Of a stretch of DNA of 64,000 bases, positions 1 to 64,000 are shown piece by piece. This DNA is from Candidatus Heimdallarchaeota archaeon (GTDB lineage Archaea > Asgardarchaeota > Heimdallarchaeia > Heimdallarchaeales > Heimdallarchaeaceae). The DNA is taken from the NCBI GenBank assembly GCA_030603365.1, contig JAUVXV010000001.1, forward strand, positions 1 through 64,000, in the 5' to 3' direction. The notes under the pieces are model-generated. The model made no database searches and was not told the DNA's origin. It saw nothing but the letters and a program-made list of their open reading frames with translations. A program made the position numbers and the translations under genes. Position 1 is the stretch's first letter, and every line of letters starts with the position of its first letter.

Positions 1-1551
1 TAAAGCACCATTAGAGACATTGGGGTCGTAACCATAGAACACTTCCCATGCATCATCACAACCATCATTGTCAGTATCTGTGTCATTTGGGTCAGTACCA
101 TAAGTATTGACTTCCTCTCCATCAGAGAGACCATCAGAATCAGTATCAGGATCAGTAGGATCAGTTAAACTAGTACACACTTCATAGCCATCATATAATC
201 CATCATCATCAGTATCTATGTCATTTGGGTCAGTACCATAAGTATTGACTTCCTCTCCGTCACTTAATCCATCATTGTCAGTATCTGTGTTATTTGGATC
301 AGTCTCATAGGTATTGACTTCCTCTCCGTCACTTAATCCATCATTGTCAGTATCAGGGTCATCAGGGTCAGTATCATACAGATATATTTCATGAGCATCA
401 TAAACTCCGTCACTATCAGTATCGGTAAAATACAGTTCAGCAGCATCAATTGCTACGTCAGCCTTAAGTACACCCCAACCATAATAATCATCTTTCCCTT
501 CAGCACCTATGTCAGTAGCTGTGATTTTGAGTACATCCTTAACTTGCGCAGGTGTGAGAGTTGGTTGAGCTTCTAATATTAATGCACAAAGCCCAGCTAC
601 ATGAGGTGCTGCCATAGAAGTTCCAGATCCTTTGGCAATATCATCATTTAAAAAAGTGCTCCAAATTTCTGTACCAGGAGCAACAAAATCAAGAGTCTCA
701 CCATAATTACTTGCTTTGCCTGGATCCCATCCCCAATCGGGATATCCAGCTCTTATGTAGTCATCTGAAATGGCACCAACAGAGATTACCTCAGGATATT
801 TCGCAGGGTAAGCTACACCAGTATCCTCATTACCTGCAGCAGCTACGAGTACAACACCTGCATCATAAGCATCCTCAATTGCATTCTTTATTGCTGAACG
901 ATCAATATAACCTCCCCAACTCATGGAGATTATATCTGCACCATTGTTGACCGCCCAATCTATTGCAGCAGCTACTTCTTCAACGTCAACAAAATCTCCG
1001 TCGCTATTCATAATTCTTGCTATTAGAAAATCACATTCAGGTGCAACACCAATCATGCCATCATCATCATCTCGAGCTCCTATAGTTCCTGCACAATGCG
1101 TACCATGACCTAAACCATCATCTGCATTGCTATCACCATAATAAAAGTCCCATTCGTCTACAATTTTACCTACAAAATCATGGTGTAAACCACAAGATTG
1201 TTTATCTATACCACTATCAATCACAGCAACGGTTATCCCATCTCCCGTATAATCTCCTCCAATATCTGTAGCATCTTCATAACCTCCAAAGACTCGTTCT
1301 GCTTCAATGTTATCAACACCCCAATCAAGAGTATCTTCAGAAAATAGTGAGAAACCTCCTTGGTTTTGAGCTATTGACTGGATTATTATTACTTCATTTA
1401 CCATTGATAATACTCTTTCTACTTCAGGTACAAAAACAATATCACTATCTGTTCTTGTAATAGAATAACCATTAACGGTTAAAATAGAAAATATAATTAA
1501 AAAATTTAAAGAGTATATCATAATTTTCTTTCGAATTTTACAATCTCCCAT
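1..1551 (-). CDS. Secreted subtilisin-like S8 serine protease with C-terminal TSP3-like Ca-binding repeats (3' end runs off window; not in ORF track)
   Basis: Manual translation from ATG 1551 (or 1521): hydrophobic N-terminus; catalytic motifs [15 protein letters not shown] and [11 protein letters not shown]; then [21 protein letters not shown] repeats. The frame is open to position 1. Confidence 0.93.
19..426 (-). repeat. About 6 coding tandem repeats of 69 nt (23 aa, DxDxDGLxDGxE..YxTDP; thrombospondin type 3-like)
   Basis: Near-identical units such as gtcatttgggtcagtaccataagtattgacttcctctcc recur with 69-nt periodicity (units begin near 63, 132, 201, 270, 339). Confidence 0.88.
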
Positions 1552-1663
1552 TCTAGTACACCAAATTGGAGTTAAAATTTTATCTTTATAAATATTACTG
1601 TTTCTTTTATCAATTTAACCGTTTGTTAATTTATAATGGAAAAACTAATATGTTTAACACAAT

Positions 1664-2374
1664 ATGTTAAATATAATGCGTTTTAAGGTTTCTTCCAAAC
1701 AAATTATGATTACCTTGATTCTGTGTCTTATTGTTACTTCAGTAACTGGACTTGTTTTTTCTCTGATTGAACCATATGATGAACCTTATAATTTGTATAT
1801 TAGACTGACTGACATATCATGGCCTCCTTCTCCAGATCATACTTCACAAAAAGAAACATACGTTACTTATGGGGTTCCTATGGTTTTTGAGCTATGGAAT
1901 CCTTCGAATAAAACCTATGTACACTCAACACCACATAGCAATTTATTAGACCCTCAAATGAAAATAAAATTAGACGAAAATTATACTTTTGATGCAGGTT
2001 ATATGTTTTGGATTCATCTATCAACCCATGAAATTAGACCAGGAGTAACTGTAAAAGAAGCAATTATGTCGGTACAGATAAATGTTTACAATGAATCTAT
2101 CCCTCCATCTGGTAACTATACTGTTTGGGCAGGAATTGTTGGGGATCCTGAACTCTATGGTATCCCACCATTCAACTACACATTTTACAAAACAGTCATC
2201 TATCAGGATTATAATGACAGCATAATAGAGTATGCACCTGTTCCTGAAAATTGGGGAGCAATTTTCCCTTCATATTGGAAGCACCTCCCCACTCTTCTTT
2301 GGTCTTTCTCAGGTGTTGAACTCACGGCAATTGTCTATCTGTTGATAAGGAATTATAAGAAAAAAACTAGATGA
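1664..2374 (+). CDS. Hypothetical membrane-anchored protein (N- and C-terminal hydrophobic helices, Asn-x-Ser/Thr sequons)
   Basis: ORF track; hydrophobic ends, basic C-terminal tail. Confidence 0.7.
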   Translation: MLNIMRFKVSSKQIMITLILCLIVTSVTGLVFSLIEPYDEPYNLYIRLTDISWPPSPDHTSQKETYVTYGVPMVFELWNPSNKTYVHSTPHSNLLDPQMKIKLDENYTFDAGYMFWIHLSTHEIRPGVTVKEAIMSVQINVYNESIPPSGNYTVWAGIVGDPELYGIPPFNYTFYKTVIYQDYNDSIIEYAPVPENWGAIFPSYWKHLPTLLWSFSGVELTAIVYLLIRNYKKKTR

Positions 2375-2513
2375 AGATCTGTTAGTGTTACGCTGTTACA
2401 CTTGTGTTCAGAAAATATGATTTTTGGTAAATAATCATGTTATATTCACATCCACTGAATCCCTATTAGCTTTGGTCAAATTAAAGATTCTAAAGACCTA
2501 TTTAGAACCCTAT

Positions 2514-3224
2514 CTATAACGTATAGAAAGAATCTTCCCAAATTCTGAAAATATCCTTGGTAATGAAAGAAGAGACGAAATTCACATGTTTTGAGATTTC
2601 TGAATGAGTAGTTCTAGTTGTATCTTCAATAATCTCATAAGTCAGAACCGATGATTTTCCAATATACTGCGCAAAATACTTATCCACAGTATAGAAAACT
2701 GCCACTGTAAAGGTATAAGGGGGATACTGTTTTCGTTTTGATGCAGGTATTTTCTGTAATATTCGATCACTTATCATTAGTAGAAGTTTCTTATATGCTT
2801 GAATATTCATCTTGTATTTATTTAACACCCTTGCTCGTACCTTTAGGCTAGAACTAATAAGTGAAAGAACAGTGGTGATATAATCTTCACTCTCTAGAAA
2901 AATTGTTTCTACTTCTTTTAATTCTAATTTTCTCAACATCTTTACTAATTGACTCTCTGATATACTTTGTCCCATAATTTTGAAAGCTGTAATGATCTTA
3001 ATAGGCAAAATATTACTATTGTGTTCTCTTAAAGCAAAAAGAAGGCATAAAGCTGATAAGAGGATACTGTTAGAAATATTCTCTTGATATACTTCACTGT
3101 AGTTTTCAAATAAGAATAAGGCTCGCTTCTTTATTTTTCCAGGTATACTAAAGAACTCACAAATAGATTCTATAAGTTCCTGATTGCTTACATCTGGTGG
3201 TGATGGTTTAAGTCCTTTAGCCAT
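2514..3224 (-). CDS. TFIIB/cyclin-fold protein, probably 5'-truncated (frame open without a start codon up to 3341)
   Basis: Two helical cyclin-like repeats (IESICEFFSIP...LSALCLLFALRE; PYTFTVAVFY...LTYEIIEDTT); no zinc ribbon. Confidence 0.6.
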   Translation of the reverse strand: MAKGLKPSPPDVSNQELIESICEFFSIPGKIKKRALFLFENYSEVYQENISNSILLSALCLLFALREHNSNILPIKIITAFKIMGQSISESQLVKMLRKLELKEVETIFLESEDYITTVLSLISSSLKVRARVLNKYKMNIQAYKKLLLMISDRILQKIPASKRKQYPPYTFTVAVFYTVDKYFAQYIGKSSVLTYEIIEDTTRTTHSEISKHVNFVSSFITKDIFRIWEDSFYTL

Positions 3225-3330
3225 ATGTAAGTGAGTTCTGATGTCTGCATAAAGATCATCCGTACAGTATTTGAAAGCGAATTCCGAGTGTTCTCGAATA
3301 ATAAATTCTGCAACTTCAGTAAGTTTTCCT

Positions 3331-3435
3331 GTTGATTTTTGTTACAGGATTGGTTTGGATTATGTTTCCTGTAGTCCTTTCAGAGTACCTATAGCACGTC
3401 TTGCAGCAGCACATGCAACTTTGAAAAACAAATAA
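3331..3435 (+). pseudogene. ppdK: 3' remnant of pyruvate phosphate dikinase
   Basis: Translates to [34 protein letters not shown], the characteristic PPDK C-terminus; no start codon or upstream PPDK sequence. Confidence 0.85.
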
Positions 3436-3469
3436 TTCTATTTTTCTTTTTTTCTTCTTTTCTATTTTT

Positions 3470-4420
3470 CTATAACGTGATTATTCTATCAATACTATCT
3501 AAGAAAAATCCTACATCTTCTATGAATTCAAAAAGCAATCTAACTAAATCTGACTTAAGCGAAGTTCTATGTAGTGCAATAAGCTCATCTAACATCTGTA
3601 TGTTTGTTTTTGTATTTGCAAATTCAGTGTAAATTCCAATAATGTCTTTTTCTTGCAAAGTGCTTAATAGATTTTCTAAAATTTCCAAAATGAAATACAT
3701 TTTGTTATTTATATCCCCTGATTCACTGTAACTTTCAAGCATGATTTTTGTAGATATCTCTTGAGCTTTAGAAGCAATGTCCTCATAAGCTATATCGAGC
3801 ATTTCTACAACTAAATCATCAACCATTATTTCATCTGGTTTCTCTTCAGTTGGTACCTCTGACACTTCTAACTTGTGAGTTGTTTCCTTAATCTCTTCAT
3901 CTAACCATTTAACAAATGATGGAGTAATGATAGGTTTTCGTTCTAGAAGTGTGTCTGCGGAAGTAAAATCTTCTTGCTTTGGTTTGGGATGAAAATACTG
4001 ATTCTTAATCGTCGAATGAGTGGTATATTCAGGATAATTCTCATAAACGTACTCTATTAACTGACGTAAACCATAGTTTTTGAAGTCATAACATAGATCT
4101 TGGATAACTTGATCATATATCTCTCCAAAGTCATTTTCAAGGATGTATTGTTCTCCATAATCAGTAATTTGATAGCGATGTAGGACTTCTGGACCAGATT
4201 TTTCAACTTCTTCGTGCTCAATGTACCCGTAATCAATCAGGTGTTGGATGTCCTCTTGCACCACCTGACAATAGGGACCAAATTTAAAGGGTATGAACCC
4301 ATATCCCGTTTGAATGTGATAATTCTTCTCTAGAAGAAATAATAGCTTCTGAAACTGCACTCTCCCATTAACAAATCCCATGTGTTTCAGTAATAACAAT
4401 AGTGTTGAATAACGGGACAT
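3470..4420 (-). CDS. YwgA/SocA(Panacea)-like winged-helix protein with acidic helical C-terminal extension
   Basis: GRVQFQKLLFLL, FIPFKFGPY, YQITDYG and LIEYVYENYPEY motifs. Confidence 0.6.
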   Translation of the reverse strand: MSRYSTLLLLLKHMGFVNGRVQFQKLLFLLEKNYHIQTGYGFIPFKFGPYCQVVQEDIQHLIDYGYIEHEEVEKSGPEVLHRYQITDYGEQYILENDFGEIYDQVIQDLCYDFKNYGLRQLIEYVYENYPEYTTHSTIKNQYFHPKPKQEDFTSADTLLERKPIITPSFVKWLDEEIKETTHKLEVSEVPTEEKPDEIMVDDLVVEMLDIAYEDIASKAQEISTKIMLESYSESGDINNKMYFILEILENLLSTLQEKDIIGIYTEFANTKTNIQMLDELIALHRTSLKSDLVRLLFEFIEDVGFFLDSIDRIITL

Positions 4421-4492
4421 CTTAATATATTAGTAAGAGATTAATATATAAACTCATAAAAACCTAAAGGACATGCAATTAGGGTGCTTTTT

Positions 4493-5608
4493 TCATACTG
4501 CAATTCTATACACAATATTTTCACGATATCCTGTAACTACCCTAACATACCCACATAACAAGCTGTCTAATTCATTATCTCCTGTATCAACTAGTAATGG
4601 TTGACCACTTAGTGAGTTAATTTTCTGTTTTGTAGCAACTACTATAATGTTGTTTTTTCCTACATTCCTGATTACTGCAGGGCTTAATTGCTGATTACCC
4701 CTACCAAGTAAGAAACCTTGACCACCGATGGGGGTGACTATCAATTTAGCTTTTTTTTCCTTTATGTGTTCTAGCAACTTCTTTTCGTTCAGATCCTTTT
4801 CAATGAGTTGCTTCCTATAAATGAGATCTACACCCAACAATGTATACTCAAGTTCTATATTCTCCATAATTGTTCTAGTAGTTGTTCCAGGACCAATAAT
4901 ATAGAAGTAATCTTCATCCATATTTTCTATGATTTCTTGAGCTAATGCTTCTTGGGAATAATGTTCATCTGCTAAACTACTTGCTTTCAATCCTTGGACA
5001 TGTTGTTTTTCATAAGGGATTTTCAAATAACCATAGAGCTTTGCAGATATAATCCCTGTTCTAAAAGCTTCTTCATCAATATCCATAACTTCTGCTTCTT
5101 TCAGCTCTTTCACTCTTCCTTGGATATATGAAACAGTTAAGTCACCAGCTCTAAATGGATTGCAAGCATAAACAGCTGAATGCATTTTAACTCCCGTGGG
5201 GATACCAAGTACAACTACATCATCTCCAATAGCATTGTAAATGTCTCGCGCCGTTCCATCTCCTCCAGCAAAAAGTAAAAGATCAATTTCAAGCTTACAC
5301 AAATCTCTAGAAGCTTGTTGAGTGTCGTCAGCAGTAGTGTTCCCTTTTACTATGGACCCAATAACTTTCGGATCGAAACCACATTGCCTAGCTACTGTCT
5401 CTCCCATTTCACCTGGATAAGTTATTAACTCAATCTCATTTTTAAGAAAAACAAGCCTTTCCAGCGTCTTGATTGTACGTTGTGGTGATATTTGTTCGGC
5501 CCCCAATTTTATAGCTTCTTCCAGAATCGCTAGTCCATCAGTCCCTTTAAGTCCAACTTTACCACCCATGCCGGCAATGGGATTTACAATCAAACCTATT
5601 TTTTTCAA
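4493..5608 (-). CDS. ATP-NAD kinase-like protein (AcoX family)
   Basis: IVNPIAGMGG, GGDGTARD, GIPTGVKMHS, GQGFLLGRGNQQ. Confidence 0.85.
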   Translation of the reverse strand: MKKIGLIVNPIAGMGGKVGLKGTDGLAILEEAIKLGAEQISPQRTIKTLERLVFLKNEIELITYPGEMGETVARQCGFDPKVIGSIVKGNTTADDTQQASRDLCKLEIDLLLFAGGDGTARDIYNAIGDDVVVLGIPTGVKMHSAVYACNPFRAGDLTVSYIQGRVKELKEAEVMDIDEEAFRTGIISAKLYGYLKIPYEKQHVQGLKASSLADEHYSQEALAQEIIENMDEDYFYIIGPGTTTRTIMENIELEYTLLGVDLIYRKQLIEKDLNEKKLLEHIKEKKAKLIVTPIGGQGFLLGRGNQQLSPAVIRNVGKNNIIVVATKQKINSLSGQPLLVDTGDNELDSLLCGYVRVVTGYRENIVYRIAV

Positions 5609-5630
5609 TCAAATCATCCTTTTACAATTC

Positions 5631-7181
5631 TTACTTCTTACTTTTCTTCAGATAAGACCTCCAAGTAATAGCCCATCTAGCAGGATCATCTAACGGATCA
5701 TGATTAATTTTATGTACAACACTTCTGTGAGGAGCGCTCTTGACAAAATCTGGTTTTTCATATGCTTCCTCAACTACTTTTTTTAATCCAGCAATGTATT
5801 CATCAAGTTCAGCTTTCGAATAGGATTCAGTGGGTTCAAGAGTGAAAGGTTGAGGGACAATAAATGGATGATGACTAGACCACATATGGAATCCAAAATC
5901 TGCCATACGACAAGTAATGTCTTCAGTTGTTACTCCTGTCTCTTTGTAAAGCTCATCCCAACTATAACGAACTTGTTCAATTCGATGCCTTCCTTTCGCA
6001 TATGGAGCACTTGCTCCACGAATTTCTAGTATCTTCTTCAAAAGATAATTATTATTTAGTACAGCTATTTCAGATACTTCTTTTAACCCATCCTTACCTA
6101 AACTCATAATCCAAGAATATGCTTTCAATATGGCAGGAACTACCCCAAAGAAAGCTCTAACCTTACCAATGCTTCTTGGGATATTATAGTTAAGATAGTA
6201 TTTTGTTTCATCATATTCAACCAATGGAACAGGTAAGAATTGTATGAACTCTTTGGATACACCAAGAGCTCCAGATGCAGGACCTCCACAGCCATGAGGA
6301 GAAGAAAAAGTTTTGTGAAGATTAAAGAAACAAAAATCAAAATCAGCTTCTTTAGCTCTAGTAATCCCTAAGATACCATTAGCATTAGCTTGGTCATAGC
6401 CACAAACACCACCAACCTCATGAACAATTCTAGTAAATTCTTTTATCTTAGGATTAAAGATACCTGTATCTTCTGGATTAGTAATTAATAGACCTGCAGT
6501 ACGGTCAGAAACAGCTGTTTTAAGAGCTTCAACATCGGGTAATCCGTCTTCATTTGGGTAAATATTGATGACTCTGTATCCTTTTACGTTAGGCGCAGCA
6601 GCATCTGAAGGATGAGAAAACATAGTAGAAATGATCTCATCACGTTTTTCTGATTCTCCATTAGCTTCATGGTACGCATGAATAATAGAAACCATAGCGA
6701 ATATTGCTTGACTTCCACCACCTGGTTGGAATGTAAACTTATCTAGACCTGAAATTTCCCTGAGAAATAGATCTAATTTGTAGATTATCTCCAAGATTCC
6801 TTGGACAGTGCTTTCATCTTGTGACGGGTGAAGTTCCGTAAACTTTGGCGAGGTAGCAAATTGTTCATTGATTTTTGGACTATATTTCATTGTGCATGTT
6901 CCTTGCCCAATATCAACATTCAAATCTGCTCCAAGGGTTTGTTGAGAAATACGAAGATAGTGTTTTAGAACTTGCATTTGGGAAAGTTCAGGTAAATTCG
7001 GAGGTTGTTTTCTTATCATATTTTTTGGAAGTTTGGAAATTCCATTACCAACAATTTCCTTAATCTCCTTCTCAATCTCTGGAAATAAAATACCGCGTTC
7101 ACCTTTACTACTTAATTCGTAAATAACAGGTTCATCCCATTTAGCTTGATGAAAATTCCTTACTTTGGTTTTCCTTTGCAT
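5631..7181 (-). CDS. gcvPB: Glycine dehydrogenase (GcvP) subunit 2-like, PLP-dependent
   Basis: GTCTMKYSPK, YDQANAN, PLP lysine in NLHKTFSSPHGCGGP, EPTES. Confidence 0.88.
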   Translation of the reverse strand: MQRKTKVRNFHQAKWDEPVIYELSSKGERGILFPEIEKEIKEIVGNGISKLPKNMIRKQPPNLPELSQMQVLKHYLRISQQTLGADLNVDIGQGTCTMKYSPKINEQFATSPKFTELHPSQDESTVQGILEIIYKLDLFLREISGLDKFTFQPGGGSQAIFAMVSIIHAYHEANGESEKRDEIISTMFSHPSDAAAPNVKGYRVINIYPNEDGLPDVEALKTAVSDRTAGLLITNPEDTGIFNPKIKEFTRIVHEVGGVCGYDQANANGILGITRAKEADFDFCFFNLHKTFSSPHGCGGPASGALGVSKEFIQFLPVPLVEYDETKYYLNYNIPRSIGKVRAFFGVVPAILKAYSWIMSLGKDGLKEVSEIAVLNNNYLLKKILEIRGASAPYAKGRHRIEQVRYSWDELYKETGVTTEDITCRMADFGFHMWSSHHPFIVPQPFTLEPTESYSKAELDEYIAGLKKVVEEAYEKPDFVKSAPHRSVVHKINHDPLDDPARWAITWRSYLKKSKK

Positions 7182-7182
7182 C

Positions 7183-8592
7183 TCAAATCCCTCCTTGATT
7201 TAGGATTTCATCTAACGTTTGAACAAGTCGATCAATATCTTCTTTTGAATGAACCTCTGTTATACAATAGGCGGAACAGTTTCCTAGCTCTGGAAACTCT
7301 CTAGAAATATTTTTACCACCAAATATGCCTTTCCTGAGAAGGGCTTTGTTTATATTATCAACATTTTTTCCTGTATCATTGAAGTCCACAATAAATTCTT
7401 TGAAGTGAGATGATTGAAGGAATGGTATTCTTACTCCTTTAATTTCTGAAAGCTTCTTTAGAGCATATTGTGATTTTTGCACGATTACTTGACCTAATTC
7501 TTGTATTCCTTGTGGTCCAGCCAATGCCAAATATACTCCCGCTGTAATCCCCCATAACGCAGTAGCTGTTCCTATAAACTCTTTACCTTCAATTCTATCA
7601 TGAAAAGATGTTCGATCATATGTTACATCCCCAAACCCATGCTCACCTTCAACAATAGTAGTAGTAATACCAAAAAGTCTAGAAGGATACTCCATTACAA
7701 AGCGTTCTTCATCTCTGGTTGCAATAAAACCTGCTTGTCCTCCACCAAATTGCATGTGTATACCTAGCGCTTGAATATCCCCACAAACGATATCTGCACC
7801 ATAATTGCTGGGAGGTATAAGGATACCAAGGGAAATAGGATCTACTCCTACAAGACTTAATGCTCCATATTTGTGTGCAATATCTGAAATAGTCTCGCCT
7901 TGGTCATCTATAATACCAAGGTATGAAGGATTTTCAAAATATACTGCAGCTGTTTTAGTAGAAATTTTCGACTTTAAATCTTTTAAGTCTAGTTTTCCAG
8001 TTTCTTTATCATAACCAATTAGTTTAATTTCAACAGTAGGTGAGCAATAATTTCTAATTATAGAGAGTCTATCAGGAGAAATTGATCCAGCTATAAGTAC
8101 TTCAAAACGTTTAGTTATCCTTCCAGCCATTCTTATTGAAGTACTAGCAGCTTGTCCCCAATCGTAAGTTGGCACATTCACTACATCCATGTCCAAAAGC
8201 TCTCCCATCATACTAGCATATTCAAAAAGCGATTGAAACCTTCCATGGTCCTCATAGGGTTCGCCAGCATAGGCTGTTAGAAATTCGGATCGTTGATTAA
8301 TTTCATCACATATTGCGGGAACATAATGTTGCCAGCAATCTCCTCCTAAGAAACTAAGGTTTTCTTGACAAGTTTGATTTTTTGATAGAATGTATTCCAC
8401 ATGTTTTTTTAGAGCATATTCCGATAGTAAGGGGTCAGGCAAATTCATTTCATCTTTAAACCTTAAATCATCAGGAATATCCTCATACAGTGTTTCAATA
8501 TCTTTAACACCGATCTCTTCTAGCATCTTTTCTTTTACTTCTGGAACAGAATTCGGGATGTAGGGGTGAATAATTGTTTTCTTCTTATCCAT
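7183..8592 (-). CDS. gcvPA: Glycine dehydrogenase (GcvP) subunit 1-like
   Basis: HPYIPN, HYVPA, RSEFLTAY, DPISLG, CITEVH; directly upstream of gcvPB. Confidence 0.88.
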   Translation of the reverse strand: MDKKKTIIHPYIPNSVPEVKEKMLEEIGVKDIETLYEDIPDDLRFKDEMNLPDPLLSEYALKKHVEYILSKNQTCQENLSFLGGDCWQHYVPAICDEINQRSEFLTAYAGEPYEDHGRFQSLFEYASMMGELLDMDVVNVPTYDWGQAASTSIRMAGRITKRFEVLIAGSISPDRLSIIRNYCSPTVEIKLIGYDKETGKLDLKDLKSKISTKTAAVYFENPSYLGIIDDQGETISDIAHKYGALSLVGVDPISLGILIPPSNYGADIVCGDIQALGIHMQFGGGQAGFIATRDEERFVMEYPSRLFGITTTIVEGEHGFGDVTYDRTSFHDRIEGKEFIGTATALWGITAGVYLALAGPQGIQELGQVIVQKSQYALKKLSEIKGVRIPFLQSSHFKEFIVDFNDTGKNVDNINKALLRKGIFGGKNISREFPELGNCSAYCITEVHSKEDIDRLVQTLDEILNQGGI

Positions 8593-8642
8593 AAAATGCT
8601 CCTCCGATATAATCTATACATGTATTTTCTAGAACTATGAAC

Positions 8643-9434
8643 TCAAGCTAAACCTCCACCATCAACAATTATTGAAGTCCCAGTTACCCAACTTGAAAGG
8701 TCACTTGCAAGATAAAGAACAGTATTTGCTACATCTTCAGGGATCCCTACACGATTGAGAGGGCGATCTGCAGCTTCTTTCATGAACATTTCTTCATCTA
8801 CACCTAGCTGTTTTGCTTCTCCTCGTAATAGTGGAGTATCGATATCGCCAGGACAAACACAATTAACACGAATGCCATCTTTACCATGATCAATTGCCAT
8901 AGCTCGTGTCATGTTTACCACGCCACCCTTGGCTGCACAGTAGGCAACTGCATTAGGTCCTCCTTTAATGCCCCAACCAGAACCAGTATTAATAATGCTC
9001 CCACCTTTCCCTTTGATCATAATTGGAATTACTTGCTTGGAAAGGAGATAAATTGCTTTCAAGTTAACATCCATTGTTAAATCCCAGTCTTTTTCTTCTA
9101 AATCTAAAACGTTCTTTCGACGTATCACACCAGCATTATTAAAAAGAATATCAATTCTTCCAAACTCTTTGTAAATATCTTCAACTGTTATCTTGCTTTC
9201 AGAATCAGCAGTAACATCACAGAGGAAAAATTTGGCTTTTCCCCCTGTTTCCAAAATTTGTTCCATTACTCCCAAACCATCAGATTCATTAATGTCAATT
9301 AAAGCAACAGTAGCACCCACTTCTGCTAGAAGTTTTGCTGTGATTAATCCGATACCAGATGCTGCCCCTGTAACTATAGCAACTTTTCCTTCTAAAGAAA
9401 TGAGGTCTAAAATCCGTTTATATTTTGTTTCCAT
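8643..9434 (-). CDS. Short-chain dehydrogenase/reductase
   Basis: TGAASGIG, NNAG, YCAAK. Confidence 0.93.
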   Translation of the reverse strand: METKYKRILDLISLEGKVAIVTGAASGIGLITAKLLAEVGATVALIDINESDGLGVMEQILETGGKAKFFLCDVTADSESKITVEDIYKEFGRIDILFNNAGVIRRKNVLDLEEKDWDLTMDVNLKAIYLLSKQVIPIMIKGKGGSIINTGSGWGIKGGPNAVAYCAAKGGVVNMTRAMAIDHGKDGIRVNCVCPGDIDTPLLRGEAKQLGVDEEMFMKEAADRPLNRVGIPEDVANTVLYLASDLSSWVTGTSIIVDGGGLA

Positions 9435-9461
9435 CGCGATCTACTCGAGTGTTTTTCCTAA

Positions 9462-10238
9462 TCATTCATCCATTGGTGTGAATGGTCCTGCTGTTTCTCC
9501 ACCATCAATAGCTATTGCTTGACCTGTAATATAAGCTGCTTCGGAAGATGCTAAAAATGCGAATAAATTGGCAACTTCTTCAGGTTCAGCATGACGATTT
9601 AAGGGTATTTTTGAATTAACTACTTTTAGCATCTCTGGGGTATACTCTGCCTTTTGCATAGGTGTAAGAACATAACCAGGACAAATGGCATTTACTCGTA
9701 ACCATGGAGCAAATTCTAGAGCTAAAGATTTGGTTAGGAGGATTACGCCTGCTTTTGAACTGTTATAATCTGCGTAAAAGGGATGCCCTTTAATACCATT
9801 TGTAGATGCAGTGAATAAAACAACTCCAGAACGTTGCTTCTTCATCCTTGTTATTGCTTCTTTTGCACAAAGGAACATTCCGTCTAGATTAACTCGAAGG
9901 ACCTTGGACCATTGCTCATACTCAATCTTCAAGAAGGGTTTACGAAAACTTATACCTGCATTAGAAATTAATATGTCTAAGCCTTCTAATATTTCATCTA
10001 TTTTCTTGAATGCAGTTTTAATCGCATCTGGATTACTCACATCTGCATGAACTCCTCCTTTAAGTTCAGGGATGTTTGTTAATACTTTATCTAGCTCTTC
10101 TTGATTCCAATCAATAATAGCAACTTTAGCTCCTTCATCAATAAAACGTTTAGCTGTTGCTAAGCCAATACCACTTGCACCACCAGTAATGACAACTCTT
10201 TTGCCTTCAAGATTTTTGTATATACCCACGTTAACCAC
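9462..10238 (-). CDS. Short-chain dehydrogenase/reductase
   Basis: TGGASGIG, SNAG, YNSSK. Confidence 0.93.
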   Translation of the reverse strand: MVNVGIYKNLEGKRVVITGGASGIGLATAKRFIDEGAKVAIIDWNQEELDKVLTNIPELKGGVHADVSNPDAIKTAFKKIDEILEGLDILISNAGISFRKPFLKIEYEQWSKVLRVNLDGMFLCAKEAITRMKKQRSGVVLFTASTNGIKGHPFYADYNSSKAGVILLTKSLALEFAPWLRVNAICPGYVLTPMQKAEYTPEMLKVVNSKIPLNRHAEPEEVANLFAFLASSEAAYITGQAIAIDGGETAGPFTPMDE

Positions 10239-10489
10239 TACTTGTACTTTAGATAATCCTATATTTATTCTTTCGCTGATAATTATACTGTAGGAAAACT
10301 TCGGAAATTTAAGAAAATGGTTCTTTTTTAGAATCAGAATTCCATTCTGACCGTTTCCTCATTTAACAGCTGTTCCTGTGCTTTCATTTTCTTTTATAAA
10401 AATTGAGAACTTCATAAATAATACATTAAGAATACACAATATTCTGTAGCAAAACATTTTTGTAAAAGTTAACTAATAACTTATCTATT

Positions 10490-11539
10490 ATGAAAAAACG
10501 TAACATAATTGCAATTATTCTGATTGCAATAGGTACTGCACTTATTATAACTGCAGTTGCGATTGTATACAGTTTTGATCCATTAACTCATAATAATCCT
10601 ATTGATGAACCCCTAACTAATTTCTTCTATATCAACAGGAGCAAAATCTTTGGGGGTATTATGTACCTTATTTCTTACCTGGGGCAATCTATAGTCTACA
10701 TTGGAATTTTACTTTTACTTTATTACCTATATGATAAAAAGAAGGCTTACAGAGCTATGGCCTTTGTAGTAACATCATCAACAATAAATTTCTCAACTAA
10801 AACTGTGTTTAATCTAGAAAGACCAGAACCAAGTTTACAATATGGACACAATCTAGAAGAAACAATGTTTTCAAAAGCAGATGAAATTACAACTGGAATA
10901 CCAAGTGGTCATACTCAGAATAGTACAACTTTTTGGGGTTCTTTGATGATTTTTATTAAAAGGTGGTGGATAATTGTAGTAGGTTCGATTATTGCCTTTT
11001 TTATTGCTTTCTCCAGAATTGCACTCAGGGTACATTGGTTTACAGATGTAATTATGGGGCTTGGAATAGCACTGGTAATATTAGCTATATATCTTCTTAT
11101 CAAAGATCCAGTAGAGAATTTTATAGATTCTAGAACACTATTTGTTAAAATACTTCTATGTATTGCAATGTTTATTGTTTTCGCAATACCTATAATTTTC
11201 TTAAACTACAATAGAGTTGAAAATGATTTCGAGATTATATCTGAATCTTTGAAACTTATAACCCTTTTCACAACAGTTTCTATATCTTATGCACTTGAAG
11301 GAAAATTAGTAAACTTCCAGACTAATATTGACAAATGGTGGAAATATCTTGTGAGAATACTGATAGGAGCCGCTTTCTTTGCAGCTTTCTATTTTGGTTT
11401 ATCCCTTTTATTTGATTTAGTAATCAATAATGTTGGATGGATCGGAATAGAGTTAACACTTGATTTGATAAGATATGCAATTGTTGGGCCTGTTGTTATT
11501 CTGCTTGCCCCTTGGGTAATGATGAAATTAAATGTATAA
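10490..11539 (+). CDS. PAP2-family membrane phosphatase
   Basis: KxxxxxxRP, PSGH and SRxxxxxHxxxD motifs; multiple TM helices. Confidence 0.9.
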   Translation: MKKRNIIAIILIAIGTALIITAVAIVYSFDPLTHNNPIDEPLTNFFYINRSKIFGGIMYLISYLGQSIVYIGILLLLYYLYDKKKAYRAMAFVVTSSTINFSTKTVFNLERPEPSLQYGHNLEETMFSKADEITTGIPSGHTQNSTTFWGSLMIFIKRWWIIVVGSIIAFFIAFSRIALRVHWFTDVIMGLGIALVILAIYLLIKDPVENFIDSRTLFVKILLCIAMFIVFAIPIIFLNYNRVENDFEIISESLKLITLFTTVSISYALEGKLVNFQTNIDKWWKYLVRILIGAAFFAAFYFGLSLLFDLVINNVGWIGIELTLDLIRYAIVGPVVILLAPWVMMKLNV

Positions 11540-11661
11540 ATGATTTGAGGAAGAATTTCCTCTTTTTCTTTTTAATACACATCTACATAAGCTATTCTGT
11601 CTTTCAACATTAGATTTTTAAACAAAGCTTGGTTTTGCTAATTTGTCTAAGAGGATTCAAA

Positions 11662-12231
11662 ATGAGTGAAGAAATCAAACTCTTTGGTAAATGGGATTTA
11701 GGTGAAGTTGCTGTATCCGATTTAGGTTTACAAAGATATATCTCATTAAAACCTGTTTATTTTCCCCATTCAGGTGGACGTTACCAAGTTCAACGTTTCA
11801 AGAAAGCAGAAATGAATATTGTTGAAAGGTTCACTAATAAAATCATGAAAAAAGGAAAGAATGCAGGTAAAAAGCAAAGAGCAATAAACATCGCAAGAGT
11901 TGCATTTGAAATAATCCATGAAAGAACAGGTAAGAATCCAGTTCAAGTTCTTGTAGATTCAATATGCAATGTTGCTCCAAGGGAAGAAACAACTCGTTTA
12001 ACTTATGGTGGTGTAGCACAACATATTGCAGTTGATATTTCTCCTTCAAGAAGAGTTGATTTATCATTAAGATTCTTAGCCAATGTAATTAAACAAAAAA
12101 GTTTCAACAATATTAAAAGTGTTGAAGAAGTTGTTGCAGAAGAACTCATACTTGCAGCCATTAGGGATCAATCTAGTGCTGCTGTGAAAAAGAAGCAAGA
12201 AATAGAAAGAATTGCTTTATCAGCAAGATAA
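11662..12231 (+). CDS. rps7: 30S ribosomal protein uS7
   Basis: KLFGKWD, NPVQVLV, APREETTR, ERIALSAR; ATG 11662 follows a GAGGA SD. Confidence 0.97.
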   Translation: MSEEIKLFGKWDLGEVAVSDLGLQRYISLKPVYFPHSGGRYQVQRFKKAEMNIVERFTNKIMKKGKNAGKKQRAINIARVAFEIIHERTGKNPVQVLVDSICNVAPREETTRLTYGGVAQHIAVDISPSRRVDLSLRFLANVIKQKSFNNIKSVEEVVAEELILAAIRDQSSAAVKKKQEIERIALSAR

Positions 12232-12246
12232 TATTAGGTGTATAAA

Positions 12247-12798
12247 ATGGGTAAAAGACCAGCAAGATGTTATAGACATATAAGAGGTCCAGCGAATACA
12301 CGAGTAGGCAAATATGTAAGAGGAGTTCCAGATGCAAGAATCAGAGCTTATGATACTGGAGATCGAAAAGGAATCTTTCCTGTTCATATTCATCTAGTGT
12401 CAAAGGAGAGATGCCACATTAGACATACAGCTTTAGAGGCTTCAAGAATGGCTGTTAACAGAGTTTTACAAAAACATCTTGGACCAACAGGTTATCACAT
12501 GACAATCAGAATCCATCCACATCACATCTTAAGAGAAAACAAAATGATGGCAGTAGCTGGAGCTGATAGAGTACAAGATGGTATGAGATTATCTTTCGGC
12601 AAACCTACAGATAGGGCTGCAAGAGTAAAAGAAGGACAAGAACTTGTTACAGTTAGAGCCGAAGCAGAAGATTATTTTATTACACTCGATGCTTTAAAGA
12701 GAGCAGCTGATAGATTTCCAATTCCCTGTAAATACGTAATTGGTAAGGGCGAAGAGTTGGTAAAAGAGTTTCTTAAGAAAAGAAGTAGAGCTATGTAA
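12247..12798 (+). CDS. rpl10e: 50S ribosomal protein uL16 (L10e)
   Basis: MGKRPARCYR, HILRENKM, GADRVQDGMRLSFGKP. Confidence 0.97.
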   Translation: MGKRPARCYRHIRGPANTRVGKYVRGVPDARIRAYDTGDRKGIFPVHIHLVSKERCHIRHTALEASRMAVNRVLQKHLGPTGYHMTIRIHPHHILRENKMMAVAGADRVQDGMRLSFGKPTDRAARVKEGQELVTVRAEAEDYFITLDALKRAADRFPIPCKYVIGKGEELVKEFLKKRSRAM

Positions 12799-12959
12799 AC
12801 TCTAAAAACCCTTTATTTTTTAGATTTTCAAAAGAAAATAACTTCATGAATTCAATTTTTGGTTTTTTAATGAATTTCTCTAATAGTATAATGAAAATGA
12901 AGATGTTATTTCTCCATACTACTGGGGAATTACAAGAGAATAAATTAAGAAAAACGTAG

Positions 12960-13151
12960 TTGAAATTAATGACAGAAGAAAATGATTATGGCATAAAGTA
13001 TGGAATTATCTCAGAACTTGAAGAACAACTGAGTTTAACACTCCTTAAATGGTTAGAAAAACGAGCTTTGAAATTAGAAGAAAATGAAGACAAAAAAATA
13101 ATCATTGATTTATTACAGGGAGCAGAAGAAGTTTTGAACAAATGGTTATAG
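12960..13151 (+). CDS. Small helical hypothetical protein
   Basis: ORF track; protein-like composition; likely ATG at 12969. Confidence 0.5.
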   Translation: MKLMTEENDYGIKYGIISELEEQLSLTLLKWLEKRALKLEENEDKKIIIDLLQGAEEVLNKWL

Positions 13152-13170
13152 CAATAATTTACTTTTACTA

Positions 13171-13341
13171 CTAGAGATCTTCATCAACTCTTGCTTCCCA
13201 GTCAACTATATCCACAAATTCTTCATTTAATGAGACAATATCCTTTTCTGTTATTGGGTTATACTCATCAACAGAGAATTCTATTGCTTCATCTTTAACC
13301 GCTTTGGCTTCGCTTTTAGGATTATAATTTCTTCTAGGCAT
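13171..13341 (-). CDS. Small acidic hypothetical protein, 56 aa (below ORF-track cutoff)
   Basis: Manual translation MPRRNYNPKSEAKAVKDEAIEFSVDEYNPITEKDIVSLNEEFVDIVDWEARVDEDL*. Confidence 0.45.
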   Translation of the reverse strand: MPRRNYNPKSEAKAVKDEAIEFSVDEYNPITEKDIVSLNEEFVDIVDWEARVDEDL

Positions 13342-13453
13342 GATTCTGGAGAACTATATAATTGTGAAATTCTTAGGACAATCTATTCTACAACAAATGA
13401 ATGATAAAGAACAAAAGAATTAAAAATGAATCAGAAAGATAAAAGGTGAACAC

Positions 13454-13579
13454 GGCTCGGTAGCTCAGTTGGCAGAGCGCAAGACTCATAATCTTGACAA
13501 AATAAGGGTTAGAACTGCAAATGTGAACCTCAGATGAGAAATCTTGAGGTCGGGGGATCGAGTCCCCCTCGAGCCACCA
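13454..13579 (+). tRNA. tRNA-Met(CAT), elongator type, with 50-nt intron (13491-13540) at 37/38; CCA encoded
   Basis: Acceptor GGCTCGG/TCGAGCC; anticodon stem CAAGA/TCTTG (A31-U39); canonical BHB with CUCA/UGAG helix and UAA/AAA bulges. Confidence 0.92.
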
Positions 13580-13590
13580 TACTTCTTCTT

Positions 13591-14067
13591 CTATGCTTTT
13601 ATGAGTTGATAGTTAGCTATTGTATCTGATTCATCTTCGATGGTCATTTTAACCATATGATCTCCCTGATCAATTTTCAAGATTACATCCATTCCATCAG
13701 ACACCTTCCCAAATACTGTATGTTTTCCATTCAAATGTTTGCAATTATTTGGATTTAGGACAATGAAAAACTGTGAACCGTTTGAATTGGGCTGACCAGT
13801 ATTTGCCATACTGAATGCCCCTAGTTCATGTATCTGAGCAGGATTATCAAATTCATCAGGAATATTATATCCTGGTCCTCCTTTTCCTGTTCCTGTAGGG
13901 TCTCCTCCTTGTACAACAAACTCAGAAATTACTCTATGGAACTTAATCCCATTGAAATAATTTTCCTTTGCTAATGATACAAAACTCTTTACAGTATTAG
14001 GGGTATGTTCATCATAAAACTCAATTGTAAAAGTTCCTTTATTTGTCTCAACTATTGCTTTAGTCAT
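13591..14067 (-). CDS. ppi: Cyclophilin-type peptidyl-prolyl isomerase
   Basis: FHRVISEFVVQGGDP, SMANTG, GSQFFI, HTVFGKV. Confidence 0.96.
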   Translation of the reverse strand: MTKAIVETNKGTFTIEFYDEHTPNTVKSFVSLAKENYFNGIKFHRVISEFVVQGGDPTGTGKGGPGYNIPDEFDNPAQIHELGAFSMANTGQPNSNGSQFFIVLNPNNCKHLNGKHTVFGKVSDGMDVILKIDQGDHMVKMTIEDESDTIANYQLIKA

Positions 14068-14181
14068 AATGCTTCCTCATATCTTATCCAAATTTCTAGT
14101 TTTATATCTTTACTGATGTGTCAAGGTTCTGAAACATTTTTATTTGCTTGATCCAACTTTTAGTAGGACCAGCTGAGATTA

Positions 14182-14667
14182 ATGACCTCTCCTTCTGTAT
14201 TATCTACAATACAACCAAAACCAACTCTTAAATTTCCTCCATGGATAATTGCTGTGCTGAGTTTAATCTACACTGTAATTGTACAATTTCTTTTCATAGC
14301 AAGTTTAGAAAAAGCTTTTCCTTATTTCGAAAACTTATTTGAAACTCTTTCATCAAATATCTGGTTGGTTGAAATTCCTATTCCTCTAATAGTTGCATTA
14401 ATTGTATTTTATTCTACTCAAAAAAGTAGAACTAAAAATATAAATTCTTTTGTTCTATGGTCAACTGCTCTAGGTGCTGTTTTGTTGGGTCTTATAGTTT
14501 ATGCTATTATCTATCAATATCCTATTGCGGCTAATTCAGATTTTGATTTCATATTTTTCTCTGTTTCAATAGCAATTTCCCTAGTTCTTGCAATATCAGC
14601 AATTTTCATTCTTAAGACAATATCAAAGAAGAAGACCTTGCATGAAGGTCCCATGACTGGAAAGTGA
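14182..14667 (+). CDS. Hypothetical 4-TM membrane protein
   Basis: Four hydrophobic segments. Confidence 0.7.
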   Translation: MTSPSVLSTIQPKPTLKFPPWIIAVLSLIYTVIVQFLFIASLEKAFPYFENLFETLSSNIWLVEIPIPLIVALIVFYSTQKSRTKNINSFVLWSTALGAVLLGLIVYAIIYQYPIAANSDFDFIFFSVSIAISLVLAISAIFILKTISKKKTLHEGPMTGK

Positions 14668-14822
14668 CCTAAACAGCAAGGTTGTTTTCAAAACAATTTA
14701 CTCTTCTAATAAGGAGATAATTAACTTAACACTGGGTTTTCATAATTTTAAGCGAATCTTTAAATTAAACCAGTATAGTAAAAGACAAAATTCGACTTAG
14801 AAAGATAATTATAGGTGAAAAA

Positions 14823-16310
14823 ATGTCAAATATAGATGTTGTTTTAGATGACAAAGATGTAAAAGAAACTAAATTAGAATCAAAACAGACCAGCGGTAAA
14901 AATGCTTGGTTATGGTACAGCTATGATATGGCCGATACTTTCTTTTCGCAATCCGTAATAAGTCTAGCATTTACTCCATTTGTTCTTCTGCTGGGTGTAC
15001 AAATGGGTTGGGCGTTTTCTACAGTATTTATTGTAATGTCAGTTTTCATGGCTGGTTCAAATCTTTTGATAGCAATACTTGGACCATTCTTAGGAGCAAT
15101 CTCTGATAAAGCAGGGAAAAGAAAACCAGCAGTACTTATCTCAGCAGGTATAATGGTGACCGCAACTGCAATGATTACGATTTGGCAGAACTTCTGGTGG
15201 GCATGTATTTTATTTGTTATAGCAAACTTCTGCTATCAAGCAGGTAGAATGTTTTATGATGCTCAAATCCCATTCATTGCTGAAACAGAAAAAAGAGGTT
15301 TTACTCAAGCTATTGGTGGTGCACTCGCAGCATTTGGTTCAGTAATAGCAATACTTTTGAGTATGGTTATAGCAATCCCAGGTTTATTTGGTCCCCATAC
15401 TGAAGTGAACACTGGAATCTGGCAAGTAGGAGACGAAGTAATAAATCCAGCAACCATTAATTATGGTGGCTTAAGATATTTATTCTTAATATCTGCCGTG
15501 ATTATAATTCTGATTAGTATTCCTTATCTTTTCCATAAGGAAGTAGAAAATCCACCTGAGAAACCTATGTCAGCTGGAGAGTATGTGAGATCATCACTAT
15601 CCGATTTCAAAACATCACTCAAAGCAATTGTTTCTGATAAGAATTCATGGTTGTTCTTCTTAGCTTGGTTCTTCATCACGGATGCTGCAAATACAACGAT
15701 TCTTTACATGGTACCTGTGGTTTCCATTATGGGTGGTACAGCACTTGAAGGAAAAACTTTCTATGTTATTCTAGGTGGAATAGTTTTCTCTATAATTTTT
15801 GGTATTATTGTTGGAAGACTTATGAACAGATTAGGACCAAAGAAACTTTTCTTAGGTGTTGGAATATCTTGGTTCATTGCTATAGCTATATTCTGCATAA
15901 GTGGATTACAAATAGGTTCAGTAACCATTCCTTCATGGGTAATATTCTTTGGTGCGGTATTCATTGGTGTAGGTTTTGGCGGAATATGGATTGTTGGAAG
16001 ACAATTTATTATGGTTCTTGCACCACCTTCAAAATTAGCACAGTACGGTGGTTTCCAGAAAATTGCTGGAAGAGTGAGTGCAATTGTATCCCCACTCTTA
16101 TTTGGTTTGGTGATTTTTCTTACCGATCCATATTTCCAAGGTTCTCAAGAAATAGTTGATCAAGCCATTCCTATGAGAATTGCTCTTGCAAGCTTATTGG
16201 TACTTTTTTCATTAGGGATTCTTATTGCATGGTTTATCAAAGATCCACATGAAAGATATATGAAAGGTGAAAGAGCACCATATAAAGGAATATACGACAA
16301 AAAAGAATAA
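14823..16310 (+). CDS. MFS transporter (UMF1/ATG22-like)
   Basis: WxxYDxA start motif, GAISDKAGKRK, about 12 TM helices. Confidence 0.88.
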   Translation: MSNIDVVLDDKDVKETKLESKQTSGKNAWLWYSYDMADTFFSQSVISLAFTPFVLLLGVQMGWAFSTVFIVMSVFMAGSNLLIAILGPFLGAISDKAGKRKPAVLISAGIMVTATAMITIWQNFWWACILFVIANFCYQAGRMFYDAQIPFIAETEKRGFTQAIGGALAAFGSVIAILLSMVIAIPGLFGPHTEVNTGIWQVGDEVINPATINYGGLRYLFLISAVIIILISIPYLFHKEVENPPEKPMSAGEYVRSSLSDFKTSLKAIVSDKNSWLFFLAWFFITDAANTTILYMVPVVSIMGGTALEGKTFYVILGGIVFSIIFGIIVGRLMNRLGPKKLFLGVGISWFIAIAIFCISGLQIGSVTIPSWVIFFGAVFIGVGFGGIWIVGRQFIMVLAPPSKLAQYGGFQKIAGRVSAIVSPLLFGLVIFLTDPYFQGSQEIVDQAIPMRIALASLLVLFSLGILIAWFIKDPHERYMKGERAPYKGIYDKKE

Positions 16311-16321
16311 TTCTCCATTTT

Positions 16322-17083
16322 CTATTTTTTTACTTTTTTTATTACTTGTTCAACAACTTTAGGAAGATCATCCATGTGATTTACATGAAATTGAAATGAA
16401 GGTTCAACTTTTTCTGTTAAACAGGCTTGAATTACATTCGCTCCAAGTTTTTTGGCACTTTCAAGGAATCTTGGCTTATCATCAATTACAACAGCTTTTT
16501 TTGGTTCAAGGCCTATATCACTGAAAATAGCTTCATAAAATGATTCATCTGCTTTATGAATATTGATTAAATCTGGACCAAAGAATTTTTCAAAACAACT
16601 ATCTACTCTCATACCCCTGAGATATCCTTTGAGCTCTTCGGAATGTTCAGCAGACGATGTATACAATTTTAATCCTTGGTTGTGGAGAACTTTAATGCTA
16701 TTGACCAAGCCAGGAAAGGAAGCTTTGACGTTTGGTGTAATCATATCCACAACTTCAAAGTAAATTTCTCTGTGCTTTTTTTCTGGTGGAGACTCTATTC
16801 CTACGTAATCAAACATCGAGGTTATCCATCTGTGAATGCAATGAATATAGAATGTTTGGTAATCAGGTAGCTTTTTTACTTCCAGATTGATATTGTATTC
16901 TGCTATTATTCCATCAATAAACTCAATATTTCCCTCAGCCCATTGATGTGGTCCCCCTCCATATATGGGGGTGAAGTAATCGCCAATCATCTTCTGCCAT
17001 TGTATGCCTCGAAGCCTGTTATCATTCATAACATCTCCATCATCAAAGAAAACAGCATACTCCCAGAAGTTAGCTTTATTCAT
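16322..17083 (-). CDS. HAD-superfamily hydrolase
   Basis: FFDDGDV motif I, HK motif III, VIDD motif IV. Confidence 0.8.
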   Translation of the reverse strand: MNKANFWEYAVFFDDGDVMNDNRLRGIQWQKMIGDYFTPIYGGGPHQWAEGNIEFIDGIIAEYNINLEVKKLPDYQTFYIHCIHRWITSMFDYVGIESPPEKKHREIYFEVVDMITPNVKASFPGLVNSIKVLHNQGLKLYTSSAEHSEELKGYLRGMRVDSCFEKFFGPDLINIHKADESFYEAIFSDIGLEPKKAVVIDDKPRFLESAKKLGANVIQACLTEKVEPSFQFHVNHMDDLPKVVEQVIKKVKK

Positions 17084-17612
17084 TCAAATAAATCAAAATC
17101 ATTGACTAAATAAAGCTATCCCCTTAACATCTAGATATTGACTACTCCTTCTAATAAGATACATAATACTTTCAGTGTCCTCTGGTTCTTTTAGAACCCC
17201 CCTTTTTCGACTGGAGAAATGACTAGAACTTCTTGGAAGGTCATGTTTTATTCACTTTTCGATTCTTTAATCAAATGAACTGTAGATTATACCTTTGAAA
17301 TAACAGAAATTTTGAGAATAAGACGTTTTTGAGGAAACTAAGATGAATAACAAACAACAAAATAGCTCAAAAAAAGTACTGGCACTTTTGATAAAGTACA
17401 TAATCAATTTGACTATCCCAAAATAGCTGCAGAATTGCCAAATGGACGATTCATCTACATGGAAACAGATGAAGCACAAAGAGAAAAACTAATAGGACTA
17501 ATTACACTAGAATTTTCGAAGATATCAAAAGAAGAAGGTATGCCTTCAACTTTACTGAAATTTGAAAAACAGCTTACTACAATAAATTGAAAGTTACGGG
17601 TTGTTCAAAGAA

Positions 17613-17990
17613 CTAAACCGCCACAAATAGTAAAGCAACCATCATAACTATAATTCCAATAATTATTATAATCTCACTAGCTTTTCTTCTTTTTTCAATA
17701 TCGGGTTTTAATTTTTCTTCTGTTTCCCAAAACTTTTCAACATTCTTTCGATTTTTTATCATCTGCTTAATCAATGGCTGACCTTGAATTGCCAAAGAAC
17801 ACAAAATTAGTAGAATTGCAGTTGTAGCCATAATTGCATAAGCAACAAATTCTGGTCCTTCTGAGCCTAAATTTATCACGGTTGTGATATCTAGAGTAGT
17901 TATTATTACCCAGAAAAGTAAAATTACTATTGTTAATCTCAATCTCTCATTTGTTAATCTCAATTCTTCCTTAATCACTTCAGAAACCAT
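17613..17990 (-). CDS. Hypothetical 3-TM membrane protein
   Basis: ORF track; 4 nt downstream of the phosphomutase gene. Confidence 0.7.
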   Translation of the reverse strand: MVSEVIKEELRLTNERLRLTIVILLFWVIITTLDITTVINLGSEGPEFVAYAIMATTAILLILCSLAIQGQPLIKQMIKNRKNVEKFWETEEKLKPDIEKRRKASEIIIIIGIIVMMVALLFVAV

Positions 17991-17994
17991 TTAA

Positions 17995-19386
17995 TCACTC
18001 TTCAACAATTATTTTTTCTAACTCTTTAACAATGTTTTCTATCCAATCAAATCGTGCTTGATCGGGTGCTTCATAATATATTCTAATTTTTGGTTCTGTA
18101 CCTGATTTTCGAATTAAAATCCAAGTATTATCTTCAAGATCATATCTTAAACCATCTATGGTTAATTCTTTCTTTGTCTCATTTTCTAAAGATTCCTTGA
18201 GTTTTAATTTACATTGTTCGAATATTTCTTCTGCTTTGTCTATTTTTACATAGTATGCATTTCTCTTAGCAATGTGGAGAGGAACATCTTTCATGATATC
18301 AGATACAGTAGTTTTACGATTTGAAATCACTTTCAAAATTTTGAGAAGACCGTATAAACCATCTATCCAGAAACCCCATTTTGGGAATATTGGTTTCCAA
18401 GGTTCAGCTGCAAAAACAATTTTTTCTCCTTCTTGAATTAATTTTGTTCCTTTAGTATGAAGTTCTCCAAGTTTTGTTCTTACAACAACGCCCCCTTCTT
18501 TTTCAACAGTTCTATCTATAGTAGTAGATGAATCGATACTGACTATTACTTTTCCAGGTCCTCCTTCTTCTATTGCTAATAATGCAAGTAGGGCATTGAC
18601 TCTAGATAATTCAACAAATTCTCCCTTTTCATTGATTATTGCTAGTCTATCTCCATCTCCATCAAAAGCTACTCCCAGTGTTCTTTCACTTTTACACAAA
18701 CTAATAAGCACTTTAAGATTTTCAGGACTAGGCTCAGCAAGTCTTCCTGGAAAGAAACCATCAATATGTGAATTTATGGTTGAAGTTTGAAAACCGTAGT
18801 GTGTAAGTAGAAGAGGAGCAAGCTCTGACATCGGACCATTTGCACAATCAACAATAATTTTCCTTTCTTCTCCTTTTATCGTTAATTCTCCTGTAATTCT
18901 CTTGAAATACTGCTTATTAGCATCTGTTACTGATAATTGTGTCTGAATATTATCCCAATTATCATGAATGAATCCAGATTTTTCGTCTTTTTTCTGCTTG
19001 ATAAAGGCTTCAATTTCATCTTGTTCTGACATCACAAATTCTCGACCATTTCTTAAAACCTTTATCCCATTATCTGTTGGAGGATTGTGAGATGCTGTAA
19101 TATAAATGGCAACAGAATGTTTTGGGTTTAATGTTAAATTAGCGATAACTGGAAATGTACATAATTCTACTTTGAAAACCTTCCCTCCTGATAAGGAGAT
19201 AGCGGCACTTGCACATTGGCTCAATGCTTCAGATGAAGTTCTGGCATCATTACCAACTAAGATTCCCTCTGAAGGGTATAACTTGGAAACAGCTTGACTA
19301 ACATGAAAAACTAATTCAGCAGTAACCTTGGAACCAAAAGGCCCTCTTATTCCAGCTGTACCAAAAAGTTTTGATTTTTTCGCCAT
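17995..19386 (-). CDS. Phosphohexomutase (GlmM/PMM family)
   Basis: FGTAGIRG, TASHNP, DGDGDR, RKSGTEPKIRIY. Confidence 0.93.
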   Translation of the reverse strand: MAKKSKLFGTAGIRGPFGSKVTAELVFHVSQAVSKLYPSEGILVGNDARTSSEALSQCASAAISLSGGKVFKVELCTFPVIANLTLNPKHSVAIYITASHNPPTDNGIKVLRNGREFVMSEQDEIEAFIKQKKDEKSGFIHDNWDNIQTQLSVTDANKQYFKRITGELTIKGEERKIIVDCANGPMSELAPLLLTHYGFQTSTINSHIDGFFPGRLAEPSPENLKVLISLCKSERTLGVAFDGDGDRLAIINEKGEFVELSRVNALLALLAIEEGGPGKVIVSIDSSTTIDRTVEKEGGVVVRTKLGELHTKGTKLIQEGEKIVFAAEPWKPIFPKWGFWIDGLYGLLKILKVISNRKTTVSDIMKDVPLHIAKRNAYYVKIDKAEEIFEQCKLKLKESLENETKKELTIDGLRYDLEDNTWILIRKSGTEPKIRIYYEAPDQARFDWIENIVKELEKIIVEE

Positions 19387-19456
19387 TAATCTATGCCTCT
19401 CAACTTTGATTATAAATCATTCTCTCTTAAATAAATCTCAATTCTTTGAATAGCTA

Positions 19457-20116
19457 TTACCCAAAAAAATCAGTTAAGGATTTTTGTTCACTATGCAATC
19501 CAAGAATTTTATTCTTCTGCGATTTTATGCCTTCTGCACTTGGTACTTCATCATAAATGTCTTTTAATTTCTTAAAATGATCCTCGTAGAGTTCAAGTAA
19601 GTTATAATTCCTTAGAATATAAGCAGGGTGATATGTTACGAAAAGTTTTACTCCAAAGTCGGTATCGTAAGCTTCTCCTACGTACTTAGTGACAGTAGCA
19701 GAAGGTATAAAGAATTTCAACGAAATGCTACCTATAGATACAACAAGCTTTGGAGCAAGAATTTTTAATTGCTTAAACAACCATCTCTCTCCACAAAAAC
19801 GAAGTTCAGATTCAGTAGGTGTTCGATTTTTCCCATCATCTGTTGTAGGACGACATTTGATTACATTAAGAATACTAACATCCTCTCCTCTCTTGAGCCC
19901 TATGCTTTCTAACATTTTATCTAACAATTTTCCAGAACGTCCAACAAACGGTATTCCTTGTTGATCCTCATAATAACCTGGAGCTTCTCCAATAATACAC
20001 AACCCATTAACTGGTCCATAGATCCCAGGAACGATTTTAGTTCTACTATCTTTAAGATGACATGCTTCACAAACTAGAACATTTTTTGTAAGCTCTGCCA
20101 GTGGATTGTCAGACAT
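19457..20116 (-). CDS. udg: Uracil-DNA glycosylase family 4
   Basis: CxxC, GEAPG, KCRP, YHPA. Confidence 0.93.
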   Translation of the reverse strand: MSDNPLAELTKNVLVCEACHLKDSRTKIVPGIYGPVNGLCIIGEAPGYYEDQQGIPFVGRSGKLLDKMLESIGLKRGEDVSILNVIKCRPTTDDGKNRTPTESELRFCGERWLFKQLKILAPKLVVSIGSISLKFFIPSATVTKYVGEAYDTDFGVKLFVTYHPAYILRNYNLLELYEDHFKKLKDIYDEVPSAEGIKSQKNKILGLHSEQKSLTDFFG

Positions 20117-20179
20117 CTCTATCTCCTTATCAAAAATACGAAAAGAATAGGATTTATTAAGTTATTCGCAATTAAACGA

Positions 20180-21520
20180 ATGGTAATATTGAAAAACATG
20201 ATTCTGGAAGCGGATATACTCATAACTTGTGATGCTCAAAATACTATCATTAAAGATGCTGCTGTATTTGTGTCAGATGGGTTAATAGCAGATTTAGGAC
20301 AAAGAGAAAGAATACATAAAGATTATTCAGCTGATAAGGTTATAGAAGGAGAAAATAGAATCTTACTTCCTGGTTTAATTAATACTCACAGTCACAGTGT
20401 ACAAACTTTCTTAAGAGGTAAAGCAGATGATCATACTCTTCTAGATTGGTTAAGACAGGTTGTTTTACCAGGTGAAGCAAATTTTACCCCCGAAGAAGTC
20501 TATTCTTCCTCACTTCTAGGGTTTGCTGAGATGATAAGAACCGGTACAACTACAACCAATGATATGTTGACAAGCCATAATTCTGACTATGGAATAAAAG
20601 CAGCAGTCGAAAGTGGTATTCGAACAAGAATTGGTAAGATGTTAATGGATGTAGATAATGATTTTCCAGATATTATCAAAGAAGACACAGAAACAGTGAT
20701 TGAGACTGCAAGAAAGCAGATAGATCAGTATCATCAAACTCAAGATGGACGAATAAAATATTCACTAAATCCCCGTTTTCTTCTTTCATGTTCTCCAAAA
20801 CTCATGAATTTGATTGTTGAGACTCAGCACGATTATGAAGATTTGATGATTCACACACATGCTTCTGAATCACAATCAGAATGCATTGAAGTGAAAAAAA
20901 TGTATAATGATTCCTATATTAGAGCTCTAAAAAATCTAAAAGCACTTGGATCCGAAACAATCTTAGCTCATGGTATATGGTTGAATAAAGAAGAGTTTGA
21001 AATAATTCAAAAAACGAATACAAGAATAACACATAATCCTAGTAGTAATTGCAAACTCGCTTCTGGAATATGTGATGTTGTAAAATACCATGAATTAGGT
21101 GTTTTAGTAGGGATAGGAACAGATGGTCCTCCTTGTAATAATAATTTTGATATGTTTAGGGACATGAGGTTAGCAGCATTTCTTCAGAAGGTTAAACACC
21201 TCAATGAACAAGCTCTCCCAGCTTCCAAAGTGCTTCAAATGGCAACAATTGATGGAGCAAGAGCAATCAATTGGGATAAAGAAATCGGTTCTATTGAGCT
21301 AGGTAAGAGAGCAGATATGATTATGATAGATATTGACCAAGTAAATGCTATGCCATTATATGATCCTGTATCTCATTTAATTTATTCTTCCTCGGGAAAA
21401 GATGTTAGCCTGACAATGATTAATGGTAAAATAGTCTATCATGATGGTCACTTTAAAACAATAGATTTCAATAAAATAAAAGTCGCTACTCAGAAATATC
21501 AAGATAAATGGGAGTTATAG
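20180..21520 (+). CDS. Amidohydrolase (MTA/SAH/guanine deaminase family)
   Basis: INTHSH, HTHASES, HNPSSN, GTDG. Confidence 0.9.
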   Translation: MVILKNMILEADILITCDAQNTIIKDAAVFVSDGLIADLGQRERIHKDYSADKVIEGENRILLPGLINTHSHSVQTFLRGKADDHTLLDWLRQVVLPGEANFTPEEVYSSSLLGFAEMIRTGTTTTNDMLTSHNSDYGIKAAVESGIRTRIGKMLMDVDNDFPDIIKEDTETVIETARKQIDQYHQTQDGRIKYSLNPRFLLSCSPKLMNLIVETQHDYEDLMIHTHASESQSECIEVKKMYNDSYIRALKNLKALGSETILAHGIWLNKEEFEIIQKTNTRITHNPSSNCKLASGICDVVKYHELGVLVGIGTDGPPCNNNFDMFRDMRLAAFLQKVKHLNEQALPASKVLQMATIDGARAINWDKEIGSIELGKRADMIMIDIDQVNAMPLYDPVSHLIYSSSGKDVSLTMINGKIVYHDGHFKTIDFNKIKVATQKYQDKWEL

Positions 21521-21524
21521 GACT

Positions 21525-22592
21525 ATGGAAATAATCACATCATCACCAGGAAGGGTTTGCCTTTTTGGAGAAGATGTTGACTATATGGGTTTAGAAGTTA
21601 TAACTCTGGCAATAAACCAAAGAGTAGAGGTTAGAGGACAAACAAATACAAGTGGAAGAATTTCTGTAAAACTTAAAGATATAAATCAGAAATTTAGTTT
21701 TTCAAATGAAAAGCAGAAATTAATAAGGAAACGAGATTATGTGAAATCTGCCTTCAATATCTATCAAGAATTCTTTCCTAAGAACTTTGGAGCTACTTTA
21801 TCAGTTAAGTCAAATCTACCAATTGGTAAAGGTCTTTCATCTTCTTCTGCATTTTGTTCTGCCTTAATTGGCTTTTTCGATAAAGCCTCAGAGTATAATT
21901 CTTCAGGCAAAGAATTAGCATGGAATGCATATTTAGCAGAAGTTGTAAATTTAGGGGAGCCAGGGGGAATGATGGATCATTATGCATGTGTAATAGGTAA
22001 TCTAGTTTATCTTGAATGTCGTGAACCATATGAACTAGAAAAATTGGACCAAAAAATAGATGGTATAGTTATTGGAGATACTTTAACAAAAAAAGAAACT
22101 ATACAAACTATAATAAAAAGAAAAAGCGAAATTAATCTAGGAATTGAATGGATGAAAAAGAAAGATGCTTCCTTCAGTTTGGAGAAAAGCTCATTTCAAG
22201 ATGTACTAGAAGAATATGATAGAAGCAAAAGTATTGGTCTGCAAAGATTGTTAGGGGTTTTAGGGATTAGAGATGTTGTAAGAGAGGGATATAAGATAAT
22301 GAAAACTAAGGATGCTAGCCAAAATGAAATAGCATCTCTGATAAGTAAGCACCATGAATGTCAACACGAATACTTCGAAAATGTAACCCAAAAAATGCAA
22401 AATTTAATTCATGATGCAAAAACTGCTGGAGCTAAAGCATGTAAACTCCTTGGAAGCGGGAATGGCGGCTCATTTTTTGCCTATTCTCCAGGAAAGGAAG
22501 ATGAAGTTGCAGAGGCAATAATTCGTGGAGGAGCAGCAGCTTATATTCTAAAACAAGATGATGGTTTAAGAATTAACATTCATGACTCTTAA
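21525..22592 (+). CDS. GHMP-family sugar kinase (galactokinase-like)
   Basis: PGRVCLFGE, PIGKGLSSSSA, GSGNGG. Confidence 0.88.
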   Translation: MEIITSSPGRVCLFGEDVDYMGLEVITLAINQRVEVRGQTNTSGRISVKLKDINQKFSFSNEKQKLIRKRDYVKSAFNIYQEFFPKNFGATLSVKSNLPIGKGLSSSSAFCSALIGFFDKASEYNSSGKELAWNAYLAEVVNLGEPGGMMDHYACVIGNLVYLECREPYELEKLDQKIDGIVIGDTLTKKETIQTIIKRKSEINLGIEWMKKKDASFSLEKSSFQDVLEEYDRSKSIGLQRLLGVLGIRDVVREGYKIMKTKDASQNEIASLISKHHECQHEYFENVTQKMQNLIHDAKTAGAKACKLLGSGNGGSFFAYSPGKEDEVAEAIIRGGAAAYILKQDDGLRINIHDS

Positions 22593-22675
22593 TTTATTCC
22601 TAATTTGATTTTTTTATACAAAAAACTGAAAAGGAGGTAATGTAAACAATTAGGAAAAGAAGAGAGAGTGACTTA

Positions 22676-23080
22676 ATGGTTGATGATTGTCTTTTCTGTA
22701 AGATTATTCGAGGGGAAGTGCCTAGTTACACACTTTATGAAGATGAAGACGTTAAAGTGTTTCTAGATTTATTTCCAGTATCAAGCGGACATAGCTTGTT
22801 TTTACCAAAAAAGCATTTTGAACAGATATTTGATGTTCCTGAACAAGATATGATTTTTATGAAGAAACTCCCAATGATTTCTACAAAATTAAAGGAAGTA
22901 ACTGGAGCTACTGGGCTAAATATCTTTCAAAACAATGGGAAAGATGCAGGTCAAGTTGTTAGGCATATTCATTTCCACTTAATTCCAAGATACCCAGAAG
23001 ATGGTCTTATGAAGTTTCCACCTCAGTCTGACTTAGACGAAGAAGTGGCAAAAGGTATAATGAACAGCTTCAAAACATGA
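22676..23080 (+). CDS. hit: HIT family hydrolase
   Basis: CLFCKI, HIHFHLIPR. Confidence 0.95.
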   Translation: MVDDCLFCKIIRGEVPSYTLYEDEDVKVFLDLFPVSSGHSLFLPKKHFEQIFDVPEQDMIFMKKLPMISTKLKEVTGATGLNIFQNNGKDAGQVVRHIHFHLIPRYPEDGLMKFPPQSDLDEEVAKGIMNSFKT

Positions 23081-23118
23081 AGAAATTTGATAAAAGACAA
23101 GCACAAAATTAATAACAA

Positions 23119-23721
23119 ATGAAAAAAATGACAACAGACAAGGGGAAAATGATGGCAGAAGAAGAGGGACAAGGTAAGAAATACATATTTAAGATAGTTT
23201 TATTAGGGGATCCAGGAGTAGGTAAAAGTTCACTAATTAGAAGATTCGTTCATAATCAATTCCAAGCATCATATCTAATGACTATTGGTGTTGATATTCT
23301 AAGCAAACAGTTATTTGTTGGAAAAGATGAGGTTTTGTTCTTAATAAGTGATATTGGTGGTCAAGAGCGATTCGCTTCTGTGAGAGAAAAATTCTACCGT
23401 GGTGCAAGAGGTTGTTTCTTAGTCTTTGATTTAACAAGAAATAATACTCTTAATTCCGTCAAAGCTTGGAAAAAAGGTTTAGAGAGTGTAGAAGAAGATG
23501 TAATTTACTTCTTAATTGGAAATAAAGCCGATTTGAAAGAACAAGTTACAGTATCTCAAGAAAGTATCAATGCAATAATTGAGGAATTGAATTTACCAAA
23601 AGAATCATTTTTCATTACTTCTGCGAAAACTGGAGAAAAAGTAGAAGAAGCTTTTGTAACATTTTCAAAAGAACTTATGAGAGCAGTTGAAAAGAAACGC
23701 GTAGAAGTTGGACTAGAATAA
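23119..23721 (+). CDS. Rab-like small GTPase (eukaryotic signature protein)
   Basis: G1 GDPGVGKS, TIGVD, DIGGQERF, FYRGA, GNKAD, TSAKTG. Confidence 0.95.
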   Translation: MKKMTTDKGKMMAEEEGQGKKYIFKIVLLGDPGVGKSSLIRRFVHNQFQASYLMTIGVDILSKQLFVGKDEVLFLISDIGGQERFASVREKFYRGARGCFLVFDLTRNNTLNSVKAWKKGLESVEEDVIYFLIGNKADLKEQVTVSQESINAIIEELNLPKESFFITSAKTGEKVEEAFVTFSKELMRAVEKKRVEVGLE

Positions 23722-23828
23722 ATCTTTGGGGTATTTTCAAAAATAATTTTTTTTTTCATAAATTTAGAGAACTATACTAAACGACAAGTTTAAAAGAAGA
23801 AATTGAAAAAAAAGGATGTCGAAAAGAC

Positions 23829-23935
23829 GGGGCAGTAGTTTAGCTCGGCCTATGATGGGGGACTGTCAAACTCAAAGCAATAGCTGAGAGTGCGGAACTC
23901 CTTCGACCCGGGTTCAAATCCCGGCTGCCTCGCCA
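23829..23935 (+). tRNA. tRNA-Asp(GTC) with 29-nt intron (23869-23897) at 37/38; CCA encoded
   Basis: Acceptor GGGGCAG/CTGCCTC, G73; T-arm CCGGG-TTCAAAT-CCCGG; BHB with CUGU/GCGG and ACUC/GAGU helices. Confidence 0.9.
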
Positions 23936-24088
23936 TTTTGTTTTTCTTTATTTCTATAATATTTGTTAGGTTTTATATAATTACTATGCAGACCCCGGGT
24001 CTATTAATCGTTGTAATAATATTTTTTAACTCATTTGTATACATTACAATTCGATAGCTTTTTATTTTTCTAACATTTCCTTCTCTCA

Positions 24089-24739
24089 ATGAAGCGCGAT
24101 GCTTTGTTATTTATGATCCTAACTTCGATTGTACTGACCACTAGTGTTGATTATAGTACTCCTTGCTATGCAGACGAATATAAAGTACACGACGGTGATT
24201 TCGTTTATTTTGGTTATCAGTTAATAGTAAATTCATTAACTATAGAAACTAAAACTGAGTCTGACCCAGTTCAGGTTAATTTTGCACCTGAAACCCTTAA
24301 TCCTCCAGGATTGTATGATGCTCTTAAAGGAATGAAAAATGGTCAGATAAAATCAACTGTGACAATTTATCCAGGAGAAGATGGATTTTCTCCCAGTGAT
24401 CCCGTTTATGGTGCATATGCAGAATCAATATTAACTTATAAAAATCTTCAAGTATACAATATCAATGGGTTTCCTTATACTGATGTGTATCCCGAAGGTG
24501 TAGGGAGTTTTGGTAGAACTTTACTTATTGTTGTAGGTGTGATACTTGGTATTGGTGGAGTGGTTGGTATTTCATATGTAATATATCGTTTCTCACCAAA
24601 AATTTTTGGTAAAAGATGTTTAAAATGCAAAACTCTTGCTATAGGATCATGTAAAAACTGTGGTGCAAATTTTTGTGAGAAATGCTTTTCGAATGGTTGC
24701 ACCTCTTGCAAAGGTCGTTCATTAATTCGTTTTAAGTAA
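24089..24739 (+). CDS. Single-pass membrane protein: signal peptide + FKBP-like ectodomain + TM + cytoplasmic C8 zinc finger
   Basis: GDFVYFGYQL and GLYDALKGMKNGQ.TVTIYP (FKBP/SlyD-like); TM LLIVVGVILGIGGVVGISYVIY; CxxC-x7-CxxC-x4-CxxC-x4-CxxC. Confidence 0.75.
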   Translation: MKRDALLFMILTSIVLTTSVDYSTPCYADEYKVHDGDFVYFGYQLIVNSLTIETKTESDPVQVNFAPETLNPPGLYDALKGMKNGQIKSTVTIYPGEDGFSPSDPVYGAYAESILTYKNLQVYNINGFPYTDVYPEGVGSFGRTLLIVVGVILGIGGVVGISYVIYRFSPKIFGKRCLKCKTLAIGSCKNCGANFCEKCFSNGCTSCKGRSLIRFK

Positions 24740-24788
24740 TTCCTCCCCCTTCGAAATTTTTTTAAGGTTCTATCCTTCTCTTCTCTCG

Positions 24789-25382
24789 ATGAAACGAATT
24801 CTCCGATATACAGTTATTTTAAGTATTTTTTCTATTCTTCTATTTAGTTCCTTAGTTTTAGTAACTGCTTATGATAATTATGAAGGTATTGAATATGACG
24901 ATATTGTAGATGTAGCCTTTGTAAGTTACAGAAACGGTGAGTTTGTTATTGAATATACGGCAGAAGGTTCAATCAGAATTGAAGTAAATACAAATGCAGT
25001 GAATCACAATTTCGTTAATCAGATTTTAGGGATGAAAATAGGAGAAAAAAAACCTTACATAACTTGGAATGTTGGTGCAGATTTGATAGAATACTACAAT
25101 ACAACAATTATAAGTCTCTTTAAAGATTCTACCCCTCCAACAAGTCCTCTTTGGAGAGTTTTAAGACCAATCCTTATCGTGGTAGCTGTACTGGGAGGAG
25201 CTGTTGGTGCAGTATATCTTGTAATAAAACTCAAGGGTAGAGTTGTTCTAAAAGGTTGTACAAGTTGTAAGAATACAGGAACAACACAATGTGCTAAATG
25301 TGGAAAACATTATTGTTCAAATTGTTCTACTAAAGGCTGTACAAACTGTGGGAGTAATAAGTTCATTAGATTAAAGAGCTAG
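24789..25382 (+). CDS. Paralogous single-pass FKBP-like/TM/C8 zinc-finger protein
   Basis: DDIVDVAF, FVNQILGMKIGEKK; TM helix; identical Cys spacing. Confidence 0.75.
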   Translation: MKRILRYTVILSIFSILLFSSLVLVTAYDNYEGIEYDDIVDVAFVSYRNGEFVIEYTAEGSIRIEVNTNAVNHNFVNQILGMKIGEKKPYITWNVGADLIEYYNTTIISLFKDSTPPTSPLWRVLRPILIVVAVLGGAVGAVYLVIKLKGRVVLKGCTSCKNTGTTQCAKCGKHYCSNCSTKGCTNCGSNKFIRLKS

Positions 25383-25460
25383 ATTTCACTCACACAAAGA
25401 TTTTTTTAATCATCTATTTACTTAAAGCAGGAATCAATACGATTTCAAGAATGTTATTCT

Positions 25461-25543
25461 GCCAGGATAGCCAAGCGGTACGGCGGGGGTCTCGAAAACC
25501 TCTGGCATCAGCCTCCGGGGTTCAAATCCCCGTCCTGGCTCCA
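25461..25543 (+). tRNA. tRNA-Ser(CGA); CCA encoded
   Basis: Acceptor GCCAGGA/TCCTGGC; anticodon arm GGGGT-CTCGAAA-ACCTC; variable arm present. Confidence 0.93.
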
Positions 25544-25657
25544 TTTCAAATAATACAATTATTCTCCGAAAACTTATTTAAAACTACTAATCAGAAACTT
25601 TGATTTCATTAAGTTTTTATTCGCCTTAACTATTTTCTGCCTATAGGTGACTTTGTA

Positions 25658-27097
25658 ATGGTTTTTCCAACGTTTCGTGTAAGGAGCATTTATGATATTG
25701 CTCTAATTAAATTGATTTCTGAAAACTTGAAGTACAATCTTGTCCAAACTCTTCCTGAACAAGTTAGTGTGTTTGGTATAGAAGACAAATTAGATCCATA
25801 TGATATTGAAATTCAAGATATCCTAGGTGGATATGGCGTATCTATTGAAGGTGAGGAAGAATATGTTTCTGCAATCACAGCGCTTTTACATAAGAAAATT
25901 CCTGATTCAATTATTCTTCAACACCCGGTTCAGTTACATGCCGTATATAATGGGAAGGTTGTACATATTAATAATGAGAAAAATCTGTCTGTAATTGATA
26001 TTGGAGAAAGTGTCAATGCAATTTTGTTTGGTTCCAATTTCCACAGAAGTCAGAAAGTTGTAGTTCAGATAAAACAATTAAATGTCTTTGAGGACCAATT
26101 ACCTGTTTGTTCAACAGTCATTCATTTTCCAGGTCAATCTGTTATTTTGGAGCGTGATGCAAATTTTGTAAGGGTTTCTCGAAAATTACCTAAAAATGAC
26201 AGAGATAAATTATTTACTTTAGGAAAAGAACTACGCCCTAGAGATCATGGTTTAATAATGAGAACAAGTGCAACAAAAGCTTCACAAGAAGCTATTCAAG
26301 CAGATATAGATCAACTAGTTCAAAGGGCAGAAGAACTTGATTTACTTATATCAGGATCTTCCTATGGACCTGGCATTTTACAACCTGGACAAACAGTTGC
26401 ACATATTCTACTAGTGAAAGATGCAAAAGAAAAAATAACTGCTATTCGCAGTGCAGTAGTTTCAAGTATTCCCATGTATCATTGGTTTATGTCATATTCT
26501 CCTGAACTAAAATTAACTACTCAATTCGCTGAAAAAGTAGCTTCTGATATAGATGGTAAGAAGTTAGCTAATATGCTGAAACAATTAATATTAGACAAAG
26601 ATTTCAGTGAAAACGCAATTATCTATCTTCAAGAGTACAAATTGACTTCTCCCCCACAAGAAAGGATTCTGGGGCAGCTAAACTGGGTTGATGATGTCTT
26701 GCATATTAAGAGAAGTTTTCGTTCTTCTAGAGGTGTGCATCACAATTTGGATATAGACATAAAACAGGGGGATACATCATCTATTGCAGTAAAAGAAGGG
26801 AGCTGGTCAGTCCATATGAAAATCTTGAGAGATGAAAACTTGCTAGGAGAGATAATTAAAGTTGTCACTCCAATAGATTTATGCAATGGTGGAAACCTGC
26901 GATATATAGACTTAGGACTGAATCTAGTCAAAAAGAATGGTGAGACACAAGTTATTGATGAAGGTGTAATAAACCAATTATCTGAAAGAGGAGTTATATC
27001 ATCTCAATTAAAAGAAGAAATCTATTCTATATTTGATGAATGTAAGAAACAATTATCTGATGGAAAAGAACAGATACTAATAATGTCTAAAAAATAA
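25658..27097 (+). CDS. fau-1: FAU-1/AU-1 RNA-binding ribonuclease (RNase E/G-like + DUF402)
   Basis: FRVRSIY N-terminus, VRVSRKL, HGLIMRTSA, C-terminal TPIDL...RYIDL. Confidence 0.75.
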   Translation: MVFPTFRVRSIYDIALIKLISENLKYNLVQTLPEQVSVFGIEDKLDPYDIEIQDILGGYGVSIEGEEEYVSAITALLHKKIPDSIILQHPVQLHAVYNGKVVHINNEKNLSVIDIGESVNAILFGSNFHRSQKVVVQIKQLNVFEDQLPVCSTVIHFPGQSVILERDANFVRVSRKLPKNDRDKLFTLGKELRPRDHGLIMRTSATKASQEAIQADIDQLVQRAEELDLLISGSSYGPGILQPGQTVAHILLVKDAKEKITAIRSAVVSSIPMYHWFMSYSPELKLTTQFAEKVASDIDGKKLANMLKQLILDKDFSENAIIYLQEYKLTSPPQERILGQLNWVDDVLHIKRSFRSSRGVHHNLDIDIKQGDTSSIAVKEGSWSVHMKILRDENLLGEIIKVVTPIDLCNGGNLRYIDLGLNLVKKNGETQVIDEGVINQLSERGVISSQLKEEIYSIFDECKKQLSDGKEQILIMSKK

Positions 27098-27099
27098 AA

Positions 27100-28023
27100 G
27101 TGGAGATGTTGTTGAAGGAACATTTAATCGCAGTTAAATGGGATCCAAAAATTCCACCTTATGCCTTTCTTTATATTAGAGATTTAGAGGAAGAACCAGC
27201 ACAAACTAATAAAAAATATTTGTCTCCTGGTGACTCTTTTCATCTTAAAATATCGAAAGAAAAGAAGTGTATTGGTCATTCTGTTAATAAAAAAGAATAT
27301 TATTTGTGTGATAAAAATATCACAGATCAATACAATAGGTGTTATAACTGCGATCAGCAGGATTTTGAAAAGTGCTTTCTATTCTGTGATGCTAGCAAAC
27401 CTTTTGGTAATTGTTCCCATAATCCTGAGGCTTATGAATACTGTAAGACCTATCCTTGTTCAGTTTATTTAGCTCTTATTGCAAATGATGTTAAGGTTGG
27501 AGTATCGTTTAACCCATTAAAGAGGTGGATAAACCAAGGGGCTGATATAGCAGTAGAGGTTTTGAGAGCAAAAAATGGTTTTGAAGCTAGGTCATTGGAA
27601 AAGACTATCTCTTCCGAGTTTCAGATATCTCAGGCAATTCGTAAATCTGCAAAAGCCAGAAAACTGAATTTTGATCTTTCAAAATCTATTCTTGGTTTCC
27701 GAAACATTGTGGGTACTGTAATATCCTATCTTGAGAAAAATGGATATGAATCAGAAGACTCAGAACTGTTGCATGAAGAAACAGAATTATTATCATTTTA
27801 TGGTAACATTCCTTCTTTAGAAAGTAGTCCTATCTTAAACGAAGTTGAGAAAACTTTACAGATAACAGGCGAGATTGTGGGAGTTAAAGGAAAACTTCTC
27901 GTAACTAAAGTCAATAACAGTTATTATGTGACTAACATATCTAGGATTATAGGTCATTTAATGGCTTTTTCATCTACTCCATTAAAGCTAAAAGGTCAAA
28001 AATCTCTCTCAGAATTTTTCTAA
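27100..28023 (+). CDS. DUF2797-like Cys-rich protein
   Basis: VYLAL..VKVGV, RWINQGA, GEIVGVKG. Confidence 0.8.
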   Translation: MEMLLKEHLIAVKWDPKIPPYAFLYIRDLEEEPAQTNKKYLSPGDSFHLKISKEKKCIGHSVNKKEYYLCDKNITDQYNRCYNCDQQDFEKCFLFCDASKPFGNCSHNPEAYEYCKTYPCSVYLALIANDVKVGVSFNPLKRWINQGADIAVEVLRAKNGFEARSLEKTISSEFQISQAIRKSAKARKLNFDLSKSILGFRNIVGTVISYLEKNGYESEDSELLHEETELLSFYGNIPSLESSPILNEVEKTLQITGEIVGVKGKLLVTKVNNSYYVTNISRIIGHLMAFSSTPLKLKGQKSLSEFF

Positions 28024-28095
28024 AAAAACTCTTTTTTTCACTTTACATTAGTAGAATAATTTAAATTGTTATTAAAAACTGGTTTCTATGATAAT

Positions 28096-28335
28096 ATGAG
28101 CGAATTCAAAGATCAAAACGTAGAATGCATAGTTGCAATACTGAAGAAAAAGAATCCTGCAACAACAAAAGAAATAATGGCTATGAGAGATTTGTTTCCT
28201 GAGTTATGTGCTGGATGTTCATCAGGTGGTGATGTCATTCTTGCAGGAAAACAACTCGTCGAAGAGGGATTTGTAGAAAGAAAATGGACCTCTGAAGGAT
28301 TTGCTTGGAAATTAATCAAAGATTCTGAAGAATAA
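28096..28335 (+). CDS. Small winged-helix-like protein with CxxC
   Basis: ATTKEI...CAGC...LVEEGFVERK..GFAWKL; 10 nt upstream of the cysteine desulfurase gene. Confidence 0.65.
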   Translation: MSEFKDQNVECIVAILKKKNPATTKEIMAMRDLFPELCAGCSSGGDVILAGKQLVEEGFVERKWTSEGFAWKLIKDSEE

Positions 28336-28345
28336 TGGTGATAAA

Positions 28346-29611
28346 ATGGTTGTTTGGGCTCGTATAAGAAAAGATTTTCCGGTTTTGAATCAGCTTTATG
28401 AAGGAAAAAGTCTGATATATTTTGATTCAGCTTGTATGGCACTCAAACCTGTTCAAGTTTGGGAAGCAATGGAATATTATTACAAGTATTTGGGTGCATG
28501 TGGTGGAGCTGGTAGATCAACGCACAGTTTAGGAGAAGAAACAAGTTTACTTACCCAAGAAGCCCGTGTAAAAATTGCTTCTTTTATTAATGCAAGAAGC
28601 CAAAATGAAATTATTTGGACAAGAAATGCAACAGAAGGATTAAACATCATTGCTGCTACTCTGCCAATAAAAAAAGATGAAAACATTGTTACAACTTCTT
28701 TAGAACATCATAGTGGAATGCTTCCATTTTTCAAAAGATGCCAAGAAACTGGGAGTGAATTAAGAATAGTTAATGCTAGTCCGGATGGAACTTTTGATGT
28801 AGCAGATTTCGAAGAAAAAATAGATGATAAAACCAAGATTGTATCATTTGTACATGCATCGAACTTAACTGGAACTATTGCACCTCTTGAAGACGTTGTT
28901 AAAATCTCTCATGAACATGGAGCATGGGTAGTTTCAGATGAAGCTCAATTTGCCCCACATGATAAATTAGATGTTAAGAAACTCGATGTGGATTTCAGTG
29001 TTTTGAGTATTCACAAAGCTTGTGGTCCTACTGGTATAGGTGTACTTTATGGTAAGTATGAACTCTTAGAAGAGCTTGACATGTTTCTTGTTGGTGGAGA
29101 TGTAATAGAAGATGTCGTCTATGAAGATGGAAAGATTATTCCAAAGTATTTACCTCCTCCTCATAAATTTGAAGCAGGATTGCAAAATTATGGCGGTATG
29201 TTAGGTGCTGGTGCAGCAATAGATTATCTTCAAAAAATTGGAATGGATAATATACATAACAGAGAACAATCTTTCTCAAAAAGATTATTAGAGGGAATTC
29301 TAGAACTAGAAAAATTCGAAGTTTTAGGTCCTCTAGATTATAAACAAAGAGCAGCACTTGTATCTTTCAGACCAAAATCAGATGTAATGAATCATAATGA
29401 TGTAACTGAATATTTCAATGATATGATTCCTAATCACAAAATTCTAATGCGATCAGGAAACATGTGCGTACATCCATTCCAATATCAAATTGGAATAAAT
29501 CCTGGAAAAGGAGAAGGTGTAACAAGAGCATCTCTCTATATCTATAACACTATGGATGAAGTTGAGATATTCTTAACAGAGCTCGAAAACTTTGCTAGAG
29601 CTCTTGATTAG
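28346..29611 (+). CDS. sufS: Cysteine desulfurase, SufS/Csd type
   Basis: IRKDFP, EHHS, PLP lysine HKACGPTG, catalytic RSGNMC, RASLYIYN. Confidence 0.92.
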   Translation: MVVWARIRKDFPVLNQLYEGKSLIYFDSACMALKPVQVWEAMEYYYKYLGACGGAGRSTHSLGEETSLLTQEARVKIASFINARSQNEIIWTRNATEGLNIIAATLPIKKDENIVTTSLEHHSGMLPFFKRCQETGSELRIVNASPDGTFDVADFEEKIDDKTKIVSFVHASNLTGTIAPLEDVVKISHEHGAWVVSDEAQFAPHDKLDVKKLDVDFSVLSIHKACGPTGIGVLYGKYELLEELDMFLVGGDVIEDVVYEDGKIIPKYLPPPHKFEAGLQNYGGMLGAGAAIDYLQKIGMDNIHNREQSFSKRLLEGILELEKFEVLGPLDYKQRAALVSFRPKSDVMNHNDVTEYFNDMIPNHKILMRSGNMCVHPFQYQIGINPGKGEGVTRASLYIYNTMDEVEIFLTELENFARALD

Positions 29612-29647
29612 TATATAGCGGGGGTTAAACTCATCACAAAGAGCATT

Positions 29648-30577
29648 TTGGTTACTGGAGGATGTGGCTTCATAGGCTCCCACGTAGTGGATTTACTAGT
29701 TACAAAAGGGTTCTATGTTACAGTTCTTGATGATCTATCAGCAAAAACTGATTTAAGATATCTTAAACCACATTTGGAGAAAAGAAAAGCTGATTTTCAT
29801 AAAATTAGTGTACAAAATTACGACGATTTATTATCGCTTAATATGGATTATGACTGTATTTTTCATCTAGCAGCACAACCTGATGTAAAACTAAGCGTTA
29901 GCAATCCTCGATTTGATTTTGAAACTAATGTTGTTGGAACTTTTAATATCTTGGAATATATGCGAGAAAGAGATGTACGCAATTTAATTTTCGCAAGTTC
30001 TGTTGGTACAGTATATGGAGAACCAGATGTTTTTCCTACACCAGAAAGATATCCTTTGAAACCGATAAGTAACTATGGAGCTGCAAAAGCTGCATCTGAA
30101 ATGTACTGTTCTAGCTACACTTCACTTTACGGTTTTAACATAACTTCCTTGAGGTTAGGAAATATTTACGGACCTCGTTCTACTCATGGGGTAATTTATG
30201 ATTTTTATCACAAATTACAGAAAAATTCATCAGAATTGGAGATACTTGGAGATGGTAGTCAAACCAAAAGCTATCTTTACATCGATGATACAGTTAATGC
30301 TTTCAATATAGCATATGAAAATCTGCAGGAAGGGTTTGATGTTTTCAATGTTAGTTCAGAAGAAATTACTACTGTTAAGAAAATTGCAGACGAACTAACA
30401 AATATTCTTGGCTTAAATGATGTTACTTATACATTTACGGGTGGAAAAAGAGGATGGAAGGGAGACGTAGTCTATAGTTCAGTTGCTATATCAAAACTTC
30501 AATCTCTTGGTTGGGATGCTCACACTACCCTAGAAACTGGTATTCGTAAATACGTGGAATGGCTAAACCAATTTTAG
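29648..30577 (+). CDS. NAD-dependent nucleotide-sugar epimerase (GalE-like)
   Basis: TGGCGFIGSH, YGAAK; true start probably a few codons upstream. Confidence 0.93.
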   Translation: MVTGGCGFIGSHVVDLLVTKGFYVTVLDDLSAKTDLRYLKPHLEKRKADFHKISVQNYDDLLSLNMDYDCIFHLAAQPDVKLSVSNPRFDFETNVVGTFNILEYMRERDVRNLIFASSVGTVYGEPDVFPTPERYPLKPISNYGAAKAASEMYCSSYTSLYGFNITSLRLGNIYGPRSTHGVIYDFYHKLQKNSSELEILGDGSQTKSYLYIDDTVNAFNIAYENLQEGFDVFNVSSEEITTVKKIADELTNILGLNDVTYTFTGGKRGWKGDVVYSSVAISKLQSLGWDAHTTLETGIRKYVEWLNQF

Positions 30578-30703
30578 TCGTTTTTCCAATTTTACGAAAT
30601 ATTTAATATTTTTCTTAATTAAATTTGTATTTCAAACCGAAATGATTAAAAAACCGAGAGTAACACAAATTACTGGATATAAGTTTTTAAAGGGGTGTTA
30701 AAA

Positions 30704-30979
30704 GTGAGTGAAGAAACGCTCGAGCAAATAAATGAAGCCGTTCAGCTATTAGAAAGAATAAGTGAGGACACAACTGTTCCAAGAAACATCAGAAGAGCAG
30801 CGACCAACTCACTCGAAATCATAAGAGAACCAGATCCTGAATTAAGTATAGCAGTAAAAGCTAACAATGCAATAGAAATCCTAGATGAAATATCTCAAGA
30901 TCCAAATTGTCCAGCTCATGCACGAACAATGTTATTACAAATAATAACCCTACTTGAGATTACTGATTATGATTACTAA
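30704..30979 (+). CDS. UPF0147 family protein
   Basis: DTTVPRNIRR, LDEISQDPN..HART. Confidence 0.9.
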   Translation: MSEETLEQINEAVQLLERISEDTTVPRNIRRAATNSLEIIREPDPELSIAVKANNAIEILDEISQDPNCPAHARTMLLQIITLLEITDYDY

Positions 30980-31032
30980 GAACTGAAAGACACTCTATCT
31001 CTAATCTTCTTTTTCTTTTATTTGAACTCGTC

Positions 31033-32262
31033 TTAAGAATTATTTTCCAAGATATCCTCTTTTATTTTTGTACCAGGCATCACAGTGCTATTTGAAGCAA
31101 TTCTTCTTCCAGGGAAAATTAAAGAATTAACACCAATATCACAGTCATCACCAATGATTGCACCAAGTTTTATACAACCTGAATTGAGTGTTTGACCATT
31201 GATATTCATGGTAATCTCTCTTTTTGGTGTTTCAGTATTTACTGTTATGACTCCAGAGGATAGATGGGTATTCTTACCTATGACACTATCTCCAACATAA
31301 CAAAGTCCAAAGGTTTTCACTCCATCAAAGAGGACAGAGTTTTTGATTTCACTTGAAAAACCAATGATTGCTCCTTTACCTATAGAGCAATGATCTCTAA
31401 TAAGCACATTATTTCCAATATAAGTCTCAGGTCCTATGTAAATTGGGCCATTAAGAACGGTACCAGAACCAATTTCAGTTCCTTTTTCAATAATAACGAT
31501 GTTTTTTAATTCTACATTGGCACCAATTACAACATCTTTAGCAATTCTAGATTCTTTAACTTTAGAGAGTAAAAGTCTGTTAGCTTCAATAATATTCCAT
31601 GGTTTACCGATATCAAACCATTCTTTTTCCCAGATTGCAGCAATGACTTTATCTCCCTTCTCAATTCTATTGTTAATAGCTTGACCTATCGATGGTTTTG
31701 TTTTTACTTCCTCAAGTATGTCAGGCTTAAGTATAAAACAACCAGCATCAACATAATTACTGCGCGAAGATGAATCAGCTTTCTTGATGCCTGCTTTTTT
31801 AACAAGACCCATAGAATCTATTTCTACAATACCAAAATCGCCTGTATCACCACGAAGAGTAAGAGTCATAGCCATATCTGATTGAGTATTTTCAAAGGCA
31901 TTAAGAGCCCTTAATATCAAACCTTTTTCTGATACAATGTCTCCAAATAATAACATAAACACTGATTCATTCTTTACAAAATCCTCGGAAGCTAATAAGG
32001 CTGCTTCAATACCTTCGTTATCTCCTTGGTCAGCATATTCAATAGAGACTCCAAATTCGCATCCTTTTTTGAAATAATTGATTATTTGCTCTCCTTTATA
32101 ACCAGTAACAATCAAAATATCTGTTAAACCAACTTCTTTTAATTCTTTGATCAAATACTCTAAAATAGGTTTTCCCAATAAAGTTATCATGGGTTTTGGT
32201 CTTGTTTGAGTGAGGGGGAAAAGGTCCAAACCTTTGCCACCTGCAAGAATAACTACTTTCAT
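31033..32262 (-). CDS. glmU: Bifunctional sugar-1-phosphate nucleotidyltransferase/acetyltransferase
   Basis: ILAGGKG..PLT..RPKP plus hexapeptide repeats. Confidence 0.88.
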   Translation of the reverse strand: MKVVILAGGKGLDLFPLTQTRPKPMITLLGKPILEYLIKELKEVGLTDILIVTGYKGEQIINYFKKGCEFGVSIEYADQGDNEGIEAALLASEDFVKNESVFMLLFGDIVSEKGLILRALNAFENTQSDMAMTLTLRGDTGDFGIVEIDSMGLVKKAGIKKADSSSRSNYVDAGCFILKPDILEEVKTKPSIGQAINNRIEKGDKVIAAIWEKEWFDIGKPWNIIEANRLLLSKVKESRIAKDVVIGANVELKNIVIIEKGTEIGSGTVLNGPIYIGPETYIGNNVLIRDHCSIGKGAIIGFSSEIKNSVLFDGVKTFGLCYVGDSVIGKNTHLSSGVITVNTETPKREITMNINGQTLNSGCIKLGAIIGDDCDIGVNSLIFPGRRIASNSTVMPGTKIKEDILENNS

Positions 32263-32316
32263 TTTCTTTTACTCCTTTGTCATTACAACATTATATTCTT
32301 TTCTTCATTTGTGAAA

Positions 32317-34143
32317 CTAAAGTACCGTTAAAGTTTTACTCAAGTTTTTTGGAGTGTCTATAGCACATCCCCTACGCATAGCTGTATAATATGACAGCTG
32401 TTGAAGTGGAATTGCGAATGGTATTGTGCTTAATGTCTCTGAATATCCTTTTGGTATTTCGAACTTCCATTTTCCTAGTTCTTCTATATCTTTGTCCCCT
32501 TCTTCAATTACAACGATTGCTGTAGCTCCTCTTGCTTTCATCTCCATTATGCTTCCAATCATTCTTTTGTTTGTATGATCTTTTGGAGCAACAAAAACAA
32601 CAGGGTAATCTTCCTCAACTAGAGCAATTGGTCCATGTTTTGACTCTCCTGCTGGGTAAGCTTCACTATGAATATATGCTATTTCCTTCATCTTCAAAGC
32701 TCCCTCTTTTGCAGTTTGAAGATTTAATCCTCGTCCTAGAAAGAAACTACTGCTTTTCTTAGCAAACCAAGAAGATATGTGATTTGCTCTTGATTCATTT
32801 CGAACTATTGTTTGTCTGATAACAGTAGGTATATTCCTATAGAGTTCTCTAGCACTATCATACTCACTCTTATCTAGTTCTCCTGAAATTTTTCCTACTT
32901 CAAGACCAATATCCCACATTGAGAGGGTTTGTGCAGTATACGTTTTAGTTGCCGCTACACCTATTTCTGGTCCTGCATAAAGATACAATACTTCATCTGA
33001 ATAGCGTGTGATTGTGCTTCCAATAACATTAACAACCGATAAAACAGTTGCGTCCAACTCTCTTGCATGCTTGATTGCCATAATGGTGTCCATTGTTTCT
33101 CCACTTTGACTTACTGGCAATATTACTGTGTTCTCATCTACTAAACCGCTGATTGCTTCGTATTCAGATGAAATAATTGATGTTGCAGGTTTCTTTGAAT
33201 ACTTTCGAATAAGATTTTCTCCTGTTAAGGTAGAATAATGGGCAGTTCCTGCTGCTAAGAGAAAGACTTTTTCTGCATTGTGGATTTTTTCTGCTATCTT
33301 AATAAGCGATGGTTGATCAATTCTAATGTAATCTGCTAATGAATTGGGTTGTTCATGAATTTCTTTCAACATAAAGTGTGGAAATCCGCCTTTTTGTGCC
33401 ATTTCTGGTTTCCATGAGACTGTATATGGTTTTCTGACTATTTTCTTCATGCTATTGAAATCTATTATCTCATATCCATTACTAGAAATTGTTACAAATT
33501 CGTCATCATGCAACAAAACAACTTTTCTAGTATGTTCAAGAAATGCTGGAATGTCTGAAGCACAAAACATTCTGTCTGAGTTAATCCCTATTACAAGCGG
33601 ACTATCTCGTTTAGCACAATAAATTCTATCTGGTTCTAGGCTGGAAACAACACAAATTGCAAAAGTTCCTTCTAGTCTTCTAACTGTTGTAATAATTGCT
33701 TCCTGTAATGATTGATTTTCTTTTTTCACCAATTGTTCTATCATATGGGGGATGACTTCTGTATCTGTTTCAGACTGAAGAACATGCCCCTGTTTTAACA
33801 GTTCTTCTTTCAATTCCTGGAAATTTTCTATTATTCCATTATGAATTACTGAGATTTCCCCGTTACAGTCTGTGTGTGGATGCGCATTTTCTTTAGTTGG
33901 CGGTCCATGAGTTGCCCATCGTGTATGACCAATTGCAATTTTACCTTGTATGCTATCAATATCAATTTTTTCTGCTACTTCTGATATTTTTCCCTCATCT
34001 TTAGTGATCATAACCTTTCCATCAGAAATCGATGCTATCCCTACACTATCGTATCCTCTGTATTCAAGCTTGGTTAAAGCCTCAATAATTGTTTTCCCAA
34101 TCTTTGTTTCACGCTGCTGAACTATGCCTACAATACCACACAT
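32317..34143 (-). CDS. glmS: Glutamine-fructose-6-phosphate aminotransferase
   Basis: MCGIVG, EYRGYDS, GHTRWATHG, SQSGET, PKNLSK. Confidence 0.97.
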   Translation of the reverse strand: MCGIVGIVQQRETKIGKTIIEALTKLEYRGYDSVGIASISDGKVMITKDEGKISEVAEKIDIDSIQGKIAIGHTRWATHGPPTKENAHPHTDCNGEISVIHNGIIENFQELKEELLKQGHVLQSETDTEVIPHMIEQLVKKENQSLQEAIITTVRRLEGTFAICVVSSLEPDRIYCAKRDSPLVIGINSDRMFCASDIPAFLEHTRKVVLLHDDEFVTISSNGYEIIDFNSMKKIVRKPYTVSWKPEMAQKGGFPHFMLKEIHEQPNSLADYIRIDQPSLIKIAEKIHNAEKVFLLAAGTAHYSTLTGENLIRKYSKKPATSIISSEYEAISGLVDENTVILPVSQSGETMDTIMAIKHARELDATVLSVVNVIGSTITRYSDEVLYLYAGPEIGVAATKTYTAQTLSMWDIGLEVGKISGELDKSEYDSARELYRNIPTVIRQTIVRNESRANHISSWFAKKSSSFFLGRGLNLQTAKEGALKMKEIAYIHSEAYPAGESKHGPIALVEEDYPVVFVAPKDHTNKRMIGSIMEMKARGATAIVVIEEGDKDIEELGKWKFEIPKGYSETLSTIPFAIPLQQLSYYTAMRRGCAIDTPKNLSKTLTVL

Positions 34144-34249
34144 AAGTAACACTCAAAGAAATTAACTGCTTTTTACTCTAAAATAGTAAAAACCTACTTC
34201 TTATTAAAACTTTTTGTTAAGCTTCATTCCAGAAAGAACCAGAGATTGA

Positions 34250-35389
34250 TTAACCAATATCCCTCTCTATCCTATTTTGAAGGTTAATCTTCTTTCTTAG
34301 GACCTCTTTTAAAACATCAATACTTGGGGTTATTGAAGGATCAATTTCGTATAAGATGCCAAGATAAATGCTTGTTAAATCAATGAGATAGGTGGAACTT
34401 ATCTGTTTTGATAATTTTGATTTGCCTTTAGGATAAATTTCCAATACCTTTTCCGTTTTCTTCTCGACTTGTTTTTTGAATTCTTCAACTCTCACCTTTA
34501 TGGAATCAGGTTCACTCTTATCTCTGAAAAGAACAACAGCAATATCATTTAACGCTGTTTTCGGATTATCCCAGGCAACTATTCCATTGTGGTTTTGCTC
34601 GGGTATTTCTTCACTAATAGCAAGTAACTTACTATTTTCATTTAATTCACATTTTGCCCTATATGCAATTGGAGAAAGATATGTATGACCTACAAAAACT
34701 GGTATTGTATTGTAAAGTCCATAAGCAATATTCTTAGGCAAGTTTGATTCTGTCTTCTGGTCAATACTGTATTCTTTAGCTAGTTTCTCCAAGATCTCTG
34801 AGGTTTCTTTAAGGTCTGAATCCATATTATCAATCAAATTAAACTTTTCTAGAATTGTAATCAATGCAGTATAAATCAGCGGTAAACCACTTCTTGGGGG
34901 GATACCTTCCTTTATCTTAATGTGGGGAACTTCAATTTTTTTAGATAGTTTCTCTAATAATCCTCCAGAAGAAACAGAAATTATCATTGCAGATTTTAAC
35001 AAAGCATCTTGAAAACATGATAGTGTTTCTTCAGTATTTCCTGAATAGCTCACACAAATGACCAAAGTTTTTTCAGAAACGAAATAAGGGAGTTTATAGT
35101 TTCTATTAACAATAATTGGAATTGAAAGATCTTCTTTGAGTAAGTGATAAAGATAATCCCCTGATATTGCTGAACCTCCCATACCACAAATAACTATGTT
35201 AATTGGAGTGGAATATACTGTTTCTTTTTCTTTCCAGACAATACTGCTAGGAATGTTTAGTTTCAAACTTTGTTCTCTAGCTTCTTTGAATAATGAAGGC
35301 CATTGAGTCAAAATTTGCAGTTGGTTAGATTTGTCTATCTCTTCTACAACGTTTCTATCATCTAAATTTAACATTTTATTCACTTCCAA
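34250..35389 (-). CDS. Bifunctional phosphoglucose/phosphomannose isomerase
   Basis: GMGGSAISG, SYSGNTEET, NENSK, PEQNHN. Confidence 0.92.
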   Translation of the reverse strand: MEVNKMLNLDDRNVVEEIDKSNQLQILTQWPSLFKEAREQSLKLNIPSSIVWKEKETVYSTPINIVICGMGGSAISGDYLYHLLKEDLSIPIIVNRNYKLPYFVSEKTLVICVSYSGNTEETLSCFQDALLKSAMIISVSSGGLLEKLSKKIEVPHIKIKEGIPPRSGLPLIYTALITILEKFNLIDNMDSDLKETSEILEKLAKEYSIDQKTESNLPKNIAYGLYNTIPVFVGHTYLSPIAYRAKCELNENSKLLAISEEIPEQNHNGIVAWDNPKTALNDIAVVLFRDKSEPDSIKVRVEEFKKQVEKKTEKVLEIYPKGKSKLSKQISSTYLIDLTSIYLGILYEIDPSITPSIDVLKEVLRKKINLQNRIERDIG

Positions 35390-35401
35390 CTAAAAAACTG
35401 T

Positions 35402-36211
35402 TTAGAGTGTAAATTCTTCTCCTTTTTCCCATAGATATTCAAAGTTATTTGAAAAGATTTCAATGATTCCTGAGTTAGAAGAGAAATGGGGTCGATAAAC
35501 ATATTTCTCATGAGGGACAGGAGAAACCCAGATAACAAAAACAACCTGTTCTTGATCGACTAGAGTACCTCGAGCTAGAACATTTCCTTCCGAAAGACTT
35601 GTCACGCTTGCTCCAATCTTCAAAAGATTTTCAGCCACTTTCTTAGACTTATCATCTTCAGTGCTCATTATCACTCTAATATTTACCCCTCTTTCTTTTG
35701 CTTCATTTATTTCTTGTTTAACTTGATCAAACCAGTAGAACACATTTGTAAAAATATTAATTTCCTTCTCTGCTTTTTTGATAATGTCCTTAGTTTTCAA
35801 TTGCATTTCTTCCAATGAAGAATAAGCTTCAAGCAATTCATCTGGTTTGATTATTAACCTTGATTGATAATCTGGATCATTTAAGAGGGCGATAATGTCA
35901 CGAGAAACAACTGCAATCTTCTCTAGTTCATCATGATATTCTTGTTCGACGAATCTGAAGAGATTGTCTAAACCCTTCTTTAGATTAAATGCTTCAAACC
36001 TCATTGGTCTGCCTGATATTGTGCGAGCAAGTCCTTTCTTTGCTAAACTATCAATAGTATCGTAGATTCGGGGTGTAGGTATATCGGTTTGTTTGTGTAT
36101 TTCCTCGGCAGTAGCAGAGGAAAATGCAACTAAAGTAATGAGTGTTTTAACCTCATATTGAGTTAAACCAAGAGCTTTGAGCTTTAAGGTGAGTTCCTCG
36201 GCATCAGACAT
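35402..36211 (-). CDS. TrmB-family transcriptional regulator
   Basis: LGLTQYE, IPTPRIYD..SLAKKG, PLD-like effector domain. Confidence 0.9.
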   Translation of the reverse strand: MSDAEELTLKLKALGLTQYEVKTLITLVAFSSATAEEIHKQTDIPTPRIYDTIDSLAKKGLARTISGRPMRFEAFNLKKGLDNLFRFVEQEYHDELEKIAVVSRDIIALLNDPDYQSRLIIKPDELLEAYSSLEEMQLKTKDIIKKAEKEINIFTNVFYWFDQVKQEINEAKERGVNIRVIMSTEDDKSKKVAENLLKIGASVTSLSEGNVLARGTLVDQEQVVFVIWVSPVPHEKYVYRPHFSSNSGIIEIFSNNFEYLWEKGEEFTL

Positions 36212-36342
36212 AGGTTTTCTCCAATTTCAAATCTATTAAAAGAAGTATATAAATCAGTCGTATGAGATGTAGAGAGTAAAATTCATTAACCAAAAGTTTA
36301 AAATGAAATCTGTGAGCAAAAAAGATGTAAGAAACAAAACAA

Positions 36343-36420
36343 GGGGCAGTGGTCTAGCCTGGTTATGACAACTCCCTTACACGGAGTAGGTCAGCGGTTC
36401 AACTCCGCTCTGCCCCACCA
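36343..36420 (+). tRNA. tRNA-Val(TAC); CCA encoded
   Basis: Acceptor GGGGCAG/CTGCCCC; anticodon arm ACTCC-CTTACAC-GGAGT. Confidence 0.96.
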
Positions 36421-36483
36421 CTTCTCAATTTTATTCATTTTTTGTTAACAATGCTTAAAATAATACTTAATGATTTTTTGAAT

Positions 36484-36894
36484 ATGTGGGACATTATAAT
36501 TGGTATTCTTCTAATACTCCATGGTCTTATTTTTGCAATGTTTCTAGTTTACGTTAAATTGCCTGAAGAGGAGCAATATTTTGGTTGGTCAAGAAAATCC
36601 TGGTTATTGGATAGGGTTCTAGGCGAGAAAGCAATAAAGATAATGGGATTAGTTCTTTGGTCCTTAATCATAGGCGGTTTCATAGTTTCAGGTATTGTAC
36701 TATTCACAGAAACTGAAGCTTGGAGGTTGGTAACTATTATTACTTCATTTGTATCACTTCTCCCATTCATATTCTTCTGGACTGATTTACAACCAAAACC
36801 CAGATATTTTGTTGTTGGTCCAGTTGTTGCAGTAGGCGCAATAATTGCTCTGCTCATATTTAATTGGCCAACAGATGTGATGTTGTTTGGATAA
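36484..36894 (+). CDS. Hypothetical 4-TM membrane protein
   Basis: LHGL motif, SWLL, hydrophobic helices. Confidence 0.7.
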   Translation: MWDIIIGILLILHGLIFAMFLVYVKLPEEEQYFGWSRKSWLLDRVLGEKAIKIMGLVLWSLIIGGFIVSGIVLFTETEAWRLVTIITSFVSLLPFIFFWTDLQPKPRYFVVGPVVAVGAIIALLIFNWPTDVMLFG

Positions 36895-37055
36895 GAAGGT
36901 AGAAGCAAAAATATCAAAACCACAAAGATCGAACATTCAAGGATATGGTATAACCATCTCCAAATTTTTTTGTTCGATGTCAGTCTTTAATTAAATCCAC
37001 GTGATACTAAATGTAGTAAGTTCTTTTCTTTAATTTATGAAGAAGGAGATATAAA

Positions 37056-37601
37056 ATGGCTGAAGAAATTAATTTAGAAACAACTATACTAGGCGGAGGG
37101 TGCTTTTGGTGCATTGAAGCAGTATTTAGTGAACTCCAAGGTGTTCAAAAAGCTGTATCAGGTTATTCTGGAGGAAAAAATGATAATCCTACTTACGAAC
37201 AAATTTGCTCTGGAAAAACAGGACATGCAGAAGTTGTTCAAGTAACTTTTAATCCCAAAATTGTATCTTTCAAGGAAATACTAGAAGTATTCTTCACTAT
37301 ACATGATCCAACCACACTTAATAGACAAGGTAACGATGTTGGAACCCAATATCGATCAGTTATCTACTACCATCTAGATGAACAGAAGGCAATAGCTCAA
37401 AAAACTATAAAGGAATTAGAGAAATCTGCAAAATGGTCTAGTCCTGTAATTACTGAATTAAGCCCTTTTGAGAAATTCTTCGAAGCTGAAGCATATCACC
37501 AGAATTACTTCAAGCTCAACGCCTCTCAACCCTATTGTAGAGTAGTTATAGAACCGAAAGTCAACAAGTTTAAAAAATTGTATTTCAACCAATTGAAATA
37601 A
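37056..37601 (+). CDS. msrA: Peptide methionine sulfoxide reductase A
   Basis: [21 protein letters not shown]. Confidence 0.97.
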
Positions 37602-37603
37602 GA

Positions 37604-38719
37604 TTATTTTGTACTTGCGTATTCTTTAACTTCAGAAACATTCTCGAATATCCTTAGTTCCACCTTCTTTTCTCTTAAATAATCTACAAGCATTTTGTCT
37701 ATTTTCAAAACATCTTTTGTAATTTGTTCAAAGTTTTGTTTTGTAATACTAACACTCAAGTCAGGGAAACCAAGTCTGTTGTAAGTATTGTTGACTTCAA
37801 AGTAAGTGTCAAAACCGATTGAATTAACATCTTTGTTAGTTTCAGTTCTTTCTAATTCATCTGCAATGGTTAATTGAATCTCTGTAGCTGCATAACTAGC
37901 AGCCAAAATATCTTTCTTTGTACAAGCGGAAAGAATCTTGTTCAAATATGATTTGAAATCCAAATAACTCTGCGCAAGTTCTTGAATGTGCTTCTTAGGA
38001 TCTATCTCAACTCTATTCTTCTTTTTGAGGATCTCTCTAATTCTACTATTCAATCTCTTTCTAGACAGGATTAATTCATCAAAATCATCTGATGTTGCTA
38101 ATATAGAAATATCTCTCTCATAGTCTTCTGGTAGAATTTCAAATTTGAATGTTTCTTGCAGATTCGATCCCCAATTCTTGAAGAGTATTTTACTATTTGC
38201 AAAAGCCAGCATACATACAGTTCCATTGATGAAATTCCATGCTGCCCATCGAGCAGTTAAGATGTCATTTTCCTTTTTAGCTAATTGTAATTCATGAATG
38301 AGATTATTGAGATGGTAGAAATTATTCCTTGCTAACTGTATCTGCCTATTCTCTGCAATTGTTGTTGTCTTCTTTATTTCTTCAAATCGTAGACTATCTT
38401 CATCAGATCTAGCATAGATTATTCGATTGTTTAATATTAATCCTACACCAACTGGGAACATAATAGGATTTACTTCAGCATTTGCAATTTTTTCTATTCT
38501 AGACCAAGAAATACACCAAAAGTCCACTGTTTTGTTGTCAAAAACGAATTCTACTGAAAATTTCTTCTCATCGTTGTCAATGATTGCAAACATATCAAGA
38601 TCTGAAAATTCATTATAGTCTCCTGAAGCTCTTGAACCATATATGACTATGATTGCAATTTCCGGATGATTCTTTATAGTTTGTTCCTTGAGAATTTCAG
38701 CGATTTCCTCAAAATCCAT
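37604..38719 (-). CDS. Pol-beta-superfamily nucleotidyltransferase (KNTase-like)
   Basis: YGSRASG...SDLD followed by helical domains. Confidence 0.8.
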   Translation of the reverse strand: MDFEEIAEILKEQTIKNHPEIAIIVIYGSRASGDYNEFSDLDMFAIIDNDEKKFSVEFVFDNKTVDFWCISWSRIEKIANAEVNPIMFPVGVGLILNNRIIYARSDEDSLRFEEIKKTTTIAENRQIQLARNNFYHLNNLIHELQLAKKENDILTARWAAWNFINGTVCMLAFANSKILFKNWGSNLQETFKFEILPEDYERDISILATSDDFDELILSRKRLNSRIREILKKKNRVEIDPKKHIQELAQSYLDFKSYLNKILSACTKKDILAASYAATEIQLTIADELERTETNKDVNSIGFDTYFEVNNTYNRLGFPDLSVSITKQNFEQITKDVLKIDKMLVDYLREKKVELRIFENVSEVKEYASTK

Positions 38720-38750
38720 GATAACTAAGGTGGAATTGTGCTTTAAAATT

Positions 38751-39848
38751 CTACCTACAATTCAATTTGATTTCTTCACCTGAAGTTAATTTACCTTTTC
38801 CCATAACATTTGCTGCTAGACAAGCATGAACTGGTAAAATTAAAACAGTATCTCCAACGGTTATTTTGTTGAAATATTCTTCACTAGCTTTTACTATCCC
38901 ATGTTCTTGGTTCAATGAAGAGACATATGAATCAGTAATCATGGTACCCCATTTTCCCTCGTTCATCTTTGTAAGATATCCAAAAATTTGTTTACCCTCC
39001 TCATTTATAATGAAATCCTTAGAAAAATGAATGGCTCCTCCATCAATTACTAACTCTAATCTTTCTTCATTCTTAGCAACAACTGGACAAGCAAATCTGA
39101 TTGCAATTTCATCTTCGGTGCAAGAGCTAATTTGAAGTTGTTTTAAATCATAGAAGACAAAATTACCTGGTCTGATTTCATCTACATCACTGAAATCTTT
39201 AGCAATACTTGCTGTAGGTGTATCTCCCACAGAGATTTTTGCATCTCCTAAGTTGTTCTCAACTAGCTTTGATTTGAGTGACAACATTCTAGAAATTGTT
39301 TCTTTATGAATTTCAAGGATCTGAGTATTAGTTCTAGACTTATAGGAATGGCCTGCATGAGTAAGAATACCCATTAAGTTAAGTTGTGACGAATTACTTA
39401 TTTCTTTAGCAATCTCAAATATCTGTTTTTGTTTATCCCATTTGATACCTGTTCTATGATAACCTGTATCAATTTTAATCCAGAGATCTATACTAGTTTC
39501 AATGTTCTTCTGTAGGAATTGAATACTTTCTTTAGTTTCAACAAGAAGATTAAGCTTTACTTGTTTAGCAAGCTTGTTGATTTCTTCAATCTCTAAAATA
39601 TTAACAGGAAAAGCTATAGTAATATCATCCCATCCTGATTCAGCAAAACATTTAGCCATTCTTACAGACGAAACAGAGATTGCTTTAACCCCCAATTCCT
39701 TAAACCATTTACCAATCTCAGCTGATTGATGAGTTTTGAAATGTGGTCTGAGTAAGACTTTGTTTCTTTCAGCTTTTTCAACCATTTTGCTTATATTTTT
39801 CAGTACTAGTTTTTTATCGATAAGCAATGTTGGGACTGAAATTTTCAT
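38751..39848 (-). CDS. D-threonine aldolase/D-serine dehydratase family PLP enzyme
   Basis: RPHFKTH, HAGHSY, EIRPGNFVF, QEHG, HAC. Confidence 0.88.
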   Translation of the reverse strand: MKISVPTLLIDKKLVLKNISKMVEKAERNKVLLRPHFKTHQSAEIGKWFKELGVKAISVSSVRMAKCFAESGWDDITIAFPVNILEIEEINKLAKQVKLNLLVETKESIQFLQKNIETSIDLWIKIDTGYHRTGIKWDKQKQIFEIAKEISNSSQLNLMGILTHAGHSYKSRTNTQILEIHKETISRMLSLKSKLVENNLGDAKISVGDTPTASIAKDFSDVDEIRPGNFVFYDLKQLQISSCTEDEIAIRFACPVVAKNEERLELVIDGGAIHFSKDFIINEEGKQIFGYLTKMNEGKWGTMITDSYVSSLNQEHGIVKASEEYFNKITVGDTVLILPVHACLAANVMGKGKLTSGEEIKLNCR

Positions 39849-39861
39849 TGTACCACCAAAA

Positions 39862-40641
39862 CTACTCTAGTAATTCCTTTACTCTTGAATAAACCTGAGC
39901 ACCAATTTTAGCTCTACCCAAGAGATATCCTATTTCAGGAATTATTCCCTCTGCTCTAGTTCCTCTTTTGCAAACCAAACGATATTCCAGAAGCCCTATT
40001 CTTTCTACTTCTTCTATGTCTTCAGTATGGTTAGATGTAATAAGTGCATTTTTTATTGCTCTTCTTGTGATTCCACAAATAATCAAGGCATCCTTCTTTT
40101 CTTTTGACGGTTTTGTTAACCAATTCAGAGATTTTTCAGTTAGTTTCACCCAGACTTTAGAACCTATTACATGTCTCTTAGTAACTTCAAAGAATAAAGG
40201 TAGATTTTCTGTAAACCCATAAGCTCTCATTATATTAACTAGTGAAATCTTTTTCCCATCAGCTAGTTGTTCTCTTAGTTCAAAAAGCGGATATAGTGCA
40301 TCGATTTCTTCTGTTGTGCTTAAAATCCCCCCATCAATAAAGAAACCAAACTTTACTCCACCAACATCTTTACATCTTCCATAAATTTCATCGCCTAACT
40401 TGATATCACTAATGCTACGTTTTGCCCCATAATTCTTGATTAGAAGATTTTTAGCAACTTGCTCATCTTCACCGTCTAGAGTTATTTCAGCATATTTCTT
40501 CTTGTTAAAAGTGATTTCTTTGATTTCTACTTCTAGATTTTTCAATTCTTCAGTTAGTATAAATGTTAAAGCCTTGATCGAGCTGTGTCTAGCTACATTG
40601 TATGTTTTTTCTAAAATAACTACTTTTAACATGTTTTTCAC
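39862..40641 (-). CDS. DUF2110 family protein
   Basis: GEDEQVA, VGGVKFGFFID, ERIGLLE; overlaps trm56. Confidence 0.8.
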   Translation of the reverse strand: MKNMLKVVILEKTYNVARHSSIKALTFILTEELKNLEVEIKEITFNKKKYAEITLDGEDEQVAKNLLIKNYGAKRSISDIKLGDEIYGRCKDVGGVKFGFFIDGGILSTTEEIDALYPLFELREQLADGKKISLVNIMRAYGFTENLPLFFEVTKRHVIGSKVWVKLTEKSLNWLTKPSKEKKDALIICGITRRAIKNALITSNHTEDIEEVERIGLLEYRLVCKRGTRAEGIIPEIGYLLGRAKIGAQVYSRVKELLE

Positions 40642-41162
40642 TCTATTTCTTCCATTCTTTTCCCTGTTTCTGAAGGAATTATAACGTTCTTGGCATTCTT
40701 GAATTTTCGTTTTCTTGCTTTGCTTTCTGATATTTGATCCAGAAAAACTGCAAGAGCTGCAACTTCACTATGTGGTTGATTACCTATTGCTATATTATAA
40801 TCTGTGAGTTCATATATTGTACCCGGAACTTTGACTCCTCCAGCTACAACTAGCATCTTCTCTTTCTCTTTTAACTCTGCTAATTTATCTGTTAAGTCGA
40901 TACCATACATTGTCAAATGTACTATAGTTCCTCCAGTATCTTTCCATTGCTTAATAAAACTCCAAGAACTTTTTATGTGAGATACTTTAATTTTCCCTCC
41001 CCATTCTAAACACATTTTTTCTACACTTTCTTCTAAATGTGAATCATGATCACCAGTATAGTAGAATTCGTCAGCTCCAAAAGCTCTAGCTGTAAGCGCT
41101 AAATGGGTTGAGATTCTTCTATCTCTAAAAACTCTATGTGATAATCTTAATACAGCTAGCAT
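40638..41162 (-). CDS. trm56: tRNA (cytidine56-2'-O)-methyltransferase
   Basis: VLRLSHR..RDRRISTH, HLTMYG, NQPHSEVAALA. Confidence 0.96.
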   Translation of the reverse strand: MLAVLRLSHRVFRDRRISTHLALTARAFGADEFYYTGDHDSHLEESVEKMCLEWGGKIKVSHIKSSWSFIKQWKDTGGTIVHLTMYGIDLTDKLAELKEKEKMLVVAGGVKVPGTIYELTDYNIAIGNQPHSEVAALAVFLDQISESKARKRKFKNAKNVIIPSETGKRMEEIE

Positions 41163-41339
41163 TATGGGTGATGATAAAGATTAAACACTTAAAGTTGCTG
41201 TTTTTGATGTTCTTTAGGTTTAGGGAGACTGATGTGAAAAAGAGTGATTGACATTAAATCAATGTGTAAGGCAAGGCATGACCAGAAAACAAAAGTTATT
41301 ATATATTTCTGCTGTAGAAAATATTGAGTAAATACGAGG

Positions 41340-42542
41340 GTGCTAAAACTGTCAAAAGAGAGATCTGAACCAGATCAAACCGACCCAGCATATTTAATTT
41401 CTTATGCTCATCATCTTGAGAGACAAGCTAGGCAATTAGAAACAGAAAAGCAGATGGTCGAAAGTGAGAGATTAAGACTCCAAAGAGAAGTGAATAACCT
41501 CAAAGTTGAGCTTGAAAGATTAAGATCCCCACCCCTATTTATGGGAACAATCGTTGAACTTCTTGATAATAAAACAGCAGTGGTACGTAGTACAACCGGT
41601 CCAAATCTTGTTGTATCTATTTCTCGTCAAATTGATATTAATGATTTAAAACCTGATACACGCGTAGCACTCAACCAAAGAACCTTTGCTATTGTCAATA
41701 TTCTACCAACTCTGCAAGATCCAATAGTTCAAAAGATGGAATTAATTGAGAAACCTAAAGAAAAATACGCTGATATTGGTGGTCTTGATGCACAAATTCA
41801 GGAAATCAAAGAAACTGTTGAATTACCTTTATTGAAACCTGAATTATTTGAGAAAATTGGAATTGATCCTCCTAAAGGAATACTCCTCCATGGTGCTCCT
41901 GGAACAGGAAAGACCTTACTTGCAAAAGCAGTTGCTCATGAGACTGAAGCAGCGTTCATACGCTTAATAGGTAGTGAGCTTGTACAAAAATTCATAGGTG
42001 ATGGTGCTCGTTTAGTACGAGAATTATTTGAATTTGCAAGAGAACATGCTCCTAGTATTTTGTTTATAGATGAGTTAGATGCCATAGGCAGTAGAAGAAT
42101 AGATTTAGCTACTAGTGGAGATAGAGAAGTACAAAGAACTCTGATGCAACTTCTTTCAGAATTAGATGGTTTTAATATAAGAGGCGACGTAAAAGTCATT
42201 GCCGCAACAAACAGGATAGATATACTGGATCAAGCTTTATTACGACCTGGAAGATTTGACAGACTCATCGAGATTCCGATTCCTAACGCTGAAAGCCGAA
42301 TGAAAATTTTTAAAATTCACACATCCGGAATGAATCTTAAAGGTGATATTGATTTAGATTATCTTGTTCAGATGACAGAAGGTACTAGCGGTGCAGATGT
42401 AAAGAATATCTGTACTGAAGCTGGAATGTTTGCTATCCGAGCTGAAAAAGATCATGTAGTAAACGATGATTTCGTAGATTCAATAAAGAAGATAATAGGT
42501 GAAAAAGAAACTTCTGCTAGAACAACTACTGGTTTCATCTAA
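41340..42542 (+). CDS. pan: Proteasome-activating nucleotidase
   Basis: Coiled coil + OB domain + AAA+ ([19 protein letters not shown]). Confidence 0.96.
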
Positions 42543-42562
42543 TTGTGATCAAGGCTCTCCAT

Positions 42563-43087
42563 TTAATCAGACATTAGCATCTCTTCAACAATTTTTCTCT
42601 GTTTATAGAAACCTTCTACTACTTGGGAATTTTCTCCAAATTTACTAATAAACTGTTCAAGGACTTCCTCAAAAGAACATCTTTTGCTTCCGTAAGCAAG
42701 ATTGTCAGAATAAGAAACCAATACTTCTTCTCGTGTAATCGGTATATAATCTTCATTAGGAAGTCCTAGTTTGACTGCTTCTTCCTTATTTATACCTGTG
42801 CCAATGTGTCGTTTTACTATTGATAGTATTCTTTGATCTAGATTTTCCTGTGCAAGAATCTTAACACCTTTGATTGCATGTAGTATTGAATGATCTACTG
42901 ACCGACCTATATCATGTAACATCGCACCAGCGATGACAAGTTTATTGTTAATTTGTTTAATTTTGAAACAAAAGTTTTCTGAAATTTCTGTTACCAGTAA
43001 ACAATGTTGGATTATATTAGTTGGTGTATTGTATTTTTCCAATATTTTTATACACTGTTCCTTCGAGGGTATTCTTAGGTCGGTCAT
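42563..43087 (-). CDS. HD-domain protein (archaeal HDIG family)
   Basis: HC, LHDIGRS, RHIGTG. Confidence 0.9.
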   Translation of the reverse strand: MTDLRIPSKEQCIKILEKYNTPTNIIQHCLLVTEISENFCFKIKQINNKLVIAGAMLHDIGRSVDHSILHAIKGVKILAQENLDQRILSIVKRHIGTGINKEEAVKLGLPNEDYIPITREEVLVSYSDNLAYGSKRCSFEEVLEQFISKFGENSQVVEGFYKQRKIVEEMLMSD

Positions 43088-43198
43088 ATTTCTATATCTC
43101 TGATTTCTGCTTGGTTTTTTATAGTTTGTTGAAAAATCAGAAAAACCTCTAAATCAAAACTTTTTTAATGAATTTCAATCGTTGCATCTCGAAGCAAA

Positions 43199-43408
43199 AT
43201 GCCTAGTGAAATATCTAAAGATAGATTAGAAGAAATTATCCAACTTACTATTGATCAAGGTGGAGAAATAAGAACCAAACGTTATAAAGATGATATTAAA
43301 ATAAAATTCAGAACAAAAACAAGACTGTATACAATCAAACTTCCCATGAAAGAAGCTGAATCAATAATCAATGATATCTCTTCTAAAATTGATGTTATAC
43401 CATTCTAA
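43199..43408 (+). CDS. rpl38e: 50S ribosomal protein eL38
   Basis: MPSEI, KIKFRTKTRLYT. Confidence 0.85.
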   Translation: MPSEISKDRLEEIIQLTIDQGGEIRTKRYKDDIKIKFRTKTRLYTIKLPMKEAESIINDISSKIDVIPF

Positions 43409-43426
43409 AGAAGTAGTAGAACTGAT

Positions 43427-43960
43427 TTATTCTTCATCATCCTTCTTCTTTTTGATTACTACTATGTCTCCAAGTGTTTGGAAAGCTGGACCTTTTAGCT
43501 GATCTTTCTTTCCAACTGAAAGAACATCTTCTGTTATTTTAATTTTGAAGAATTTTTCAAGCCTCTCTATTAAATTATCAGAGGGTCTCATTTTTCCTGT
43601 TTCTATACTTTGAAGCTCAGAAATTGATATTTTCGTTTGAATAGATACTTCTTTTTGAGTAAGTTTCATCTTTTGCCTTTCAAGTCTAATACGTTCATTA
43701 TAGTCTGTTACTAATTGTTTATCTGCACCTAAATCTCTTCGCTGTCGGGTTGGAAAAGTTCTAGTTGTTGTAGAAGAACGTTGTGTAGAAACGCTTGCTC
43801 TAGCAGTAGGTGGCTTTGGTTTCGGTTTCACTTCTTTCTTTTTCCCATGTTTGGCGCAACCAGGACATACTGATAATTCTGCACCTTCAATTTCTATGGA
43901 AATGGGCCTTCCATATATTTCACGACCACACATCTCACAAGTTGCCAGTCTTATCACCAT
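43427..43960 (-). CDS. mbf1: Multiprotein bridging factor aMBF1
   Basis: CEMCG..VCPGC zinc ribbon + HTH + TLGD. Confidence 0.93.
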   Translation of the reverse strand: MVIRLATCEMCGREIYGRPISIEIEGAELSVCPGCAKHGKKKEVKPKPKPPTARASVSTQRSSTTTRTFPTRQRRDLGADKQLVTDYNERIRLERQKMKLTQKEVSIQTKISISELQSIETGKMRPSDNLIERLEKFFKIKITEDVLSVGKKDQLKGPAFQTLGDIVVIKKKKDDEE

Positions 43961-44059
43961 ATGGGTTTATTTTTTGTTTGACAAATAAAGACAAATTCAA
44001 AAACATTTTTCTATGAGACTAAAATGAATTAATATTAGTTAATATACTATTCAACAAAG

Positions 44060-44413
44060 GTGATACCTGTGGACTTTTGTCCTGAGTGCGGAAAATTACT
44101 TCATACAGATAAGAACGAAAAAGGCGGAACTATTCTTATTTGTTCAAAATGCGGATTTAAAAGAGATTTAGCGAAAGATGAAAAAGTCAGTCATACTGAA
44201 GAGATACCACACGATTTTGTAAGAGAACTGACCATTGTTATGGATGAAACCCAAACAGACTCAACAAAACCAACAAAGGAAATCTATTGTTCTAAATGTA
44301 AGAAGAATCAAAAAGTAAGTTTCTGGATGGTACAGACAAGAAGTGCTGATGAATCGCCAACACGTTTCTTTAGATGCTCAATTTGCGGAGAAACTTGGAG
44401 AGAATATGATTAA
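44060..44413 (+). CDS. tfs: Transcription factor S
   Basis: Two zinc ribbons, QTRSADE, WREY. Confidence 0.95.
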   Translation: MIPVDFCPECGKLLHTDKNEKGGTILICSKCGFKRDLAKDEKVSHTEEIPHDFVRELTIVMDETQTDSTKPTKEIYCSKCKKNQKVSFWMVQTRSADESPTRFFRCSICGETWREYD

Positions 44414-44427
44414 CTGGAGAAATTCTA

Positions 44428-44775
44428 ATGAGTAATTCAGTATCTGAAAATGAGTATAAAATCAAACCATTTGTTGATATAAATATCGCAGAAATCCAAA
44501 AACCTGGTAAATATAGAGTCGTGGGAAAGATTGTAAATATTGCTGAAAATTCTTTGCAAATAGATGATGGTTTTGAACAATTATCTATTACAATTCCTGA
44601 GGAAATTGACTTGAAACTTGAAGAAGGACTTAAAATTCGTGCTTTTGGTTATGTCAATATTCAACCAGAAAAACAAATGAAAACAACATTCATTCAAGAT
44701 TTTAGTGTTGTCGATTTAGATTCATACAGGCAAATCAATGAACTTGAACAATCTTTAAGAAAAGCTAATACTTAA
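44428..44775 (+). CDS. Small single OB-fold protein (RPA small-subunit-like)
   Basis: YRVVGKIV...IDDG...KIRAFG plus a C-terminal helix; lies between tfs and pcn. Confidence 0.65.
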   Translation: MSNSVSENEYKIKPFVDINIAEIQKPGKYRVVGKIVNIAENSLQIDDGFEQLSITIPEEIDLKLEEGLKIRAFGYVNIQPEKQMKTTFIQDFSVVDLDSYRQINELEQSLRKANT

Positions 44776-44865
44776 GAAGCTTTGATGTGCGATTCCCTTA
44801 TATAGTGAAATAATAAAAAGGAGAATGAGAAAACTTCTAGGTAATAAAAAGAAAATCGGGGTATT

Positions 44866-45651
44866 ATGATGACTTTTGAAATGGTATTAGAGGACGCAAA
44901 ATTAATGTCCAACATATGTTCAATTATAAGTTCAATTGTTGCAGAAAGTAGTATAAATGTGGCAGAAGATGGGATTAGAATCAAGGCTTTTGATGCTACT
45001 CGTATTTCTATGATTGATTTCTTCATGAAAAAAGAAGCTTTCCAGAAATATGATGTAAAGGAATCAGCGATTGTTGGTCTAAGTTTAGAAACACTCAATA
45101 CAATTCTGAAGACTGCAAAAGCAAATGAACATCTGAAAATGGCTTTAGACGATACAACAAAGAGATTCGTCGTAGAATTCCTAGGTAAGAATCAAAAAAG
45201 GAAATTTGCCTTATCTCTAATTGATATTCCTGAAGAAGGTAATATACCAGATTCCATTCATATCGATTTTGATACAAATTTCGAAGTAAAAGCAACATTC
45301 ATACAACAAGTGCTAAAGGATGCAGAGATGGTTAGCGATTATCTAAAGATAAGAGCAAAAGAAGATGGAATTTTCTTTGGAGCTGAAAGCGATACAAAGG
45401 AAATGGATACATTCATAGAGCCAAAAAGTGAAGAAATGGAAACTGCAACTTTTCAAGTAACAGGTGAATCTGAGGCTATGTATTCATTAGATTTTCTTTC
45501 TAACTTTCTCAAAGGTATACGATCATCGGATTATGTCAAACTTTCTTTTAATCAAGAACAACCTATAAGATTGATTTATGAAATTGAAGACAAAGGACAC
45601 TTAATTTATTTCGTAGCACCAAGAATTGAAGAAAGTGAAGAAATCGATTAA
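44866..45651 (+). CDS. pcn: PCNA sliding clamp
   Basis: AFDATRISMI, YSLDFL, YFVAPRIE. Confidence 0.96.
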   Translation: MMTFEMVLEDAKLMSNICSIISSIVAESSINVAEDGIRIKAFDATRISMIDFFMKKEAFQKYDVKESAIVGLSLETLNTILKTAKANEHLKMALDDTTKRFVVEFLGKNQKRKFALSLIDIPEEGNIPDSIHIDFDTNFEVKATFIQQVLKDAEMVSDYLKIRAKEDGIFFGAESDTKEMDTFIEPKSEEMETATFQVTGESEAMYSLDFLSNFLKGIRSSDYVKLSFNQEQPIRLIYEIEDKGHLIYFVAPRIEESEEID

Positions 45652-45711
45652 AAGCATTAAAACTACCTGAGGGAGTAATTTTATTTCATTACAACTGAAT
45701 GAGGAAAAACG

Positions 45712-46302
45712 TTGTTCGATAGAATTCAAAATAAATGGAAAGAAGAAAGAGAAAAAATACAACTCACTCCAATGAACGAAGCATTCTATGGAGCTATGAG
45801 AGACTTTCTAAAATCACGATCCTTAAGGGCTAAGGAAGAGATTAATCCTATAATAAAGAAAGTCCTTGAGGAAAAACTAAGTAGAATGCGTTATGTTATT
45901 GACGATCTTCTTGCAATACGAACAACGAAAATACTTCAAATTGTTTTCAATAAAGAGGAAATCACCTTTAATCTAGCAAGAGAAGAACAGAATTTTTATG
46001 AGAGAATGAAAAAACTTTATGATGTTTATCGAAAAGATGTTTTTTCTCCAAAAGATATCGCTTATACTGACATAGATTCCATTGTAAGCAAAGAAAGTAT
46101 AGATGAAGAGGAAGAAGATATTGAATACGTAGCTATTAAATTTCTAAAACGCACAAAAGACAAAATACAAGGGCTTGATGGTAAAGTCTATGGTCCCTTT
46201 GAAAAAGAAGACATATGTTTACTTCCCAAAGAAAATGCTGTAGGTCTTGTAAGAAGGGAATTTGCAGAAAATATAGAAATGGTAGAACAAATAAAAAACT
46301 AA
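45712..46302 (+). CDS. gins51: GINS subunit (Gins51/Gins15)
   Basis: Helical A domain + B domain (GLDGKVYGPF..ED...LP.ENA). Confidence 0.88.
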   Translation: MFDRIQNKWKEEREKIQLTPMNEAFYGAMRDFLKSRSLRAKEEINPIIKKVLEEKLSRMRYVIDDLLAIRTTKILQIVFNKEEITFNLAREEQNFYERMKKLYDVYRKDVFSPKDIAYTDIDSIVSKESIDEEEEDIEYVAIKFLKRTKDKIQGLDGKVYGPFEKEDICLLPKENAVGLVRREFAENIEMVEQIKN

Positions 46303-46310
46303 GATAGAAC

Positions 46311-46484
46311 TTATAAAATTTCTCCTATAATTTTTGCTTTTCCTCCACGAGGTTGAGTCAAATCCTCGCTGCAAACATTACATTTGACCACAATTTTTGC
46401 TGAATCAAAAACAATTTGCTCATTATTACAACTTGTACATTTGACTTTCAGGAACTTTGTTGTTGGATATGGTATCTTTGACAT
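46311..46484 (-). CDS. rps27e: 30S ribosomal protein eS27
   Basis: FLKVKC..C.NEQIVF, C..C, PRGGKA. Confidence 0.96.
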   Translation of the reverse strand: MSKIPYPTTKFLKVKCTSCNNEQIVFDSAKIVVKCNVCSEDLTQPRGGKAKIIGEIL

Positions 46485-46564
46485 GGTTGAGTTTTGAGAA
46501 CTACGCTTTAAAAAAATGTTGTTATTAAACAAGTTCGTATTTTATTCACAAATTGAGCAAAAAG

Positions 46565-46675
46565 TGGTGCGGGGAGGGAGATTCGAACTCCCGAACCACT
46601 AAGGAACGGATTTCTCATCTGACTCAGATTTATTGATCTTGAGTCCGTCGCCGTTGACCACTTGGCTATCCCCGC
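46565..46675 (-). tRNA. tRNA-Leu(CAA) with 26-nt intron (46612-46637) at 37/38; CCA encoded
   Basis: Reverse complement GCGGGGA...ACGGA-CTCAAG|intron|A-TCCGT...TCCCCGC-A-CCA; BHB helix CUCA/UGAG; long variable arm. Confidence 0.93.
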
Positions 46676-46724
46676 AGGTTTATTATTTAATCAAGCAGTA
46701 TTTGAGAAGTCTTTCAATACTTAT

Positions 46725-47981
46725 TTAATCTTTTCTTTTTCTTGTTTTAAAACGTAGAATAACTAATTGGAATAATAGAAAAACTAGAACTGACACCGTA
46801 AATTCAAATGGTGCTGTATCGGTGTTTCCATTATACTTTACAAGTGTGAAATTTACATTTCTATTTGTCCATTCATCAACTGCTGCCAACGATACGTTGT
46901 AGTTATTATTTGATTGAACTGCTAATTCATACGTGTAATTCCATAATTCCTCACCTGTAGCTGCATGACTGTCCCAATCTACTAGTACTTCATCAACATA
47001 GCAATAATAATCAAAATTAGATTGATCACTGATTTGAAAGGTTATATCAACAAAGCTGTCTTCTTCAGCAAAATACATTATTTCTTGAGAATTAATCTTA
47101 GGACCTTCCAGATCATCTTCCAAAATATATTTTTCGTTATTTAGTATGAATTCAGTTGCATTTAGAGTTATTTCATAATGTAGATTGTTTACAACTCTGG
47201 GATACGGATAATTTTCTGTATAACCTGCAACATTGTCTACATAATCTGCTAAGTCAGGATATAGCTCGAATGTCTCATTATAACACTCTCTAATGGCAGG
47301 TAAAGAATGTTCATACATTTCTTGTAAGCTTACAACACCATCTAGGGAAGTATCAGCATCAATGTTTGTGAGTGATTTTGCCCAAAAATGTGAAGAAATA
47401 CCTCCAGCAAAAGGTGGTTCACTTAGAACCCAAGTTCCATTTTCTCCAGGAAAAACTCCAATTGCAATTTCATATTCACCAACACTTCCCATCGCAAAAC
47501 ATGTACCATAAAAATTCCTAACGAATTCTCCTGCATAACAAGAATCCATCAAATATATTTTGTTTTTCGTGTTTATTTGGAAAAATTCTGTTTGAAACCA
47601 AGTATTAAACTCTAATACATCTCGACAGTAAGTGTGTCCATGAGCCATAACATAAATAAAAACCAGATCATTCTCATCTACTACTTGTTCAAGATAGTTT
47701 AACTGCTCTAGAAAAATCGTTTTAGTTATATTTTCGTCTCCCAAGAACAAAGAGATATTTTCCTCATTCCAACCTAAATTAAGAAGCGTACTTTTGAGTT
47801 CTATAGCAGAACAAACAGTAGTACCATTATCATCGTATGGGAATTGATCAAAAAGAACTGCGTATGTTTCAACAGGATTTTCATTATTTTGATGTTGAAT
47901 AGCAACTGAATTTGAAGTATGAGCTGATAGTGAAATAGAAAATAAAAATAGGACTATAATCGCTAATGAATTCTTCCTCAT
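46725..47981 (-). CDS. Secreted caspase/legumain-like (clan CD) cysteine peptidase with C-terminal membrane anchor
   Basis: Signal peptide; His-Cys dyad AHG...DSCYAG; DTSLDGVVSLQE; C-terminal PFEF + TM + basic tail. Confidence 0.8.
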   Translation of the reverse strand: MRKNSLAIIVLFLFSISLSAHTSNSVAIQHQNNENPVETYAVLFDQFPYDDNGTTVCSAIELKSTLLNLGWNEENISLFLGDENITKTIFLEQLNYLEQVVDENDLVFIYVMAHGHTYCRDVLEFNTWFQTEFFQINTKNKIYLMDSCYAGEFVRNFYGTCFAMGSVGEYEIAIGVFPGENGTWVLSEPPFAGGISSHFWAKSLTNIDADTSLDGVVSLQEMYEHSLPAIRECYNETFELYPDLADYVDNVAGYTENYPYPRVVNNLHYEITLNATEFILNNEKYILEDDLEGPKINSQEIMYFAEEDSFVDITFQISDQSNFDYYCYVDEVLVDWDSHAATGEELWNYTYELAVQSNNNYNVSLAAVDEWTNRNVNFTLVKYNGNTDTAPFEFTVSVLVFLLFQLVILRFKTRKRKD

Positions 47982-48019
47982 ATTTTTTACCTTGCTTAAA
48001 CACTTATATCATTAGCGAA

Positions 48020-49216
48020 TTATAGCTTTAACAAAAGTAGCTCAAGTTGTCTTTTTGAGAGAAATTCACAACCATCTTCTGTTACAAGAACATCTTCTTC
48101 AATACTGCAATAACCATGATCCTCAACATAGACATGAAGTTCTAAGGTAAATGCTTGTCCTTTTTCCACGTAATAGAAGGGTGATTCACCATATTTTTCC
48201 CATCGTGGACCCAACAAACATCCACCATCATGAACATTTCTTCCTATCTGATGACCAAGAGCATGCATGAATTCAGTATAACCAGCATCGGTGACTATAT
48301 TTCTAGCTATAATATCAATTTCCCAGCCTTGAACTCCAGGTCTTAGTGCTTCTGCACTTGCTGTAATAGCTTTAACTACTGTTTCAAAAGCTCTTATCAC
48401 TTCTTTTGGAGGAACATCCTCATCTTCTCCTAAAACGTAATTCATTCTTTGAAGATCTGATGCATATCCTTCGAAGAAAACACCATAGTCGACATTAATG
48501 AGGTCTCCTCTCTTAACTTTAATATCTGGAGAAGCTTTGCCATGTCCGATAGTTGTTGTAGGTCCAACATGAATTAATGGTGGATATGATACAGTAACTC
48601 CTTCATCTTTTGTAAATTTCAAAAGCATTTCTTCGATGTTTTCTTCCGACACTCCAACTTTAATAGTTTCAGTAACCTTCTTATGACCCTCTTCACTGAT
48701 TACCACTGCTTTCTTTATTCTATCGATTTCAGAATCTGTCTTTCTTCCTCGTAATGCTGCTAACAATTTTTCTGAGGATATCAACCTATCAAGGAAGATA
48801 GAACCTTCTAATATTTTATTTAATCTTAACCACATACCATGGGTTAAACCATCAGCTGCAATATTGTCTTCTGAGTAGTTTATGGCAATACTTTGAGGTT
48901 TAAGTTCGTTCAAAACATTAAGCAACGGTTCTTTTATGCTATCATCATAACCAATGACTCTATCATAAATTCCAGACTTCTCTATATTTTGTGCGTCATA
49001 TCTTCCGCATATAGCTACTTTTTGCCCATCTTTGCTAATAATCAAAGCTGATTGCCATGTTAACCATGAATCTTCTAATAGAAAATATAATGCAGGATCA
49101 TGAATTTCTGAAGTTTTCCTTACATATGTTAGCCATACATCAACATTTTGCTCTTTTAAGATGTTAATTGCTTGGTCTGTTTTTTGCTTAATTATACTCA
49201 TATAATACTGATTCAT
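48020..49216 (-). CDS. Xaa-Pro aminopeptidase (M24)
   Basis: DYG...SDLQR, HALGHQIG..HD, IEEDVLVT. Confidence 0.93.
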   Translation of the reverse strand: MNQYYMSIIKQKTDQAINILKEQNVDVWLTYVRKTSEIHDPALYFLLEDSWLTWQSALIISKDGQKVAICGRYDAQNIEKSGIYDRVIGYDDSIKEPLLNVLNELKPQSIAINYSEDNIAADGLTHGMWLRLNKILEGSIFLDRLISSEKLLAALRGRKTDSEIDRIKKAVVISEEGHKKVTETIKVGVSEENIEEMLLKFTKDEGVTVSYPPLIHVGPTTTIGHGKASPDIKVKRGDLINVDYGVFFEGYASDLQRMNYVLGEDEDVPPKEVIRAFETVVKAITASAEALRPGVQGWEIDIIARNIVTDAGYTEFMHALGHQIGRNVHDGGCLLGPRWEKYGESPFYYVEKGQAFTLELHVYVEDHGYCSIEEDVLVTEDGCEFLSKRQLELLLLKL

Positions 49217-49364
49217 TAGGGACTTTATTTGTTTTTTTCATTATTCATAAATGAACATGATTTTTCTAGGATTTACTCCACGAAGAAAATTACCCCCATA
49301 AGAGAAAATTAAAGAAGGTTTAAATATATAATATTTTGTTGATTGATATCATAATTCTTCAAGA

Positions 49365-49991
49365 GTGATTTTGTCTATGTCTAGGGAAGCAGTAAGTAAT
49401 TTTGATGAGGAAAGTGATGTTGGTGCTAATAAAATGGCATCGAAAATAAATATCTCTGAAAGACAAAGACAAACTCTTATTGAAGTTGTGGATGATATCG
49501 CTGGGGAAGAAGTAAAACAAGTAACACTGGTTCTATTAAATGCTGATAAAGAAACAACAGATGAAGAAATATCGGAAAAACTTGATATGAGACTAAATCA
49601 AGTCCGAAAATCCTTGTATAAACTGTATGACTTACAGTTGGCGACATTTAGAAGAATTAGAGATAAATCAACAGGTTGGTTTGTTTATTTCTGGACATTA
49701 CATCCAGAACGAATCGATGTATTTGTTGAGAAAAAGCAACAAGAAGTCATGTTTAAGCTACAAGAAAGATTGGACTATGAAGAATCTAATATGTTCTTTA
49801 CCTGTAATAATCCTGAATGCCCTCGAGTTACATTTCAAGAAGCGATGGATAACAATTTTGAATGTGAACATTGTAGTGGGCGATTAGAAGCGTTTGATAA
49901 CGAGCAGTTGAAGCAAGTATTGACAGACAAAATCAATGAAATGAAAGAAATAAGGGAAAAGACTAAGAAAATAATGAAAGGGGAAAAGTAA
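49365..49991 (+). CDS. tfe: Transcription factor E alpha
   Basis: TDEEIS, VRKSLYKL, GWFVYFW, zinc ribbon; start may be ATG 49434. Confidence 0.95.
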   Translation: MILSMSREAVSNFDEESDVGANKMASKINISERQRQTLIEVVDDIAGEEVKQVTLVLLNADKETTDEEISEKLDMRLNQVRKSLYKLYDLQLATFRRIRDKSTGWFVYFWTLHPERIDVFVEKKQQEVMFKLQERLDYEESNMFFTCNNPECPRVTFQEAMDNNFECEHCSGRLEAFDNEQLKQVLTDKINEMKEIREKTKKIMKGEK

Positions 49992-50005
49992 TCCACTTAG
50001 TTTTT

Positions 50006-50692
50006 TCAACCAGTACTTTTACTCAATCGATGCTGTACATCTTCACTTGTTAATTCTTTAAGTGCATCACTTGCTATCCACTTAGCAGCTTTTGATTCAA
50101 TTTGGTGTACTTCCTTTGATAATTCAACAGTAAGTTTATTCAATCTTAAATTCCTCTTTCCTATCTGTCGAATTGCCCAATTAACTGCTTTTTTTACAAA
50201 GTTTCTATTATCTGTGACCCCCCTTAAGATGTGGGGAAAAAACTCTTGAAATTGTTCATCCTGAGCTTCTTTGTCACTAACAGCCAAACGGGCCATCATT
50301 ACATAACCTGCTCTTTTAACAAATTCTTCATCTCTGAAACTCCATTCAACAGCTTTTTCATATGCTTCTTGCTTCTTTTCAAAGAGATTCATAATAGCTT
50401 GGTCACATATTTCCCAGTAGCTAAAATCTCCAACCCATTTCTCCATTTGTTGTTTAGTTACTTGTGAAGGAACATCAATCATTGATGCTAGTATCATTGT
50501 TTCTCGATATCCAAGTTCCCATAATTCTAGTGCTAGTTCGTGATCTTTACCAATTTCCTTGGCTATTTTTCGTAAAATAGGAATCTTTACTCCAAATGTT
50601 TTGTCTGGATTAATTCCGTATTTTGCCATCCCCCTAATGTTATCTAAATCTTTTAGGGATTTGAGCTTTTGTAGGACTTCTTTTGACTTCAT
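50006..50692 (-). CDS. DNA alkylation repair protein (AlkD-like HEAT repeats)
   Basis: WEICD, FVKKAVNWAIRQIGKR. Confidence 0.88.
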   Translation of the reverse strand: MKSKEVLQKLKSLKDLDNIRGMAKYGINPDKTFGVKIPILRKIAKEIGKDHELALELWELGYRETMILASMIDVPSQVTKQQMEKWVGDFSYWEICDQAIMNLFEKKQEAYEKAVEWSFRDEEFVKRAGYVMMARLAVSDKEAQDEQFQEFFPHILRGVTDNRNFVKKAVNWAIRQIGKRNLRLNKLTVELSKEVHQIESKAAKWIASDALKELTSEDVQHRLSKSTG

Positions 50693-50812
50693 CTAACTTC
50701 TAAGTTATATAGATCAACTAGATAAAAATATTTTTCTTAGGAAATCTTATTTTGGAAATCATAAACTTTCAAATATTACTTCGAATTATGAGATATTGTA
50801 GGTGAAGAATAC

Positions 50813-51361
50813 ATGCTAGAAAGTGTTTCAAAGATTCATAACGAAATAAAAGATACTGGTTTAAAAGATCTAATAATCAAATTAGACCACGTAGCATATA
50901 GAGTTAAGAAAGGTGAAAGAGAAAAAGCAATGGTAGAGTTAGCAAACTTGGTGCCCTATAAGGATTATAAAACCTTCAAAGTTATATCCATGAATGCGAT
51001 TACAAGTACATTAAAACTTCATGAAACGCTACCTGTCATTGTTGTAAGTGAAGGCTTAACCAATGATTCTATTGTTGAAAAATATGTTAAAAAATTCGGT
51101 GGTAGAATTCATCATTTTGCTTATTTAGTCAAAGATATAGAAAAAGTAGTTAAAATCCAGATAGAAAGAGGAGTTAAGTTTACAACGGATCATATTATCG
51201 GTAGTGAAGAAGAAGGAATTAAGCAAATTTTCACTTTACCAACAGAAGCAGCTAATCATATAATTGAGTATGTGCAACGTTTTGGGGGTTTTGATGGCTT
51301 CTTTACACCTTCAAATGTAGGTGCTTTAATGAAATCGACAGAACAACTAGGTGAAGCATAA
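50813..51361 (+). CDS. VOC/glyoxalase-family metalloenzyme (HPPD C-domain-like)
   Basis: LDHVAYRV, IHHFAY, QIFT, EYVQR..FDGFF. Confidence 0.8.
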   Translation: MLESVSKIHNEIKDTGLKDLIIKLDHVAYRVKKGEREKAMVELANLVPYKDYKTFKVISMNAITSTLKLHETLPVIVVSEGLTNDSIVEKYVKKFGGRIHHFAYLVKDIEKVVKIQIERGVKFTTDHIIGSEEEGIKQIFTLPTEAANHIIEYVQRFGGFDGFFTPSNVGALMKSTEQLGEA

Positions 51362-51402
51362 CACGGGAAAAACTTATCTTCTAAATTACTTTTATCAGTA
51401 CG

Positions 51403-51912
51403 ATGAACATGAAGAAATTACAGGAAAGACCAGGATCAGCACTTTATCCTAATCCAGTGATGCTAGTAACAGCATCTTATGAAGATAAAGAGTCTATTAT
51501 AACTCTCTCTTGGGGAGGAACATGTAGCTCAAATCCACCCTATGTTGCTGTAGCTATAAGAAAAGAAAGGTTTACATACAATCTAATTTACAATTCCAAG
51601 GAATTTGTTGTAAATATACCCACTGCAGATTTGAAGGAATCAGTAGAATTTTGTGGAACAAAATCTGGTAAAGATTTCGATAAATGGAAGGAGTGTAATT
51701 TTACAAAAGAACAAAGCGTGGAAATAAAAACTCCATTTATCTCTGAATGTCCTGTAAACATGGAATGTAAACTACACCAAATTGTTGAATTGGGTTCTCA
51801 TGACTTATTTATCGGTGAAGTAGTAGTTTTACACCTAGATGAGAAATGGAAAGATGAAAAGTATCCCAATTTACTTACTTATGTAAGAGGTATTTACAAA
51901 ACGAGTAAGTGA
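51403..51912 (+). CDS. Flavin reductase-like protein
   Basis: PNPVMLVT, EFVVNIP, GSHDLFIGEV. Confidence 0.92.
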   Translation: MNMKKLQERPGSALYPNPVMLVTASYEDKESIITLSWGGTCSSNPPYVAVAIRKERFTYNLIYNSKEFVVNIPTADLKESVEFCGTKSGKDFDKWKECNFTKEQSVEIKTPFISECPVNMECKLHQIVELGSHDLFIGEVVVLHLDEKWKDEKYPNLLTYVRGIYKTSK

Positions 51913-51926
51913 TTACAATCAAAATT

Positions 51927-52003
51927 TGGTGATTGAACAGGGATTTGAACCTAAGCTCTTTTACTCCTGAAACAAAAATCGTACCAAACTAGACTACTAA
52001 ATC
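51927..52003 (-). pseudogene. Degenerate tRNA-like gene (Pro-like body, anticodon CAG, short variable loop); CCA encoded
   Basis: Reverse complement GATTTAG-TA-GTCTAGTTTGGTACGAT-T-TTTGT-TTCAGGA-GTAAA-AGAGC-TTAGG-TTCAAAT-CCCTG-TTCAATC-A-CCA; one acceptor-stem and two T-stem mismatches. Confidence 0.75.
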
Positions 52004-52046
52004 TGCGTTACGCACGTTATGAAACTTGGTTAAACTTGCAAGAGGC

Positions 52047-52053
52047 TTTATAA
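52047..52053. promoter_or_regulatory. TATA-like box between the tRNA-like gene and the structured element
   Basis: TTTATAA, near-palindromic, in a ~60-nt divergent spacer. Confidence 0.35.
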
Positions 52054-52066
52054 CCGTCGTTTAAGT

Positions 52067-52395
52067 GGATCCCCTCACGTGCGTTGAGGGGAAGGGATCA
52101 TGAGGATTATGAGGGAGTGGAGAAGAATCGGAGTTTGCACGTGCTCCAGCTTCTTTACTACTCTTGTGCATAGTGCGTCTTGGTTCTGTTGATACTAACT
52201 GAGGGGCAGTTGTTTGAACAACTGCGAACCAAGCTATAGGTGAGTGTTCACCCAGCACTACTCTCTTATTCACACTTTCATATGTAAACTCGTGAAAAAG
52301 ACCGTCCCATTAGGTGCACTAACTCATCCGTGCTTGTATCCGATTACACAGGTAGTAGAACGCTAATGGTAAGATTGAACAAGTTTTCACCCTTC
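52067..52395 (+). ncRNA. Candidate large structured ncRNA of unknown family
   Basis: GC-enriched, no credible ORF, about 10 nested helices; G-U wobbles favour the + strand. Confidence 0.6.
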
Positions 52396-52475
52396 AGTTG
52401 CCTATGGTTTAATTCTCTCTAAATATTTTTTATGTTCTGCACCTATCTTGTAAATCCTTCCCTAAATATTTTATA

Positions 52476-52934
52476 CCTTCAATTGGTGCTAAAACTCTAT
52501 TACTATTGGAATCTAATAGTCAGGTTTATCTTGCTGCTCTCGTGAATATGTCCTTTGTCGCACAAGAAATTAGTAGATTAACTGCAAAGATTACTTCTGA
52601 TATAATACTTATTCCAGCTGGTTATCATGATGATGACGATAATTATACTCTTGAAGATTGGATAACAGCTGTGATTCTAGCTGAAAAGATTTCAAAAATG
52701 ACTTCATATCAAATAGAAGTCAAAGATGATTTTTGGAAGAGAACCCAAACAATTCTTAAGAATCAAACAAAAATTGAAGATCTTCTTAAAAACTCAAAAA
52801 ATGGCATATATTTACAGAAACTAGGATTTGAAAATGATGTTAATTTCTCTATTTCTTTAGATAAGATAAACAATTTTTTGAAAGTGAAAAAATGGCAGAA
52901 TTTCAATGGTTTAAGATGTGTAGAACTAGAATAA
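52476..52934 (+). pseudogene. 5'-truncated 2-phosphosulfolactate phosphatase (ComB)-like gene
   Basis: Only the C-terminal half is present (YLAALVN..VA, IPAG...LED, SKNGIYLQKLGFENDV.F); in-frame stop at 52410-52412. Confidence 0.6.
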
Positions 52935-52997
52935 GTTCAAAATATACAAGATTTAATCTTCTAATGAAGAAATGAAAAAAGAAGGAGATTTGTAAAA

Positions 52998-54440
52998 TCA
53001 GATATCAACTGAATTGAAATCTGTTTTATCGTCTCTTTTATCCATGTGGAATTTATCAATGATTTCTGAAGGAATACGTTTGAGAACTCTGTGGGGATCA
53101 TCGAAAATGGATAACATTTCCCAACCTATGTCTAATGATTCGAATATGGTTCTGTCTTCATGATAATCTTGATTAATAAATCTCTGCTCAAACAGATCTG
53201 CGAATTCTAGAATCTTTTTATCAGTCTCTGAAAGTGATTCATCTCCTACAACAGCAACTAAATCCCTTAGATCTCTACCTGTTGCATAAAGTGCATAAAG
53301 TTGATCTGATACAAATTTGTGATCGCTTCTTGTAGAACCCTGCCCTATTGTGTCCTTCATAAGCCTTGAAAGAGAAGGCAATGGGTTTATTGGTGGATAA
53401 AGACCTTTACGATTTAAAGCAACATCTACATACACTTGCCCTTCAGTAATATACCCGGTAAGATCGGGGACTGGATGAGTAATATCATAGTTTGGTAGAG
53501 TTAGAATAGGAATCTGTGTGATTGATCCTTTCTTATCATGTATTCTCCCTGCTCTCTCATAAATAGTTGAGAAATCTGAATACATATATCCTGGATACCC
53601 TCTTCTACTTGGAACTTCACTTCTAGCTGCTGCGACCTCGCGTAATGATTCTGCGTAAGCAGTCATATCTGTTAGGATTACTAAAACATGATAATTATGT
53701 TCATAAGCAAGATATTCAGCAACTGTTAATGCCAATCGAGGAGTCAATAACCGTTCAATAGCTGGATCATCAGCTAAATTAAGGAAAAGGACTACTTTGT
53801 CCAAAGCACCAGTTGCTTCGAAATCATCACGGAAAAACCTTGCTTCATCAGCAGTGATACCCATAGCTGAAAAGATAACTGCAAATTCCTCTTCTGTTCC
53901 TAATACTTTAGCTTGACGAGCAATTTGGGCTGCGAGCATATTATGAGGTAAACCACTTCCACTAAAGAGCGGTAGCTTTTGACCTCTTACAAGAGTGAGT
54001 AAAGTATCAATTGTACTAATCCCTGTTTCAATGAATTCTTTTGGGTACTGACGAGCTGATGGATTGATTGGAGTTCCAGCTACATCTAATATTTTATCAG
54101 GAATGATGTCTCCTCCACCGTCTATAGATTCACCTCTTCCATTAAAAACACGGCCAAGCATTTCTTTGCTTACACCTATTTTCATTGTTTCTCCGAGAAA
54201 CCTACAAATGGTGTCTTTTGTTTCGAGACCAGAAGTACCTTCAAAACACTGTATTATAGCAAGATCTTTGGACACATCTAATACTTGCCCTCTTCTTCTT
54301 TCTCCTGAGGTGGTTGTGATTTCAGCCATTTCACCATAAGATACTTCTCCCATTCCCCTTAAATTAACAAACATTAATGGTCCTGAAACTTCTGTCACTG
54401 TCTGAAATTCTCTTGCTTCATATCTCTCTTTTATTGTCAT
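52998..54440 (-). CDS. atpB: A/V-type ATP synthase subunit B
   Basis: [39 protein letters not shown]. Confidence 0.97.
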
Positions 54441-54453
54441 TTTTATCCCTCTG

Positions 54454-56250
54454 TTATTTATCCTCTACCTCAAAGTTTTGAGGTGTTAATCCATCAATTT
54501 CTTTCATAAGTTCATTCAAGCTAGTTTCAACTTCACTTTTTTCAATATATTTCATTCTAGCAATTCTTATTACCAAATCACTTTCAAAGATATCAGCAAC
54601 ATTTGTACCTCTTCTGTGAAGATCTTTGGCTTTTTCATAGAAACGCAGAATTGTCTTTAACATAAGGTATTGTTTTTCTAGACTGCAGAAACTATCAGAT
54701 TCATGGAAAGCATTTTGCTGTAGAAAATCTTCTTTCAGCATTCTTGCAGTCTCAAGAATTATTTTCTCACTTGGTGGTAAAGCATCTGGTCCAACAAGAG
54801 CTACAATGTCCTGGAGTTCCTTGTCTTTTTGTAATAATGCGAGAGATTGTGTTCTTAATTCTGGGAATTCAGGATTTACATTCTGTGAATAGTAATCTTC
54901 TAATGCTGACCAATAGAGTGTATAGCTCAATAAGTAATCAATTGCTGGAAAATGCCTGCGACTTGCTAATTCTTTTGAAAGAGCCCAGAAGACTTTGACA
55001 ATTCTTAAAGTATTTTGTGTAACAGGTTCGCTGAAATCTCCACCAGGAGGACTTACTGCTCCTACTACAGTGATACTAGCTTCTCTTTGTTTTGTACCTA
55101 TTGTTAAAACACGACCTGCTCTTTCATAGTATTGGGCAATTCTCGATGCGAGATAAGCAGGGAATGATTCTTCACCAGGCATTTCTTCCAAACGACCTGA
55201 GATTTCTCTCATTGCTTCAGCCCAACGGGATGTACTATCAGCCATCATAGCAACATCATACCCCATATCTCTAAAGAATTCAGCAAGAGTTATACCAGTA
55301 TATACACTTGCTTCACGAGCAGCTACAGGCATATTTGAAGTATTTGCAATTAGAATAGTACGATCCATAAGAGGACCCCCTGTGTAAGGATCTACAAGTC
55401 TTGGAAATTCTTGGAGTACATCGGTCATCTCATTTCCTCGTTCTCCACATCCAACATAAACTACAATTTTCGCATCTGACCACTTTGCAAGCTGATGCTG
55501 ACTGACAGTTTTTCCAGTTCCAAAACCTCCAGGAATTGCTCCTGTACCTCCTTTAGCAATTGGTGCAAAGGTATCAAAAATTCTTTGACCTGTGATTAAG
55601 GGAATATTAGAAGGCAATCGACTATGATATGGTCTTGGTTGTCTAACTGGCCATTTATGATAAAACTGTAAGTCAACTTTGTCTCCACTAGGTGTTACTA
55701 AAGTTGCTGCAGTATCATCAATATTGTAATCCCCTCTTTGTGCAATAAATTCGATTTTTCCGTTTATTTTTGGAGGTACTAAGAGTTTGAAATCAACTGT
55801 TGGTGTTTCTGGTATCTCTCCAAGAATGTCTCCTCCTAAAACTTTGTCTCCAACTTTTACACTGGGGGCAAAATCCCATAATTTCTTATGGTCTAAACCT
55901 GGAATTTCAATTCCTCTTTCTATGAAATCACCAGAAATTTCACGAATTACAGGTAAAGGTCTTTGAATTCCATCAAAAATTTGTCTGATTAATCCTGGTC
56001 CTAGTTCGACTGATAAAGGTGCATTTGTTAGATATACTGGTTCTCCTGGAGTTAATCCATCTGTACTTTCATACACTTGAATTGTAGCTAAGTCTTCAGT
56101 AAGTTTTATAATCTCGCCAACTAGTTTCTCTTCTCCAACCCTAGCTACATCGTACAATTTGGAACCTAACATGTTAGAAGCCTGAACTACTGGTCCTGAA
56201 ATTCTATCGATATAACCAACCTGTTCTGAATTAGCCATAGTCATTTTCAT
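54454..56250 (-). CDS. atpA: A/V-type ATP synthase subunit A (no intein)
   Basis: [27 protein letters not shown]; start may be ATG 56238. Confidence 0.97.
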
Positions 56251-56375
56251 TACACTCTATATGCTACGCAACTTGTGAATTTCTTTTTTTAAGTTTTGTT
56301 AAATACCTCTATTTGAATAGTTAAAAATAAACTTAAGAAATTTTTGCACTAAACAAGTTGTTATAGTGATGAGGG

Positions 56376-57746
56376 CTATATTTTATATTTTGCAATTGCT
56401 TTTCTAACAAGTTCTAGGCTTTTATTCATAAGAATCTCTGCTCTTTTACTTGTCTTTGCTTCCACAAAAATTCTAAAAATAGACTCAGTACCAGACGGTC
56501 TGATAAGAACCCAACCATCAGAAAAGAACAATTTCACGCCATCAATAGTAATAATTTCATCAGCTTCTTCTACATTATTTTTGATATATTCCATTACTTC
56601 CTCTTTCAAATCTTCAGGACAACTAATCTTATCTTTTCTTTGATAATAATTTGGAAATTCAAGTAGTAAATTGCTTAACCTTTTTTCTGAATTTGCAAGA
56701 ATTTCAGCCATTAAAGCAGCTGCCATCATGCCATCTCTGACACTTTGATGGGGACCATAAAACAGTCCACCATTTTCTTCACCACCTAGGATGCAATTTT
56801 TCTCTATCATTTTACGACTAACATAAATGCAGCCAACAGGTGTCCAGAAAATTTTACCACCAACTTCTTCAATTATATCAGTCATAACTGAAGAAGAGCT
56901 AATTGGGGTTACAAATCTCTTATTTTCATTTTGTTGCAATACCCATTTTTCAAACAGAGCAATTGATTTATCACCGTAATGGATTTTGCCTTTATCATCA
57001 CCGAAAATTGCTCTATCTGCATCTCCATCATGTGCAATGGAGAAATCTGCTCCAGTTTCAGTAGTTATCTTCTTCATTAAACTCAGTCTTTCTGGTACTG
57101 GTTCTACACCTCTCCCTGGAAAACTTCCATCCAATTGGCAGTTTAAACTAATGACTTTAACTCCTAGTTGTCGTAGAAGAATGGGTGTTACTAAACTACC
57201 TACCCCATTTCCCCCATCCACAACAGCTGAAAGTTTTCTTCTTCTAATCTTATCTAAATCAACTAAACCTATCATTCTATCTATATATTCTGATGAAACG
57301 TCAATTTTTGTTATTTCTTTGTTTTCACTCCATCCAACATAACTAAAGTTTTCTTCTTCGTATGTCTGTTCTATTTTCAATTGTTTTGGGGTATCTATTT
57401 CAATACCATCTGAATCAATTACCTTTACTCCATTAAATTCAGGAGGATTATGGCTTGCTGTAACCATTATTCCCATATCTGCTTTCAAAAATGGAACAGC
57501 GAATTGAAGGAGGGGGGTAGGTACTGTTCCTACATCGATTACTTCTGTACCACTTGCTAGGAAACTTGCGATAATAACACTTTTCAGTAAAGGACTACTA
57601 AGTCTCGAATCCGCTCCAATAACCATTGTCCCCTTATCTAACATATAGGAAGCTATAGCAGAACTCATTTTAGATATAAATATGGGGTTCATGTGATTTC
57701 CTACAACTCCACGTATCCCATTGGTACCAAAATACTTCCTTTTCAT
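56376..57746 (-). CDS. Phosphoglucosamine mutase/phosphomannomutase
   Basis: FGTNGIRG, TASHNP, DGDADR, GEENGG, RPSGTE. Confidence 0.93.
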   Translation of the reverse strand: MKRKYFGTNGIRGVVGNHMNPIFISKMSSAIASYMLDKGTMVIGADSRLSSPLLKSVIIASFLASGTEVIDVGTVPTPLLQFAVPFLKADMGIMVTASHNPPEFNGVKVIDSDGIEIDTPKQLKIEQTYEEENFSYVGWSENKEITKIDVSSEYIDRMIGLVDLDKIRRRKLSAVVDGGNGVGSLVTPILLRQLGVKVISLNCQLDGSFPGRGVEPVPERLSLMKKITTETGADFSIAHDGDADRAIFGDDKGKIHYGDKSIALFEKWVLQQNENKRFVTPISSSSVMTDIIEEVGGKIFWTPVGCIYVSRKMIEKNCILGGEENGGLFYGPHQSVRDGMMAAALMAEILANSEKRLSNLLLEFPNYYQRKDKISCPEDLKEEVMEYIKNNVEEADEIITIDGVKLFFSDGWVLIRPSGTESIFRIFVEAKTSKRAEILMNKSLELVRKAIAKYKI

Positions 57747-57900
57747 TAATCACATAAAATCTTGAGAGGTTAAATTTCTTTCGACAACTTAAATAGAACA
57801 GAAATTTATTTTAAGATTCCATTTTTAAGGTGCAACAGAATCTTTTAAAAACGTCTTCAATGCTTATCATTTAACCTAAAGGAAATACCGTGGTCGAAAA

Positions 57901-58209
57901 ATGAGTGTTGAATTTCTTAAAGAAATTAGAAAAGTCGAAAGAGATTGTGAAGAGAAAATCAAAAAAGCTGAAACTGCTAAAGATAGCGCTGTAATGGATG
58001 CTGAGAAAAATAGTGTTTTACAAGTTAGAAACGCAGAAATTCTTGCAAAAGAAGAGGTAGAAAGTATTCTTTCTGGTATACAGGATCGAATTAAAGACGA
58101 ATTTGCTACAATGGACAAAGAGTTTAAAGAAGAAAAAAATAAACTCGATGAAAAAGCAAAGAAAACAGAAAAGAAAGCAGTTGAAGTAATATTCTCTGAA
58201 GTTCTATAG
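57901..58209 (+). CDS. atpH: A/V-type ATPase peripheral stalk subunit H (G)
   Basis: Charged coiled coil (EFLKEIRKVE...KAVEVI), adjacent to subunit F. Confidence 0.7.
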   Translation: MSVEFLKEIRKVERDCEEKIKKAETAKDSAVMDAEKNSVLQVRNAEILAKEEVESILSGIQDRIKDEFATMDKEFKEEKNKLDEKAKKTEKKAVEVIFSEVL

Positions 58210-58211
58210 TA

Positions 58212-58550
58212 GTGATTAGAATGAGTGCTCCCCAAAGAACTAAGATTGTAAGCATTGGTGATGAAGAAACTTCTTTGGGTTTTAAGTTGGCTGGTATATC
58301 TAATGTTTATACAGAAGAGCCAGAAAAAGCATCTTCTTTACTTCGTTCTTTAGCAGAAGATCCTGAAATTGCTATTTTAATAATTACAGAAGAAGTTGCA
58401 GAAGCAAACAAAGATGTTATCAGAAGAATAACAATAAATCCATATCCTGTTATTGTAGAGGTGCCTGGAAAGAAGGCACAATATGCAAGTGCAGAAGATA
58501 AAGTTCGTGCATTAATAAAAATGGCATTGGGCATCGACATAGAAATATGA
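58212..58550 (+). CDS. atpF: A/V-type ATPase subunit F
   Basis: IGDEETSLGFKLAGI, PVIVEVP, ALGIDI. Confidence 0.93.
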   Translation: MIRMSAPQRTKIVSIGDEETSLGFKLAGISNVYTEEPEKASSLLRSLAEDPEIAILIITEEVAEANKDVIRRITINPYPVIVEVPGKKAQYASAEDKVRALIKMALGIDIEI

Positions 58551-58607
58551 TGGAGGAAAAGCCTTTATAGACTTTATTTGTTTATTTTTTAATGGAGACC
58601 AAGTATA

Positions 58608-58880
58608 ATGAATGATAAAATAATTGGTTTAGTTATGATTGTTGGTTCATTATCAATTCTTGGTTTTCTATTTTACTGGACAATATTGATGCCAATTCTT
58701 TGGCCAGAACGTCTTTTTGATGCTTATCTTGGATTAGCAATAGTGTTTTTCATTATTGCTTTTATTGTATTGATTTTCCTAACATGGGTTGGATGGATTT
58801 TCCTAAAGACAAGAGCTCCAAAAGAAGGGATGCTTGAAGCAAAAATAGAACAAATTAATAATTTTGAAATAAAAGATTGA
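58608..58880 (+). CDS. Small 2-TM protein, DPM2-like
   Basis: DKIIG...S......W.ILMP...AY..AI......LKT pattern, as in eukaryotic DPM2. Confidence 0.55.
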   Translation: MNDKIIGLVMIVGSLSILGFLFYWTILMPILWPERLFDAYLGLAIVFFIIAFIVLIFLTWVGWIFLKTRAPKEGMLEAKIEQINNFEIKD

Positions 58881-58892
58881 GAAAGTGATAAT

Positions 58893-59270
58893 ATGATGGG
58901 CGGTAAGAGACCTATATCTCCTCGTGAAGCAAAAAGAATGAAAGCAAGAATGAGACAAATTGAATTGGAAGGAGTTGAAGAAGTTATTATACGTTTCGCT
59001 GACAAGGAAACTGTGATTCATAATCCTTCTGTAGTTAAAGCCTTTATTCCTGGTATGCTGGAATCTGATACCTTCCAAGTTATGGGAGCAGGAACAGATC
59101 GTCCGAGAGGAAGTGAAGAAGGTACAGTAGCAGGTGTCACTGTCACAGACTCTGACGTTGAACTAGTAATGGCTCAAACAGGTTCTTCAAAAGAAGATGC
59201 TAGAAAAGCTCTTGAAGAAGAAAAAGGAGATCTTGCTGGAGCAATTGTAAAACTAAAAACAAAGAAATAA
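58893..59270 (+). CDS. nac: Nascent polypeptide-associated complex protein
   Basis: GVEEVII, FQVMG, UBA-like DVELVMAQTG...GDLAGAI. Confidence 0.95.
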   Translation: MMGGKRPISPREAKRMKARMRQIELEGVEEVIIRFADKETVIHNPSVVKAFIPGMLESDTFQVMGAGTDRPRGSEEGTVAGVTVTDSDVELVMAQTGSSKEDARKALEEEKGDLAGAIVKLKTKK

Positions 59271-59271
59271 C

Positions 59272-59757
59272 TTATTTCTCTTTCTTCAGGCCTTTTCGTG
59301 TAGAAATTGCTACGCCTTTATTCATTTCTTTTATCATTTTTCCTGAAATTCTTGCAGTTCCAATTCCCAGAAATTCATTATTTTGATTAATTATGATTAC
59401 TTCATCTTTGATTGCGATTCGTTGATCAGCTTCTAATACATGTTTTGCGAAAACAGTTTTTCCATCTCTTACAAATGGTTCTGTATCTTGGTTTACCTTT
59501 ACCCTTAGACCAAATCCATTTTGGTGAAGTATTTCTCCTCCTAAGAGGGAAGGAACTAAAAAACCATCACGAACACGAAAAGAGCAAATTCTTTCTTCAT
59601 TTTTGTATATGAAGCGTATCCTGTTTGTTCCCTTAGATCTCTCAACATAGATGTTGTCCGAAAACAAAGCATCTCCTGCTCCTTGTCCAAATTGAAAATC
59701 AGCAATACTTTGAATTTTCTTTAAATCAGAATCATTTGGTTTCTCAAGTTTTGCCAT
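59272..59757 (-). CDS. PUA-domain RNA-binding protein
   Basis: IADFQFG, PFVRDGKTVFAKHV, GVAISTR. Confidence 0.88.
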   Translation of the reverse strand: MAKLEKPNDSDLKKIQSIADFQFGQGAGDALFSDNIYVERSKGTNRIRFIYKNEERICSFRVRDGFLVPSLLGGEILHQNGFGLRVKVNQDTEPFVRDGKTVFAKHVLEADQRIAIKDEVIIINQNNEFLGIGTARISGKMIKEMNKGVAISTRKGLKKEK

Positions 59758-59809
59758 ATAGAAAAAACTTATACAATCAAATAATAAGAATTGTTATCAA
59801 GAAGAACAT

Positions 59810-60643
59810 CTATTTTGTTACATACAAATCAGTGCATAGATGATAGTTTTTAGGAGAATATTTCTTTATTTTTCGAATATTCTTAATTTCAATATCATAA
59901 TCTAATCTTTTTCTTATTCGATCTATGTATTTTTTGGGTTGATTCAAATTGTCTCTAGGAGAAAGACTATGATAATGAATCCATCCTTCTCCTTTTATTG
60001 CTTCTAGACCGCATTTCAATTGTTCTTCATCACTATCAAAATATCCCATCAACACCCTTGTAGCAAAATTTACTGGTGTTTTTTTCCTATTGTCACCATA
60101 AATAGGATAATATCTCTTTTCCACTTTATTTGCTTTAACATTAGTTTCAAGAAAATTAAAAGCCACTTGATTCCACTCTATTCCATAAGCAATTACAGTT
60201 GGTTTATTTACAACAACTGGTAAGGATAAATTACCAATGCAAGCAAACATATCACACAAAATCTCGTTATCTTCAACCTCTTGGATTAATCTTTTTCTCT
60301 CACCTTTATTGCCTGGTGATAATGTTATTTCTGCTACATCTATCTGGAATTCTGTTTTGTATTCACGATGTACGGTAGAGGTTCTAGGTTCTCCTGCAAT
60401 GTGAGATATGATTGGTTTTCTATGAGGGGTTACGGTGTTTAGTTGTTCAACGACCACGTTAATTTGTGAATCAATATCTATTATTATATCTCCTAATAAC
60501 TCTTTATACTTACTAAGGCTTTCATCAACATGGTGAAAAATTGCTATATCTCCTATAACTGAATATCCAGCAGGTAGTTTTTCAAGTAATTCAGTATCAA
60601 TTTTTCCTTGAAATATAGTTTGTAATCTGTCTTTGAGTTTCAT
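59810..60643 (-). CDS. Met-10-like SAM-dependent tRNA modification enzyme (Taw2/TYW2-like)
   Basis: GDIA, ERKR, DMFACIG; RVLMGY and IHYH are TYW2-type rather than the Trm5 MNLP. Confidence 0.8.
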   Translation of the reverse strand: MKLKDRLQTIFQGKIDTELLEKLPAGYSVIGDIAIFHHVDESLSKYKELLGDIIIDIDSQINVVVEQLNTVTPHRKPIISHIAGEPRTSTVHREYKTEFQIDVAEITLSPGNKGERKRLIQEVEDNEILCDMFACIGNLSLPVVVNKPTVIAYGIEWNQVAFNFLETNVKANKVEKRYYPIYGDNRKKTPVNFATRVLMGYFDSDEEQLKCGLEAIKGEGWIHYHSLSPRDNLNQPKKYIDRIRKRLDYDIEIKNIRKIKKYSPKNYHLCTDLYVTK

Positions 60644-60710
60644 TAATACTAATTATATCTTTCAACATCAATTTTTAATATTATCTGCTTTTTATAATTT
60701 ATAGAAGAAA

Positions 60711-61253
60711 ATGGTTTGTACTGCAAAGCTCAACAAAAAATACTCCTTAATTGAAGAAAAAAATGCAAATGACATCTACAGTCAAGGTTGGTTTGGATAT
60801 TTCTCTAAAGGAAATAATCTGAGATTAGATCCATTTGAAACGGTTCTATTGCTTGAACGAAAGAAGATTAATGTTATGAGTAAATTAAACCAGTTATTAG
60901 AACTAAAGGATGTTGTTGCTTATTTTTCAGATAATGATTCCGATTTCTTAATTCATTATCTTTTGTATAAAGATTTACGAAGTAGGGGATATATTGTTAA
61001 GAAACAATCTTTCGAAAGTAAATATTTTGAGCTATACGAACGTGGTGCAACACCAAAGAAAGCAAAACATCTAGCTCTAGTTATCCCCATGGTTGAGGGC
61101 GTTCTATTTGATATTGATGACATCGATCAAATATTATCGGAAACAAAGAAAATAAGTAAACAACTTATCTTCGCAGTAATTGATAGTTTGGGAGATGTTT
61201 CATACTATAGTGTGAGTGAACTGGAATTTGAGAAAATAAACGATAAGGTTTGA
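60711..61253 (+). CDS. endA: tRNA splicing endonuclease subunit
   Basis: LDPFET, YKDLRSRGY, FELYERG, AVID..GDVSYY. Confidence 0.85.
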   Translation: MVCTAKLNKKYSLIEEKNANDIYSQGWFGYFSKGNNLRLDPFETVLLLERKKINVMSKLNQLLELKDVVAYFSDNDSDFLIHYLLYKDLRSRGYIVKKQSFESKYFELYERGATPKKAKHLALVIPMVEGVLFDIDDIDQILSETKKISKQLIFAVIDSLGDVSYYSVSELEFEKINDKV

Positions 61254-61263
61254 GTGAACAGAA

Positions 61264-63075
61264 ATGAAGTATGTACCTGATACATCAACCATAATTAATG
61301 GGCAATTCTTAAAACATCTATCTGAGCAAAAAGACGTTGAATCTATAGTTCTTTCAAGAGTTGTTATAGCTGAGATTGAAAATATGGCTAATCAAGCAAA
61401 AACTACTGGGATGGTAGCTTTGGAAGAATTACAAAGAATCAGAGATTTCTGTGCAAAAACAGCTGCTGACTTAGTTATTGATGGATATAGGCCCTCAGTG
61501 AATCAAATTAAAGGTGCTCCAGGTGGTGAGTTAGATGCTCAGATTAGAGACTTGGCAGCTGAGTATGAAGCCATTCTTGTAACTTCTGATCGAGTTATGG
61601 CTGAAATTGGTAAAGCAGAAGGTTTGGCAGTTGTATTTATTAAGGAAGAAACAAGAAGCATCGGTAAGAAAATTGAGGATTATTTTGATGAAAATACTAT
61701 GTCTATTCATTTGAGAGAGGATAATTTACCGCTGGCTAAAAAAGGCTTTCCGGGTAACTTTCAATTAGTACCCATGCAAGATGAAAAAATTCTCACTAGA
61801 GATTTACTAGATGAATTAGCAAAAGATGTGATTGAAAGAGCATCAAGAGAAAAAGACAGTTTTATTGAATCAGATAGACATGGTACATCTGTTATACAAC
61901 TAAAAAACTCAAGAATTGTAATCCTTAGACCACCATTTAGTGATGCAATGGAGATAACAGCTGTTAGACCAATTGTTAAATTAGCATTAAGTGATTATGA
62001 AATCGATTCAAAACTCCTTCAACGAATTGAGTCAAAGGCTGAAGGCATTCTTCTAGCTGGTCCTCCAGGGGCTGGAAAAAGTACTTTTGCTACAGCTCTA
62101 GCTGAAAATTATGCAGATAAGGATAATATAGTCAAAACCTTTGAAAACCCTAGAGATCTTCAAGTTGATAACAGAATTACTCAAATGTCAGGATTCGGAG
62201 GAGATATTTCAGCTTCAGCTGATTTGGTACTGTTAATGAGACCAGATTATGTTATATATGATGAATTAAGAAAGACAAAGGATTTTGAAACTTATTCTGA
62301 TCTTCGGTTAGCAGGTATAGGTTTGATTGGAGTAGTCCATGCTACTCAAGCAATCGATGGTATTCAAAGATTCATTAAAAGAGTTGATTTGGGTGTGATC
62401 CCATCAATTGTTGATACAATTATTTTTATTTCTCATGGGGAAGTTTCCAAAGTTTATACTCTAGAACTAACAGTTACAGTGCCAACAGGCATGACAGAAA
62501 AAGATTTGAGCAGACCAGTGATTCAGGTGAAAGATTTTCACACAAACAAACCTGAATATGAGATTTATACTTTTGGAGAACAGATTGTTGTCTCTCCAGT
62601 AGGTAAGAACCTCAAAACAAGACAAAAAACTACACGCATCTCAAATGTAACCCCCTCGCATATTGAGAAAGTATTGAAAAGATATTCTCTTTATGATTAT
62701 AATTTTGAGTTCGAAGCTCCAAATTCTCTTGTACTTTTTGTATCTGAAAAGGATAGACCTCGAATAATAGGTAGGGAAGGTAGAACTATTGAAGAAATTG
62801 AGCAGAAACTTGGTCTTTCAATAACTGTAAAATCATTAGATCAGCAAGAGGAAATGGAATTTGTTATAGATTTATATCCATCAAAAAACAAAGTAAACTT
62901 AATATTTCCTAATGTATGTATAGGTAAGGATGTCATTGTTACCGCTAATGGGACAAATCTAGTTCAATTAACTGTTGGAAAGACTAGTGAAGTTAGTATA
63001 GCAAAAAACAGTCAAGTGGGAAAATTATTGATGGAAGCTCATAGTAAAGGAGCTACAATCACTGCTATGCTTTAA
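61264..63075 (+). CDS. pinA: PINA: PIN domain + P-loop ATPase + KH
   Basis: VPDTS, GPPGAGKST, RPDYVIYDE, IIGREG. Confidence 0.93.
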   Translation: MKYVPDTSTIINGQFLKHLSEQKDVESIVLSRVVIAEIENMANQAKTTGMVALEELQRIRDFCAKTAADLVIDGYRPSVNQIKGAPGGELDAQIRDLAAEYEAILVTSDRVMAEIGKAEGLAVVFIKEETRSIGKKIEDYFDENTMSIHLREDNLPLAKKGFPGNFQLVPMQDEKILTRDLLDELAKDVIERASREKDSFIESDRHGTSVIQLKNSRIVILRPPFSDAMEITAVRPIVKLALSDYEIDSKLLQRIESKAEGILLAGPPGAGKSTFATALAENYADKDNIVKTFENPRDLQVDNRITQMSGFGGDISASADLVLLMRPDYVIYDELRKTKDFETYSDLRLAGIGLIGVVHATQAIDGIQRFIKRVDLGVIPSIVDTIIFISHGEVSKVYTLELTVTVPTGMTEKDLSRPVIQVKDFHTNKPEYEIYTFGEQIVVSPVGKNLKTRQKTTRISNVTPSHIEKVLKRYSLYDYNFEFEAPNSLVLFVSEKDRPRIIGREGRTIEEIEQKLGLSITVKSLDQQEEMEFVIDLYPSKNKVNLIFPNVCIGKDVIVTANGTNLVQLTVGKTSEVSIAKNSQVGKLLMEAHSKGATITAML

Positions 63076-63793
63076 TGTCCGTTTCCCTAACTATGACTCT
63101 AACCTTATCCTCTTGACCAATAACAATTCTGTTGGAACCTTTTGGAAATAAACCATTTTCAATAATTCCAGGAATATTATTCAGTTCTTTTTCCATTTTA
63201 AAAGGATCATATTCATTCTTGAAAAAGATGTCTCCTATAATGTTTCCATTATCTGAAATAACCGGTCCTATTTTCCCGGTTCCATGTCTAATTCTCAATT
63301 CACCACCCAAAGTAAAGATCGGCTGAATAACGGTGTTTATCGCATCACTAATGATTTCAATGGGTACAGGGTGACTGTTAAGATTTTTAGGATACTTAGA
63401 ACTATCTGCGATTACAATGAATTCTTTGGAAGCACTTGCAAGTATTTTCTCTTTAGTTAAGGCTCCTCCTCCACCTTTGATGAGAACAAAATCTTCAGTT
63501 ATGATATCTGCACCATCAACATAAACCTCAAGTTCCGGATATTCTACTAATGTGCCTACAGGTAGTCCAGCTTTTACTAATTCAAGATGAGTTTCATTAG
63601 ATGAAGGAATTGTAATAATCTCTAGATCATCTTCTTCAATCAGTATCCCAAGCTCTTGAATAAAGTACTTAACTGTAGAACCTGTCCCCACACCTACAAT
63701 AAATTCATCATAAATGAATTCTTTAGCAGTTTTCTGAGCTGATAAGAGTTTTTCTTTCTCCAGTTTATTGTAATTTTGTTCCTTCTGATCCAT
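63065..63793 (-). CDS. rpiA: Ribose-5-phosphate isomerase A
   Basis: GVGTGST, DGAD, KGGGGAL..EK, SDNGN. Confidence 0.96.
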   Translation of the reverse strand: MDQKEQNYNKLEKEKLLSAQKTAKEFIYDEFIVGVGTGSTVKYFIQELGILIEEDDLEIITIPSSNETHLELVKAGLPVGTLVEYPELEVYVDGADIITEDFVLIKGGGGALTKEKILASASKEFIVIADSSKYPKNLNSHPVPIEIISDAINTVIQPIFTLGGELRIRHGTGKIGPVISDNGNIIGDIFFKNEYDPFKMEKELNNIPGIIENGLFPKGSNRIVIGQEDKVRVIVRETDIKA

Positions 63794-64000
63794 AAAATAT
63801 TCACTTTCATACTATATTTTCATTTAAATTTTTTAAAATTAATGATAAGTGACGTATTCTGCTTTAAATTTTGAAATAGAAGTAAATTGGGCTGAAACAG
63901 TTTTGTCGTTTCAACCCTTATAAATTGCGTTACGACATTAAGCTTTATTGTTGTTCACTCATGAATTTTTTGAGTCGATCTAACTCCTTAAGCATTTCTT

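What the first reader, a model, noticed from the sequence alone, without database searches (positions are those of the whole stretch)
52067..52395. ~330-nt ornate structured RNA of no recognisable family, with palindromic loops
Seen: a GC-enriched island in an AT-rich genome that folds by eye into nested helices. These are CCCCTCA/TGAGGGG (52071-77/52085-91); a long-range closing helix GAAGGG/CCCTTC (52091-96/52390-95); AGTGGAGAAG/CTTCTTTACT (52116-25/52150-59) with GGAG/CTCC; and a multibranch domain closed by TAGTGC/GCACTA (52171-76/52255-60) that contains CTTGGTTC/GAACCAAG, GCAGTTGT/ACAACTGC and GGTGA/TCACC. A 3' domain GTGAAAA/TTTTCAC contains CCATTAG/CTAATGG. G-U wobbles favour the + strand. 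Self-complementary CACGTG/GCACGTGC sits in or next to two hairpin loops (52076-81, 52137-44). ACTACTCT occurs twice (52157, 52257), giving 52109-52120 two mutually exclusive partners. Knowledge: I could not find the SRP helix-8, RNase P CR-I/CR-V, 5S, or group I/II intron cores. Inference: an undescribed Asgard ncRNA, possibly a conformational switch or a kissing-loop multimer (by loose analogy with tRNA-associated large ornate RNAs such as GOLLD), or a non-autonomous mobile RNA element.
Basis: partly seen in the sequence, partly recalled or inferred. Interest (0 to 1): 0.85.

Follow-up and report, generated by a model that had tools for sequence, protein, structure and literature searches.

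The report
Gene-less transposon with split-guide RNA module
The folded stretch is the guide RNA of a small protein-less jumping element of an Asgard archaeon, and it carries a conserved RNA module that full-size relatives hide in the middle of their nuclease gene, 1 kb upstream of the rest of the guide, which hints that this guide RNA works in two joined halves.

Summary
Not a free-standing Asgard ncRNA. 52010-52405 is a 396-bp protein-less IS607 derivative of Heimdallarchaeaceae. It shares both ends, a GT core, an ACCGT target motif and the tnpB promoter with 2.7-kb tnpA+tnpB elements. The RNA lies on the MINUS strand (about 52262 to 52010; G-U:A-C cells 60:7) and ends in a covarying pseudoknot next to a flank-derived guide. 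The "palindromic loop" is that pseudoknot; the proposed 3' domain and closing helix are not conserved. This scan reported the element kind before on other copies, and stand-alone omegaRNAs are published.

Found here and in no paper or scan note I searched: the inner module (stacked helices plus CCCUCAG strand, 52179-52233) also sits inside tnpB, codons 283-298, about 1,030 nt upstream of the pseudoknot. All six well-paired genome matches are minis or tnpB genes. It is the top synonymous-conservation window and top folding outlier down to about 30% protein identity. A predicted 960-nt-span helix (moderate support) would dock it on the pseudoknot. Best reading: a split TnpB guide scaffold, with the minis as natural single-guide fusions; this role is inferred, about 50%. 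TnpB has His for the third catalytic Asp; activity untested.

The parts
52010..52405 (-). Whole protein-less IS607-family mini element, including both copies of the core dinucleotide
   Evidence: Both ends shared with 2.7-kb tnpA+tnpB elements and with other minis in variable flanks; absent at the orthologous locus in 24 of 24 congeners
52010..52262 (-). Predicted transcript without the guide (omegaRNA-like scaffold, about 250 nt); start inferred 20-25 nt below the TATA box
   Evidence: z -4.28; 96.9% of cells paired, 18 cells with two-sided changes, 0 of 500 shuffles as high; model R1 263.6 bits. Transcription not shown
51990..52009 (-). Predicted guide: 6 nt of tRNA leader plus the 5' end of the decayed tRNA-Pro
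   Evidence: Flank is variable right after the invariant end in 91 ends; guide role inferred from TnpB systems; no second target with the motif in the genome
52010..52017 (-). 3' strand of the terminal pseudoknot; its last two bases (GT, 52011-52010) are the right-end core dinucleotide
   Evidence: Pairs with loop 52077-52084; compensatory variants among 91 ends and in distant homologues
52022..52041 (+). Right-end subterminal repeat (two AAACTTG units 10 nt apart), imperfect inverted copy of 52367-52386; likely TnpA sites
   Evidence: Sequence and conservation; binding inferred
52025..52062 (-). Stem P8 of the right-end scaffold (52050-55 with 52028-33, plus outer 4 bp)
   Evidence: Helices 10 and 11 (U-A, U-G and C-G at one pair)
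52070..52092 (-). Hairpin P7 (52085-91 with 52071-77), loop 52078-84 forming the pseudoknot; overlaps the last tnpB codons in full-size elements
52097..52113 (-). Hairpin P6; its 3' strand derives from the tnpB 3' end; degenerate in this copy
   Evidence: Helix 7; tblastn match to the TnpB C-terminus
52116..52159 (-). Hairpin P5 (outer helix, internal loop, GGAG/CUCC, 10-nt loop); candidate counterpart of the 960-nt-span helix in tnpB mRNA
   Evidence: Helices 5 and 6; correspondence inferred
52171..52260 (-). 5' domain closed by P1 (52255-60 with 52171-76), holding P2 (52248-52 with 52240-44) and the conserved module
52179..52233 (-). Conserved module: P3 (52226-33 with 52179-86) stacked on P4 (52219-25 with 52206-12), then a 19-nt strand starting CCCUCAGUUA (52205-52187). 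The same motif lies inside tnpB at codons 283-298
52281..52299 (-). Archaeal promoter: TATA-like TTTACATA (52288-52281) with conserved upstream element; the same motif precedes tnpB by about 20 nt in full-size elements
   Evidence: activity not shown
52300..52366 (.).
52367..52403 (-). Left end with subterminal repeat
   Evidence: Shared with full-size elements
52404..52408 (-). Target-derived motif abutting the left end: ACCAT here, consensus ACCGT; the left core reads AT instead of GT, so the two cores of this copy mismatch
   Evidence: Logo (partly built into the search pattern), reading-frame restoration 9 of 9, register of 8 empty ogt homologues
51927..52003 (-). Decayed tRNA-Pro(CGG): anticodon now CAG, D, T and acceptor stems mismatched; element inserted 6 nt upstream
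   Evidence: Orthologues are tRNA-Pro(CGG) in 21 of 24 congeners; 14 of 77 differences from the closest orthologue, about the divergence of the neighbouring protein gene
52484..52934 (+). 5'-truncated comB (2-phosphosulfolactate phosphatase) remnant; flanking context only
   Evidence: Pfam PF04029 positions 108-223 only; about 120 N-terminal codons missing against a 272-aa orthologous frame

Best explanation
A non-autonomous IS607 element and the guide RNA it expresses. SHOWN (sequence comparison): the element has the ends, GT core and ACCGT target motif of 2.7-kb tnpA(Ser)+tnpB elements of the same genome, keeps the tnpB promoter, and holds a minus-strand RNA fold under selection that ends in a pseudoknot abutting variable flank. 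Its inner module is the same motif as a hairpin conserved inside the tnpB reading frame about 1,030 nt upstream. INFERRED: (1) TnpA from an intact copy (C14 or C16) excises and inserts it in trans by serine recombination at GT. (2) The promoter makes a roughly 270-nt RNA whose last 20 or so nt are the flank; TnpB supplied in trans loads it and targets ACCGT plus guide, that is the empty site, so that repair restores the element (or, if the D-E-H site does not cut, binds it). (3) The scaffold is two-part: a 5' module (P3/P4 plus CCCUCAG strand) and the 3' pseudoknot. In full-size elements the 5' part lies in the tnpB mRNA and is docked by a long-range helix (codons 317-321 with 631-637), so a transcript serves either as mRNA or as guide; the minis deleted the rest of the gene and fused the parts, like a natural single guide. 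Odds: element identity 0.95, minus-strand omegaRNA 0.85, module is a real shared RNA element 0.9, module is part of the TnpB-bound scaffold about 0.5. This copy is probably immobile (mismatched cores) and slightly decayed.
For: Multi-copy with sharp ends: (91 right ends, 40 with a tnpB 3' end, 51 without). TnpA: NF033518 IS607 transposase 158 and 167 bits, cut-off 110. TnpB: PF07282, best solved match Cas12f1 by sequence (E 3.6e-6) and by fold (E 1.4e-9; IS607 TnpB 8iaz E 5.6e-8). Target and core. Empty orthologous site. Promoter. Strand and structure. Pseudoknot covariation. Module: found inside or at contig-truncated remains of the element in 39 of 40 pattern hits, all named genomes Heimdallarchaeota or unclassified archaeon; 19-nt strand length kept in 37 of 38; kept in two different scaffolds, families A and B; six matches with 7 of 7 stem pairs in this genome are three minis and three tnpB genes; top synonymous-conservation window among 34 tnpB genes, p 0.0015, ahead of the right-end overlap, p 0.0065; top folding outlier against synonymous recoding in 11 of 12 genes of 29-66% identity, 5.4 sd below the mean window, with different stem sequences. 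Long-range helix: in the unconstrained whole-gene consensus fold, 94% and 98% compatible; top partner of the tail in 6 of 16 single-gene ensembles, including three genes at 32-36% identity. Precedent for stand-alone trans-acting omegaRNAs (PMC10691335), PATE-encoded omegaRNAs (10.1101/2023.03.14.532601) and IS607 core/TAM logic (10.1101/2023.11.20.567912).
Against: No expression, binding or cleavage data. RuvC-III Asp is His in 34 of 34 TnpBs, so cutting is uncertain. The long-range helix is not exceptional by energy in single genes (global best in 0 of 27 close and 1 of 9 distant genes) and family B minis have no P5 counterpart. An in-register consensus fold of 12 distant genes missed the hairpin (loops and bulges shift). 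Some minis lack all or part of the module (L136, L149, L154), one tnpB has a broken stem (L146) and the CCCUCAG strand erodes in distant genes (L205, L212-L215). The motif lies in a conserved protein helix, so part of its conservation is protein-driven. Copies are kin, so counts overstate independence.
Confidence: 0.7

Rival explanations
1. Ordinary stand-alone omegaRNA: the working scaffold is only the right-end pseudoknot (about 95-130 nt). The inner module is a separate cis-regulatory element of the tnpB transcript (stability, processing, or a binding site for TnpB, TnpA or a host protein that sets expression), carried over because it also stabilises the mini's RNA.
For: Known IS607 reRNA scaffold is 187 nt and self-contained (PMC11061315). 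Minis without the module exist. Long-range helix only moderately supported.
Against: In minis the promoter sits about 30 nt above the module, so a processing signal would be redundant, yet its geometry (19-nt strand) is held in two unrelated scaffolds. The best-supported long-range helix begins about 55 nt after the module.
Confidence: 0.3
2. The mini RNA is a decoy or regulator: it binds TnpB through the same module by which TnpB binds its own mRNA, titrating the protein or directing non-cutting DNA binding, with the D-E-H protein acting as a repressor.
For: Invariant His at RuvC-III; same-sense motif shared by mRNA and mini; up to 16 model matches in one genome.
Against: Conserved D-to-H change is read as probably active in PMC10691335; guides are random flanks with no second genomic target; ends and target motif are kept as in mobile elements.
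Confidence: 0.12
3. Inner fold is a neutral remnant of tnpB left by internal deletions, or a DNA-level feature; no functional RNA.
For: P6 and the module resemble tnpB sequence; this copy shows decay and sits between two pseudogenes.
Against: Two-sided changes and G-U bias; spacer in the same elements is unstructured; synonymous constraint in tnpB.
Confidence: 0.05
4. Plus-strand ribozyme or ornate RNA (first reader's kissing-loop or switch idea; the + strand reads CUGAGGG-stem-GAA like a hammerhead core), protecting host transcripts or forming multimers.
For: Hammerhead-like spacing on +; position N7 varies; most interrupted host frames run on +.
Against: Position A9 is G in 36 of 37, the stem II closing pair would be A-C in 27 of 38, no stem I, G5 and G8 variants occur; no Rfam hit; palindrome and repeat not conserved.
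Confidence: 0.03

Closest known systems
Stand-alone, trans-acting omegaRNAs and PATE-like elements of OMEGA (TnpB/IscB) systems (PMC10691335; bioRxiv 10.1101/2023.03.14.532601)
   Same: Protein-less element with transposon ends, guide taken from the flank, transposase and nuclease supplied in trans
   Different: Serine-recombinase (IS607) rather than Y1 ends; own copy of the tnpB promoter; a 5' RNA module whose twin is about 1 kb upstream inside tnpB rather than in the last 150-250 nt
IS607 elements with TnpA(Ser), TnpB and omega/reRNA: CboIStron (10.1101/2023.11.20.567912), ISFba1 with RAGATH-18 reRNA (PMC11061315, PDB 8iaz)
   Same: Shared core dinucleotide at both junctions, target motif abutting the left end that ends in the core, scaffold ending in the core, pseudoknotted scaffold
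   Different: Core GT and motif ACCGT instead of GG with TGGG, AGGAG or GAGGG; TnpB about 640 aa with enlarged helical lobe and D-E-H site; no group I intron; no Rfam RAGATH-18 match
RuvC-III-rearranged TnpB clades (RIIIr, Asp to His; PMC10691335)
   Same: His replaces the third catalytic Asp throughout the clade
   Different: RIIIr-4 lacks the zinc finger and is linked to a MazE-like gene; this clade keeps an HxxC/CxxC finger and is linked to serine TnpA. Which RIIIr branch it is was not tested
Two-part guides of Cas12f/Cas12b (tracrRNA plus crRNA) and Cas12c/d scoutRNA (own knowledge)
   Same: If the model holds: a 5' scaffold piece joined by a short duplex to a guide-bearing 3' piece; closest solved folds are Cas12f
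   Different: No CRISPR array; the 5' piece is coding sequence of the effector gene on the same transcript; analogy only

Membership tests
IS607 family (non-autonomous derivative) | Serine-recombinase TnpA with N-terminal MerR-like HTH in autonomous partners sharing the ends | tested here: met
   NF033518 above cut-off, PF00376 + PF00239; same ends
IS607 family (non-autonomous derivative) | tnpB downstream of tnpA, reaching into the right end | tested here: met
   below the curated TnpB cut-offs, so a divergent clade
IS607 family (non-autonomous derivative) | No target duplication; one dinucleotide shared at both junctions | tested here: met
   this copy has a mismatched left core
IS607 family (non-autonomous derivative) | Core dinucleotide is GG | tested here: not met
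   Core is GT; a family trend rather than the defining chemistry
IS607 family (non-autonomous derivative) | TnpA-catalysed excision and integration | not testable with these tools
   Needs a transposition assay
TnpB omegaRNA (stand-alone) | Scaffold ends exactly at the right end, followed by variable flank | tested here: met
TnpB omegaRNA (stand-alone) | Pseudoknot involving the scaffold 3' end | tested here: met
   Compensatory changes
TnpB omegaRNA (stand-alone) | Conserved target-adjacent motif at the left end, from the target | tested here: met
   ACCGT
TnpB omegaRNA (stand-alone) | Transcribed and bound by TnpB | not testable with these tools
   Promoter motif only
TnpB omegaRNA (stand-alone) | Partner nuclease has the D-E-D RuvC triad | tested here: not met
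   D and E invariant, third position His in 34 of 34
TnpB omegaRNA (stand-alone) | Scaffold confined to the last few hundred nt of the element | tested here: inconclusive
   Module 1 kb upstream in tnpB; its role in the RNP not shown
SRP RNA / RNase P RNA | Match to RF01857 / RF00373 | tested here: not met
   No hit here; real genes at C14:291610 and C1:492966
Group I/II intron, IStron | Catalytic core matching Rfam intron models | tested here: not met
Hammerhead ribozyme (+ strand) | CUGANGA core, G10.1-C11.1 pair, stem I | tested here: not met
   no Rfam hit
GOLLD/ROOL-type tRNA-associated ornate RNA | Rfam match and consistent tRNA association | tested here: not met
   other complete copies in this genome not next to called tRNAs

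The most novel reading that the evidence does not exclude
An Asgard clade of large D-E-H TnpBs uses a split guide: the 5' half of the scaffold is embedded in the middle of its own reading frame and docks on the 3' pseudoknot across about 1 kb, so the mRNA itself (or two pieces trimmed from it) is the guide RNA. The protein-less minis are naturally evolved single-guide fusions. This would be a natural intermediate between one-piece omegaRNAs and tracrRNA:crRNA pairs, and would explain why the right-end scaffold alone may not activate these proteins.
Probability: 0.4. Interest if true: 0.8.

Novelty: new variant of a known kind. Interest (0 to 1): 0.58.

Why it matters
What remains matters for two reasons. 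First, the mini is a deletion experiment done by evolution: it keeps the ends, the promoter, the right-end pseudoknot and one module from the middle of tnpB, which points to an RNA element inside a nuclease gene that end-focused omegaRNA searches would miss. Second, it hands over a ready reagent: a 250-nt scaffold, a predicted ACCGT motif and a guide boundary for testing an unstudied 640-aa His-type TnpB, including whether D-E-H sites cut. If the split-guide reading holds, it bears on how two-part Cas12 guides arose and on how a transcript is shared between mRNA and guide roles.

Tried and rejected
Rfam at E up to 10 on the locus and E up to 5 on four homologous loci: nothing over the element. 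SRP and RNase P: found elsewhere in the genome. Y1 transposase: none in the genome, so IS200/605 rejected. Viral contigs: no match. Model R1 over 151 Asgard genomes: matches only in two genera of the own family. Hammerhead and HDV readings of the + strand: core positions fail (the would-be HDV catalytic C varies to U). C/D-box reading: boxes not conserved. Pairing of the CCCUCAG strand with the left end or with the right-end hairpin: no covariation seen by inspection, left open. Mutual-information scan: dominated by the family A/B split, no new pairs. In-register consensus folding of distant tnpB genes: missed the hairpin; replaced by a per-gene synonymous test. Energy-rank test of the long-range helix: not significant. 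Second targets for the eight guides of this genome: none beyond chance 2-mismatch hits. Sigma-70 promoter scan: uninformative for an archaeon. Paper searches for Asgard IS607 TnpB, bipartite or coding-embedded scaffolds: nothing that describes this; the library lacks most subscription papers.

Full report
1. Observation. SRP and RNase P RNAs exist elsewhere in the genome. As delimited, the + strand folds only marginally better than shuffles (z -1.81) and the - strand better (z -2.95).

2. It is a mobile element. The sequence from 52010 recurs at eight places in the genome and in 25 of 30 other genomes of the family. Three own copies continue into 2.7-kb elements with a 197-aa IS607 serine transposase (NF033518, 158-167 bits; intact in two, broken in one) and a 640-650-aa TnpB-like gene, both on the minus strand. 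The other end (52367-52403) is shared too. Among 91 right ends, 40 follow a tnpB 3' end and 51 do not. The orthologous locus is empty in 24 of 24 congeners; there it holds an intact tRNA-Pro(CGG) in 21. Named hits are Heimdallarchaeota.

3. Ends and target. Conservation stops sharply at AC on the + strand at one end and after ACGGT at the other. Removing the element and keeping 5 (or 2) of those bases restores a host frame in 9 of 9 informative cases, and only 5 fits the register of eight empty ogt homologues. So, in tnpB sense, the target is ACCGT and GT is the core dinucleotide present at both junctions, the same logic as TGGG/GG in the IS607 CboIStron (10.1101/2023.11.20.567912). This copy reads ACCAT, a mismatched core; mismatched cores abolished excision in that paper, so this copy is probably stuck (inference).

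4. The RNA is on the minus strand. The motif at 52281-52299 is the one found about 20 nt above the tnpB start in full-size elements, so a transcript should run from about 52262 to 52010 and into the flank. That segment folds at z -4.28 against -2.74 for +, minus is better in 13 of 13 other copies, and the spacer between left end and promoter is unstructured. In 16 family-A copies 96.9% of cells pair, with 18 two-sided changes (0 of 500 shuffles; slid controls about 40% paired). G-U outnumbers A-C 60:7 in the two core helices. The CACGTG loop pairs with the last 8 nt of the element, a pseudoknot with compensatory variants in the family and in homologues at 32-55% protein identity. This is what a TnpB omegaRNA looks like (pseudoknotted scaffolds: PMC11061315, PMC13639567), and protein-less elements that encode one are described (PMC10691335; 10.1101/2023.03.14.532601). 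The closing helix, 3' domain, second palindrome and ACTACTCT repeat are private to this copy.

5. The unexpected part. A profile of the inner domain gave weak hits at one fixed place in nearly every tnpB gene, about 1,110 nt from the right end. There the gene reads UUC-RCA-stem-UGU-CCCUCAGUUA, the same motif as 52228-52196. In this genome the pattern gives six matches with a perfect 7-bp stem, three in minis and three in tnpB genes, and one chance match. In 34 tnpB genes (mean 70% identity) it is the best window for synonymous conservation (p 0.0015), ahead of the known right-end overlap (p 0.0065). Against synonymous recoding it is the top folding outlier of the whole gene in 11 of 12 genes of 29-66% identity (5.4 sd), with GCA/UGU kept and the inner stem rewritten. 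In the minis the module keeps a 19-nt strand in 37 of 38 copies and sits in two different outer scaffolds. In close tnpB genes the helix stacked on P4 is closed from upstream; in minis, and in some distant genes (L208, L209, L215), from downstream, so the junction is kept under permutation. An unconstrained consensus fold of the whole gene pairs codons 317-321 with 631-637 over 960 nt, next to both modules and similar to hairpin P5 of family-A minis; single-gene ensembles favour such a pairing in 6 of 16 genes, but an energy-rank test does not single it out. I rate the module as real (0.9) and the long-range helix as possible to likely (0.5).

6. The protein. The model is confident (pLDDT 86.8) and closest to Cas12f and IS607 TnpB structures, with a large helical lobe. 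RuvC-I Asp and RuvC-II Glu are invariant, RuvC-III is His in 34 of 34; such changes are catalogued and thought, not shown, to be active (PMC10691335). Relatives occur in Thor, Odin and Hermod genomes.

7. Mechanism. Shown: ends, target, promoter motif, fold, shared module. Inferred: TnpA moves the mini in trans; its RNA loads TnpB in trans and points it at the empty site; and the scaffold has two parts, one of them inside the tnpB mRNA, which the minis fuse. Inside a protein-less element only transposition, guide function or harm reduction can hold a sequence under selection; the G-U bias says RNA, and a promoter 30 nt upstream makes a processing signal unnecessary, so a part of the TnpB-bound scaffold is the simplest role. 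The main rival is a separate stability or regulatory element. Against the model: minis lacking the module, erosion of CCCUCAG in distant genes, and no expression data.

8. Novelty. This scan has already filed other copies as gene-less IS607 minis with a guide RNA; my reading was formed before that look-up and agrees. No scan note and no paper in the library mentions the coding-embedded module; the library is incomplete. Verdict: new variant of a known kind; interest 0.58, carried by the internal module rather than by the element.

Noticed in passing
window 51927-52003 (-): The decayed tRNA-Pro(CGG) has three paired changes in the acceptor stem (G-C to A-U or U-A) that keep pairing, beside breaks in the D and T stems and a CAG anticodon. 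It was the only BLAST match to the orthologous tRNA-Pro in this 89%-complete assembly, and ARAGORN called no tRNA-Pro. The gene is also lost or decayed without the element in three congeners (L072, L078, L083).
   Followed up: partly
window 52484-52934 (+): comB lost about 120 N-terminal codons right after its promoter region; it is also deleted or rearranged in some congeners. The element sits between two pseudogenes.
   Followed up: partly
L205, L207, L208, L209, L211: Distant solo tnpB genes lie beside tRNA genes; in L208 and L209 a tRNA-Asn is just upstream and the guide region resembles that tRNA's 3' end (read by eye).
   Followed up: no
L115 (G025:C21), about 2214-2352 nt from the right end: A mini's inner domain without its own right end sits upstream of a tnpA remnant and an intact tnpB: a composite or recombinant element.
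   Followed up: no
L136, L149, L154: Shorter derivatives lacking P4 and the 19-nt strand, most of the domain, or everything but the right end; single copies each.
   Followed up: partly
(L012, L037, L060, L061, L142, L144, L153): Seven of the nine interrupted host frames run opposite to tnpB, so guides would be antisense to the host gene.
   Followed up: no
P0149, P0156, P0158, P0175, P0150: 830-1780-aa relatives of this TnpB in genomes named Thor-, Odin- and Hermodarchaeota, matching in several separated stretches: much enlarged TnpB/Cas12-like proteins.
   Followed up: no
G000 C14:115077-115104 and C17:16811-16856: An isolated 28-bp right-end tip and an isolated left end.
   Followed up: no
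G000: At least 14 further PF07282 matches of other TnpB families (several of about 425 aa, one in a 735-aa frame) although no Y1 transposase was found.
   Followed up: no
tnpB codons 248-260, 311-320, 331-340: Further windows of raised synonymous conservation flank the module, suggesting a larger RNA domain of about 280 nt inside the gene.
   Followed up: partly
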